Part shown: piece after piece, positions 1-64,000 of the stretch | Layout of the letters: each line of letters starts with the position of its first letter | Numbering within the stretch: the first letter of the stretch is position 1 | DNA from: Mobula hypostoma | Lineage: Eukaryota | Length of the DNA: 64,000 nucleotides | Direction of reading: 5' to 3' | Assembly (NCBI RefSeq): GCF_963921235.1 | Contig: NC_086108.1 | Coordinates: 91,204,001-91,268,000 of the forward strand | Program-made: the position numbers and the translations under genes | The notes under the pieces: model-generated | Told to the model about the DNA's origin: nothing | The model's database searches: none | What the model saw: only the letters and a program-made list of their open reading frames with translations

Positions 1-400
1 AATTACATGATGACATGGTGACCCAGTTACAAGTCAGGATAGTGCGGAGCTTGGAGGGGAATTTGAAGGTGGTGGTATTCCCCTGCACCTGAAGCTGTTG
101 TCCTTCTTGATATTGGAAATCATGGGTTCAGGAGGTGCTGTTCCAGTAGTCGGAGCAAGTAGCTTTAGTGATCTTTGTGGCAATTACTCATGCAACCACT
201 GTGGGCTGGTGTTGGAGAAAAAGGATATTTCAAGCATGGAGAGCCATTCAGAGTAGATACTTTGACCTGGTGAAGCTGTTTGAAGGAGCAAGTGTATCAC
301 ATTCTTGAGTGTGCCTTGTAGATGGTGGAATGTTATTTGGGTGTCAGGAAGGGAATAACTTGCTACAGGATACTTGGCCTTAGACCAGTGCTTCTACAGA
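1..400 (-). mobile_element. Old degraded L2/CR1-group LINE, 3' ORF2 fragment
   Basis: Minus strand gives decayed 'TIYKAH...' text typical of the RT C-terminal region of chondrichthyan L2/CR1-group LINEs; many indels. Confidence 0.55.
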
Positions 401-424
401 TATAAGAATACTTTTATTTTTAGG

Positions 425-940
425 GAATAACTAGAGAGGTTAAGGATAGAGTCCAGAAGAGGTTCACAAGGGTGATTCTGGGAATGAATGGGTTAGCATA
501 TAAGGAGTGTTTGGCAGCTTTGGGCCCGTACTATTGAAATTTAAAGGAATGCGGGGGAGGGCAAATCTCATTGAAACCTACTGAATATTGAAATGACCAG
601 ATAGGGTGGATGTGGGGAGGATGTTTCCAATGGTGGGGGCATCCAGAACTAGAGGACACAGAATTAAGGGGCGACCCTTTAGAACAGGGATAATGAAGAT
701 TTTTTTAGCCAGAGAGTAGTAAATCTGTGGAATGCTCTGCCACAGATTACAGTGGAGGCCAAGTCGGTGGGTATATTTAAGGTGTAAGTTGATCATTTCC
801 TGATCGGTCAGGGCATCAAAGGATATGGTGAGAAGGCAAGATATGGGGTTGAGTGGGATCCGAGATCAGTTATGATGGAAAGACGAAGCAGACTTGATGG
901 GCTGAATGGCTTAATTCTGCTCCTATGTTTTATGGGCTTG
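425..940 (+). mobile_element. CR1 LINE 3' fragment
   Basis: Reads RVQKRFTRV...SRTRGH...FFSQRVVNLWNALP...GIKGYGEKA and ends in the CR1 tail 'aattctgctcctatg'. Confidence 0.9.
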
Positions 941-987
941 TGGCTGGAAGTAATTCGGAACATGTGTAGCTTGGGCGACTGATGTTT

Positions 988-1130
988 GGTTTGATTAGTT
1001 CTCTAATCTTGGCAATTTACTTGCAAATGTTTTGTCACAATGCGAGGAGACATTGATTGTGATTGTGATCAACAGCACACTGACAAAACATTTGCAAGTA
1101 AGTTGGCCAAGATCAGAGAACAACTCAACC
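988..1130. repeat. Inverted repeat with ~40-bp arms (998-1037 / 1081-1121), probable Penelope pLTR fold-back remnant
   Basis: gttctctaatcttggcaatttacttgcaaatgttttgtca is nearly the reverse complement of tgacaaaacatttgcaagtaagttggccaagatcagagaac. Confidence 0.75.
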
Positions 1131-2494
1131 TAACTGCTACGGATACCATATGTTTACAAAAAGAAACTAAATGTTAGCAGAGTAAAAATACAAAGGTTAG
1201 GGGAACATCAAAGGAAAATAAATAATTGCAAGAGCATTTGAATTGACAATTAGAAAAAAAGTGCATGTCTCTTTGGACAGAAATTTGGATGACGATTTAA
1301 GTGCCAGGACAAACCTAATTGAGATGGCAGGGTCCAAGCCCCAGATTGTATCAGAGCAACTGAACCTGATTCTCAGATGACAATGTAGGCACCGGACCAG
1401 ATAGGAAAAGTCAGGGAGTCGGAACTGGAGGCAAGGGACAGGCCTGCTCAGCTCGCTGCTCCGCTCTGCGTTGAACCAAACGTTTGGGGACAGATTCTCT
1501 TTGTGAACTTCAGTTCAGGACACTATTGCTTGCATTTATTGTTTGTATGAGTCTCTCAAAAGCAGAGGTGGAGGAGTATGCCTCATTAACAACTCTTCCT
1601 GGTGCACAAATATTTCAGTGCTGTCCCAAATCTACTCACCAGACCTGGAATATCTAGCAGTTAGGTGTCATCATTTTTACCTACCATGAGAGTTCTCCAG
1701 GGTCATTTTGGTAGCAGTATACATTCCACCTCAGGCCAATATCAATCAGGCTTTTGATGAGCTGAGCAATGAGATCAACATGCATGAAACAGCGCATCCT
1801 AATGCCTTCATCATCGTTTTGGGAGATTTTAATCAAACCAGTCTGAAAACATCACTAAGCAATTACTGTCAACAGATCACTTGCAGTGCTGGAGGAAACA
1901 ACACACTGGACCATTGCTACGCCATAACCAAGAATTCCTATCGTGCTATTCCACGCCCTCACTTTGGGAAGTCTGATCAGCTGGCTGTACTTCTACTCCC
2001 TGGGTATAGGCAGAGACTGAAGACTGCAGCACTAATAGTGAGGACCGAGAAGTTATGGGCAAGGGAAGCACAGGAGCTCCTAAAGGATTGCTTCGAATCG
2101 GTGGACTGGACTGTATTCATGGATTCATCTTCGAACCTGGATGAGTATGCTGCAGTTCTTACTGACTTCATTAAAACCTGTATGGATGACTTACTGTACA
2201 TTCCCAAAACAGATGGTACATCATCTGCTGAAGACTAGATCTGTGGCATTCAAGTCTGGCAACCCAGGCCTGTACCAGAAAATCAGGTATGATTTGTGAA
2301 AGGCTATTTCAAGGGCGAAGAGACAGTTTCGAACGAGGTTGGAGGTGACATCGGATGCACGACAACTCCGGCAGGGTTTACAAGACATTACTTCCTACAA
2401 ATCGAAACCCAATAGCATGAACAGCAGTGATACTTCACTACCAGATGAACTCAACGTCTTCTATGCCCGCTTTGAAAAGGAGAATACAACTACA

Positions 2495-2626
2495 AACAAC
2501 AGGAATTCTGCAGATGCTGGAAATTCAAGCAACACACATCAAAGTTGCTGGTGAACGCAGCAGGTCAGGCAGCATCTCTAGGAAGAGGTATAGTCGACGT
2601 TTCAGGCCGAAACCCTTCGTCAGGAC
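2495..2626 (-). mobile_element. 132-bp Penelope pLTR-derived insertion with 12-bp TSD
   Basis: TSD aatacaactaca at 2483-2494 and 2627-2638; near-identical to 44881-45012 and related to the ends of the Penelope element at 6117-7119. Confidence 0.9.
2592..2626 (-). ncRNA. Minimal type I hammerhead ribozyme motif, core intact
   Basis: Minus strand reads GUC-CUGACGA-AGGGUUUCGGCCU-GAAA-CGUC-GAC: CUGANGA and GAAA cores, stem I GUC/GAC, short stem II, palindromic ACGU stem III, GUC cleavage triplet. Confidence 0.75.
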
Positions 2627-5600
2627 AATACAACTACAGCTGTGAAGATCTCTGCTGCACCTGACGACCCTGTGATCTCTGTCTCAGAGGCCGATGTTAT
2701 GCTGTTTTTAAAGAGAGTGAAACCTTACAAGGCAGAAGGCCCTGACGGATTACCTGGTAAGGCTTTGAAAACTTATGCCAACCAAGTGGTGGGAGCATTC
2801 AAGGACAATTTCAACCTCTCACTGCTATGGGCAGAAGTTCCCACTTGCTTCAAAAAGGCAACAATTATTCCAGTGCCTAAGAAGAATAATGTGAGCTGCC
2901 TTAATGACTGTCGCTCAGTAGCGCTCACATCTACAGTGATGAAATGCTTTGAGAGGATGGTCATGACTAGACCGAACTTCTGCCTCAGCAAGGACCTGTA
3001 CCCGCTGCAACTTGCCTATTCCCACAGTAGGTCAACGGCAGACACAATCTCAATGGCTCTTCACATGGCTTTAGACCACCTGGACAGCACAAACACCTAT
3101 GTCAGGATGCTGTTCATCGACTATAGCTCAGCATTTAATACCATCATTCCCACAACCCTGATTGAGACGTACCTGGGCCTCTGTACCTCCCTCTGCAATT
3201 GGATCCTCGACTTCCTAACCAGAAGACCACAATCTGTGCGGAATGGTGATAATATTTCTCCATCACTGATGATCAACACTGGTGCACCTCAGGGGTGTGT
3301 GCTTAGCCCACTGCTCTACTCTCTATATTTGCTGACGATACAACTACTGTTGGTAGAATCTCAGGTGGTGATGAGAGGGCGTACAGGAGTGAGATATGCC
3401 AACTAGTGGAGTGGTGCCACAGCAACAACCTGGCACTCGATGTCAGTAAGACGAAAGAACTGATTGTGGACTTCAGGAAGGGTAAGACGAAGGATCACAT
3501 ACCAATCCTCACAGAGAGATCAGAAGTAGAGAGAGTGAGCAGTTTCAAATTCCTAGGTGTCAAATCTCTGAGGATCTAACCTAGTTAGATGCAGTTATAA
3601 AGAAGGCAAGGTAGCAGCTATAGTTAATTAGGAGTTTGAAGAGATTTGGTATGTCAACAAATACACTCAAAAACTTCTGTAGATGTACCATGCAGAGCAT
3701 TCTGACAGGCTGCATCACTGTCTGGTATGGAGGGGCTACTGCACAGGACCGAAAGAAACTGCAGAGGATTGTAAATCTAGTCGGCTCCATCTTGGGTACT
3801 AGCCTACAAAGTACCCAGGACATCTTCAAGGACCGGTGTCTCAGAAAGGCAGTGTCATTATTAAGGACTTCCAGCACCCAGGGCGTGCCCTTTTCTTGCT
3901 GTTGCCATCAGGTAGGAGGTACAGAAGCCTGAAGGCACACACTCAGCAATTCAAGAACATCTTCTTCCCATCGGCCATCTGATTTTTAAATGGACATTGA
4001 ACCCTTAGACACTACCTCACTTTTTTAATATATAGTATTTCTGTTTTCCGCACAATTTTTAATCTATTCAATATATGTATACTGTAGTTAATTTAGTTGT
4101 TTATTTATTATTATTAAATTATTTTGATTTTTTCTTCTAGATAATGTATTGCATTGAACTGCTGCTGCTAAGTTAAAAAATTTCATGTCACATGCCGGTG
4201 ATAATAAACCTGATTCTGATTTTTTTTTTCTCTCTGCACATTGAGTGTTTGATAGTCTTCCTTTTTTAATGGTTTTTTGGGATTCTTTGTTTCGTGGCTG
4301 CCTGTCAGGAGACAAATCTCAAGGTTGTATAATATTTACATACCTTGATAATAAATGTACTTTGTACTTTTAAAATTGGAACTTTTTAATAATAAACAAG
4401 AAAATAATATACATGTTAAAAGTTAAGTGTGTGTATATGTATCTGTCACACTAGCTAACACTAATACTTTACTGAAAATTGTAGAGAGCCAGAGTCTAAT
4501 GAGATTAAAGTTCTTAAGTAATTAATATTTTAAAAAAATTAGAGAATTTTTCTGGGATCAAGAGCTAAAAATTCCCTGGACCTGATTTCATGCACGCTAG
4601 GATTTCAAAAGAACTAGTTTCAGAGATTAGTTTTAAAATCAATCACACCTAAAAGTTAATCTTGATTTTTCTCCCCCCCCCCCAACACATTTCAAATATT
4701 TCAGGATTTGTCTAGCTTTTGTCATCTAACTGACATCTCATGAGTTCAAAAGCACACACTCTATTGTTGGCTGACAGTCGCTCACATGAAGTAATTTGTC
4801 AATATCCTGCCAGTTGACAATAGTAGAAAATTGAAGCATGCAAAGGAACATAGGGGCTACAAAGCAGTGTAGAGCAGCAGGCATGGAGTTTGACATGCCA
4901 CTATCTATTGTGTCACTCCAGTAGATCTTTTACATTTACTTCAGCTTGGGGTTTGTTATAGTTAGAGTCTTTGTTATAATTCACTCTGGGTACTAAATTT
5001 GCATGATTTTTAGTGGTTAAATAAATTTGGCTTTAATCTTCAGTTATAAAGTGATTTTCAGTTATATCTTTTCAGATGTAAGAAGCAGAATGGAAACTCG
5101 TCTCGCGTAGTATAGCACTGGCAGCCCATTTTGTATTCTCCCATATGTTCTATTTCATTAACTTTAATGGAAAAGAAAACTGAGCAGGAAAAGCTCAATT
5201 CACCATTGCCAGTTCTGTGCCGCTGTGCGAGGTGACTTTATATTAGTTTAGACTTATGAAAAGTCACAGCAAATCATATTTCGGAATTTTAGTTGCATAT
5301 CCGAAGAAGGTCAATATTTTTGGACATTAACCCTGGTATTGTCTCCACAGATACTTACTCACCTGCTGACTATTTCCAACTTCGTTGGATTGTACTTCTG
5401 GCTTTTGGATAAAAGTGAAACCCACATAGATTTTCATTTGAAATACTCTAAAAATTGATCACCTCAACATCCCCTTGTAATATCGGCAATTTAATATTCT
5501 GTTTTCCAGTAAGGCTACTTGCCTGACAGCCAAGTATTTTAATCATGTTTTCTGGGCTTTTCTGACAATATTTTGCTTACTCAGCTGTTAAACATGTTTC

Positions 5601-5654
5601 CTGCTGAGCTTTTTGTTGGAATGATTGCAACTGGAAGTGTAGCTCAGTAGTACA

Positions 5655-6060
5655 GCATAGAAAGATACATCACAGGAACAGGCCATTCAGCCCACAATAT
5701 TGTGCTGAACTAGCTAAAAGACAAATCAGAATCACTCTAGCACTAATCCCCCTTCTCTACACAATGTCCATAACCCTCCATTTCCATTACATCCATGTAC
5801 CAATCTAAATGTCTCTTAAAAGCCTCTAATGTATTTGCCTCTACCACCATACCAGGCAGTGCATTCCCAGCATCCACCAGTCTCTGAGTGAAAAAATTAC
5901 CTTTCACATCTTCTTTGAACCTACACCTCCACAGCTTCAATGCAAGCCCCCTGGTATTAGACATTTCAACCCTGGGAAACAGGCACTCACTGTCCACTAT
6001 ACCTTACCGCTCATAACCTTATAAACCTCTAACAGATCTCCCCTCAACCTCCACCACGCC
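5655..6060 (-). mobile_element. CR1 LINE 3' fragment
   Basis: ORF 5743-5997: LFPRVEMSNTRG...FFTQRLVDAGNALP; CR1 tail. Confidence 0.88.
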
Positions 6061-6207
6061 AGAGATGGCAAGTGTGTTTGAAAATGGTGGGAGATTAATA
6101 TAGATGCTGATTTCAAACACAAAATAATCTGCAGACGCTGGGATCAAAGCAACACTCACAACACGCTGGAGGAACTCAGCAGGTCGGGCAGCATCCGTGG
6201 AAACAAT

Positions 6208-6245
6208 GAGTCGACGTTTCGGGCTGGAACCCTTTGTCAGGACTG
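6208..6245 (-). ncRNA. Degenerate hammerhead motif (core CUGACAA)
   Basis: Minus strand reads cagtc-CTGACAA-agggttccagccc-GAAA-cgtc-gactc; G8 is changed to A. Confidence 0.6.
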
Positions 6246-7026
6246 AAGAGAGAAGGGGCAGAGGCCCAATAAAGAAGGTGGGGGAGGGTTGGAAGGAGAA
6301 GGCTGGTAGATTCAGTAGAAAAAACAGTAATTTGAAAGACAAAGGGGTGGGGGAGGGGAAGCAGGAAGGTAACAGGCAGGAAAACAACGGGTAGTAGAAG
6401 GAGGCGGAACCATGAGGGAGGTGATAGGCAGCTGGGGGAGGGGGCAGAGTGAAATAGGGATAGAGGAAGGGAGGGGGAGGGAATTACCGGAAGTTGGAGA
6501 ATTCTATGTTCATACCATGGGGCTGGAGGCTACCTAGACGGTATATGAGGTGTTGCTCATCCAACCTGATATGAATACCCCATTCAGATATGTCCATCCC
6601 ACTTCAACTCTACTTCTCATTCCCATTCAGATATGTCCATACATGGCCTCCTCTACTGCCATGATGAGGCTAAACTCAGGTTGGAGGAGCAACACCTCAT
6701 ATACCGTCTGGGTAGTCTCCATCCCCTTGGTATGAACATAGAATTCTCCAACTTCCGGTAATTCCCTCCCTCTCCCTTCCCCTATCCCTAATTCACTATG
6801 CCCCCTCCCCCAGCTGCCTACCTCCTCCATCATGGTTCTGCCTCCTTCTACTACCCATTGAGTTTTCCCCTATTCCTTCTTCACCTTTCCTGCCTATCAC
6901 CTCCCTGCCTCCCCTCCCCCACCCCTTTATCTTTCCCCTTACTGGTTTTTCACCTGGAACCTACCAGCCTTCTCCTTCCCACCCTACCCCCCACCTTCTT
7001 TAAAGGGCCTCTGCCCCTTCCCTCTT

Positions 7027-7064
7027 CAGTCCTGACGAAGGGTTCTGGCCCGAAACGTCAACTC
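7027..7064 (+). ncRNA. Minimal type I hammerhead motif, core intact, stem I mismatch
   Basis: cagtc-CTGACGA-a-ggg-ttctgg-ccc-GAAA-cgtc-aactc; predicted cleavage after C7059. Confidence 0.7.
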
Positions 7065-7957
7065 ATCGATTCCACGGGTGCTGCCTGACCTGCTGAGTTC
7101 CTCCAGCATGTTGTGAAAAATGCTGATTTCAATTTGTTGGATTCAACAGCAAATACAATATTGACATCAGAGTATGAAACTATTTTAAAATTTGTTCTGT
7201 GTTCTTTTCTGATTCAGGAAACTGCATTCACATACCTACTCGCAAACAGAGGGATTACTATATACATGATAAACCACAAGAATTAACTTTATTAGAGTTT
7301 GGTGCAATACAGGAAGGAAAACAAATGATTGATGAAGTAGCAGTACGGGAAACAAACTGATATTTATCATCTACTAAATGAGCTGATTTGTAGAATGCCA
7401 GAGGGAATCACAGATCCAGCAAACTCTCTCTAAATGTCCTTGCTTCTATTTCCAACCTTAGTGCTAGCATCAAGCCTATGAGAAGATTCCCCTTTTGCAC
7501 AAAGTAATTACCCCTTTTTGTACCTATCAAAACTCAAAAATAACTCTTTCCCCAGTACTTTTCAATAATAAAGTTAGAGTCTCCTTATGTACAGACACTC
7601 CTGTGCCTATTGTCTCTTTATGGACATTCAGTCAATCTATGTATATTAACTGTCTTATGCATTTATACTTATTGTGTTTTTTATTATTGTGTTCTTTAAC
7701 TTAATGGGCTTTTTGGTGCTGCAATGGACCCGGAGTAACAATTACTTTATTCTCCTTTACACTTGTGTACTGGAAATAACATTAAACAATCTTCAGTCAT
7801 GTATAAGGCACCATTTGGCACCAGCACCTCCACCATGACCTCACCTTCCCTTGGCAAACATGTATTCATAATAATCTACCCTCAAGGCTGTAGACTTGAA
7901 CTCTTGACTTTCTCAAAACAATCCCTCTCCAAGCTAACACCATTTTGCCTTACGTAA

Positions 7958-8185
7958 TCATAGAAACATAGAAATTTACAGCACGTTACAGACTCTTCGG
8001 CCCACAATGTTGTGCCGACCATGTAACCTACTCTAGAAACAGCCTAGGATTTCCCTAGCATATAGCTGTCTATTTTTCTAAGCTCCATGTCCCTATCTAA
8101 CAGTCTCTTAAAAGACCCTGTTGTATCCACCTCTACCACGGTCACTGACAGTGCATTCCACGCACCCACCACTGTCTGTGTGAAT
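7958..8185 (-). mobile_element. CR1 LINE 3' tail fragment
   Basis: FTQTVVGAWNAL...SFKRLLDR; (atagaaac)n tail. Confidence 0.85.
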
Positions 8186-8357
8186 GCCAGAGGGAAATAC
8201 AGATCCAACAAATTTCCACGTACTTCCATTTTATTTTAGCATATACTAAGGAGGAATCACATTTAACTCTTATAATCAGTAATAAAATTTTATTATAAAT
8301 GCATACTCTCAAAATGATCTGTTCAAGAAAAGTGAGAAAGGCAGAAGAATTTTAATT

Positions 8358-9402
8358 TGAAATGAATTGAATTGACTTTGTTACTTACATCCTTCACATA
8401 CATGAGGAGTAAAAATCTTACGTTGCATCTCCATCTAAATGTGCAATGTGCAAGTTACAGTCATTTGTAATAAATAGTATGTCCAACAGGACAAACAATA
8501 TAGCATAGAAATACAATAGTATCAGCGTGAATTAATCAGTCTAATGGCCTGGTGGAAGAAGCTGTCCCGGAGCCTGTTGGTCCTGGCTTTTATGCTGCAG
8601 TACCGTTTCCTGGATGGTAGCAGCTGGAACAGTTCGTCGCTGGGGTGACTCGGGTCCCCAGTGATCCTTCGGGCCCTTTTTGCACACGTGTCTTGTTAAA
8701 TGTCCTGAATAGTTGGAAGTCCAGATGCACTGGGCTGTCTGCACCACTCTTTGCAGAGTCCTGCGATTGAGGGAGGTACAGTTCCCATAACAGACAGAGA
8801 TGCAGCCAGTCAGGATGTTCTCAATTATGCCCTTGTAGAAAGTCCTTAGGATTTGGGGACCCATACCAAAGTTCTTCAACTATCTGAGGTGAAAGAGGCG
8901 CTGTTGTGCTTTTTTCACCACACAGCTGGTATGTACAGACCACATGAGATCCTTGGTGATGTGTATGCCGAGGAACTTAAAGCTGTTCACTCTCTCAACC
9001 CCAGACCCATTGATGTCAATAGGGGTCCATTCGTCCTGTAGTCCACAACTAGCTCCTTTGTTTTTGCGACATTGAGGGAGAGGTTGTTTTCTTGACACCA
9101 CTGTGTCAGGGTGATGACTTCTTTGCTGTAGGTTACCTCGTTATTATTTGAGATTGGGCCAATCAGTGTAGCATCACTAGCAAATTTTATTAGAAGATTG
9201 GAGCTGTGGGTGGTGACACAGTCATGGGTATACATAGAGTAAAGGAGGGGACTTAGGACAAAGCCCTGAGGGGCATCTGTGTTGAGGGTCAGAGCGGTGG
9301 AGGTGAGGGAGCCCACGCTTACCACCTGACGGTGATCTGACAGGAAGTCCAGGATCCAGCTGCACAAGGCAGGGTGAAAGCCAAGGTCTCCGAGCTTCTT
9401 GG
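8358..9402 (-). mobile_element. Rex1/Babar LINE 3' fragment (RT)
   Basis: ORFs 8987-9427 (LCSWILDFL, APQGFVLSPLL, IKFASD), 8880-9101 and 8541-8879. Confidence 0.9.
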
Positions 9403-9732
9403 ATAATGAAGATTTGATGTCTAACATTCAGCAGAATAATAGTTTGAGGAGAGATGAAAAGGAATCTGTTTTGCATGCTCTTTCCCAGAACTGAAGAACT
9501 CCACCATCAGGCAGTGGAACAAGTCCAAGTAACCCTGATATATGGGGCAATCTTTGTAAATCCAAAATAATTATCACAAAGATAGATTTGCACAAATCAG
9601 CCTAAAGTTGAAATTTCCCATGTTCTGTGAAATCAATTTACGGACTTAATTTATTACAGATTCAACTGCAGCATTATATTGTGCTATAATATAGCTTGTT
9701 ATAACATTTTAAAACATGTTGGATAGTGGGAA

Positions 9733-9950
9733 GGCACAGTACAATGGTGGTTAGCGTAATGCTATTACAGTGCCAACAACACAAGTTCACTTCCCACCAC
9801 TGTCTGTAAGGAGTTTGTACGTTCTCCTTGTGACACTGTGGGCTTCATTTGGGTGTCTTGGTTCCCTCCCACATTTCAAGACGTAAGGGTTAGTAGGTTA
9901 ATTACATATGGATGTAATTGGGTGCCACAGACTCACTGGGCCAGAAGGAT
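9733..9950 (+). mobile_element. tRNA-derived V-domain SINE (HE1-like)
   Basis: A-box-like tggttagc, B-box-like gttcacttcc, and V-domain 'gtaaggagtttgtacgttctcc...cctcccaca'. Confidence 0.8.
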
Positions 9951-10544
9951 CAAAATAAGAAAACAAAAATAAATAAAAATTTGTTTCTACCTCTCCATGA
10001 ATATCTAAAGAGTTTTAAAACATTAGAACAAATGACCCTTTAATAATTTGTACATTATTATTGCTGAGAAGTATTTTAATTTCTTCAAATATAATCAGAC
10101 TGAGCAATATCACAGCTAACATCAATTGTTACCCAATATAGGTTTCTGCAAGATTAAAACTAGCCAGTGAGTGACATTGTTGGATGTTTGAAACAAGCTT
10201 GTCTCTATTTATAGTTCAGCGCCCAATTGGCTGAAAGTAATTTCATAGATTGAAGCTGGCAGCCAGATAACTAACTAATGAATGAATGAATGCTAATTTT
10301 GAAGATGAGAGCAAGGTCATACATCAAGAATCCAAATGATGTGTGCCAGTATGCAGTGTTTCTTAAGCATACCATTTTAATCCATCCACAGTTCGTCAAT
10401 GACAATTGAAAATACACCAGCAATTCACGTTCTAGATAATTTTCTTTATATATTTAATAGATGTTGTCTTTGTTTTATCTGAATACAGCTCTAAAGCACC
10501 TTTTTAAATATTATATTTGATTGTCATATATTTTGCTGTGGTTT

Positions 10545-10581
10545 TGATTCTGATCTCTATGTTTCGTTTAATTCTCTGTAG
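10545..10581 (+). promoter_or_regulatory. 3' splice acceptor of the DPYD terminal exon
   Basis: Pyrimidine-rich tract 'tctctatgtttcgtttaattctctgtAG' immediately before the phase-0 codon GCC. Confidence 0.88.
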
Positions 10582-10740
10582 GCCATAACCTTCGATCCCA
10601 AGACGCACCTTCCTCGAGTAAATGAAAACTGCACAGGTTGCACTCTTTGCTACAGTGTCTGTCCTATCATTGATTGCATTAAAATGATTCCCCGGTTAAC
10701 TGCTTACGTACCTAACAGAGGCATTCCTCTCGCAGTCTAA
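10582..10740 (+). CDS. DPYD: Dihydropyrimidine dehydrogenase [NADP+], terminal coding exon (equivalent to human exon 23)
   Basis: Translates to [52 protein letters not shown]. This aligns without gaps to the human DPYD C-terminus as I recall it ([52 protein letters not shown]). Contains the 4Fe-4S motif CxxCxxCxxxCP and has a canonical AG acceptor at the same phase-0 boundary. Confidence 0.97.
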
Positions 10741-12140
10741 TAAGTTTGTTGAATTTACATGGTCCTGCAGGAAATATGACTTAATATCCATATGTTCTCA
10801 TAAGTATTGATTTAGTCATTCACGTGTTATAACATGACAGATCACTGTTATTCCTAAAGTATTGATTTTATCTTACTAAACCTAGTTCAGTAGACTTTTA
10901 CTTTCCAGAGTTAAAATTATTGAAAGGAAAGTGTCCACATTATAAAACAAAATTGTGCTTTACTAAGCAGAAAGCTATAGAATTGAGGTCAACCATATAA
11001 TAGACAATGACAATGGGATACAATCTACATGCTCATAGCTTATATTGAAATTATTAATTACTATTAGAATATGCTTTCACTACATTAACGGTTTCTCGTG
11101 TCCACTGACAACAGAAAAGCTGAAATGAGTAGACTATTAGTTTGTTAGAAAGTTATTTCATTAATAAACATTTTTATGTAGAAGAGCAGAGACATTTGCA
11201 ATCTATTAAATAACTAACATCTACACTCACCTCTCAATGTGATATATTTTTCTTCAGCAATATTCCATTATATTGATAGTGTCTGCCTTGAGCACCCTTG
11301 TGGAAACTACAGTCGCCATTTAACTCACCAAGATCCATAGAAACGGCTGTTTTCTGCCAATGTCATTAATTCACATAATTTGATACAGATCCCACATTTT
11401 TGTAACGCTATCATGAGACCAATTACTGGAAAAAAGACAATGATAAAACTGTGCGAGAAAACTGAAGTTTTATTTTAATCTGATATATATCTTAGCATCC
11501 AAATCATTAAATGTAAGTATAATGGAAATAATGTTTAATAATGAATAAGTTTATAAACAAATTATTCTGTAGTTTTGTAATTTAACCTACGATTAATTTA
11601 CACCTAAACCATTACAAGGTACATTGTGTGATTATTTTTATTTCATTTAGCTGTTCATTTCTGTTTCTTTGATTATAATGTTGAACCTATCACACTAACT
11701 TTCACTTATTTTGCTGACTAATAATTATAAATATAAATAATTTAAATTGAGTGAAATATTTAAGCAGATCACAAAAACAGATATTTTGCAAAATTATTAC
11801 CATTTTCTGTATCTTCTTAACTGATATCCTTCGACATATTTTTGTATGATACACACTGTAAGAGATGTTGTGTTCTGTAAGAGATACTTGAGAGCTTCAC
11901 AAATGTTCTAAATATCTCATAGCAATGTAGTTAAGCATAGTATAATATTGTGCCTCTTTAAAAATTATTAACGCAAAGTTGGTTTTGGAATTGAAATCAG
12001 GATTAATTGAATTGTGGAATTGAAACCACCAATCAAGGAATAATGATTTAGATTATAATGCTAATTTATTAGTGTTAATTGATTTTTCCTGGAAAGTTCC
12101 GAATAATTTCTTTAATAAATAAATCAATGCTTACCAGATT
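10741..12140 (+). other. DPYD: Probable DPYD 3' UTR
   Basis: AT-rich, TE-free sequence after the stop codon; AATAAA at 11163, 12114/12118, 12184 and 12256. Confidence 0.65.
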
Positions 12141-12160
12141 TGTATTTATTTTTTTGTCAT
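12114..12160 (+). terminator. Candidate polyadenylation signal
   Basis: Overlapping AATAAATAAA (12114-12123) followed ~15-35 nt later by a U/GU-rich tract 'tttgtatttatttttttgtc'. Confidence 0.55.
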
Positions 12161-12284
12161 ACAATAGTATTAATCTTCTGTAAAATAAATTCTGTATTGC
12201 CTTCTGAACATTCTTTTCATTAACCAGTGATCTGCTCTGAGGTAAAAGACCCCAAAATAAAGAATTGCAATTAAAGTTCCAAAG

Positions 12285-12750
12285 CCATAGATTTAGATAT
12301 CAGAAATGGGCCCTTCAATGAAATTTTTCCAAGCTGACTGGGTTCCATACCTGAGTGAGTCTCATGTGCTGGAGTTTTGGAAATGACCCTCTAAACCATT
12401 CTCATCTATATACCTGTCTAAATGTCTTTTAAACATGATTATACCTGCCATTAACACTTTTGCAGCTCATTCCACATATCTACCATCCGCTGTATGAAAA
12501 AATACCCCTCGGGTCCCCTTTAAATCTTTCCCAGCTCACTTAATTCTATTCCACTAGTTTTAGACTTGCTCATGCTGGACTAATGACTGAGACTATTCAT
12601 CTCACTACATCCCTTGTGATTTTATATACCTCACTCCTCAGCCTTCTATGCTCCAGGGAGAAAAGTCTTAGTCTATCTAGTCTCTTCTTATAACTCAAAC
12701 TTTTTAGTCTCAGTAACGTCCTTATCAATATTTTCTCTACCTTTTCAGCA
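12285..12750 (-). mobile_element. Old CR1 3' fragment
   Basis: Decayed CR1 3' ORF2 and tail in reverse orientation. Confidence 0.75.
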
Positions 12751-12869
12751 TCTTCTCACAACTATTCTCAGGCAAGAGGTATAGAAACCTGGAGTCCCAT
12801 ACCATCAGGTTCAAGAACAGCTACTTCCCTTCAACCATTTGGTTCTTGAACCGATCGACACAACCTTAA

Positions 12870-13014
12870 CCTTGTTTAGTCCTGAACAAGGGTCTCAGCC
12901 TGAATTTTGACTGTTTATTCATTTCAATAGATGCTACCTGTGTTGCTGAGTCCCTCCAGAATTTTGTGTGTGTATTGCTTTGGATTTCCAGCATCTGCAG
13001 AATCTCTTGTGTTT
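12870..13014 (+). mobile_element. Solo Penelope pLTR-derived insertion with 10-bp TSD, inside a Rex fragment
   Basis: TSD acaaccttaa at 12860-12869 and 13015-13024; decayed hammerhead 'agtcctgaacaagggtctcagcctgaattttgactg'. Confidence 0.8.
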
Positions 13015-13195
13015 ACAACCTTAATCAATACAGTTTAGCAAAATTCTGATGACAGTTGTATTTGTTCTTTAACAAAGACAAACTTGTGTGGGTAAAAATG
13101 CTAGAACAGTTTTATTTACAGAATGGTTCAGCTAGACCGCATTTTATTCGGGACCTTCAGCCCTCCAAGAGTATGTGTGTGCCCAGTTCACCAAC

Positions 13196-14319
13196 TGTCA
13201 TGGTCCGGATCGGGATCCCTTTAAATTTACCTTGTTTATGTTACAATCCGGACCGTTGATTCCCTGTTTTCCCATGTCCCTCGGCTTTGGTGATTAGAGG
13301 TAATTAACGCTCAGCTGAACAGGTAGTTTATACTTTCCAGCTTCCAGCCATTCGGCGTGGGAGCGTCTGCAAAGTCATCAAAGGTATGGTGTGCCGATGT
13401 CATCTGGCCGGAGCAAGCCTAGTCTCTGCCGAAGCGAGTGCTGGTAATTCGCCCTTCCTCACCGGAACAATCCTGTCCAGTTACCTCGCCAAAGCGAGCC
13501 TGCAAAGTTTCCTCATCAAGGTGGGTCCATCGATTAACCCGCGGGAGAGAATCAGGAGCCGCTGTCTACTGTTCCTGGGCCGAGTCTAGAGCTCGCCACT
13601 ACCCGGAGGATCCAAGTACCACGTCCAAGTCCTGGCTCCGGCGGCATCCAAGTACTATGTCCAAGTCCAAGTCCTGACTCCGGTGGCATCCAAGTACCAC
13701 GTCCAAGTCCTGGCCCTGGCGGCATCCGAGTACCCAGTCACGTCCTGGCCCTGGCGGTCTGTGATTCCTGTCCTACCCCCGTGTCTGAATCCCTTCTCTG
13801 CCCCCTCGCCTCTAGCCCTCGTCTGTAGCCCTCGCCTACACCTCAGTCTAGTTCTATTGCTGGAGCTAGATAGGAACTGTGTTGTTCTTTGGTGTTTGTC
13901 TTGTCTTGTCCTCGCCTCCGTGGGGTAAGTCAGGCCATCTTGCCGTTGCCCCACGGGGGGGGGGGGGTCATGAGTCCCTGCCCTATATCCTGTTCCCAAG
14001 GAGGGGTCCCAGCTCTCTGTTCTGTGTGTGAATCCCGGCCCTATGTCCTGTTTCCAAGGAGGGGTCCCGACTCTGTGTTCTGTGTATGTGTCCATGGTTC
14101 CATGTACCTGCTCTCCCGAGACCATGGCCCTGTTTTTCCATGTTCCTCCTCTCCCTAGCCCATGTCACGTCCATGCCTGGTTCTGGGGTCCGAGCCCAAA
14201 GCAAGACCCAGGTACTGTGTCCTTGCCCAGTCTCTGGCTCAGAGTCCATACCGTAACCTCACAAGATGTGTCTTGCATTTGGGTCCACCCTTGCTCCCAG
14301 TGCCCCCACCATTGTGACA
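13196..14319 (+). mobile_element. Solo LTR (TGTCA...TGACA) with 5-bp TSD, inserted in the Gypsy 3' LTR
   Basis: TSD ccaac at 13191-13195 and 14320-14324; internal 36-bp and ~58-bp tandem repeats. Confidence 0.88.
13610..13760 (+). repeat. 36-bp tandem repeat, ~4 copies
   Basis: Unit atccaagtaccacgtccaagtcctggctccggcggc and variants. Confidence 0.85.
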
Positions 14320-16158
14320 CCAACATCACTTCCAGTACTGAATGAACCATCTGCATTGCACACTAGGAACTGATGTCCTTTATTATGAACAGATATAATA
14401 ACACATCTTACCCTTTTAAGGAAAACAAAGACAATAGTATGCCCTCATAAAAATAAACTTGCAAGATACAATAATGCTTTCTTACACAGAAATTTACATT
14501 AACTTCAATAGTAATGAGCAAATCCAATCCCCCATTCACTCTGTCACTCTCAATCCATCTCTGTGGTAGCTTAATGATTCCTTTTGGATTGCTGTTTCCA
14601 CAGATATCTTTCTTTCATTTTCTACGTTAATACCAGTGAGTGTCCTTTTGAGTACTCTGATCTACATGTTCATTTCTTTCACATCCTTGTGCCAAGATCC
14701 TATCTGTTCATCTCTGTTCTTGTTCTTGCTGTGAGGCCATAATTCAATCCACATGCCTCATAATGGAGCCCTGAACTACATCCATGTGATCAGTGAGACT
14801 TTGCACAAGTTACAGCTGAGTCTGTCTCAATTCACAGAGTTCTTTCTGTTGGTTGTGTATCATAGATAACAACTCTTCCTGCTGGTTGTGTTAAACTCGT
14901 ACTGTTGTTCTGACCTTTGGGTCTGTATGCCTTTCCATCTTCCTTTTTATTTTTTCTCTTCAACTTCAGAGAGGATCATGGAGATCTTTTTGATTTCCAA
15001 TCTCTAAATGAAAGTTGATGAGAGACAGATTCTGGACCTCAGCTGCATGATGTGGAGACAAAACTGGTGACTTCTTCTTCATGATCCCTCTGTTCAGGAC
15101 CAGCATCCTGACTCTCATGCTGGTGTAGCTGGTACAGATGTCAATGGAAGGTGGAGTTGTTGTGCTTCTCTTGCATAACCTTTCTGGATCTCACGTGGAT
15201 GCTGTTACAAGTTCTACGAGTTACGTCAGGTAAGCATCTGAGCACCTCAAAGACATCTGCATATTCTTTATTGAGTGTTGCCTGGTCACCTTTGGTCTGT
15301 GAAGTCACTACACAAACTCCTTCCACTAGGTTGAACCTTTTGTCTGCACTCAGACCTAATATTAGCTGTACTCGCTTTTCTACAATCAGTATTTTGTCTT
15401 TAGGTGCTTTCCCTTGTGCTTGGAAGTCACTATACAGCCCCCATTTACTGGAACATTCTCTCTAATATAGCCTGTCACTTTTAACTTCACTGGGTAAATC
15501 TTGCTCTTTACTTTGTGAGTCTTGTAATCATCCATAGACAACAGATTCACCTGGGCTCCGGTGTTAAGCTTGAATGGAATTACTGTCTCATTCACAGTCG
15601 CTGAAACAATCCATTCTGTTTTACCTGCACCAGCAATCTATAGAGAATCTACAAAAACTTCCTCCATTTCCTCAGCAACCATGAGCACCTTTCTCTTGCA
15701 GCATTTTGCGAAATGATTTTTCTTCCCACCATTATTGCAGGACTTTCCATAAGCAGGATACTTCTTTGGGATGCGCCTACCTCCACATTTGCTGTGTTTA
15801 CAGTTTGATCCTACCTGCACATTTGCTGCATTTACTGTTTGATCCTACCTCTTTGCTTTGGAAGCCCCCCCCCCCTTGTGCTCTGCCGCTCTGTTTTCAC
15901 AACGTGCACTGTTGTTCTTGTCCTGTACAGCTTTTTTGCTTGTGCTCGTGTGCTTTCTGCTGCTCTACACATATTCACAGCCTTTTCTAGCATTAGATCT
16001 TTTCACCGGAACAAGCCTTCTCTGGGAACATTGTCAGGGTCTCCACAAACTATGTTGTCTTTAACTAGTTGGCCTCTCAAGTCTCCCAACACACAGGACT
16101 TAGTGTGTGGAGCTCAGCCAAATATTGGTGAAACCTAACACATTGGTGAAACCTTTGT

Positions 16159-17068
16159 CTTCACCATTTACACCTTGGACTTCAACTACTGCACAGAGTC
16201 TTGTCATCTTCAGAAGTTTTCTGTTGACTCTGCCATAGTTGGATGCATCAGCAAGGGAGATGAAGCTGAGTACAGGGCTACGGTAGAAAACTTTGTCACA
16301 TGGTGTGAGCAGAATTATCTGTAGCTTAATGTGAAAAAGACTAAGGAGCTGGTGGTAGACCTGAGGAGCACTAAGGCACCGGTGACTCCTGTTTCCTTCC
16401 AGGGGGTCAGCGTAGACATGGTAGAGGATTACAAATACTTGGGGATATGAATTGACAATAAACTGGACTGGTCAACGAACACTGAGGCTGTCTACAAGAA
16501 GGGTCAGAGCCGTCTCTATTTCCTGAGGAGACTGAAGTCCTTTGGACGATGCTGAGGATGTTCTGCGAGTCTGTGGTGGCCAGTGCGATCATGTTTGCTG
16601 TCGTGTGCTGGGGCAGCAGGCTGAGGGTAGCAAACACCAACAGAATCAACAAACTCATTCGTAAGGCCAGTGATGTTGTGGGGATGGAACTGGACTCTCT
16701 GATGGTGGTGTCTGAAAAAGGGATGCTGTCCAAGTTGCATGCCACCTTGGACAATGTCTCCCATCCACTACATAATGTACTGGGTGGGCACAGGGGTACA
16801 TTCAGCCAGAGACTCATTCCACCGAGATGCAACACTGAGCGTCATAGGAAGTCATTCCTGCCTGTGGCCATCAAACTTTACAACTCCTCCCTTGGAGGGT
16901 CAGACACCCTGAGCCAATAGGCTGGTCCTGGACTTATTTCCTGGCATAATTTACATATTTACATATTACTATTTAACTATTTATGGTTTTATTACTATTT
17001 AATTATTTATGGTGCAACTGTAATGAAAACCAATTTCCCCCGGGATCAATAAAGTATGACAATGACTA
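16159..17068 (+). mobile_element. Rex1/Babar LINE 3' fragment inserted in Gypsy gag
   Basis: HLQKFSVDSAIVGCI, KTKELVVDLR, ORF 16549-16920, (tatgac)n tail; possible TSD tttgt at 16154-16158 and 17069-17073. Confidence 0.88.
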
Positions 17069-17368
17069 TTTGTTCTTGGTCAAAGGAAAAGAATCTATAT
17101 CTTTTATACGTGATGTTTTTACTTGGGACAAAATACTCCTCAAATTTTGTCATCAGTTTGTCCAATTTAAAGTCTGTCTCATCAATTTGAAAGCTATTGT
17201 AGATGTCCAAAGCACCTTTGTCATTTACATGTAGAAAGATAGGCGCTTTCAATTTTTCCTCCGCCCTGCAGGTTCTGCTTGCTGCTAAATATACAGTGAA
17301 TCACTGTTTTGAAGCATTTCCAATTATCAGCTAGATTGCCAGTAAACTGCATAGGTGCGGGAGGACTT

Positions 17369-18088
17369 CAAAGTTCATGGTAGAATTTATTATCAGAGTC
17401 CACATATGTCACCACGCACAACCCTGAGATTCTTTTTCTGCAGGCATACTTAGCAAATCTATAGAGCAGTAACTGCAAACAGTGAACATCAGGAACTGTA
17501 AACAAACTGTGCAAATACAGATATAAATAAATAGCAGTAAATAACAAGTATGAAATAACAATATAACAGAGTCCTTAAGTGAGTGTAGCTATCCCCTTTT
17601 GTTCAAGAGCCTGATGGTTGAGGGGTAATAACTGTTCTTGAACCTGGTGGGTTGAGTCCTGAGGCTCCTGTACCTTCTACCTGATAGCAGCAGTGAGAAA
17701 AGAGCATGGCTTGGGTGGTGAGGATCTTTGATGATGGATGCTGCTTTTCTACAGCAATGTTTCATGTAGATGTGTTTAATGCTTGGGGTGGGGGAGGGTT
17801 TACCCGTGATATACTGGGCCAAATCAACTACCTTCTGTAGGATTTTCCACTCAAAGGCATTGGTGTTCCCATACCAGGCTGTAATACAGCCAGTCAACAC
17901 ACTTTCCACCTCACATCTATAGAAGTTTGCCAAGGTTAATGATGACATGACATACCTCCACAAACTCCTGAGAAAGTAGAGGAGCTGTCACTTTCTTCAG
18001 AATTACATTTGTATGATGGGTCCTGGACAGGTCTTTTGAGATAGTGACACCAGGAATTTAAAGTTACTGACTCTCCACCTCTGATCTA
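17369..18088 (-). mobile_element. Rex1/Babar LINE 3' fragment inserted in the first codons of Gypsy gag
   Basis: ORF 17589-17963 (ESVLTGCITAWYG, SIIKDPHHPSH, RFKNSYYP); duplicated 'actt' at 17365-17368 and 18089-18092. Confidence 0.88.
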
Positions 18089-18279
18089 ACTTTGGTTATC
18101 CATAACAGAGTTTTTTGTTCTTCTCTCACCTGGTATTCTCTTGCTGAATCGTTTGAACTTTGGCAGCTTCAAAACACAATGTGGTATCTGTGCAGTAGCT
18201 TTCCTCTATCAGAACCAGTATCTCATTCTTACTTTCATACTTGTACACATGACAATAAGCTCAGCTTTGACTTTTAATG

Positions 18280-19000
18280 TAATCCTCCTTGTAGTCTGGA
18301 AATGGACAAATACTTCCAAGTGTGGCTTCATCAATGTTTTCTACAGATTTAACATGACATCCCAGCTCTAGTACCCATTGTCCTGGCTGATGAAGACAAT
18401 GTTGGCAAACACATGTTTCACCATACTGTCTACCTGTGGAACTAAGTATTCACAGCCAGGTTCTCGCTGGCCACAGCGTTCTCCAGTGGCTTGACATTTA
18501 CTATGTAAAATTCTGCCAGTTTAACTTCCCAAAATACATTTTTTAGTTGTCTGAGTTAAATTCCACCTGATGTTACTTGGCAAAATTTCCCAATTGATCT
18601 GGGTGCTGTTATAATCTGAGATAATGTACCAAAGTTTTGGTGTCATTCACAAACTTACCAACCCTGCCAACTACATTTTCATCCAAGTCATCAATATAGA
18701 TAACAAACAGCACTAATCCCTGTGGCGCCAAAGGACCTGTTTGCATGCTGTCTTTACTTGATTACTCACTACCTGCAGAAATAAAATAAATGCCATATTT
18801 TGAGAAGTGATATAAAGACCTGTTGACTATAAGAAACAGGAGCAGAGATAGGCCATAAATCCCCATGGAAAAGCTCATCATTTAAAATCATGTCTAATTT
18901 GATAAACCTTTGTTCCACTGAATTCCAAAATTTATTGATCTCAGCATCATGTCTAGAGCCCTCTGGAGCAGAGATCCTCAAAATCCACAGCAAAAATTCC
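18280..19000 (-). mobile_element. Old CR1 fragments
   Basis: Decayed CR1 RT and 3' tail motifs on the minus strand. Confidence 0.6.
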
Positions 19001-19269
19001 CACAGAACCTAATCCTATATATCTGACATCGTATCCTATGATATAGCTCCCTAATTCTGAACATTTAGTCAGCATGTTGACCCCTCCACCTCCTTGGATT
19101 AAAATAAGGCACCAAGTAAATACAATTCTTCAATTTTTCATGATTTAAAGTTTAATAAGGAGAAAACATCAGCCAGATATTATGGAAAAATTTTAAAATT
19201 GGCATATTTTCATTCATTCATAGTTAAAAATGTAATGCCAGCATTTATTGTCCATCCTGATACTCCCTG

Positions 19270-22200
19270 AAATAAGAGCACAAGCTAAAAGACCAGATTT
19301 AGGCCACTTGGGCCATCAAATCTGTGCCATTTCATCATAGCTAATTAATTTTCCCTCTGAGCCCCAATCTTCTGCCTTCTCACTGTATCCCTTCATGACC
19401 TATCAAGAATTTGTCAACCTCTGCCTTAAATAAACATGAATACTTGACCTCAATATCTACCTGTGGCAACAAATTCCACAGATTCACCAATGTCTGGCTA
19501 AAGAAATTCCTCCTCATCTCTGTTCTAAAAGGACACCCCTCTATTCTGAGGCTACGTCCTCTCTCACCATAGGAAACATCCTCTTCACATCCACTCTATC
19601 AAGACCATAAGACCATAAGACAAAGGAGCAGAAGTCAGTCATTCGGCCCATCGAGTTTGCTCCGCCATTTTATCATGAGCTGATCCATTCTCCCATTTAG
19701 TCCCACTCCCCCGCCTTCTCACCATAACCTTTGATGCCCTGGCTACTCAGATACCTATCAATCTCTGCCTTAAATACACCCAATGACTTGGCCTCCACTG
19801 CTGCCCATGGCAACAAATTCCATAGATTCACCACCCTCTGACTAAAAAAAATTTCTTCGCATCTCTGTTCTGAATGGGCGCCCTTCAATCCTTAAGTCAT
19901 GCCCTCTCGTACTAGACTCCCCCGTCATGGGAAACAACTTTGCCACATCTGCTCTGTCCATGCCTTTCAACATTCAAAATGTTTCTATGAGGTCTCCCCT
20001 CATTCTTCTAAACTCCAAGGAATACAGTCCAAGAGCAGACAAATGTTCCTCATATGTTAACCCTCTCGTTCCCGGAATCATTCTAGTGAATCTTCTCTGT
20101 GCCCTCTCCAACATTAGCACATCCTTTCTTAAATAAGGAGACCAAAACTGCCCACAGTACTCCAAGTGAGTTCTCACCAGTGTCTTATAGAGCCTCAACA
20201 CCACATCCCTGCTCCTATACTCTATTCCTCTAGAAATGAATGCCAACATTGCATTCGCCTTCTTCACCACTGACTCAACCTGGAGGTTAACCTTAAGGGT
20301 ATCCTGTATGAGGACTCCCAAGTTCCATTGCATCTCAGAACTTTGAATTCTTTCCCCATTTAAATAATAGTCTGCCCATTTATTTCTTCTGCCAAAGTGC
20401 ATAACCACACACTTTCCAACATTGTATTTCATTTGCCACTTCTTTGCCCATTCTTCCAATCTACCCAATTCTCTCTGCAGACTCTCCGTTTCCTCAGCAC
20501 TACCGGCCCTTCCACCTATCTTTGTATCGTCAGCAAACTTAGCCACAAAGCCATCTATTCCATAATCCAAATCGTTGATGTACAATGTAAAAAGAAGCGG
20601 CCCCAACATGGACCCCTGTGGAACACCACTGGTAACCAGCAGCTAACCAGAATAGGATCCCTTTATTCCCACTCTCTGTTTCCTGCCATTCAGCCAACGC
20701 TCTGTCCACGTATGTAACTTTCCCGTAATACCATGGGCTCTTATCTTGTTAAGTAGCCTCATGTGTGGCACCTTGTCAAAGGCCTTCTGAAAATCCAAAT
20801 ATACAACATCCACTGCATCTCCCTTGTCTAGCCTACTGGTAATTTCCTCAAAAAATTGTAATAGGTTTGTCAGGCAGGATTTTCCTTTAAGGAATCCATG
20901 CTGAGTTCTGCCTATCTTGTCATATGCCTCCAGGTACTCTGTAACCTCATCCTTGACAATCGACTCCAACAACTTCCCAACCACCAATGTCAAGTTAACA
21001 GGTCTATAATTTCCTTTTTGCTTCCTTGCCCCCTTCTTAAATAGCGGAGTGACATTTGCAGTCTTCCAGTCCTCGGGAACCAGGCCAGAATCTACTGAAT
21101 TTTGAAAGATCATCGCTAATGCCTCCGCAATCTCCACAGCTACTTCCTTCAGAACACGTGGGTGCATTCCATCTGGTCTGGGAGATTTATCTACCTTTAG
21201 ACTATTCAGCTTCCTGAGTACTTTCTCTGTCGTAATTGTGACTGCGCACACTTCTCTTCCCTGCCACCCTTGAGTGTCCAGTATACTGCTGATGTCTTCC
21301 TCAGTGAAGACTGACGCAAAATACTCCTTCAGTTCCTCTGCAATTTCCTTATCTCCCATTACAATTTCTCCAGCATCATTTTCTATCAGTCCTATATCTA
21401 CTCTCACCTGTCTTTTACTCTTTATATACTTGAAAAAGCTTTTAGTATCCTCTTTGATATTATCTGCTAGCTTCCTTTCATAGTTAATCTTTTCCCTCTT
21501 AATGACCTTCTTAAGCTTTTAAAAACTTCCCAATCCTCTGTCTTCCCACTAATTTTTGCTTCCTTGTATGCCCTCTCCTTTGCTTTAACTTTGGCTTTGA
21601 CTTCTCTTGTCAACCATGGTTGCATCCTTTTTCCATTCGAAAATTTCTTCTTTTTTTAGAATATACCTGCCTTGCACCTTCCTCACTTCTCACATTAACT
21701 CCAGCCACTGCTGCTCTGCCGTCTTTCCCGCCAGTGTCCCTTTCCAGTCAACTTTGGCCAGTTCCTCTCTCATGCCACTGTAATTTCCTTTACTCCACTG
21801 AAATACCGACACATCAGATTTCGGCTTCTCTTTTTCAAATTTCACAGTGAACTCAATCATGTTATGATCACTGTCTCCTAAGGGTTCCTTCACCTCAATC
21901 TCTCTAATCACCTCCGGTTCATTACACAATACCCAATCCAGTACAGCCAATCCCCTAGCGGGCTCAACAACAAGCTGTTCTAAAAAGCCATCTCGCGGAC
22001 CTTCTACAAATTCTCTCTCTTGAGATCCAGTGCCGACCTGATTTTCCCAATCCACTCGCATGTTAAAATCCCCCACAATTATCATAACACTGCCCTTCTG
22101 ACAAGCCTTTTCTATTTCCTGTTGTAATTTGTAGTCCACATCCCTGCAGCTGTTTGGAGGCCTATAAATAACTGCCATCAGACCTTCCAACATTCAATAG

Positions 22201-22380
22201 GTTTCAATTAGGTCACCCCTCATTCTTCAAAATTCCAGTGAATACAGGCCCAAAGGCATCAAACGCTCTTCATATGACAAGCTGCTCAATCTGGGAATCA
22301 TTTTTATAAACCCCCTTTGAAGCTTCTCCAGTGTCAGCACATCCTTTCCTGGATAAGTGGCCCAAAACTGCTCACTATAT
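19270..22380 (-). mobile_element. Older CR1 3' fragment (19270-19606 plus 22180-22380) split by a younger CR1
   Basis: 'ccactctatcaagacc' joins to 'ttccaacattcaataggtttc' as continuous CR1 sequence once the insert is removed. Confidence 0.8.
19607..22178 (-). mobile_element. Young CR1 LINE, 5'-truncated (APE C-terminus and RT)
   Basis: ORFs 21690-22193 (VIYRPP, VGDFN, LGDSDH), 20643-21407 (YLDFQKAFDKVPH) and 19974-20609 (KFADDTK); the last two are in the same frame, separated by one TAG; (cttatggt)n tail. Confidence 0.95.
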
Positions 22381-22399
22381 CGTTATGACTCAATAAGGA

Positions 22400-22615
22400 T
22401 GGTCTAATTACTTCCTAAAGGACATTAGTAAGCCAGAATTTTATGACAATCTATCATTTTCACAGTTACTATTACCTAGAAAAGGCATTTTAAAAAATAA
22501 ATCAATATTTATTTAATTGTACGAATTTAACCTCCCCATCTCCCTAATTTATGCCTCTTAGCCAAGTGCTCAGAGTATTAGATCCTAGTCCAATAACCCA
22601 ACCACTGCACTAACA
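22400..22615 (-). mobile_element. Old tRNA-derived SINE
   Basis: Resembles a common shark SINE ('ttcctaaaggacattagt...gtccaataacccaaccactgcac'); a similar remnant lies at about 38470-38610. Confidence 0.55.
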
Positions 22616-22819
22616 AGTGCATGTGTACTGCCTACTTCTGAAGAATCTGTCACCTACCATCAGTTACTACTTTTATCACCACCCAACTTTTTAAACAGAA
22701 GTAATCTCACCCATTACAATAAGCAACAATTCCTAATTAAAAATACCTTTCAATCTTCAAAGGGATTTCACCCAAGCCCACCTTTAATGATTAATGGAAC
22801 TGATTGAAGGCATCTGTTA

Positions 22820-23100
22820 GATAAATGTCTGATACCAGAGGGCATGCATTGGAATCGAGAGGGGGATGTGAGAGGTAGGTATTTTTCTCAAAGAGTGATG
22901 GATGCCTGGAATGCACTGCCTGGTATGGTGGTAGAGGCAAGTACATTAGAGGTTTTTAAAAGATATTTGGAAAGGATGTGAGCAAGGTAGAGGGATGTGG
23001 ACATAGTGTAGGTAGGAGGGGTTAGTGTTTGGATGTTTTTGATTTGCTTTTCAGCTGGTTCGGCACAACATTGTGGACCCAATGGCCTGTTCTGTTTTCT
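22820..23100 (+). mobile_element. CR1 3' tail fragment
   Basis: TRGHAL...QRVMDAWNALP; tail-to-tail with the next CR1. Confidence 0.8.
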
Positions 23101-23107
23101 AAATAGA

Positions 23108-25015
23108 AAACCATAGAAACCATAGAAAAACTACAGCACATAAACAGGCCCTTTGGCCCTTCCTGGCTGTGCCAAACCATTTTCTGTCTAGTCCCACTGA
23201 CCTGCACACGGACCATATCCCTCCATACACCTCCCATCCATGTATCTGTCCAATTTAATCTTAAGTGTTAAAGAAGAACCCGCGTTTACCACCTCGTCTG
23301 GCAGCTCATTCCACACTCCCACCACTCTCTGTATGAAGAAGCCCCCCCTAATGTTCCCTTTAAACTTTTCCCCCTTCACCCTTTTCCCATGTCCTCTGGT
23401 TTTTTTCTACCCTTGCCTCAGTGGAAAAAGCCTGCTTGCATTCACTCTGTCTATACCCATCATAATTTTATATACCTCTATCAAATCTCCACTCGTTCTT
23501 CTACGCTCCAGGGAATAAAGTCCTAACCTATTCAACCTTTCTCTGTAACTGAGTTTCACAAGTCCCGGCAACCCTTGTAAACCTTCTCTGCACTCTTTCA
23601 ACCTTATTAATATCCTTCCTGTAATTTGGTGACCAAAACTGAAAACAATACTCTAGATTCGGCCTCACCAATGCCTTATACAACCTCATCATAACATTCC
23701 AGCTCTTATACTCAATACTTTGATTAATAAAGGCCAATGTACCAAAAGCTCTCTTTACGACCCTATCTACCTGTGACGCCACTTTTAGGGAATTTTGTAT
23801 CTGTATTCCCAGATCCCTCTGTTCCACTGACTCTCCTCAGTGCCTTACCATTTACCCTGTATGTTCTATCCTGGTTTGCCCTTCCGAAGTGCAATACCTC
23901 ACACTTGTCTGTATTAAACTCCATCTGCCATTTTTCAGCCGATTTTTCCAGCTGGTCTAAGTCCCTCTGCAAGCTTTGAAAACCTTCCTGACTGTCCACT
24001 ACACCTCCAATCTTTGTATCATCAGCAAACTTGCTGATCCAATTTACCACATTATCATCCAGATCATTGATATAGATGACAAATAACAATGGACCCAGCA
24101 CTGATCCCTGTGGCACACCACTAGCCACAGGCCTCCACTCTGAGAAACAATTCTCTACTACTTCTTGGCTTCTTCTATTGAGCCAATGTCTAATCCAATT
24201 TACCACCTCTCCATGTATACCTAGCAACTGAATTTTCCTAACTAATCTCCCATGTGGGACCTTGCCAAAGGCCTTACTGAAGTCCATGTAGACAACAATC
24301 ACTGTCTTCCCTTCATCCACTTTCCTGGTAACCTCCTCGAGAAACTCCAATAGATTGGTCAAACATGACCTACCACGCACAAAGCCATGTTGACTCTCCC
24401 TGATAAGTCCCTGTCTATCCAAATGCTTGTACATTCTGTCTCTTAGTACTCCCTCCAATAACTTACCCACTACCGACGTCAAACTTACCGGCCTATAATT
24501 TCCCGGATTACTTTTCGATCCTTTTTTAAACAACAGAACAACATGAGCTATCCTGCAATCCTCCGGCACCTCACCCATAGACACCGACATTTTAAATATA
24601 TCTGCCAGGGCCCCTGCGATTTCAACACTAGTCTCCTTCAAGGTCCGAGGCAATACCCTGTCAGGTCCTGGGGATTTATCCACTTTAATTTGCCTCAAGC
24701 AACTCCTCCTTTTCAATCTGTACAGTTTCCATGATCTCACTACTTGTTTCCCTTAATTCCATAGACTTCATGCCAGTTTCCTTAGTAAATACAGACGCAA
24801 AAATCCCATTTAAGATCTCCCCCATTTCTTTTGGTTCCGCACATAGCCGACCACTCTGATGTTCAATTTTATCCCTTACAATCCTTTTACTCTTAATATA
24901 CCTGTAAAAGCTCTTTGGATTATCCTTCACTTTGACTGCCAAGGCAACCTCATGTCTTCTTTTAGCCCTCCTGATTTCCTTCTTAAGTATTTTCTTGCAC
25001 TTTTTATACTTCTCA
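23108..25015 (-). mobile_element. CR1 LINE, 5'-truncated (RT)
   Basis: ORF 23763-24740 (GNYRPVSLTS, YMDFSKAF, GVPQGSVLGP, KFADDTK) and adjacent ORFs; (tatggtttc)n tail. Confidence 0.95.
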
Positions 25016-25796
25016 AATCTTCGCTGAATTTTCAAAATAAACCTGAAGAACACCAAAAGTTGCCCAATTTATCACAAACCACATACACTGTCACTACCTA
25101 TCCTTTTAGTTATGTGCTTCTTTATTCACTAGTTATAACACGGATAATCAATGATGCAACAAATTGCAAGTGCAATGGTAGCATCAATAGATTTCAGAGA
25201 TCAGACTGTAAAGGTTAATGAAACATTTCAGTATGGACCATCAAATGCCAGTGTTACCAAATGTTCTGTTCGATGCTTATGCAACTACAGACTTAAGAAC
25301 TGTCTCTTGTGAGTTTTGATTTAAAGATGCGCTGTATGTGTCAAAGTCTTCAATTCTCAGGACATAGTGATAATTGGGGATGAAAGAGGTCACTCTCTGC
25401 CTTTCTTAATTTATCCCACTATAACATCACTAATTGATTTTAAAATAATTGCTATTCCTTTGCCTTCATTGTCCTAAATCAATACGCATTTGCCATTCTT
25501 GGTATAAGTACATTTTTGGGATAATTCCAAAAACAAAGTTCTTGCTAGTTAAATCCTGTACTCTGATTCTATTGCACAGTATTATATAATGTGAAATTTC
25601 AAATGTTGTACTTTTATATATTGATTTAAACCCTCATGCACCCCCATAACATCAGCTTGCTTTTCCATTAGCCTGTCATCAGGATTCTTCCCTGGAGTGG
25701 GTTCCAGTTCACAATTTTCTCCACTTATTTCTTCAGGAGTAGAAGCGGAAACTTCTAGAAGAGCACCTTAAAGGTGACCATTTACTTTTCTGATGC

Positions 25797-27690
25797 AAGT
25801 TCAAAGTAAATTTATTATCAAAGTACATATACAGCCCTGAGATTCATTTGCCATTTGCTTGTGGGAAATCACAGGAAATACAAGAAACACAATAGAATCA
25901 ATGAAGGACCACACCCAACAGGACGGTTGAACAACCCATGTGCAAAACATGACAAACTGTGCAAATATAAGTGGTACATATCTCGTGAGTAACTCGTGAA
26001 TATGATGTAATTGTCTTATGCTATTGGAATGATATAATTCTCCTGTGATAGTGATATCTCGTAATGGCATGTTCTAACTGGTATATAAGGGGAGACCGCA
26101 GTTGTTGCGTAGTTCGTCTTGGTGGGAACTCACCATTGGTAGTTAAGCCATCGGAGAAGAAGAGCGAGTGAGAGTGAAGAATCCGAATGAACCCTGGAGG
26201 GATTGGGGTTAACCAGCAGCGTTCAGCGCATTACGGCTGTGACTGACATTTGGAACCGTCCATATGTGGCACACATGTTTTGTTAACCCTTACACGGTTT
26301 GGGTATTATGTGATGACCACTTCCAGCAGAAAAGTCACTTACTTTGAGAACTCGTATTCTGCGTCATAACTTCTGACAAGGCGTTTCGGCTGGGAGCTGC
26401 GTCAGCAGTGACGTCTTCACTTCGGGAACTGTTCCAAAGCTGGTTCGGGAAGTCTGTCCTCTCGAATTTCAGGAATCATTTGGGCTTATTAAATTACAAC
26501 CTTAAGACAGTGCTTAAATGGTATCTGTTGAGAATTGTCTTTAAGTTCAACTGTTTGATAACTATAGAAGCATAATGCTGCTAACATCTGTTTAAGTTAA
26601 TTGTTCGTTTACTGTTCCATTTTTATTTGAGTAGAGGTTAATAAATGTCGTTGTTTATTTTATAAAAGCTCAACTCAAATGTACCTCTATTGTGCTGATT
26701 CACAACAAAAGAAAGAGCAGAAGAAGAAATAATAATAATAATAAATAAGCAATAAACATCAAGAACATGAGATGAAGAGACCTTAAAAGTGAGCCCATAG
26801 ATTGTGGGAAGAGTTTGGTGATGGTGTGAATGAAGTTACCCATATGACTCAAGAGCCTGATGGTTGAGGGGTAATAACTGTTCCTGAACCTGAGGCTCCT
26901 GTACCTTCTTTCAGATGACAGCAGCGAGAAGAGGGCCTGGCCTAGATAGTGCGGGTCCTTGATGATAGATGCTGATTTCCCGCGACTGCACTCCATGTAG
27001 ATTGGCTCAATGTTGAGGAGTGCTCTACCTGTGATGGACTGCGTCATCTTCTTATTGTAGGATTTTCTGTTCAAGGGCATTGATGTTTCCATATCTGGCT
27101 GTGATGCAACCAGTCAATATACTCTCCACCACACATATTTAGAAGTTTGTCAAAGTTTTAGATGACGTGCCAAATTTTCATGAACTTTTAAGGAAGTAGA
27201 GGTGCTACCACACTTCCTTTGTAATTGCACTTACATGCTGGACTCAGGGCAGATCCTCTGAAATGATAACGTCAAGGAATTTAAAGTTTCTGGCACTCTC
27301 CTTCTGTGATCCCCCAGTCAGGACTGGTTCATGGACCTTCAGTTTCCTCCTCTTGAAGTCAATAATCAGCTCCTTTGTCTTACTGGCACCAAGTGAGAGG
27401 TTGTTCCTGTGGCATCATTCAGCCAAATTTTCATATCTCCCCCTTTCATGCTGATTTGTCTCCATGCTTGATTCATCAACAACAACAACATCAGCAAACT
27501 TAAATATGGCATTGGAGCTCTGCTTTGCCTAACAGTCATAATTATAAAGTGAGTAGAGTAGGGGGCTAAGCACACAGCCTTGTGGTACACCTGTGCTGAT
27601 AGAGATTGTGAAGGAGGCGTCCTTGCCAATCTGAACTGGCTGGGGTCTGCAAATGAGGATATAGAGGATCCAACTGTACAGTGGTATTGT
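25797..27690 (-). mobile_element. Rex1/Babar LINE 3' fragment interrupted by a solo LTR
   Basis: TGVPQG and SIIKDPH/RFRNSYYP motifs; tail 'aagttcaaagtaaatttattatcaaag'. Confidence 0.85.
25971..26706 (+). mobile_element. Solo LTR
   Basis: Interrupts the Rex 3' UTR; ends ...cacaaCA; TATA-like gtatataagg at about 26081 and AATAAA at about 26640; TSD not clear. Confidence 0.7.
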
Positions 27691-27739
27691 TTGGTTACAT
27701 CACAGCCAGTAGTATGGGGGCTCCAATTTCACAGGAGTG

Positions 27740-28125
27740 CAGGAGGTTGCAGAAGGTCATAGATTTGCCAGCTTCATGATGGACATAAAGCTCCCAACCC
27801 ACTATCGAGAACATCTTCTGGAGGCACATCAAGAAGGTGGCATCCATCATTATGGAATGTCACCATCCAGGGCATGCCCTCTTCTCATTACTACCATCAG
27901 GGAGGAAGTCAAGAAGTCTGAAGACCCACACTCAATGATTCAAGAGCAACTTCTTTCCTTCTCTACTCAAATTTCTGAATGGCCCGAGAACACTACCTCA
28001 GCTATTGTACTATTTATTGATTTTTTAATTTATATTAATTTACATCTTTGCACTGTACTGCCGCTTCAAAACAACAAACTTCACACTATATAAGACGGTG
28101 ATAATAAAACTGATTCTGATTCAGA
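27740..28125 (+). mobile_element. Rex1/Babar 3' fragment
   Basis: HPGHAL...RFKSNFF-like text; tail aataaaactgattctgatt. Confidence 0.8.
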
Positions 28126-28594
28126 TGACAATTTATCAGTAACACATTAGTAATTGAACAAACCACCCATTATCCCAGGCGGCTGCTTTACAGTTCTGAT
28201 TATGTAATACATTTTTAGTATGCAATTATATCACAGTCTTTCAAAGGTGGCCCTTTGGCATGTGTCAGCGTGCTACAGAATGCATTATTCCTCCTATTTA
28301 CATTTTTCATATAGATATTATGGTATACTAACTCCCAATCTGCCTTTGCATTTTTCATAGATTCATTTGAATTTCAAACAAAGCTTTTCATCCTGGCTGA
28401 ATATATAGACAACAGGAAAAGTAGATTCAACTGATTTTACTCAAGGTGGATGAAGATGCATGAAAAATGAGTTGGGTCATGTTCTGTATGAAAACAGAAT
28501 AAGAATTGCACATTCAAAGACTCTAAAAGCAACCAAATAAATCGTGACTGAAGTTTTATTTTACATTGCTCGAAGTTTCACTTTACAGGACTCC

Positions 28595-30120
28595 AGGAAC
28601 TTTGTTCCCTAGAGTGCAGGAGAATAATGGGAGATTTGATAGAGGCATACAAAATTCAGAGGGGTGTAGATGGGTAAGTGAAAGCAGGCTTTTGCCACTG
28701 AGGCTGGGTGAGATGACAACTAGAGGTCATGGGTTAAGGGTGAAAGGAGAAATGTTTGAGGGGAACCTGAGGGGGAACATCTTTACTCAGAGGATGGTAA
28801 GAGTGTGGAATGAGCTGCCTGAAGATGTGGTGGATGTGGGGTTGATGTCAACGTTTAAGAGAAATTTGGGTATGTACATGGATGGGAGGGATATAGAGGG
28901 CTGTGGTCTGGGTGCAGGTTGATGGGACTAGGCAGAATTATAGTTTGGTATGGACTAGATGGGCCAAAGGGTCTGTTTCTATGCTGTAGTGCTCAGTGTC
29001 TCTGTGACTCTATGTCTTGGGACTTGGCGTGAGAGCAGGGGAGTTTGAAAGAGGTAGGTCTCGGGACTTGCTTGTGAGTTTCACCAGCAGGACTCTAAAA
29101 GGGTTTTCCTGTGGGCATTCCCCTCACTAACAGACAAACCTCTTTGGGTACTGTTGAAGGGAATATTCTTTCAAGGGCTAGCAGCAGTAGTTGGGCTTGT
29201 GTCTGTAATCAGGTCTGATGCTCAGGGGGAAGAGGTGAGTGCATCTTGCAGGACTCTAAAAAGAGGCATGTTTGCTGATTGTTAATTAACAGCTGACTGT
29301 ACAATGAGCTAATTAACATCAGCCAGGAGAAAGGTCAGGTGGAGTGGCCATTGTGACAGTGGGCCAGTGTAGCAGTGGTGCTTTGGCTCTAGGGGCTCAA
29401 GTGGCCAAGGTGTTGGGTGTGAGATCTGATCTTTAAAATGCTTCACTGAAAAAAACAAATAAAGCTTTATTTTGTTGTTATCTTTAGCACATGATTCAAT
29501 GTAGGCAGTTAGGGTAGTGGAATGCTCCTCCTACAAGATGCGGGAGATCAGAGAATCTCATGGCCACCCTGAAGATTACAACGGTGAGAAGTTAAGAAGC
29601 AAGGGTCGTGATCTCCTGATTACTCCTGGTGCCATGTGTTGGTAAAGTAAGAATGGTAAGGTAGGCTAGATGAATTAGTTGCCGAGGAGCTGGTGTAGGG
29701 GTTAGGGATTCAGGTTAGAGTCATAGTCAGAGAGTAATACATTGTGGGAAATAGACTTTGAAAAAGAATAGAGGAGAAATTGTGGAGGCTCTCGCAGAGG
29801 TATTTGCTTCATTGTTAGCCACTGGTGAAGTTCCCAAAGATTGGAAGATGTCTACTGTTGCTCCATTGTTGAAAAAGGGAATGAAGGCCAGTCATCCTGA
29901 CATCATAGTGGGGAAGTTACTGGAGGGGATTCTGATGGATAGGATCTACCAGCATTTGGACGGACAGAGTCTGATTAGGAAGTGTGGCTCAGTATGGCTT
30001 TGTGCTTTGTGTTTGACAAACCTTTTAGTTTTTTGAAGAGGTAACCAAAAAGGCAGATGATGAGCAGACAATGGATTTTGTCTGTTAGGCATTAGCAAGG
30101 TGGGCTAATCTGGAAGGTAC
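28595..30120 (+). mobile_element. CR1 fragments: 3' end at 28595-29015; decayed 5'/ORF1/RT pieces at 29020-30120
   Basis: ORF 28566-28922 (TRGHGLRVKG, FTQRMVRVWNELP) and ORF 29758-30036 (TGEVPKDWK). Confidence 0.8.
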
Positions 30121-31700
30121 CATAACAACAACCTCTTACTCAATGTCAGCAAGATCAAGGAGCTGATTATTGACTTTAGGAAGAAGAAACCAGAGATCCA
30201 TGAGCCGGTCCTCAACAGAGGATCAGAACTGGAGAGTTGCTCAGCATTATTATTTCAGGGGACCTGTCTTGGGCCCAGTGAAGAAAGCATGACAGCACTT
30301 TTAATTCCTTAGAAGTTTGCGAAGAATAGGAATGACATCTAAAACTTTGACAAACTTCTATAGATGCGTGGTGGAGAGTATATTGACTCTTTTCAATACA
30401 GTCTAGTATGGAAGCACCAATGCCCTTGAAAGGACCATCCCACAAAAGTAGTGGATACAGCCCAGTTCATCACCGGTAAAGCCCTCTCCACCATTGGGCA
30501 CATCTACACCAGAGCGCTGTCACAGAAAAGCAGCATCCATCATCAGTAACTCCCATCACCTAGGTCATGCTCTCTTCTTGCTGCTGCTATCAGAAAGAAG
30601 GTACAGGAGTCTCAGGACCCACACATCTAGATTCAGAAACAATTATTATCCCTCAATTATTAAACTCTTAAACCAGATGGGATAACTTTACTGAACTTCA
30701 CACCCCATCACTGAACTCTTCCCACAACCTACTCATTTCCAGGGACTCGTCACCTCATGTTCTCAATATTTATTGCTTATGGATTTCAAAGGTTTCTAAG
30801 GTACATTTAATGTCAGAGAAATTTATACAATATACATCCTGAAATTCTTTTTCTTTGCAAACATCCATGAAAACAAAGGAGTGCCACAAAGAATGAATGA
30901 CAGTTAAATGTTAGAACCCAAAGTTCCCCCAACTTCCCCCATCCACACATAAGCAGCAGCAAAGCAACAATCCCCCCTCCCCCACCAGCAAAAAAGTATC
31001 AGCGCCCCCCACCGAACACTCAAACATGCAGAAAAGCATCAATAAAGACACAGGCTTGCAGTACCCCAAAGACTACTCGTTCACCCAGTATTTGACTTAC
31101 CACAGGCTCTCCCTCTCTCTCCCTAATAAGGGAAAAAGAGGTGACCCTGTTGAACTCAGGTCTCTGGGCACACAACCAGCAGCCACCTTGCTGCTTTTGA
31201 TCTTCCATGTCCCACAACACACCAATTTCTGGTGGCGGAACTGACCTCGTGTCCGCCCACCTCCGGAGCCACAAAATCCTGGAACCCTGAAGGCACACTA
31301 GTCCTCTAGGCTGTGTCCTTGGCATATCAAATAGCAGCCAGTCATGAGACCCCAAGAGCTGGTCCCATTCCCACAAAGAACCGAAGTCAGCATGTATCTC
31401 CAGGTCAAGGTCGTCAAAAGAACCCTGAAAGGGAAAAATAAAGATATTAAACATAGAAATAGAGCTGCTTCCGAAGATGCAAGCAAAGGGTCACCATTAG
31501 GTGCCATCGTTACACTAAGCACCTTTATCTATCTATTTATTTATCTTTTGTATTTGCACAGTTCGTAATCTTTTGCACATTGGTTGTTTGTCCGTCCTGT
31601 TGATTGTGGCTTTTCATTGATTCTATTGTGTTTCTTGGATTTACTGCATATACCCGCAAGAAAACGAGTCTCAGGATTGTATATGGTGATATATTTGTAC
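30115..31700 (+). mobile_element. Rex1/Babar 3' fragment split by a minus-strand short element
   Basis: NNLLLNVSKIKELIIDFR; ORF 30494-30685; the 3' UTR resumes at about 31523. Confidence 0.8.
30785..31520 (-). mobile_element. Short non-autonomous Rex1-related element
   Basis: Rex-like tail 'ttcaaaggtttctaaggtacatttaatgtcagag' and a 5' 'gatggcacc' head with no RT between. Confidence 0.55.
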
Positions 31701-31711
31701 GTTGCTCTTGG

Positions 31712-32075
31712 TTCACCACTATACTTCTATAGAAATTTGTAAAAGTCTTTGGTGATATACCATATTCCTTCAAACTCCTAATGAAGTTGTGCCTCTGGCA
31801 TGCGTTCTTCATGATTGCATTAATATATTGCACCCAGGGCAGATTCTTAGAGATGTTGATATCCAGGAACTTAAAACTGCTAATTCTTTCCATTGCTAAC
31901 CCCTCAATGAGGATTAGTGCGTGTTTTCCCGGCTTCCCCTTGCTGAAGTCCTTGACCTCCATGGTCTCCTTGAGTGTGAAGTCGTTGTCATGACATCGCT
32001 CACCAAGCTGATCTGTCTCATTCCTTTGTACTTCCTCATTGCCACCTGAGTTTTTACCAACAACAGTAGAGTCTA
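31712..32075 (-). mobile_element. Rex1/Babar RT fragment
   Basis: ERISSFKFLDINIS, FIRSLKEYG, TFTNFYR. Confidence 0.8.
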
Positions 32076-32202
32076 CTTAGGCAAAACTCAAGGAATATAC
32101 ACTGCCAGCATAGTTCTACAAGCAAGTTATTTCACTTCACTCCGAGGAATAGCTGCTTTGAGCCATTTTATTATACTGTACTTCCAGTTTTCATGCTTTC
32201 GC

Positions 32203-32453
32203 CTTCTTCTTCTTAGCCTATCACCACTAATCGAGCATTGGCCACTGACAGCAAACCCCCAGAGGCCTCTGTCCTGGGCCAGTCTTTTCAAATTGTTCCC
32301 ACTGTAGCCCATCTTCGAAGATACTTCCTCTCTCAGGGATGAGGTCTTCTATTAGCTCTTGATTTTGTTTTTTATTGGTGGGATGGGGTTGCTAGCTCCA
32401 TGCCCAACACTCCTCCTTTCACAGGCAGGCTTGGGACCATTCATGGTTGAATT
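32203..32453 (-). mobile_element. Bipartite RTE-derived short element
   Basis: RTE-type 5' motif ggtcccaagcc...aaaggaggag..ttgggcatggagctagcaaccccatccc joined to an RTE C-terminal remnant (MGYSGNNLKRLAQDRGLW) and an (aag)n tail. Confidence 0.75.
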
Positions 32454-33064
32454 CATACTATCATTATGTCATTCATAAATTGGACGTGGACATCAAAAGC
32501 AGTGAGTGAAATCAGAAGACGTGTGCAAAATAATACCAAATAAAACTGTGCCCAGAACGTTAAATTAACAAAATCTCAGAAAAATACAGTTGACATTAAA
32601 ACTGAAAGAGAGAATTTTAAATGATTATTAAAGTTACATTAATTCTGAAACGTATTTTTCTTCCAAAACACACTGACTTGTGTTGTTTCATATAATGTAA
32701 ACAGTTAGAACTTTTGTGGGTGTTTTTAACAATTTTGTAGCCTGAGGCAGACATCAAAGAAGACAATTGCAAACAGTAGGGTGCCATAATTAAATATTAT
32801 GAATTGGATACTTCAGTATCACAGGAATATCAATGCAGGAAATTAGGATTTTGCATGACAGTAAATCCTACGAATTTAGTACCAGCAGGTAACTGAGGTG
32901 CTTGTCAGATGTTCCAACTCATCTGTACCCCATTATTCATTTTTATTCTTACAATTTTTGAAGACTGGAAATCTGAGATTAGAAGGACAATTTTTTTTCA
33001 AATTTGTAAGATGAGTTGCTCAGGGTAATCCACAGACGAGAAATTGGGCAAACTTCGATTGGCT

Positions 33065-33400
33065 TCCCTGGAGCACTGGAGACCAAGGGAAGGTCTGACA
33101 GAAGTTTATAAAGTTATTTGAGGCACAGGTTGGGTAGACGGGTCAGAATCTTTTTCCCAGGATAAAAATGGTGAATACTAGAGGGAATAGCTTTAAGGTG
33201 AGAGGGGGATAGTTTGAAAGATATGTGCTAGGCAAGCGATTTTCACGGAGTGGTAAGTGCCTGGAATGCACCGCCAGGAGTGGTATTGGAAGCTGATGCA
33301 AAAGAAGTATCAATGAAACTTTTTGACTGACACGATATGCAGGAAATAGAGGGATATGCATCATGTGCCGGCAGAAGGAATTAGTTTAGTTTAGCATTGA
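33065..33400 (+). mobile_element. CR1 3' fragment
   Basis: EVYKVI...LFPR...NTRGNSFKVRG. Confidence 0.75.
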
Positions 33401-33539
33401 ACAATGCCAGAGATGGAGGACCTTCATTTCTGCCCTAAATGCCAGCAGTGTAATAGGTAGTAAGCAAGCTCACGATATCTAATATTTCCAGAATTTCCAC
33501 CTATTTCCAACCCCACCCCTCCTTACTCTGCATCTAAAC

Positions 33540-36537
33540 ACGTGCCATTCCAGTGGCCCAATCAGCGGTGGGAGCAGCGCACAGAGAGGAGGTTTCTCGC
33601 GGGTCAGCAGGAGCAACACAGAAATGAGTAAATAAAAGTACAGAGCGGACAAGTGGAGCCGCCATTGTTGGGAGTGGGCCAGTGGTGAGAGTCAGAGTGT
33701 CAGGCTTTGGCTCGGAAGAGGCATTAGCTCTGGGTAAGTTTCTGTTAAGCTTCCCTTTTTTCCTTACTGTGTCAGGCATACTTAGTGTAGCTTAAATGAC
33801 CATTGTGTGCTCTTCGTGTTGGATGTTGGAGTCCTGGGAGATCCAGAGTCTCTGCACACCGTGCATCCAGCTGCATCTCCGTGAAGACCATGTTAGGGAT
33901 CTGGAGCAGCAGCTGGATGATCTTCGGCTTGTACGGGAGAGTGAGGAGATCACTGATCGGAGTTACAGGGAAGTAGTCACCACTAAGTTGCAGGAGGTTG
34001 GGTGACTGTCAGGAGAAGAAATAGGAAAGAGAATAGATAGTTAGCACAGAGCACCCCTGTTTGGCATTTCCCTCAATAATGAGTATACTGCCTTGGATAC
34101 CGTTGTGGGGAATGACCTCACAGGGGAATGTCACAGAGACCAGGCTACTGGCACTGAGCATGGGGCTGTGGTGCTGAAAGGAAAGAGAGAGAAGAGGGGA
34201 GCAGTAGTGATAGGGGAGTCACTAGTAAGAGGAACAGACAGGAGATTCTGTAGATGTGAACAGGACACCTGGATGGTATGTTGCCTTCTAGGTGCCTGGG
34301 TCAGGGACAACTTGGACATCACATCCACAGTATTTTGAAGAGGGAGGGAGAGAGCAGCCAGATGTCTTGGTACACATTAGTAGCAATGACATAGGAAGGA
34401 AAAGCAAAGAGGTCCTGAAGAAAGAATTTAGAGAGCTAGGCAAAAAGCTGAGAAGCAGGACCTCCTGGATAATAATTTCTGGATTGCTACCTGTGTCACC
34501 TGCTAATGAGGGTAGAAACAGGATGATATGGCAGATAAATGTGCGGCTGAGAAGCTGGTGCTGGGGGCAGGGCTTCAGGTTCTTGGATCATTGGGATCTC
34601 TTCTGGGCGAGGTAGTGCTCGGGCAAAAGGGGAATGTTGCACCTGAACCTGAGGGAGACAAAATTCTCATGGGTAGGTTTGTTAGAGCTGTTGGGGAGTG
34701 TTTAAACGAATTTGGCAGGATGGTGGGAACTGGAGTGAAGGGATTCAGGGTATGACAGATGGTAAAAGAAAAACAAAATAACTTGCAGTCAGACTGTCAA
34801 GAAGGGCAAGCAGATCATAAGACAAAATTGCAGCTAGCAGGGTGAGTATCAGTGTACTAGGGGTGCTGGATCAAAAAGGGTAGCAAATACAGTACTCGAA
34901 GTGCTATTTCTCAGTGCATGGAGTATAAGAAATAAAGTGGATAATCTTGCTATTTTACAAATTGTTGGGTATGAGGTTGAAGTCATTACTGAATAATGAC
35001 TTAATAATGATTACAGTTAGGAGCTGAATGTCCAAGGGTATACATTGTAGGAAGGTAGGCAGAGGGGGTGGTGTGTCTCTTGGGTTAAAAAATGACATCA
35101 AATCATTAGAAAGATGTAACATAGGATCAAAAAATGTTGAATCCTTGTGGGTTAAGTTAAGAAACTGCAAGGGTAAAAGGACCTTGATGGCAGTTATATA
35201 TAGGTCTCCAAACAGTAGCTGCGATGTGGACTACAGCTTAAGTTAAAGGAACCCTTAGGAGGCAGTGATCACAATATGAGTGAGTTCAACTGGAAATTTG
35301 ATAAGGAGAAAGTAGGGTCTGATGTAGCAGTATTTGAATTCAGTAAAGGAAATTACAATGGCATGAGAGAGGAGTTGGCCAGGGTAAATTGGAGGGAGAT
35401 GCTGGCATGGATGACAGCAGAACAGCAATAGCTTGGGTTTCTGGGAAAAATGAGGAAGGTGCAAGACAGATGTATTCCAAAAACAAAGAAACACACAAAT
35501 GGCAAAGTAGTACAACCATGGCTGACAAGGAAAGTCAAAGCTAATGTAAAGGCAAAAGAGAGAGCATACAGCAAATTAGTGGGATAATAGAGGATTGGGA
35601 AGCTTTTAAAAATCTACAGAAAGTAATTTAAAGAGTTATTAGGAGGGAAAGGATGAAAGATGAAAGCAATATCAAGGTAGATAGAAAATCTTTCTCAAGT
35701 ATATAAAAAATAAAAGAGATGAGCATGGATATCAGACTGCTAGAAAATGAGACTGGAGACATAATAACGGGGACAAGGAGATGGCAGATGAGTATTTCGC
35801 ATCTGTCTTCACTGTGGGAGACACTCGCAGTGTCCCAGGTGTTGAAGGGCAGCTACTATTACAAAGAAGAAGGTGCTCAAAAAGCTGAAAGACCTAAAGG
35901 TACATAAGTCACCCAGAACAAATGAACTGACCATAGGGTTCTGAAAAAGGTAGCGATAGAGATTGTGGAGGCATCAGTAATGATCTTTCAAGAATCATTG
36001 GACTCTGGCATGGTTCCAGAGGATTGGAAAATTTCAAATGTCATTCCACTCTTTAAGAAAGGAGGAAGGCAACAGAAATGAAACTATAGACCAGTTAGCC
36101 TGACCTCAGTGGTTGGGAAGATATTGGGGTCAATTATTAATGCTGAAGTTATGGAGTACTTGATGACACACGACAAGATGGGACATGGTTTCCTTAAGGG
36201 AAAATCTTGCCTGATAAACCTATTGCAATTCTTTGAGGAGATAAAGGGAATGTGGTGGATGTTGTATATTTGGATTTTCAGAAGGCCTTTGACAAGGTGC
36301 CACATGAGGCTGCCTACCCAGTTAAGAGCCCATGGTTTTACAGGAAATTTACTAGCATGGTTAGAGCATTGGCTGATTGGTAAGAGGCAGCGAGTAGGAA
36401 TAAAAGGATCCTTTTCTGTTTGGCTGCCAGTGACTCGTAGTGTTCCGCAGGGTCAGCGTTGGGACTATTTCTTTTTATGCTGTCTATCAATGATTTAGAT
36501 GATGGAATAGAAGGCTTTGTTGCCAAGTTTGCAGATG
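33540..36537 (+). mobile_element. CR1 LINE retaining 5' UTR, ORF1 (Zn finger, coiled coil, SGNH esterase) and decayed ORF2
   Basis: CSSC..CTPC plus LEQQLDDLRL (33796-34005); AVVIGESLVRGTD, VCCLLGA and VLVHISSNDIG (34093-34615); APE and RT remnants to 36537. Confidence 0.9.
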
Positions 36538-36778
36538 TCTCTTGAAGTACTTCATGAAGGTGAATGTCAGAACCATGGAAGAACAACAATAATTAAACGC
36601 TGTTTTATCTAACAAAAAATACTTCCGTTTGATAATAGATCTTATGAAATCTATCGACTTTAACAAGGCAACCTAGGGAAAATGTACAGAGTTACTTGTT
36701 TCTCTTAAGATTTTATCAATTTTTGAGGTATTATCATATGAAAGCACTTAGCAACAAAGCCATCTGTTCCATCATCTA

Positions 36779-38312
36779 TATCAATGATTTGGATAATGGA
36801 ATAGATGGTTTTGTTGCCATGTTTGCAGATGATATGAAGATTGGTGGTGGGGCAGGTAGGCTGCAGAAGGATTTAGACAGATCAGGAGAATGGGCAAGAA
36901 AGTGGCAAATGAAGTACAAAATTGGAAAATGTATGTGTAACCCTCAGGCTCGGCTATGGGAAAACAACTTCTGGCCCCACCAAACTGAGAAATCTCGTTT
37001 GTGTGGATGCTGCGTGATGTGTTGCCCGGTTACAAATCCACACGGCAAAATATCAAACAGTCATAATATGCGATTAAACGATTGAACTTCATAAATCTTA
37101 ATCTGGATACAGGGTCAGTAAAGAAAATAAAAAGTAAACGGGCCTATTTTAAGGAAAAAGTCTATTGTGCATCGTTGGAGCTCACTGTTCGTTCATTTGT
37201 TCCCATCTACCTTCAAGCATAGCTGGCCCTTGGACCCTCACTCCTCAGTCCACTCCGTCTGGTGGTCTTCCAACTCTCTCCATTCATGTCCTCTCTCTCC
37301 ATCGCTACCCGATGAAAGATCGTGAAAAACCCAGCTTCGAGACGCACAAGAAACAACAACATTTCCTCATTGGCTAACCCCTGCATTACAAAGCCCAGTT
37401 ATCTCTAGCCATAACCGAAACATTGATGCTACAGAGAAACCATAACAGTGGAACATTACATAGAAGCCATTACAATAGTCTTAACAGTGAAACCTTACAG
37501 AGTGTTACCCATGGTCATGCACTTTGGTAGTAGAAATAAATGTTTAGAGTATTTTCTAAATGTGAAAAAAATCAAAAATCTAAGATCCAAGGGGCTTGGG
37601 AGTCCTTGTGCAGAACACCCTAAAGGTTAACTTGCAGGTTGAGATTGGTGGTGAGGAAGGCAAATGCAATGTTAGCATTCATTTCAAAAGGCCTAGAATA
37701 GAAGAGCTGAGGCTTTATAAGGTACTGGTGAGGCTTCATCTTGAGTATTGTGAACAGTTTTGGGCTCCTCACCTAAGAAAAGATGTGCTGGCATTGGAGA
37801 GGATTCAGAGGAGGTTCACAAGGATGATTCTGGAAATGAAAGGGTTATCATACGAGGAACGATTGATGGTTCTGGGTCTGTTCTTGCTGGAATTTAGAAG
37901 TATGAGGGGGGATCTCATTCTAACCTTTTGAATGTTGCAAGGCCTAAAGGCCTAGACAGAGTAGATATGGAAAGGATGGTTCCCATAGTGGGGAGGGAGG
38001 ATAAGACAAGAGGGCACAGCCTCATGATAGAGGGGGCGTCCACTTAAATCAGTGATGCGGAGAAATTTCTTTTGCCAGAGGGTGATGGACATTGTGGAAT
38101 TTGTTATCACAGGCAGCTGTGGAGGCTAGGTCATTGGGTGTATTTAAAGCAGAGATTGATAGGCTGTTGTTTGGACATTGCATCAAAGGTTACAAGCAGA
38201 ATGCCAGGGAATGAGGTTGAGGAGGGGACAAAAGGATCAACTATGATTGAATGATGGGGCAGTCTCGATGGGCCTATTGGCCTAATTCTGCTCCTATGTC
38301 ATGGTCTTATGT
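36779..38312 (+). mobile_element. CR1 3' fragment interrupted by a solo LTR
   Basis: YINDLDNG...FADDMKIGG; ORF 37596-37931; CR1 tail at about 38310. Confidence 0.88.
36936..37509. mobile_element. Solo LTR (TGTAAC...GTTAC)
   Basis: Splits CR1 at 'ggaaaatgtatg|gtcatgcac'; imperfect 4-bp TSD tatg/catg; short terminal inverted repeat. Confidence 0.78.
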
Positions 38313-38694
38313 TTAATTCCTAAATTTATTTTCAGTTCTGACCAGAAGCACCAAACTCTGTTTTGCTATCTGCTGTTACCTCCTCAGTATTTCCAGCATC
38401 TTATATCTTATGGATTTCCATCATCCTAGAGTTTAGCTTTAAACTTTTACAGTACTAATACTGAAACTGGTACTTTTTAAAAGTTCCAGATTACATAATT
38501 AACCAAATTTAACGTTCCCACCTATAGTTATGGGATATCAACTAGTGTCTCTGGATCATTAAACTAAACTCTGAATATAGTGACACGTAACTTAACCATC
38601 ACACTACAGTTCCTCCTAAATATTTATAAAATACTCTGAGATGTCTTATGCATGAAGGGTTTACTATAAATACAAATCTGTCTTAATTTATTCA

Positions 38695-38755
38695 TTCTCT
38701 CTCTCTCTCTCTCTCATTTCTCTCTCTCCCCCACCCCTCCCCCCTCTCTCTCTCC
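38695..38755. repeat. (CT)n-rich microsatellite
   Basis: Visible dinucleotide runs. Confidence 0.9.
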
Positions 38756-39100
38756 TAACATACACTCAGTATCCACCTTACTTGGTACCTCCTGTACCTA
38801 ATAAAGTGGCCACTGAGTCTATGTCTATGGTCTTCTGCTGCTAGAGCCCATCTACTTCAAGGTTTGATGTATTTTGCATTCGGTGATGCTCTTCTGCACA
38901 TTATTGTTGAAACACATGTTTATTTGAGTTACTGTTGCCTTCCTGTCAGCTTGAGCTAGTCTGGCCATTCACCTCTGACTTCCCTGATTACACAAGGCTT
39001 TTTTGCCCACAGAACTACTGCCACTGGATTTTTTTTCTTTTTTACACCATTTTCTGTAAACTCTAGAGACTGTTGTGCATGAAAATCCCAAGAGACCTGC

Positions 39101-39773
39101 TGTCACGAACCCGACCATTAATTCTCCATTTTCTCCTAATTTCCTTTGATGGCGACACACCTGATTTTCATCAACACCTGCAGTATAAGAACCCCGGCTT
39201 TGCACACACTAGTTGCCAGATCGTTGGTTTTGCCAGTGCGGTAATTAACGTTTCCCGGCCACTTAGGTTTGAGTGTTCTAAGTTTTGCTTCAGTACCGAG
39301 ATTTACCTGTGAAACTCAGTCTCTCCGTGTCAAGGTAAGTTTTCTAAGTACTACTCCAGTTCCGAGATTTACCTGTGAAACTCAGTCTCTCCGTGTCAAG
39401 GTAAGTTTTCTAAGTACTACTCCAGTTCCGAGATTTACCTGTGAAACTCAGTCTCTCCGTGTCAGGGTAAGTTTTCTAAGTACTACTCCAGTTCCAGGGT
39501 TTACCTGTGAAACTCAGTCTCTCCATGTCAAGATAAGTATTCTAAGTTCTACTTCAGCACCGAGGTTTACCTGTGTAACTCCGTCTCTCCATGCTAAGAA
39601 AAGTTTTGTCTGCCGCTTTCCTTTCTACACTCTGTGTCAAGATAAGTTCAGCCTATCTCCTGCTTTCCTGCACTCCCTCCTGTTTGCCATTCAGCGCTCA
39701 CGCCCGCGTCTGCATCCTAACTCAATCTCCATGCCTGTGTCCTGCGTTTGGGTTCGCCTCGTTCATTGCAACA
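39101..39773 (+). mobile_element. Solo LTR (TGTCACG...TGCAACA) inserted in the Tc1 element
   Basis: TSD cctgc/cctga at 39096-39100 and 39774-39778; TATA-like gtataag; 3' motif cctgcgtttgggt shared with the LTR at 13196-14319. Confidence 0.85.
39275..39610 (+). repeat. 66-bp tandem repeat, ~5 copies, inside the LTR
   Basis: Units start at 39296, 39362, 39428, 39494 and 39560. Confidence 0.95.
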
Positions 39774-40571
39774 CCTGAGGTCTCTGAGATAGATACTCAA
39801 CCCACCCCATCTGGCACCAACAATCATTCCATGGTCAAAGTCACTTAGATCAATCATATTTTTCTCCATTCTGATATTTGTTTTGAAGAACAACTGAATG
39901 TCTTGACCTTGCCTGCGTGCTTTTATGCATTGAGTTTCTGCCACGTTATTGGTTGATCAGATATTTCCATTAATGAGCTGGTGTACAGCTGTACCTAATA
40001 AGGTGGCAACAGAGTGTAGTTGTAGCAGTGTTTGGTGGTAATCTCGTAATCCCTTCCATGCTTCTTTCCATAATCCATATAAGACATTCCTTTTCTAAGC
40101 TTCCAAAACTAATATACTTGGAAGTTCCTCCCTAGTTTTCATATTTCTAAAATTCAGTTTTGTTTCAGAGACATGGAATAATTCAAAAACTTTCTATATA
40201 GTTGTTTAATGTGACTGGCCAGGGATAAATTCTCAGTAATACCGCTTTTCTGGTGATTATAAAATGCTCTTCATTTGCTTAATTATTAAAGCCTATTAGT
40301 GGATGCCATTGGAGGGCAGTATTATCTTAATCTCATTACAATATTAACCATAATACAACATGCATCTTCCAAATGAATAAGATCTGCAATATTTTAAAAT
40401 GAATGCTGAAAGTTCTACCAAATATGCTGAGATCCACAAGTCAAAAACTCTGTAGAAACCTAACTACTGGATCCATTTAGGATATATGTCTAATTCTATT
40501 GATGTCAGCTTCTATATTAGTGAAAATAAATATACACAGCAGCCTTCAAAGATTAGCATGCTGTGTAGAGA

Positions 40572-41140
40572 CAAAGATTTGTAGATCCTGTAAATCTGAC
40601 TCTTTACATGAGTTGGCAACAGCACATGACGAACGTTGAGCTCTATAACAACCTACCGATGCTCACCACTAAAATCGAGGTGAGAAGACTGCAACTAGCG
40701 GGCACTGTGTACGCCATCCTGAGCTACCTGCCAGCCTAGTCATCATATGGGAGCCCAAGCTCGGGAGGATGAACCCTGGGCACCCTCCCAAGACTATGGT
40801 CAACACGCTCCTAGGAGACAGCGGCGCGGCTAATGTGGATGAACTGAACACACTGATGAGGGAGAGGGAGAAGTGGAGAGTCCATCATCGTGCCTGACGC
40901 CGGTCCCCTAGACCTGAGTCAACGTAGTAGTAGTAGTGTAAATCTGAAATTTAAAGAAAATACTGGAAATACTCAGTAGATCAGGCAGAAAAACAGAATT
41001 ACTGTTTCAGGTCAAAGACCTTACTTCCTGGGAAATGGCCTTCAACTTGAAATGCTAACTCTTTCATATTTCACAGATGCAGCCTGACCTGCTGAATATT
41101 TCCAGTCTTTTCAGTTTTTATTTCAGAATATCAACATCTC
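40572..41140. repeat. Decayed head-to-head pair of Penelope pLTRs, split by an RTE insertion
   Basis: 'aaatactggaaatactcagtagatcaggc' versus 'gcctgacctgctgaatatttccagt'. Confidence 0.65.
40600..40936 (+). mobile_element. RTE-clade LINE 3' fragment with 11-bp TSD
   Basis: WQQHMTNVELY...RRLQLAG...WEPKLGRMNPGHP...REKWR; (tag)n tail; TSD tgtaaatctga at 40589-40599 and 40937-40947. Confidence 0.9.
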
Positions 41141-41184
41141 CCATTCTTTTTATTTTTGATTATTAAAAGGGAAATGATCATTGC

Positions 41185-42420
41185 AATAGAGTCATAGTAC
41201 ATTACAGCAGAGAAATGGGCCTCTTGACCCATCTAGTCCATGCCAAACTATTAATCTGCCTAGTCTCAATGACTTGCACCCAGGCCAGAGTCCTCCATAC
41301 CCCTCCCATCTTTGTACCTGTCCAAATTTATCTCAAATGTTGAAATCAAACCAGAATTCACCACTTCTGCTGGTAGCTGGTTCCACACTTTCACCACCTT
41401 CTGAGTGAAAGGTTCCTCCTCATGTTCCCCTTAAACAGTTCACCTTTCACCCTTAACCCATAAACCTCTAGTTCTAATCTCAACTAACCTCAGTGGGAAA
41501 ATCCTGCTTGCATTTACCCTATCTATACCCCTCATAGTTTTGTATACCTCTATCAATGTCCCCTCATTCACCTACACTCTATGGAATAAAGTCCCAACTT
41601 ATTCAAACTTTCCCTACAACTCAGGTCCTCAGAATTGAGGGCACTGTGAACAGCAAGGAAGACTATCAAAACTCCAGCAGGAAAAATTGGCTGAAAATCT
41701 CAGATTGCAGTGTGAAGTGTTTGTTACATTTTAGGAGGACAAATCAGGGTAGGATAATGAGCACTAGGATACCAAGGAGTGCAGTAGAACAGAGGGATCT
41801 AGGGATACAGATTGATACTTCCTTGAAAGTGGTGTCACACGTAGATAGGGTCATAAAGAGGGCTTTTGGCACATTGGCCTTCATAAATCAAAGTATTGAG
41901 TACAGGAGTTGGTATGTTATGTTCAAGTTGTACAAAAATTTGGAGCATTGCATGCATTTCCAGTCACCTACCTACAGGAAAGATATCAAAGACTACAGAG
42001 AAAATTTACAAGGATGTTGCAAGGACTTATTTTCCCCTCCTGCCAGTCACCCAGTTGACTGTATCCTGCATGTTGAGTGTAATTACCTCCCTGTATGCCC
42101 TGACGATCAAGCCCTCAAGTCTTCCGAATGATCTGGAGTTCATCCAGCTCCAATTCCTTAGCACAGTCTGCAAGAAGCTGCTGTTAGATTCACTTGTTGC
42201 AGTTGTAGTTGTCAGGAACAAGAGGAGCATTCCACTACCCTCCCTGGCACCCCACTGCTCTAACTGTGCAATAAAAGAGAAAGAAGAAAAATTAAATGAA
42301 AAAAATCTACCTCCAGACTTCGATTCTCTTCGCCAAAGCTTCAATGAGTCTCTAACATGGCAATGTTAAAATAGCATTGTTAGTGTGGAGACAGTGACGT
42401 GAATAGCAAAGTCCTGCAGG
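41185..42420 (-). mobile_element. Rearranged CR1: 3' end (-) 41185-41631, inverted RT piece (+) 41632-42028, ORF1 5' piece (-) 42029-42420
   Basis: CR1 motifs switch strand twice; ORF1 text AYREVIT...NWVTGRRGK on the minus strand. Confidence 0.8.
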
Positions 42421-42804
42421 CCCACTCCAATGACATAAACACGTGCAGGTGAAAGTGCCATCCTTTGTGATCCTGCAGGTCTTCCCCACATTGTAGGGTT
42501 GGTTATATTCTGAGTAGGCTAATTATTATTTGCTTGTCAGCTCATCAGTACGCGGCCCCATCACTGGTTAAAATGATAGATCAAACAAGAAAGAGAGAAA
42601 ACAACTTAGTGCTGGTAGCAGAGAAACAGGTGGAGAAAAGGAATATCTCTGAAAATGTGAGATTAGATGATCTAATTTGGCAGATGAGATCAGATTAAGC
42701 TTCCTTGTCTGTTTTATGTTGCTCATGTTAAGGCTGTGGGACATGTCCATCAGACCAGACGATAAAAAGAAAAAAGAAAAAAATGGAGAAAATAAAGGGG
42801 GAAA

Positions 42805-42930
42805 TCCTGATGAAGGGTCTTAGCTCAAAACATCAACTATTTGTTACCCCCCACAGAAGCTGCCTGACCTGCTGAGTTCCTTCAACATTTTGTGTGTGTT
42901 GTTCTGAGTTTCCAGCATCTGTAGAATATC
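42805..42930 (+). mobile_element. Solo Penelope pLTR-derived copy with decayed hammerhead
   Basis: cctgatgaagggtcttagctcaaaacatcaact...gctgcctgacctgctgagttcc. Confidence 0.75.
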
Positions 42931-43140
42931 CTACATGTAAAAAATATGAGAAACTTATCCAAAATATTGGCAAAGTTGGGTAATTTCTGATACAAGCAGA
43001 AAGAGGGAAGGAGTCATCGGAAGTTGGAAAATTCATTGTTGACTCTGGCTGGCTGCAACATGCCCAGCTGGAAGACGGATTGTTTTCCTCAAGCTTGCAT
43101 TGATACAGAAAGATCAGAGTAGGTCTGGGATGGTGAATTG

Positions 43141-43355
43141 AAGCAACACACACAAAATGCTGGAGGAACTCAGCAGGCCAGGCAGCATCTATGGAAAAAA
43201 GTGCAGTCGACGTTTCGGGCCGAAACCCTTCAGCAAGTCTCATAACCCGAGACGTCAACTGTACTTTTTTCTAGATGCTGCCTGGCCTGCTGAGTTCCTC
43301 TAGCATCTTGTGTATGTTGCTTGGATTTCCAGCATCTGCAGATTTTCTCTTGTTT
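43141..43355. repeat. Head-to-head pLTR pair (~78-bp arms) within an older Penelope remnant (about 42950-43560)
   Basis: 43141-43218 is nearly the reverse complement of about 43245-43322; mutated hammerhead core on the minus strand at 43204-43238. Confidence 0.85.
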
Positions 43356-44783
43356 GAGGTGAATTAAAGTGGTAACTAACCAGAAGGTCAAACTTACATA
43401 GGTTCTGTGCAAAGTGGTCACCCGACTTGCACTTGATGTTTCCAATATAAAGAAGGGCACAATATGAGCATCAAATATATCTTAGAAGCGCAACTGAATT
43501 GTTTCTTCAGCTGGAAGAATGGGGAGCGGTAGCTGGGGATGAAAGCATAGATCAGGGAGTCACAAACAAAGTGATAGCTTCCAAATGCTGAAAGGGGAAG
43601 GGAGCAGAAAATATATGCTCACCCCTCCAGACAAATCCACAACAAAGAATGGGCGGAATCTCACAGGTTGGAGGCAGGGTCTCCTGGACACATTGTGCAT
43701 CTTAACAGGGAAAATCTTCATCCTTTACTCCCCTCCTACTGGAATTTTGAAGGCGCATTCTAAACATTCCTGATTTTCTCCTTAAATCCAGGTAACGCTG
43801 GATTCCATATTTCCATGACGATTGGCTTAGTACTGAAAATGCAAGGACTCTAATGACACCATGTGGTTAAAAAGTAGGTTCCAATTCCTATTGCTGACTG
43901 AAGCTTAGCATGTTCAGCCTGAGCTGCTTTGTGAATAGTGGCTGCAGAGAGAGTGAGAACTCCCTCTGTGGCCATTTCAAGGGCTTCAGAGCAGACCAAA
44001 TACATGAGTCAGTGTGACCAGACAAAATGGTGAGACAAGAAGTTGCGCTGTAGCATTTCCTCCAATAGCAGATACCTACAGTATTAAAATATCTATCAGA
44101 AGAATTGACTTTCAAACTCACTCACTGCCATTTTGCTTTTCAATCTTCCCAATATTTGTAGTCTCTACATGTCCCCTGAGTACAGCATTTATGGTTAAGA
44201 GGCTTAGCTACATTTTCACTTTCTTTCTGCTCCTGAAGGATAGTTCTTTACAGTAAGCTTCCTATTTATAGTCTGCCACGGTTTATAAACTGGATTTTCT
44301 TGCAATACAGGGAAAGCTCATATATAAGAAAGGCATCAGGAGACAGATGATAAAATTAAATTCAATGCTGTTCAGTAGCTTTCATATTTTAATATTGTTC
44401 CCTGCTATACATTTCCATTGACATGCCACATACAAAGAGGCAGTGACTAAAGTGCAGGGAGCAACGCGCACATTAATCACAAGGGTGATTGAACTTGTCA
44501 ACTCAATACTCACTATTGATGGAGAATGAGTGAGGCTAGGGAAGGCAATATTTTAGTTACAATCCACAGAGTGTTTAACAGTGTTTCACCTTTTCTAGAC
44601 ATCGGGATGTTCCTTAAAAAAATGTTAGGTCATAGAACAGAGAAAGTAGAAGTGAAATGAAGATTGGTGAATCGTGAAGTTTGACTCGGAGACAGAACAA
44701 CTTGTATAAAGTAATGCATTTATACAAACTCCAGTTCTGCCTAAACCAGAAAAAAAATATTAAATTGAGAAATCTGAAGCATA

Positions 44784-44877
44784 CACTCCGTGGCCATTTT
44801 ATTAGGTACACCTATACACCTTTTTGTTAATACAAATACCTAATCAGCCAATCGTAGCAGCAACCCAGTACATAAAT
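44784..44877 (+). mobile_element. Tc1 terminal fragment, same family as 38763-40016
   Basis: TA-cactccgtggccattttattaggtacacc...taatcagccaatc. Confidence 0.8.
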
Positions 44878-44880
44878 GTC

Positions 44881-45012
44881 AACACGAGGAATTCCGCAGA
44901 TGCTGGAAATTCAAGCAACACACATCAAAGTTGCTGGTGAACGCAGCAGGCCAGGCAGCATTTCTAGGAAGAGGTACAGTCGACGTTTCAGGCCGAGACC
45001 CTTCGTCGGGAC
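44881..45012 (-). mobile_element. 132-bp Penelope pLTR-derived unit; hammerhead core mutated to CCGACGA
   Basis: Co-linear and near-identical to 2495-2626, with the same end points. Confidence 0.88.
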
Positions 45013-45716
45013 TTCAAGATCTAGATGTTCTTGTACATCAGTCACTGAAAGCAAGTATGCAAGTACAGCAGGCAGTAAAGAAAGCTAATGACATGCTGGC
45101 CTTCATAACAAGGGGAATTGAGTATAAGAGCAAAGAGGTCCTTCTGCTGCTGTACAGGGCCCTGTTGAGACCACACCTGGAGTACTGTGTGCAGCTTTGG
45201 TTTCCAGATTTGAGGAAGGACATTCTTGCTATTGAGGGAGTGCAGCGTAGGTTCACAAGGTTAATTCCCGGGATGGCGGGACTGTCATATGTCCAAAGAT
45301 TGGAGCGACAGGGCTTGTCAGAAGGCTGAGAGGGGATCTTATTGAAACATATAAGATTATTAAGGGATTGGACACACTGGAGGCAGGAAGCTTGTCCCGC
45401 TGATGGGTGAGTCCAGAACCAGAGGCCACAGTTTAAGAATAAGGGGTAGGCCATTTAGAACGGAGTTGAGGAAAAACTTTTTCACCCAGAGAGTGGTGGA
45501 TACATGGAATGCTCTGCCCCAGAAGGCTGTGGAGGCCAAGTCTCTGGATGCATTCAAGAAAGAGATGGATAGAGCTCTTAAAGACAGCGGAATCAAAGGT
45601 TATGGGGATAAGGCAGGAACTGGATACTGATTGTGGATGATCAGCCATGATCACAGTGAATGGTGGTGCTGGCTGGAAGGGCCGAATGGCCTACTCCTGC
45701 ACCTATTGTCTATTGT
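45013..45716 (+). mobile_element. CR1 3' fragment
   Basis: QVQQAVKKAN...RPHLEYCVQ...FFTQRVVDTWNALP; (ctattgt)n tail. Confidence 0.92.
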
Positions 45717-46196
45717 ACATTGATGGTAGGGGTAGGGTCCTGGGGCAGGTCAATGGGAGTAAGCAGATTAAATGGTTCAACAGGGACTAGATGGGCTGAA
45801 GCGCCTGTTTCTGTGCTGTGTTTTTCTCTGACTCTATGCCGCTATTTGTTTCTCATCGGTTGTGAATTTCACAATCCAGATAAAAGTAAAATATTCATTC
45901 CTGCAATAAGGAGGTGTAGATACGTTAAGTAAGTAAAGGCAGATTGTAGGAAAATGTGAAGTTGTCCACAATTGCAGAAAAGGTTAAAAAATTGTTATTA
46001 AATAGTGAAAGACTGCAGAGCTCTGAGATACAAAGAAGCTGGGTGTCCTGGTGCAGGATTCACAAAAAGCTAGCGTGGAAATGCAGTAATTCGGAAAGCT
46101 AACTGAATGTCATAATTTCTTGCTGAGAGAGCTTAATACAAACGTTTGGAGAAAAAGAATGCGCCTATCTATTCAGCCAATCATAGCAGCAACCCA

Positions 46197-47220
46197 ATAG
46201 GTTTCCCCCGCCATCCGAAGGTAGAGCGTTCCTATGAAACGGTTCGTAAGCCAAAATGTCGTAAAGCGAAGAAGCAATTACCATTTACTTATATGGGAAA
46301 ATTTGGTGAGCGTTCGCAGACCCAAAAATAACCTACCAAATCATGCCAAATAACACATAAAACCTAAAATAACACTAAGATATAGTAAAAGCAGGAATGA
46401 TATAATAAATACACAGCCTATATAAAGTAAAAATACTTTTCCACAATCATTACTGAACTGTTTGCCAAAGCGAAAATCTCACGCAAGCGCCATTGGCAGA
46501 AAATCTCACGCAAGCACTGTTGGCAAAAACACTCTCTCCAGTAACCTTTAAACTATGAAGCTGCCAAATCATACCAAATAACACATAAAAATACACAGCC
46601 GATATAAAGTAGAAATAATGTATGCACAGTGTAGTATCACTTACCGGAATCGGGACAGCGCCAAACGCACTGATGATGGTGTTTTAGGCTGAGTCGTCGC
46701 AGGTTGGGTGGTGCAGTGGCCCCCACCCTCTGGACCACCAACCGATACATTGCCGCGAAGCATGCAGGAATGCAGCGGTAGCGGGGAGGCACACAGCACA
46801 TCTTTAAGAAAAAAGCCAAAATAAACGTGCTAATTAATTAGGTGCCGCCCGACACGTAATTGTCGGCCCAGACCAGTGCCGACTGCCAATTGCATCACCT
46901 CTGATCTGGGCCGACAATTACGTGTGTTGCGGCACCTAATTAATTAGCATGTTTATTTCGGCTTTTTTCTTAAAGATGTACTCTGTGCCTCCTGGCTACT
47001 GCTGCATTCTCCGCGAATCGGTACAGTATCTGTCCGCGGCTTGGGGGTTGGAGTGGTGGGACACTGGGGTGTCATTTCGTTGTCTGTTTCCATTGGAGCA
47101 GGCAGCTCATCTTCTCCTATGACTACCCGCCTTGATGTCGAAGGTCGAGGTTCGTTGTCTGCTGTGGCTGATGTGGAAAGCTTGCTTGACTGCTGAGACT
47201 CGTGCATTTTTCTATCATAC
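46197..47220 (-). mobile_element. Tigger/pogo-like DNA transposon, 3' part with internal palindrome
   Basis: TIR-like aggtttcccccgccatccgaaggtagagcgttcc; acidic transposase-tail-like text YDRKMHESQQ...EPRPSTS...EDELP on the minus strand; truncated by CR1 at about 47220. Confidence 0.7.
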
Positions 47221-48789
47221 ATAAATCTCCCGGACCAGATGGAATGCACCCACATGTTCTGAAGGAACTAGCTGTGGAGATTGCGGAGGCATTAGCGATG
47301 ATCTTTCAAAAGTCGATAGATTCTGGCATGGTTCTGGAGGACTGGAAGATTGCAAATGTCACTCCGCTATTTAAGAAGGGGGCAAGGAAGCAAAAAGGAA
47401 ATTATAGACCTGTTAGCTTGACATCGGTGGTTGGGAAGTTGTTGGAGTCGATTGTCAAGGATGAGGTTACGGAGTACCTGGAGGCATGTGACAAGATAGG
47501 CAGAACTCAGCATGGATTCCTTAAAGGAAAATCCTGCCTGACAAACCTATTACAATTTTTTGAGGAAATTACCAGTAGGCTAGACAAGGGAGATGCAGTG
47601 GATGTTGTATATTTGGATTTTCAGAAGGCCTTTGACAAGCTGCCACACATGAGGCTACTTAACAAGAATTACGGGAAAGTTACATACGTGGATAGAGAGT
47701 TGGCTGATTGGCAGGAAACAGAGAGTGGGAATAAAGGGATCCCGTTCTGGTTGGCTGCCCGTTACCAGAGGTGTTCCACAGGGGTCCGTGTTGGGGCTGC
47801 TTCTTTTTACATTGTACATCAACGATTTGGATTATGGAATAGATGGCTTTGTGGCTAAGTTTGCTGACGATACGAAGATATGTGGAGGGGCCGGTAGTGC
47901 TGAGGAAACAGAGAGTCTGCAGAGAGACTTGGATAGATTGGAAGAATGGGCAAAGAAGTGGCAAATGAAATACAATGTTGGAAAGTGTATGGTTATGCAC
48001 TTTGGCAGAAGAAATAAACGGGCAGACTATTATCTAAATGGGGAAAGAATTCAATGTTCTGGGATGCAACGGGACTTGGGAGTCCTTGTACAGGATACCC
48101 TTAAGGTTAACCTCCAGGTTGAGTCGGTAGTGAAGAAGGCGAATACAATGTTGGCATTCATTTCTAGAGGAATAGAGTATAGGAGCAGGGATGTGATGTT
48201 GAGGCTCTATAAGGCGCTGGTGAGACCTGACTTGGAGTACTGTGGGCAGTTTCGGACCCTTTATTTAAGAAAGGATGTGCTGACGTTGGAGAGGGTACAG
48301 AGAAGATTCACTAGGATGATTCCAGGAATGAGAGGGTTAACATATGAGGAACGTTTGTCTGCTCTTGGGCTGTATTCCTTGGAGTTTAGAAGAATGAGGG
48401 GAGACCTGATAGAAACATTTTGAATGTTGAAAGGCATGAACAGAGTGGATGTGGCAAAGTTGTTTCCCATGATGGGGGAGTCCAGTACGAGAGGGCATGA
48501 CTTAAGGATTGAAGGGCACCCATTCAGAACAAAGATGTGAAGAAATTTTTTTTAGTCAGAGGGTGGTGAATCTATGGAATTTGTTGCCACGGGCAGCAGT
48601 GGAGGCCAGGTCATTGGGTGTATTTAAGGCAGAGATTGATAGGTATCTGAGTAGCCAGGGCATCAAAGGTTATGGTGAGAAGGCGGGGGAGTGGGACTAA
48701 ATGGGAGAATGGATCAGCTCATGATAAAATGGCGGAGCAGACTCGATGGGCCGAATGGCCAACTTCTGCTCCTTTGTCTTATTGTCTAA
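47221..48789 (+). mobile_element. Young CR1 LINE RT and 3' end, same subfamily as 19607-22178
   Basis: ORFs 47202-47858 and 47725-48423, nearly identical in protein to 20643-21407 and 19974-20609; a small deletion causes the frameshift. Confidence 0.95.
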
Positions 48790-49949
48790 TAACTGTGCTT
48801 TGAATGTTGAACCTTCTTCACCACTCTACCTACCTGTGACATCACTAGAAAGTATAAGGAAACATTGGATGAATAATCTTTGGATATTACAATGGCAGTT
48901 GTATTGCCTGGTCATTTAGAAGAAATGCTTAAAGGCATGCAGGATTGCACTGTTCTGTGGCAAATAATTAGTCAAAGTTCAAAGTAAGATTTATTATCAG
49001 AATACATACAAGTCACCACATATAATCCTGAGATTCTTTTGTCTTCTGATTCTTTCGTTAATACCGGAACACCAATAATTAAAGGCCAAACCTTTCACAT
49101 TCAAAGTTCACAGGCAAGTAAACAAATAATGTCGATTAAGGGCAGAAAGTGCTTTGCCTAATTATTACTACTTTCTTTTCATAATAATTACAAACATTAA
49201 GTGACTTTAATTGTGGAGATGTGTTTACCTTAGGCTAGGGCTTCATGAATTGCATAGGGTTTGGAGTATTGAACTAAAAAAGTCAAACTGACAGAGAGAT
49301 TTGGTGAGAAATGACTGTGCAGAGATTTGGTCTTTGGACTGAAGAAAAGATAGACTTGCATTGGGGTTAGTTCAGCATAGATTCACTAGGTAGCTCACTG
49401 AGATGAGGAGTTTAACCTGTGAGGTTGGTATATAGTTGCTGGAGTTAATAAGTGAAAAGTGTTGTCACTGAAGCATGATACATTCTGGATGAGTTTGACA
49501 GTATAGATATCCAAATGTTATTTGTTCCATCTGGAAAATCTACAGTTAAGGAAGATCTTCTAAGGAAGTATGAACAAGACTTTGGAGAGATGTAGTCCTT
49601 GGAGTTATCTCCATTATGTAGTGGATGTCCAGACTTGGAGTACATTCACGGCTACGATTGAGGAACTGAGAGAATTAATGGATATCATTATTGGCAGGCA
49701 AGGTGGATGTGGGACAGATCAACCATGATCTTATTGAACTGCAGAGCAGGTTCCAAAGGCCTGCTCCTGTTTCTTCTTCTCACGGTGGTATGAGGTTGTT
49801 CAAATTGCTTAAAGGTTCTCTTTTTAATGGCAGATATTAGTCATCCACTTCATCCTAAAATGAGAAACTGCCCAATTCCCACAAGTAGTACCTGTATGGT
49901 AACAATAGCTTAATGCAGCATCCGAGTGGTTAATTCTCACTCATTGAGG

Positions 49950-50690
49950 TAGATGCTATTCCTCTCCTTTCCAAGTATGAAAGATTTGAGTCTAAACCCC
50001 ACTCTCAATAGACGAGTGTTCTGGAGCAATACTGGAGAAGACTGTTGTCCTTCAGATCAGATACTAAAACAGATGTTCCATGGATGTTCAAAGAGATCAT
50101 GCACCATTTCGTTGAAGGGCAGGAGAAACTTGCTGAGTGGTTCGGAATATAAAACATCGAACAGTACGGCACAGTATAGGCCATTCAGCCCACAATGTTA
50201 GGCTGACATTTTAACTTACTCCAAGATCAATCAGACCCTTCCTTCCCACACACTTTGGCTAGTGTTTCTCCTTCAATTAAATTGCTAAAATTATTTGCCT
50301 AGCATGATCTCACACATTGTGCAAACCACTGCACTACAGCACGGTAGCATAGTGGTTAGTACAACGGTTTACAGTACCAACAACACCGTTTTATTTCCTG
50401 TTTGCTGTCTGTAAGGAGCCTTTACATTCTCCCTGTGACCATGTGGGTTTCCTCCAGGTGCTCTGGTTTCCACCTACAGTTCAAAGATGTACTGGTTGGT
50501 AGGTTAATTGGTCATTGTAAATTGTTGTGGTTAAATTGGGGGATGCTGGGCAGTGAGGTTCAAAGAGTCGGAAGGGCCTATTCCATGTGGTAGTTCTAAA
50601 TAAGTAAATAAATAAATTGTTACTGGCAGGATCTTGCTACGTTCAAACTGAGTACCACATTTCCCAAAGTACTTCATTGGGTATAAATGC
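49950..50690 (+). mobile_element. Old Deu-domain SINE (SacSINE1/AmnSINE-like), fragmented (about 49950-50140 and 50620-50690)
   Basis: 'tgtccttcagatcagatactaaaacag' resembles the Deu core; L2-like tail 'ggatcttgct...aaagtacttcattgg'. Confidence 0.5.
50337..50615 (+). mobile_element. tRNA-derived V-domain SINE
   Basis: cacggtagcatagtggttag; V-domain 'ttctccctgtgaccatgtgggtttcctccaggtgctctggtttcc'. Confidence 0.85.
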
Positions 50691-51379
50691 AAGACATTCT
50701 GGAGATGTTGGAAATCAAGAGCAACACACGCAAAATGTTGAAGGAACTCAGCAGGACAGGCAGCATCTATGGAGAGGTATAAACTGTTAATATTTTGACT
50801 GTTTATTCCTCTCCATTGATGCTGCCTGACCTCATTGGGTAGGAAGAACACCCTGATCAGAAGTTAAGTGTAAGCCTTCCTTTGCTTCAACCTGCTTTAG
50901 AATATATGTGTCACATAACCTTCTGGAAAGGAAGAGGAGCTCAGTAAGATTAAGCTTGATGAATATCAATACTTTTAGCACAAATAATATTATTCTGCAG
51001 TCACATTATAATTATGTGCCATGCATTGTGCCTGGACCTCCTGACATTCATGAGAAAGAAATACATTTTCTGTAGTTGGAGAAATGGTTGGAGGCCCAAA
51101 GTATTTTCAGAGAAAACACCCATGCAATAGATTTGGCAAGTTGCCAGCACTAAATGACATGTACTTTATTCTGCACTCCCTGGGCAGTAATCTAGAAGGG
51201 AAAATTGGCTGCCCTCTATAAAATCAATAGTCTGAATCTCTGGTATGTTTTATAAATTATAACTTCCTCTCCTTTATAAAGAGGAAGTCAATTTCTTTTT
51301 CTGTAGTATCACTGCCTTTTGTTCTAGCCTTGGCTCATTGCCTGGTGAAGAACCCTCACACATTATGGACTCCACCCTG

Positions 51380-51565
51380 TTAATGTACGTCCAAACTCTG
51401 CTGCCCATATCGTAAGTTATAAAGCACATGTTACCCATCATCCTTGAAGTTACTGATCTACGTTAGCTTCCTGTTCATCAATGCTTTGCCCTTAAAATTC
51501 TTATCACGGTGTTTAACTCCCTTCATCACATCTCTCCTCCCTATTTCTGTAACCTCATCCAGATC
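51380..51565 (+). mobile_element. L2 LINE remnant
   Basis: VQTLLP/NSAA..., 'DLR*LPV', 'LKILITVFNSLH', 'PPYFCNLIQ' resemble the L2 ORF2 C-terminus. Confidence 0.6.
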
Positions 51566-51854
51566 TCTAATCTGGGATCTTGTGTATTTCCCTTACTTTA
51601 TGCCCTTTCATAGCTTCAGCAAGAAAATATTTCTTTGATTCTTTGACCTGCTTCTGCTATTCACTTAGGCAGAGCATTGCTGATTGCAATTATTCTCTAT
51701 GTGAAAAACAGTACTTTGTTTCATCTCCTCTAAATCTTAAAACTATTTCTCACCCCCTACACCTTGAATGTCCCTCATAATTTTGAGTACCTCATTCAGG
51801 TCTCTTTCTTAATGTGAAGCCCTTACCTTGCCCTTTTCATTTTGACTTTGTTTT

Positions 51855-52612
51855 ACTGTGCAGTTTAAAGAATTGATTGTGGACTTCAGGAAGGGTAAGT
51901 TGAGGGAGCACACATCAGTCCTCATCAAGGATTCAACACTGGAAAGGGTGAGCAAATTCAATTTCTTGGGTGTCAATATTTCTGAAGATCTATCCTGTGC
52001 GCATCACATTGATGCAGTTAGAAAGAAAGCACAGCAGCTGTTATTTTTCATTAGCAGTTTGAAGATATTTGGTATGCCAGCAAAGACTCTTTCAAAATTC
52101 TACAGATATATGGTGGAGAACATACTTACAGGTTGCATCACTATCTGGTATGGAGGGACCACTGCACAGGATTGGAAAGAGCTGAGGAAAGTTCCAAACT
52201 CAGCTAGCTCTATCATGGACACCAGCCTCCCCATTATTGATGAGCACTTTCAAAATATGATGCCTCAGAAAGGCAGCATCCAACATTAAGGACACCAATC
52301 TCCCAAGGCATGCCCTCTTCTCATTGGCTACCATCAAGGAGGAGGTACAGGAGCCCGAAGGCACACACTCAACATTTTAGGATCAGCTCCTTCCCCACCA
52401 CTATCAGATTGCTGAATGGACAATGAACCCCTGTACACTACCCCACTATTTTTTTTCTTTTTTCGCTTTCTTTTTAAGCTACCTATTTAATTATATATAT
52501 ATATTTCTTATTGTAATTTAATTTTTAATTATGTATGCAATGTATTACTGCCACAAATGAACATATTTCATGACATATGCCAGTGATGTTAAACATTCTG
52601 ATTCTGATTCTA
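51855..52612 (+). mobile_element. Rex1/Babar 3' fragment
   Basis: ORF 51858-52289 (KELIVDFRK, ENILTGCITIWYG); (attctg)n tail. Confidence 0.9.
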
Positions 52613-53152
52613 AAAAATCTACCCACCTGTATTCCTTTAAAAATTGAGATGAATTAAGCTTTGCGCTAATTTGTTATTTTCTTATTTTTGATGAATTTTA
52701 TTGTTGAATTCAATTTATACATCTCAATAGTAATGCTGTCTCTGGAGGAAAAGGTTGACAGGAGCCACACAGCTGGATAGTGCAAAGAAGCTGATGCACA
52801 GCCAATTTGAAATGACAGTCTCACAAAGAAACTAAATCAACAGATATTACAATAGCTTCCTTGCATCAAGAGACTTTAACTCCTCCCAGCTACTTTCCCC
52901 AAGCATGTCATTAGAGCTTATTTCCTAAAATGAAATACACAGAAAGAAATGGCTAGCATATTAATATTTTAATAGTGTAATTACATCAAAAGGCATTGAT
53001 GTTTCACTTTTGTAAAATAGAAAAACGATAAAATATATTGTCATTCAAATTCCACAAACTGCTAATTCCCCTCCAGATTGTACACGATCCTTACATGGAA
53101 ATACACCATCATTCCTCATGGCCACCTCTTACCATATAGGGCTTTTGGAGTC

Positions 53153-53520
53153 AAAGAGTAACGGAGCATCACAGCACAAAACAGGCCCTTCTGCCCATCT
53201 AATCTGAACTATTATTCTGCCTAGTACCATTGACCTGAACCCAGACCGTAGACCTCTCTAACCCTGCCATCCATATGCAAATCCAAACTTCTGTTAAATG
53301 TTGAAATCGAATCTGTATCCATCACTTCCGCCAGCAGCTCATTCCACACTCTCAGCACCCTCTGGAGTGAAGAAACACCCCCCCCCCCCCCCATGTTCCA
53401 CTTAAATATTTCAGCGTTGATATCTAGTTCTAGTCTCACCCAACCTCAGTGAAAAGCCCGCCTGCATTTACCCTCTCTTTTCCCCTCATAATTTTGTATA
53501 CCTCTATCTATTCTCCCCTA
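53153..53520 (-). mobile_element. CR1 3' fragment
   Basis: QRVLRVWNELL; CR1 tail. Confidence 0.82.
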
Positions 53521-53729
53521 ACTGCACGATAGGAGGCCCTTCACCAGATGGACTACATTGGCACAAGAAAGCAGCACAGCTCCATCTCCGTTGGGCAATT
53601 AGGAAAGGGCAATAAAGGCTGGTCTTCCTATGTACTCCACATACCATTAACTACATGACATAATATTAAATATGTATTGATAATAGCCATGCTACAAGTA
53701 GATAAAAGAAGTTTAAAATTAAACAGAGT

Positions 53730-54645
53730 CGATGAATCAATCTGGATGAAAGAATTGATGGCTTTGTGGCAAAGTTTGCAGATGATACAAAGGTAGGTGG
53801 AGGGGTAGGTAGTACTGAGGAGGTAATGTGATTGCAGCAGGACTTAGACCAATTGGGAGAAAAAGTGGCAGATGGAATACAGTGTTGGGAAATGTATGTT
53901 AATGCATTTTGGTAAAAGGAGCAATAGTGCAGACTATTACCTACATGGGGAGAAGGTTCAAACATCAGAAGTGCAGAGGGACTTAGGAGTCCTCGTGCAA
54001 GACTCCCAAAAGGTTAATTTACAGGTTGAGTCTGTGGTAAAGAAGGCAAATGCAATGTTGGCATGTATTTCAAGGGGAATAGAATATAAAAGCAAGGAGA
54101 TAATGCTGAGTCTTTATAAGAGGATAATCAGGCCGCACTTGGAGTACTGTCAACAGTTTTGGGCAGCATATCTCAAAAGCGTGTGTTATCATTGGAGAGA
54201 AACCAGAGGATGTTCACGAGGATGATTCCGGGAATGAAGGGGTTAACATATGAGAAGCGTTTGGCAGCTTTGGGCCTATACTCACTGAAATTTAGAAGAA
54301 TGTGGGGGATCTCACTGAAACCCACTGAATGTTGAAAGGACTAGGTAGGGTGGATGTGGAGAGGATGTTTCCTAGGGTGGGGATATCCAGAACTGGAGGG
54401 CACAGCCTCAAATAAGGAGGAATTTTTTTTTAGCCAGAGAGCGGTGAATCTGTGGAATCTCTACCACAGACTGCGGTGGAGGCCCAGGTGGAAGTTGATA
54501 GTTTCCTAATCAGTCAGGGCCTCAAAGGATATGGCAGAAGGCAGGTGTATGGGGTTGAGTGGGATCCAGGACCAGCCATGATGGAATGGTGGAGCAGATA
54601 CGATGGACCTAATTCTGCCTATGTCTTATGATCTCATGGTCTTTG
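53730..54645 (+). mobile_element. CR1 3' fragment
   Basis: AKFADDTK; ORF 53872-54225; CR1 tail. Confidence 0.9.
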
Positions 54646-54983
54646 TATAATAACAGCAAAAACTTTGTTGGTCTTTTTAGATCTACCTCATTTATTATTT
54701 GGATATGTTCATATAAAGTCCAACTTCTCACATCACACACTGCTCCAGTACAGAAAGGCAGGCAGTCAACCTATTGACGGAGAACATAACCAATAGCGTT
54801 GAAGTCACTGACTTGTGCTTTGGTTTTGCTGAGACAGTGCACACAGTCAGGAAAAATTCAGGTTGTTGACTTGCAGCTCAGTTTTGTTGAGAGAGTTTTT
54901 GTCAGCTCTGTTGCAGGAAAGGAATTTTAAGACTGCTGTTTAGTGAAAGGATAAAAGAACTGTCAATTTTGACAACTCAGCTA

Positions 54984-55600
54984 GGAGCAGGAATGTGATG
55001 TTGAGGCTCTATAAGGCGCTGGTAAGACCTCACTTGCAGTATTGTGGGCAGTTTTGGGCTCCTTATTTAAGAAAGGATGCGCTGACGTTGGAGCATGTTC
55101 AGAGAAGATTCACTAGAATGATTCCGGGAATGAGAGGGTTAACATATGAGGAACGTTTGTCCGCTCTTGGACTGTACTCCTTGGAGTTTAGAAGAATGAG
55201 GGGGACCTCATAGAAACATTTTGAATGTTGAAAGGCATGGACAGAGTGGATATGGCAAAGTTGTTTCCCATGGTGGGTGAGTCTAGTACAAGAGGGCATG
55301 ACTTAAGGATTGAAGGGCGCCCATTCAGAACAAAGATGTGAAGAAATTTTTTTAGCCAGAGGGTGCTGAGTCTGTGGAATTTGTTGCCACGGGCGGCAGT
55401 GAAGGTCAAGTCATTGGGTGTATTTAAGGCAGAGATTGATAGGTATCTGAGTAGCCAGGGCATCAAAGGTTATGGTGAGAAGGCAGGGGAGTGGGACCGA
55501 ATGGGAGAATGGATCAGCTCATGATAAAATGGCCGAGCAGACTCGATGGGCCAAATGGCTGACTTCTGCTCCTTTGTCTTACGGTCCTATGGCCTTATGG
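54984..55600 (+). mobile_element. Young CR1 3' fragment, third copy of the 19607/47221 subfamily
   Basis: Near-identical to about 48181-48789. Confidence 0.93.
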
Positions 55601-55871
55601 ACATCCAACAAAGCCAGGTATATCACATTGACTCAATCTTGCTCGTAAACCTCATCAAAGTAAATGCAGGCAGTTACAGAACTTCAGTATGTGCACATCC
55701 AAGTGTATAAATCCCAAATTTATTAGGATTCTAACTGCTAATTTTATTGTTATGTTCTGCTGCTTGGCAGGACATGATGTACTGACACTTTCCAACTCAT
55801 ATAACTCTCCAGAAGGTTGTTACTTGGCCTATTGAATCTATGCCAGCTCCCAGGAGACTATCCCATTGGTC

Positions 55872-56075
55872 CATAGAAATATAGAAACATAGAAAACCTA
55901 CAGCACAATACAGGCCCTTCGGCCCACAAAGTTGTGCTGAACATGTCCCTACCTTAGAAATTACTAGGGTTATCCATAGTCCTCTATTTTTCGAAGCTCC
56001 ATGTACCTATCCAAAAGTCTCTTAAAAGACCGTATCATATCCGTCTCCACCACCGTTGCTGGCAGCCCATTCCAT
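55872..56075 (-). mobile_element. CR1 3' tail fragment
   Basis: (atagaaac)n tail; related to 7958-8185. Confidence 0.8.
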
Positions 56076-56150
56076 GGTCTAACTCTACCTCCCCTTAATT
56101 CCCAGTAGTACTGCAATATATTTATTTCATATTTATTCATTCATTTAGAA

Positions 56151-56201
56151 CAAGCTTTATCAACCTGGGGTGCATGGCATAAAAAAGGTTGGGAACCCCT
56201 G
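56151..56201. mobile_element. 51-bp hAT (Charlie-like) mini-MITE
   Basis: Right TIR ggttgggaacccctg; decayed left TIR; 8-bp TSD atttagaa/atttagag at 56143-56150 and 56202-56209. Confidence 0.7.
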
Positions 56202-56204
56202 ATT

Positions 56205-56540
56205 TAGAGACACAGTACAGTGACAGGCCCTTATGATCCAATGAGCCTATAGGAAACTCACACAGTTACAGGGAGAATGTGCAAACTTCCTACAGACATC
56301 AGCAGAACTGAAACCGGGTGGCTGGTGCTGTACTAGCGTTGCTATGTTCCCAGGCTGCCCGTCGCTGTCTCACACACCCATTCTCTCCTCTTGATTTTAA
56401 AATAGCCAATTAAGCTATTAAAAAAACTTTGGGATGTAGGAGTCCACTAGAGCACTCAAGGAGAGCCCACACAGACACATAAGGAACATTCAAACTCCAC
56501 ACAGAGAGAACTGACCTCTTGAGCAATGAGGCAGCGGAGA
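56205..56540 (-). mobile_element. V-domain SINE remnants
   Basis: 'ggaaactcacacagttacagggagaatgtgcaaacttcctacagac' and 'acattcaaactccacacag'. Confidence 0.7.
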
Positions 56541-56559
56541 AGTGTACTGACAGATCCTG

Positions 56560-57100
56560 GCAACACACACAAAATGCTGGAGGAACTCAGCAGGCCAGGC
56601 AGCATCTATGGAAAAAAAAGTACAGTCGAAACCCTTCGGCAGCACTGGAGAAAAAAAGGTGAGAAGTACATTTGAAAGGTCGGGGAGGGGGGTGGTAGAG
56701 AAATGCCAGGCGATAAGTGAAGCTTGGAGGGGGAGGGATGAATTAAAGAACTAGGAAGTTGGTTGGTGAAAGAGACAGAAGGCCATTGCAGAAAGAAAAA
56801 AGGCGGGGAAAGAGCACCAGAGGAAGCCAATGGGCGGGCAAGGGGATAACATGAGAGAGGGACAAGGGGATGGGAATGGTGAAGTGAGGGGAGGCATTAA
56901 TGGAAGTTTGATACATTAATGTTCATGCCATCAAGTTGGAGACTACCTAAATGGAATATAAGATGGTGTTCCTCCAACCTAAGTGTGGCCTTATCCCAAA
57001 AGTGGAAGAGGCCGTGGATGGACATATCGGAATGGGAAGTGGAATTAAAATAGGTGGTCACTGGGAGAACCCACTTGTTCTGACGGATGGAGCGTAGATT
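56560..57100 (-). mobile_element. Penelope-like element 3' fragment (GIY-YIG C-terminus and pLTR)
   Basis: ORF 56897-57118: LPVTTYFNSTSHSDMSIHGL...LRLEEHHLIFHLGSLQLDGMN. Confidence 0.88.
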
Positions 57101-57739
57101 CTGCACAGTATTAGCCACTTCAAAAGGAGTTTTACAGCTGGGTCGAGGAAAACATAGAAAAAAAAGGTGTGTATTAATCTATTGTGTTAGCAATAATATT
57201 TAAATCATATTAAAGTGTATTTATAGGGCTTTATATCATTTTTTACATTATAACTACATAATTGATGTGTTATTTCATCTTTAATAGTCTGAATGCTTCT
57301 GAACATCAGTGACTATCAAAGCATTAAAAAGCTTCACCATCTGTCAGAAGGTTTTCTCAGCTGTTCCGTGGGAAGGCCTTGTTTTAACCTTGTTACATGA
57401 CCTGATTCAGTTGTGTGAAGCTCAAAATTCTGGCCAGTTCAGTAAACAACCTGAACAGTACATGGGAGCGGTAGGTCCCACTCAGAGCAATCCAGTCTGT
57501 CATTTCACAGAACAGGTGATGAAGCAGGGAGCAAACGTCAAGAGGGCCACGGGGTAGTCAATGCAAAAGACTTTCAGGAGATCTTTGATTGTACAGAAAG
57601 AGACAGCCAACTGGAAGTGCTCTTCGGAACATGGAGAATGTTGGAGTTTCTGTTGAAGATGGCAAGAAAAGTAGCATGGATTGTTAGGTTACCTCTTTGC
57701 TATTTGTAGGATTTTTTTGTAAATGAGTTGGTCAGTCAA

Positions 57740-58240
57740 CATCTATGGAGAGTTATAAAGAAGATGGTGGAGGGAGGGGAAAGAATACAAGGTGTCAGGC
57801 GATAGGTGAAAGCAGGTGAGGAGCAAGGTGGATAGGTGGGGAAGGGGGGAACAGCTTCATCGAGTACTTTGCTCCATCCATCATGAAAGGCAGAATTTCG
57901 TGGCTGCCACCAATTTTAAATCAAATTCCCACTCCCATTTCAATATGTTGGTCAATAGTTCCTTCTAATGTTGCAATGCGGCCAAACTCGAATTGGTGGA
58001 GCAACATCTCATTTTCCATCTGGGTAGTCTCTAACCTGATAGCATGAACATTGACTTCTCTAAGTTCTGGTCATTTCTAGCCCTCCGCTTTCTTTCTTTT
58101 TCCATTCACCATTCCAGCTGCCCTCTTAGGCTTCTCTTCTCCTCATCTGTCCATCTACTGCCTCTCCTTCCCTTTCTCCTATGGTCCTCTCTCCTCTCCT
58201 ATAAGATTCCTTCTTCTTCAGCCCTCTACCTCCTCATACA
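57740..58240. mobile_element. Old Penelope remnant with inverted pLTR
   Basis: LELVEQHLIFHLGSL...SMNIDFS on +; purine-rich inverted arm upstream. Confidence 0.7.
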
Positions 58241-58244
58241 TTAA

Positions 58245-60095
58245 CACTTTCATTCCTGGAATCGTTCTCATGAACTTCCTCTGGACCCTCTCCAATGCTA
58301 GCACATCTTTTCTCAGATGAGGGGTCCAAAAATGCTCACAATACTCTTAGTACAGTCTGACCAATTGCTTATAAAGCCTCAGCATCACACCCTTGATCAT
58401 ATTGTAGACCACATGAAAAGAAGGCTTTAAGTGCATTTGCCTTCCTTAAAACTGACTTAACCTTTAGGGGATCCTACACTAGCACCCCCAAATCCCTTTA
58501 CACTCCTGATTTTTGAATTTTCTCCCACTTAGAAAATAGTCTATGCCTTTATTCCTTCTACCAAAGTGAATGACCATACGTTTTCTTACATTACATTCGA
58601 TCTGCCTTTTTTTTTTGCCAATTTTTCCAAACTGTCCAAGTCCTTCTGCAGTCTCCTTGCTTTCTCAACACTACCTGCCCCATCATCTTTCTTTGTATCA
58701 TCTGCAAAGCTGGCCACAAAGCCATCAATTCTATTATTCAAATTGTTGTCATAAAACAATAAAAGAAGAGGTCCCAATACCAGCCATTGTGGAACACCCC
58801 TTGTTACCAGCCGTCAACCAGAGTAGACCCCCATTATTCCGACTCTTTGCCTCCTGCCAATGGACCAGTCTTCTACCCATGTCAGTATCTTTTCTGTAAT
58901 ATCATGGGCTCTTATTTTGTTCAGCAGCCTCCTTTGCGACACCTTGTTAAAGGCCTTCTGAAAATCCAAGTAAACAACATCCACTGACTCTCCTTTGTCT
59001 ATCCTGCCTGTTATTTTCTTAAAGAATTCTAACAGACTTGCAGGCAAGATTTCCCCTGAAGGAAACCATGTTGACTTAGGCTTGTTTTATCATGTGCCTG
59101 AAAGGACCCAGAAATCTCAACCTTAATAATCGACTCCAACACCTTTCCAAACACTGATGTCAGGCTAACTGGCCTATAATTTCCTTTCTTCTGTCTCCCT
59201 CCTTTCTTAAAGAGTGGGGTGAAATTTGCAATTTTCCATTCCTCCAGAACCATTCCATAATCTAGTGATTCTTGAAAGATCATTACTGATGTCTCCACAA
59301 TCTCTTTAACTACCTCTTTCAGAGCTGTAGTCCATCTGTTCTACATGACTTATCTACCTTCAGACCTTTCAGCTTCCCAAGCACCTTAGTAATAGCAACT
59401 GCAAATCCTTCTGCCCCTGATATTATTCAATTTCTTGCATGTTTCCAGTATCTTCCGTACCAATGACTGACTCAAAATACTAAGTTTGTATGCCATTTCT
59501 TTGTCCTCCAATGGTCCAATATCCACTCTCACCTCTCTTTTACTCTTTAAATTTCTGAAAAAGACTTTTGGTATCCTCGTTGATATTTTTGGCTAGCTTA
59601 CCTTCATGTTTTATTTTTTCACTCTTTATGGCTTTTTAGTTGCCTTCAATGATTTTTAAAGGCTTCCCAACCCTCTAACTTCCCAGTAATGTTTACTATC
59701 CCACTTCTTTTGCTTTTATGCTGTTTGACTTCTCTTGTCACCCATGGTTGCCTCATCATCCCTTTAGAAAACTTGTTCATCTTTGGGGTGTATCTATCCT
59801 ATGCCTTCCAAATTGCCTCAGAAACTCCAGCCATTGCTGTTAGGCTATCATTCCTGCTGGTGTCCCCGTCCAATCAACTTTTACTAGTTTCTCTGTCATG
59901 CCCCTTTATTCCACTGTAATACTGATACACCTGACATTATCTTCTCCCTCTCGAACTGCAAGGTGAATTTCTATCATGTATTGATCGGGGTCTCCCAGAG
60001 GTCCTTTACCTTAAGCTTTCTAATCAAATCTGGTTCATTACACAACACCCAATCCAGAATTACCTTTCCCTTCGTAGGCCCAACCACAAACTGCT
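58245..60095 (-). mobile_element. CR1 LINE, decayed APE-RT
   Basis: ORFs 59029-59298, 58814-59047 and 58586-58777 with CR1 RT motifs. Confidence 0.9.
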
Positions 60096-60099
60096 CGAG

Positions 60100-60480
60100 C
60101 ATACATGCGGAGTCCAGGTCATTGAGTATATTTAAAATGGAGGTTGGTAGGTTCTTGATTAGTCAGAGTGTCAAAGGTTATGGAAGAAGTCAGGAGAAAG
60201 AGGCTGAGAGGGAAAAGTAAATCAGCCATGATCAGACTCGAGGATATATGGAATGCTCTGCCCCAGAAGGCTGTGGAGGCTGAGTCTCTGGATGCTTTCA
60301 AGAAAGAGATGGATAGAGCTCTTAAAGATAGTGGAATCAAAGGTTATGGGGATAAGGCAGGAACTGGATACTGATTGTGGATGATCAGCCATGATCACAG
60401 TGAATGGCCTACTCCTGCACCTATTGTCTTTTGTCTATTGATCCAAATGGCCTAATTTGGCTCCTGTGTCTTATGGTCTA
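60100..60480 (+). mobile_element. CR1 3' tail with a younger ~200-bp CR1 tail (about 60241-60440) nested in it
   Basis: The inner piece nearly matches 45500-45716; the outer tail resumes at 'ccaaatggcctaatt'. Confidence 0.8.
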
Positions 60481-61578
60481 ATCATCTTATGGGAAGTGGT
60501 ATCTATTATCCTATTTGCATTTGTAGCAAATTAAAACACATATACGTAGATAAATGTAATCAGAAAATTACATGGATGAGCAGATGGCTGGAAGTGAATT
60601 ACCGATGCACGTAAGACTGCGTGATGTTTTGGATCCAGTATGTTCATGAGTGGCACAGTAATGAGAACACATTCAAATCCCAAAACCAATAACTAACATC
60701 ACACACATCTGGAATTCAGCCCCAATTGTCCTGTTATTTTGTGCAACGTAAACAGGATACTCTATATTCCATCATAACAAAGATACGAAAGTACACAGAA
60801 ATAAGAGTGCTGCTTAGGAAGCCAGTAATAGGGATGAATAATGAGCAACTGATGTTTGTGTTATAAAGAAAAGGGAATGCTCTGTTTGTTTTCTGATGTA
60901 TAGACTACTGACATACAGGATTATGTGTATAAATTTCCAGTGAAAATTCAACATAAATGTAAGTATTTTTCTAATACATGGAGTCTTAGAACTACAAGTT
61001 CTAATTTGTAGTTTATGCTTCACTGTTACAGATTATGAAAATAAGCATTAAGGGCAAAGGAGGGGAAAAATCATGAAAATGTACAAGGGAGCTTGATCAA
61101 TATGTGTGAGATTCAGATTAAGAATGCCCTTTGTGAGCTGTGGCTGCCATTATGACAACACAAGTATGAGTTGCTGTGGGTGTCAAATTAGCGATAGCAT
61201 TAGTGACTATGGACTATCAATTCCCCAAAACTATGCAAAAATGTAGACCATCTCTGAAATGATGCTGCTATGAGTTTGGAACTGTATACTCCTGCTAAAG
61301 TTCTTCCTTTAACAAGCACATGTTAACAAATGTTAAAACAATAGGAAGGAAGATCTTGAACTCTTCTTAGAGCAATCTTTAACTAAATACAGGATAATAG
61401 CTAAGTGGATATTATTGCTGAGCATCTACACATGTTCGAGGAACTTGGAGTGTTTTCAACTCTCCGTAGTCTATATATCATAGAGTTTTTATATGCCTTC
61501 ATTAAAGGAGACTAAATGGATGACTTTGTTTTCCCAAGTCCTTGCTAATTTAAAAGTCAGTCATTTACAATAATCAAT

Positions 61579-61873
61579 AACTCCACCATGGACAGTCCCA
61601 ATTCCAGCTGCAAAAGGAGGAGAGTTGACTATGGGGCTTGCAATCCCATCCCTTAAATACCCAGAGCTACAGAAATGCCAACAGAAGTTACGAAGACCTC
61701 AAACTTGGGAGAGAAAGGATCTTTGCCTAGAAGGCATATGAAGTTGTGTGTGAAAGGAGATGCCACGGGGTCAATCAAACTTCTATCGGTCCAGGACAGA
61801 AGACACACTCCAATATGGGTGATAGGCTTAAGAAGAAGATATGCTACTTTCAATGGATTCAGATAATTGCCAT
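61579..61873 (+). mobile_element. Bipartite RTE-derived short element
   Basis: Same 5' motif and 'caggacaga...gtgataggcttaagaagaaga' end as 32203-32453. Confidence 0.75.
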
Positions 61874-62970
61874 CGTGGCTTGCTGAGTGAAGAAAGTCTG
61901 AAGAAAGTGGTATCACCAACAATAATCTCTTAGCGCACTGGAAATAGAAGAGATAGCCGATGCTGGAATCTGGAGGAAAACACAAAATTCATCTGGTCAG
62001 GCAGCATCTATGGAGGGAAATGGGCAGTCTATGTTTTGGCTGAGACTCCATTGAAAATGTCTGCTGACAATTCACAAAAAGGATAGAAATAATGTAAATA
62101 AAGAAATGTCTTAAGAAGTGACAGCTGTTGCAGGTTTGTTGAACATAAGGCTTGACTAAGTTCTTGACTGACTAATTTGGCTGAAAACCATGCAGAATTA
62201 ACAGAATAATTTAATGACTGTAGTGCAGTTGATGATGCGTGTGTGGATTTTCTGAAGTGTTTGATACAATATATTTTAAGGCACATTAGTAATTTTAAAC
62301 TCTGTGGGATACAAGGGGACATGTAAATCTAGAATGGAAATTTGTTTGAAGATGGTAAATAGAGAGTATTGTGTCTGTACAACTACATATCAAATAAATA
62401 AAGGCTCGTGCTTGGAAATGAAGTTAACTTGTATACTCGCGTTGCAGAGAGCAACAAATCAAAGCACATGGGTAAGTTATCAGTCAATAACTAGCACTAA
62501 GTGGAATCATTGTGCTAAAAGAAATAGATCTGTACACTACACTTCCTCCCCCTTCAGATTAACGTAACATAAAACTGTATATGTAACAAAACATTCAACT
62601 TCCCTTTAGCAGACTATATTCAAATAAACAAGCTTTCACAACAAAAGTGTTTGCTTGATATATTTTTAAATAACAGTCCATAACTAACTTCACTATACTA
62701 AAGATTCAGTCTTTTGGGGGGCACTCAGGATAGCACTTCTGGACCTGTGGAGTGGCATCAGGTTTTGCAGGTGTCTTCTCAAAGACAGCTTTCTCTGTTG
62801 GAGGTGTCATGTTGCTGTTAGTAACATGATCATCACTGAGAGGTAAGTCCAGTGAATGCAATGTGTCTGTCTTGTTGGATGCAGACAGCCGAGGTGTGTT
62901 CTATGGCTGGGCATCTAGTATCTGGTCCCCATGATGTCTCCTTGTATGATCTCCAGCATCCACTGTGTAC

Positions 62971-63835
62971 CTCAAAGATCTCAACCCTGGGAGATGAAGG
63001 ATTTTCACCTAGAAGATGTATTAGATTAGATTAGATTATGAGGACACTCAGTCCTTGTTTATTGTCATTGTCAAAATGATACAATTTTCCTCTAGTATGA
63101 TATCACAGAAACACAGGACAGACCAAGACTAAAACTGACAAAAACCACGTAATTATAACATATAGTTACAACAGTGCAAAACAATACCGTTTGATAATAC
63201 AGCAATACCGTAATTTGATAAGAGCGGACCATGGGCACGGTAAAAAAAAGTTCTCAAAGTCCCGATAGCCCCAACATCTCACGCAGACGGTGGAAAGGAG
63301 AAACTCTCCCTGCCATGAGCCTCCAGCACCGGAAACTTACCGATGCAGCATCCTGGAAGCACCGACCACAGTCCGACTCTGAGTCCGTCCGAAAAACTTC
63401 GAGCCTCCGACCAACCCTCCAACACCGAGCACCAAGCACCATCTCTGCTGAGTGCTTCGACCCTGCCCTGGCCGCCGAGCAACAAGCAAAGCCGAGGACT
63501 CGGGGCCTTCCCCTCCGGAGATTTCGGATCACACAGAAGCAGCGGCAGCAAAACAGGCATTTCAGAAGTTTCACCAGATGTTCCTCCGTGCTCTCACGTC
63601 TGCCTCCATCAAATTAGGATTGTGCATGGCACCCTACTTGACAAGTAACAGATATTCATCACCAGATTGGCCGCATGCGCTGTGTTGCACCACCATCACT
63701 GGAGTCGTGTGAGAAAGTAGAAGCCACAGGGTCAATCAAACTTCTATCGACCCAGGACAGAGGATATGCTCCAATATGGGAGATAGGCTTAAGAAGAAGA
63801 TACATTATAATCAATAGATTCAGGTCAGTGCTATC
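62971..63835 (+). mobile_element. RTE-derived short element (62971-63020 plus about 63698-63835) inserted in Gypsy and split by a Rex-related element
   Basis: Both pieces align in order to 61690-61873. Confidence 0.75.
63021..63697 (-). mobile_element. Short non-autonomous Rex1-related element
   Basis: (ttaga)n tail with tttattgtcatt; GC-rich body; decayed 'gatggtggtgc' head; no RT. Confidence 0.6.
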
Positions 63836-64000
63836 TGTGGTCCAGTTCTTGTAGCTATTCTACCGGGTGTCCACTGTCTTCTCGGTAATCACACGTTAGG
63901 TCCAATCTCAAAGCTCCTTGCTGATTTACTTGTCAACTGGCTGAACTGTTTATTCTGCACTTCTTCTGTAGATCTGGTTTCACGACATCTATGCAAGACC

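Follow-up and report, generated by a model that had tools for sequence, protein, structure and literature searches.

Endonuclease-positive (EN+) Penelope-like elements (PLEs) are the closest described relatives of the sequences analyzed here. In the anole element, the reverse transcriptase (RT) initiates at the tail, within an RNA that has not been cleaved; insertion in vitro is unchanged by mutations in the hammerhead, and none of the RNA-seq reads terminates at the cut (PMC11167929). An optional tail of 30–40 nt and two RT starts have been described in PLEs (PMC11167929, PMC8557442, PMC3846280), their start sites are located in the pLTR (PMC2377424, PMC8557442), and most of their minimal hammerhead motifs are dispersed as single copies (PMC4209133). 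The life cycle of PLEs and the role of the hammerhead are open questions (PMC8557442, PMC11167929).

The 64-kb stretch of Mobula hypostoma DNA analyzed here (the window) includes a 132-bp insert and related copies that resemble 5′-truncated EN+ PLE insertions (PMC3846280, PMC8557442; RT start, PMC11167929) in having a GIY-YIG C-terminus upstream, a hammerhead near the 3′ end, a tail at one end of head-to-head inserts, and target-site duplications (TSDs) of 8–13 bp. While the 5′ truncation of published EN+ PLEs is described as variable, most 5′ junctions in the window fall within a 44-nt hammerhead interval, with those of the solo copies at its 5′ edge. Non-LTR retrozymes (PMC7761336; bioRxiv 10.64898/2026.07.22.740005) are also non-coding, carry a type I hammerhead, are related to PLE pLTRs and are likely mobilized by PLEs, but they are tandem repeats processed to circular RNA, whereas the 132-bp unit is a TSD-bounded solo copy with fixed ends away from the cut. 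SINEs (definition in PMC8969392) are likewise short, non-coding, very high in copy number, bounded by TSDs and alike at the 3′ end to an autonomous partner; the unit differs from them in being entirely PLE sequence, with no tRNA- or 5S-derived head.

The 132-bp insert and its hammerhead

The initial annotation described a 132-bp insert with a perfect 12-bp TSD, and both the length and the duplication were confirmed. The features of the insert and its surroundings are as follows.

1690..4221, plus strand: host LINE copy (endonuclease-RT) interrupted by the insert (ORFs, frames, RVT_1 match, 3′ loose ends at 4221)
2483..2494, plus strand: target-site duplication, left copy, 12 bp (exact match to 2627–2638)
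2495..2626, minus strand: solo PLE terminal module, 132 bp, formed by hammerhead, downstream region and tail (by sequence comparison with other copies)
2495..2528, minus strand: optional tail, about 31–35 nt (arm comparison; loose ends)
2512..2577, minus strand: possible 8-bp stem, 2577–2570 with 2519–2512, that would close the region 3′ of the ribozyme
2593..2626, minus strand: predicted minimal type I hammerhead motif (sequence; architecture per PMC4209133)
2627..2638, plus strand: target-site duplication, right copy, 12 bp (exact match to 2483–2494)

The 12-mer has no further occurrence in the window. The chance of a 12-bp duplication is about 5e-5 over 625 registers, and a length of 12 was reached by 1 of 600 random positions. 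Four of the five bases preceding the right TSD copy, which form the end of the element, are the same as those preceding the left copy, which could represent microhomology of the 5′ junction. The flanks of the insert belong to one LINE frame that is in register on both sides, with an RVT_1 match downstream, and we take the host LINE copy to be Rex1/Babar-like. Loose ends of contigs fell at the tail boundaries, with 2493 appearing as such an end in both DNA runs and 2528 in run X1.

The predicted hammerhead is composed of stem I (2626–2624/2595–2593), the CUGACGA box (2623–2617), an extra A (2616), stem II (2615–2612/2607–2604), the GAAA box (2603–2600) and a palindromic CG (2599–2598), and its predicted cut lies between 2596 and 2595, i.e., at +32 from the stem I edge. 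The minus strand does begin at a hammerhead core, GUC-CUGACGA-A-GGGU/UUCG/GCCU-GAAA-CG-UC^GAC, as had been claimed; the core departs from an intact one at the 10.1–11.1 pair, which is G-U and not G-C. The motif shares with the minimal type I hammerheads of metazoan PLEs (PMC4209133) the CUGANGA and GAAA boxes, the extra base between 9 and 10.1, the palindromic 15.2–16.2 and the lack of helix III, and it differs from them in its 4-bp stem II and in the G10.1-U11.1 pair of this insert. Among 7 copies checked, only 2495–2626 kept both core boxes and the full stem I. A search of Rfam with 2450–2680 returned 0 matches at E≤10, including no hammerhead model. The predicted energy of the palindromic duplex is −10.3 kcal/mol.

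In the 8-bp stem, 90% of the cells were paired across copies, and there were no two-sided changes, no excess over shuffles and no covariation. RNAalifold produced no consensus fold for the unit, the folding z-score of which was −1.57, with 17 of 200 shuffles equally good. The modeled stem is a possible candidate for a protein-binding or RT-start structure.

Copies of the module and their Penelope-like relatives

Besides the insert, the window contains the following copies.

6117..7119, unstranded: head-to-head pair of long PLE 3′ ends, 13-bp TSD 6104–6116/7120–7132 (comparison, TSD)
7022..7034, plus strand: hammerhead 5′ edge in a long copy, a pyrimidine tract followed by CAG, with a W-rich 7-mer at −29
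12870..13014, plus strand: solo copy starting at −9, 10-bp TSD 12860–12869/13015–13024 (TSD match)
42805..42938, plus strand: solo copy starting at +2, no TSD (alignment)
43140..43357, unstranded: head-to-head short pair joined within the hammerhead (arms at 0 and about +14), 8-bp TSD 43132–43139/43358–43365
44881..45013, minus strand: second solo copy, starting at 0/+1, no TSD, core mutated (alignment)
50684..50831, unstranded: head-to-head short pair with its joint near the palindromic cut-site region (about +23 and +30), 10-bp TSD 50674–50683/50832–50841
56560..57112, minus strand: long tail-less PLE 3′ end with a GIY-YIG C-terminus and a 13-bp deletion in the hammerhead
61950..62058, minus strand: old solo copy, start about +7 (uncertain), no TSD (match E 1.4e-9)

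The long copies 6117–6569, 6579–7119 and 56560–57112 and the head-to-head pairs had been overlooked by the initial annotation, and the three solo copies it did list agreed with its account in part. Positions 44881–45012 align with the insert over 132 of 132 bases at 93.9% identity, but no TSD was found (best exact match, 4 nt) and the core is mutated to CCGACGA; the end points of this copy are not independently bounded because it lacks a TSD, sits between two unrelated repeats and has a mutated core. At 12870, the 10-bp TSD is exact, but the copy starts 9 nt ahead of stem I and its core is decayed. Copy 42805 does start near the ribozyme edge, at +2, but without a TSD (best match of 6 nt, within the random range) and with a broken GAAA box. 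TSDs of 8–13 bp were found at 5 of 13 boundary pairs tested; only two solo copies have one, and all three head-to-head pairs are bounded by them. The idea that the 8 extra bases heading the 12870 copy are the remnant of a tandem's tail was rejected, with one-mismatch matches elsewhere in 3 of 3 long arms.

Upstream of the module, the three long copies run into a GIY-YIG C-terminus; its identity to a PLE RT-endonuclease protein from the Mobula hypostoma annotation is 85%. In the pair at 6117..7119, this C-terminus is followed by a pyrimidine-rich segment of 245–272 nt and the hammerhead, and a tail is present in the left arm only. No full-length PLE was found in the 64-kb window, and Pfam recognized 0 families in three short window peptides. 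The homologue P0001 has RT-like motifs and a GIY-YIG match (E 4.6e-4; 20.9 bits, slightly below the Pfam cut-off of 22.6). A CX2-5CxxC linker between RT and EN, a mark of Neptune, was spotted by eye in P0001, the window fragments ending short of the linker, and the PLE probably belongs to the Neptune clade. The EN+ PLE features found in the window also include the minimal hammerhead near the 3′ end, the optional tail, the inverted copies with a tail at one end and the TSDs. Judged from these comparisons, the 132-bp unit is the Penelope-derived terminal module of an EN+ PLE. Of the earlier proposal of a non-autonomous retrozyme/SINE-like family mobilized by Penelope, the derivation from and mobilization by Penelope were upheld, with the module ending long PLE copies, and the retrozyme-like character was not, with no tandem array in the window and ends off the cut site. 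The ORF of the anole PLE starts in the hammerhead; here an ORF start at this place is not supported because the core reads ACG and the subfamilies have no reading frame in common. The region was also considered as an ORF N-terminus, an assignment that was dropped, with the subfamilies open in different frames.

Position of the 5′ and 3′ ends

Joins fell within the hammerhead in 9 of 12 insertion events. Five of the six well-detected solo copies start between −9 and +7 and none at the cut site (+32), which agrees with the earlier claim that the ends lie at the 5′ ribozyme edge rather than at the GUC cut and that the insertion of a self-cleaved monomer does not fit. Under a constant-hazard truncation model, with breakpoints assigned by hand, the 5′ ends of 12 of 16 arms in the 44-nt interval (−10..+34) correspond to P 9e-7, or to 1.5e-4 when exposure is taken most conservatively. 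The corresponding values are P 3e-6 or 3e-5 for 5 of 6 solo 5′ ends in −10..+8, and P 1e-4 or 2.5e-3 for 7 of 9 5′ ends when one arm per insertion is taken. Cross-subfamily upstream alignments are poor (scores of 12–15 versus 7–10 for unrelated flanks), so that an old “short” copy with no TSD could be a long one. A search of the literature found no published explanation of the 5′ clustering.

At the other end, seven arms share the end of the tail, and arms 43140 and 56560 lack the tail, being 31–35 nt shorter. The tail ends about 126 nt past the hammerhead core position of the anole ORF start, compared with an anole RT start at 111–118. By analogy with the described elements, the 3′ end at which the copies recur is that of the known PLE tail, the position of which is fixed by initiation of the RT within the RNA. 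Since this tail is already published, the 3′ end calls for no further explanation.

The edge at 7022..7034 has three simultaneous readings: an Inr-like TCA(+1)GTCC, a 3′ splice acceptor and stem I. The consensus of the Inr is loose. Two of three long copies have an Inr-like match at A0, just before stem I, two of three have a W-rich 7-mer at −27 to −31 among their top four, and AG is at the ribozyme edge in all three. Stem I pairing or a splice acceptor account equally well for this AG.

Summed contig depth was higher over hammerhead and tail than upstream, 2.2–5.7x in two DNA runs and 10–71x in two runs guessed to be RNA (X1 and X17, the latter flagged as probably DNA), ratios confounded by other subfamilies that map on the conserved part only (loose ends at 6203) and by the fact that contig depth is neither expression nor copy number. 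The higher ratio in X1 and X17 is not evidence of a small RNA because the RNA nature of these runs is a guess. Upstream summed depth was 2–6 x 10^4 times the unique level, in line with abundant long copies. Contigs leaving the insert at 2626 mostly appear to continue into a shared purine-rich sequence. Neither an empty-site joint 2494–2639 nor a cut-site loose end appeared among the 15 of 2171 joints and 24 of 7821 loose ends listed, DNA-run counting being saturated. DNA pattern scans for further copies gave 0 in viral contigs and 0 in prokaryote genomes; five metagenome loci from the pattern scan (42–72% GC, one weak profile match with E 0.0017) were judged to be chance.

Accounts of the 5′ edge and their consequences

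The reading that we favor, and consider probable, is that the unit is a PLE end module, that its 5′ end reflects a preferred stop at the edge of the ribozyme, and that cleavage is not involved. A true non-autonomous SINE-like family would have one or a few solo copies as source genes, with their own or a neighbor's promoter, copied in trans by PLE proteins and inheriting their 5′ end. Copies 2495 and 44881 are sisters (support 100/99) with the same ends, a single origin of the short copies was not rejected (p-AU 0.106 in a tree of 10 sequences with 2 label changes), there are precedents for non-autonomous PLE derivatives (Chlamys MRC1), and SINE-type RNAs need no defined 3′ end because priming is internal. 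However, the short copies are 20–25% divergent among themselves and of several sequence types, the short arm 43140 matches the long copy 56560 with 95.7% identity across 70 bp, and the loose ends at 2626 are short (medians of 34 and 50 nt versus 255 at true flank ends), with a purine-rich consensus that resembles long copies. No tRNA-, 5S- or 7SL-derived Pol III head was found, with 0 Rfam matches at E≤10 and a unit colinear with the PLE from its first base. An independent SINE lineage is not established because long versions of the module exist, and we regard such a family as unlikely. The non-LTR retrozyme cycle, from a tandem array through self-cleaved circular RNA to reverse transcription with the solo copies as monomer offspring, is the least probable account. 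The type I hammerhead, a size near the reported range, a proposed link to PLEs and the report of monomers (bioRxiv 10.64898/2026.07.22.740005; PMC7761336) would suit it, but there was no tandem of the unit among the 18 TRF rows of the window and no head-to-tail joint among the joints listed (15 of 2171), the ends are neither circularly permuted nor at the cut, and the module is colinear with PLE 3′ ends. With no tandem array in the window and with the wrong ends, the 132-bp unit is not taken to be a retrozyme.

The pyrimidine-rich segment could instead be a pLTR intron, the end being defined by acceptor-processed RNAs or by factors bound there that block the RT. The segment between stop codon and ribozyme is 78–81% pyrimidine, with a CAG end in 3 of 3 and a GT start in 2 of 3 long copies, the D. 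virilis intron terminates at helix I (PMC4209133), and copy 42805 starts exactly at +2. Nonetheless, we deem splicing improbable: solo copies made from spliced templates would be expected to have an upstream exon in common, none was common to the six flanks examined, and copies 45013 and 43240 retain the AG. Ordinary random 5′ truncation, with the clustering due to small numbers and to a module that is detected more readily than the rapidly evolving sequence upstream of it, seems a shade less probable still. It is favored by the four long or intermediate arms, the abundance of long copies and the weak cross-subfamily upstream similarity. On the other hand, the constant-hazard model, the outcome against which the initial annotation had set its proposal, was rejected in this window in every set tried; the flanks of 2626, 45013 and 12870 are recognizable other repeats or TSDs; and the flank of 42805 is 5% pyrimidine versus 78–83% in long copies.

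Within the favored reading of a preferred stop, the chances that an RNA start is the cause are slightly better than even, and those of RT stalling at the ribozyme slightly below even. The solo unit would owe its insertion to the GIY-YIG nickase and the RT of the PLE itself, with the RT priming at the tail and ending about 130 nt later at a preferred stop, stem I. The template RNA would most likely begin at the Inr-like A that directly precedes stem I. A short run-off cDNA and a precise solo unit would result when the RT primes on the first, 5′-proximal signal copy, and the long 5′-truncated copies when it primes on the downstream one. Run-off at stem I would make self-cleavage and a dedicated SINE master gene unneeded. 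Speaking against an RNA start, the D. virilis Penelope start lies upstream of the intron and not at the ribozyme (PMC4209133, PMC2377424, PMC8557442). The 12870 copy, with its start at −9, also extends beyond the proposed RNA start. With internal initiation by the RT, each of the tens of thousands of truncated PLE copies in which the upstream segment is retained could initiate transcription there and supply templates. Thus, the solo copies might be “strong-stop”-like run-off cDNAs that record a capped PLE RNA 5′ end at the first base of stem I, with truncated PLE copies feeding precise 130-nt templates on a SINE scale, no master SINE, and uncleaved hammerheads as passengers; we put forward this extended version only tentatively and consider it somewhat doubtful.

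The element class, the motif and the tail have already been described, and the 5′ clustering at the ribozyme edge is a departure from the published picture. A genome with perhaps 10^5 such inserts is a natural read-out of the points where PLE cDNAs start and stop, and the 5′ ends at the front edge of the hammerhead may mark the start of the PLE RNA. If the 5′ peak holds genome-wide, uncleaved RNA would be the main template in vivo, an RNA start or a strong RT stop would be placed at stem I, and the abundance of solitary minimal hammerheads in animal genomes would be explained without retrozymes.

The insert and its parent element

The insert at 2495-2626 (copy 1, minus strand) is, as the initial annotation had described, 132 bp long and flanked by an exact 12-bp repeat. 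Within the window this repeat is found solely at 2483 and 2627; a 12-bp match with the same slack allowed occurs at 1/600 random positions. It interrupts a LINE, which we take to be Rex1/Babar-like, whose translated reading frame is the same on both sides and which has an RVT_1 match in the flank downstream of the insert. A 4-of-5-nt match adjoining the target-site duplication (TSD) suggests that microhomology aided sealing of the junction. On the minus strand a minimal type I hammerhead comes first, starting at its stem I; its cut is predicted between 2596 and 2595, 31 nt from the start, and its helix III consists only of a palindromic CG. The core, annotated initially as intact, does keep both boxes, while the 10.1-11.1 pair of stem II is a G-U; both boxes and the full stem I were kept in only one of the seven copies checked, copy 1. 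The length of the second copy (copy 2, 44881-45012) was also confirmed as 132 bp, but no TSD was found at its boundaries, its core is mutated, and it differs from copy 1 at eight positions. A repeat end that flanks copy 2, presumably Tc1-like, is present twice (44782-44876 and 39922-40018).

A profile built from 10 stretches of the window gave 20 matches, 15 of them at E<0.01. In three copies the sequence continues upstream of the hammerhead: first a segment of 245-272 nt (78-81% pyrimidine), then a broken reading frame. The long-copy peptide shares 68% identity with a 422-aa annotated protein of Mobula hypostoma, the sole match among 16 candidates, and a second comparison with this protein gave 85%. 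The protein has RT-like motifs, a CX4CxxC linker recognized by eye, and a GIY-YIG match slightly under the Pfam cut-off. Because the long copies reach an ORF matching this RT/GIY-YIG protein, the insert is, on sequence grounds, the end module of a Penelope-like element (PLE) that is endonuclease-positive and probably of the Neptune type, and the Penelope link proposed initially is upheld. The segment that separates the PLE stop codon from the hammerhead at 6758-7029 (+) has GT and AG at its ends, is 80% pyrimidine, and resembles the pLTR intron retained in other PLEs.

The unique stretch 4338-5695 was matched with 0 substitutions by a contig from sequencing run X2 and with 21 by one from run X3, which identifies both runs as M. 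hypostoma or close kin. In each of the two DNA runs, contig depth summed over the insert was ~4 x 10^5 times that of unique sequence; this figure is not a copy number and is used solely to describe the sequence as very high copy. In the long arm, the depth of hammerhead plus tail (the optional 3'-terminal piece) was 2.2-5.7 times the upstream depth in the DNA runs, a ratio confounded by other subfamilies.

Ends of the copies

An arm is one PLE stretch, a pair is two arms head-to-head, a solo is a single short copy, and long arms continue upstream of the hammerhead. Starts were assigned by hand, with the G at 2626 as +1 and the predicted cut at +32; TSDs bound just two solos, and upstream regions align poorly between subfamilies. 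ORF-end pieces without a hammerhead (43003-43095 and 57924-58221) were left out of the counts. Five solos start at +1, 0, -9, +2 and ~+7, and a sixth, weak solo (E 0.96) at ~+2. The three short pairs start at 0/+14, +23/+30 and +2/+7, and the four long arms at -90, -325, -450 and -450. Twelve of 16 arms start in the hammerhead interval, -10..+34 (P 9e-7 at a constant truncation rate; 1.5e-4 with exposure from +34 only). Dropping five old or weak arms left 8/11 inside (P 3e-5; 5e-4 with exposure from +34), and taking a single arm per insertion left 7/9 (P 1e-4; 2.5e-3), a set that omits two events starting inside the interval (the 41026 pair, the 5300 solo) and one starting outside (the 57730 pair); nine of all 12 insertion events are inside. 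Five of six solos start in -10..+8 (P 3e-6 at a constant truncation rate; 3e-5 with restricted exposure). The even spread that the initial annotation had equated with random truncation was thus not seen among the window copies. Its observation that the breakpoints do not fit insertion of a self-cleaved monomer also held, since none of the window solos begins at the cut site. One pair arm (50792-50799) has its start close to this site, where a palindrome leaves the junction ambiguous.

Seven arms share the same tail end, and two end 31-35 nt earlier. A main row of loose contig ends lies at 2493 in both DNA runs (286 and 284 contigs), with long unrelated flanks (median 255; agreement 0.42 and 0.41). 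PLE tails are described as optional and 30-40 bp long (PMC3846280; PMC8557442), and the tail of the anole element has been traced to two internal RT start sites ~111-118 nt past the hammerhead core (PMC11167929), compared with a tail end 126 nt past this position in the window. Since the two tail lengths match the published tail and RT starts, the recurring 3' end is assignable to the optional PLE tail and represents known biology.

TSD-bounded head-to-head PLE pairs
6117-7119, head-to-head pair
43140-43357, head-to-head pair
50684-50831, head-to-head pair

The TSDs of these pairs are 13, 8 and 10 bp, and only one arm is tailed in each, a pattern already published. At 6117-7119 and 43140-43357 the tail-less arm extends further 5' than the tailed arm. 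Simple fold-back of a single cDNA fails to explain this longer arm; priming from both nicks followed by joining of the two cDNAs would account for it. The pair at 43140 is nested in an older PLE ORF-end fragment (42982-43400).

Explanations for the 5' end at stem I

The 5' edge of the hammerhead in the long copies reads pyrimidine tract-CAG-TCC, and the edge AG also lengthens stem I. When compared with the Inr, W-rich and acceptor consensus motifs, 2/3 long copies matched a loose Inr at A0, 2/3 had a W-rich 7-mer close to -30 that ranked in the top four, and 3/3 matched a splice acceptor at the edge. As reported in PMC11167929, the PLE RT initiates at the tail, mutation of the hammerhead leaves insertion normal, and the main template is uncleaved RNA; therefore, breakpoints away from the cut site cease to be a puzzle. 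In PLEs, the pLTR has been shown to contain start sites and a 5' intron (PMC2377424; PMC8557442), and the D. virilis Penelope intron is described as terminating at helix I (PMC4209133).

We favor run-off as the reason synthesis stops at stem I: the cDNA would reach the 5' end of the RNA near this position. Stalling of the cDNA at stem I, induced by a fold or a protein, comes close behind. Splicing at the edge acceptor could also set the solo 5' end, and the match in every long copy speaks for it, but a shared exon would be expected on the solos and none was seen among the six flanks compared, which is why run-off is preferred.

The main row of loose contig ends at 2626 (398 and 276 contigs) has short loose parts (median 34 and 50), whose consensus begins purine-rich, like the long copies, with an agreement of only 0.40 and 0.37. 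We read these ends as a mixed population: more than half would run into long PLE copies, and the remainder would be flank junctions. The short/long label changes twice in a 10-copy tree, and a single origin of the short copies was not rejected (p-AU 0.106). Retrozymes are defined as tandem, circular-RNA elements (PMC7761336; bioRxiv 10.64898/2026.07.22.740005). No tandem array of the 132-bp unit was present among 18 TRF rows or the 15 joints listed of 2171, and the retrozyme-like reading offered initially fails on this arrangement.

Other features and significance

The window also has a minisatellite at 39272-39590 (66-bp unit, 4.8 copies, 91% matches) and, at 994-1124, a long near-perfect inverted repeat with weak miRNA-precursor matches far under gathering scores, probably a MITE or fold-back element. 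A very weak U6-like match at 48258-48349 (+) (22 bits, E 0.42), within a CR1-like LINE, is probably due to chance. A weak twister-P1 match at 61574-61628 (+), with 31 bits against a gathering score of 67 and a whole-window E of 0.01, is followed by an ATG at ~61675. It may represent a truncated twister that heads a non-LTR retrotransposon at its 5' end, a location mentioned for RTE elements (PMC7761336).

The PLE class, the hammerhead motif, the tail and the inverted pairs are already published; full-text searches of the open literature found no paper describing solos that begin at the hammerhead 5' edge. The 132-bp PLE solo insertion is real, and the clustering of solo 5' ends makes the 5' end of the PLE template testable by a simple genome-wide count.
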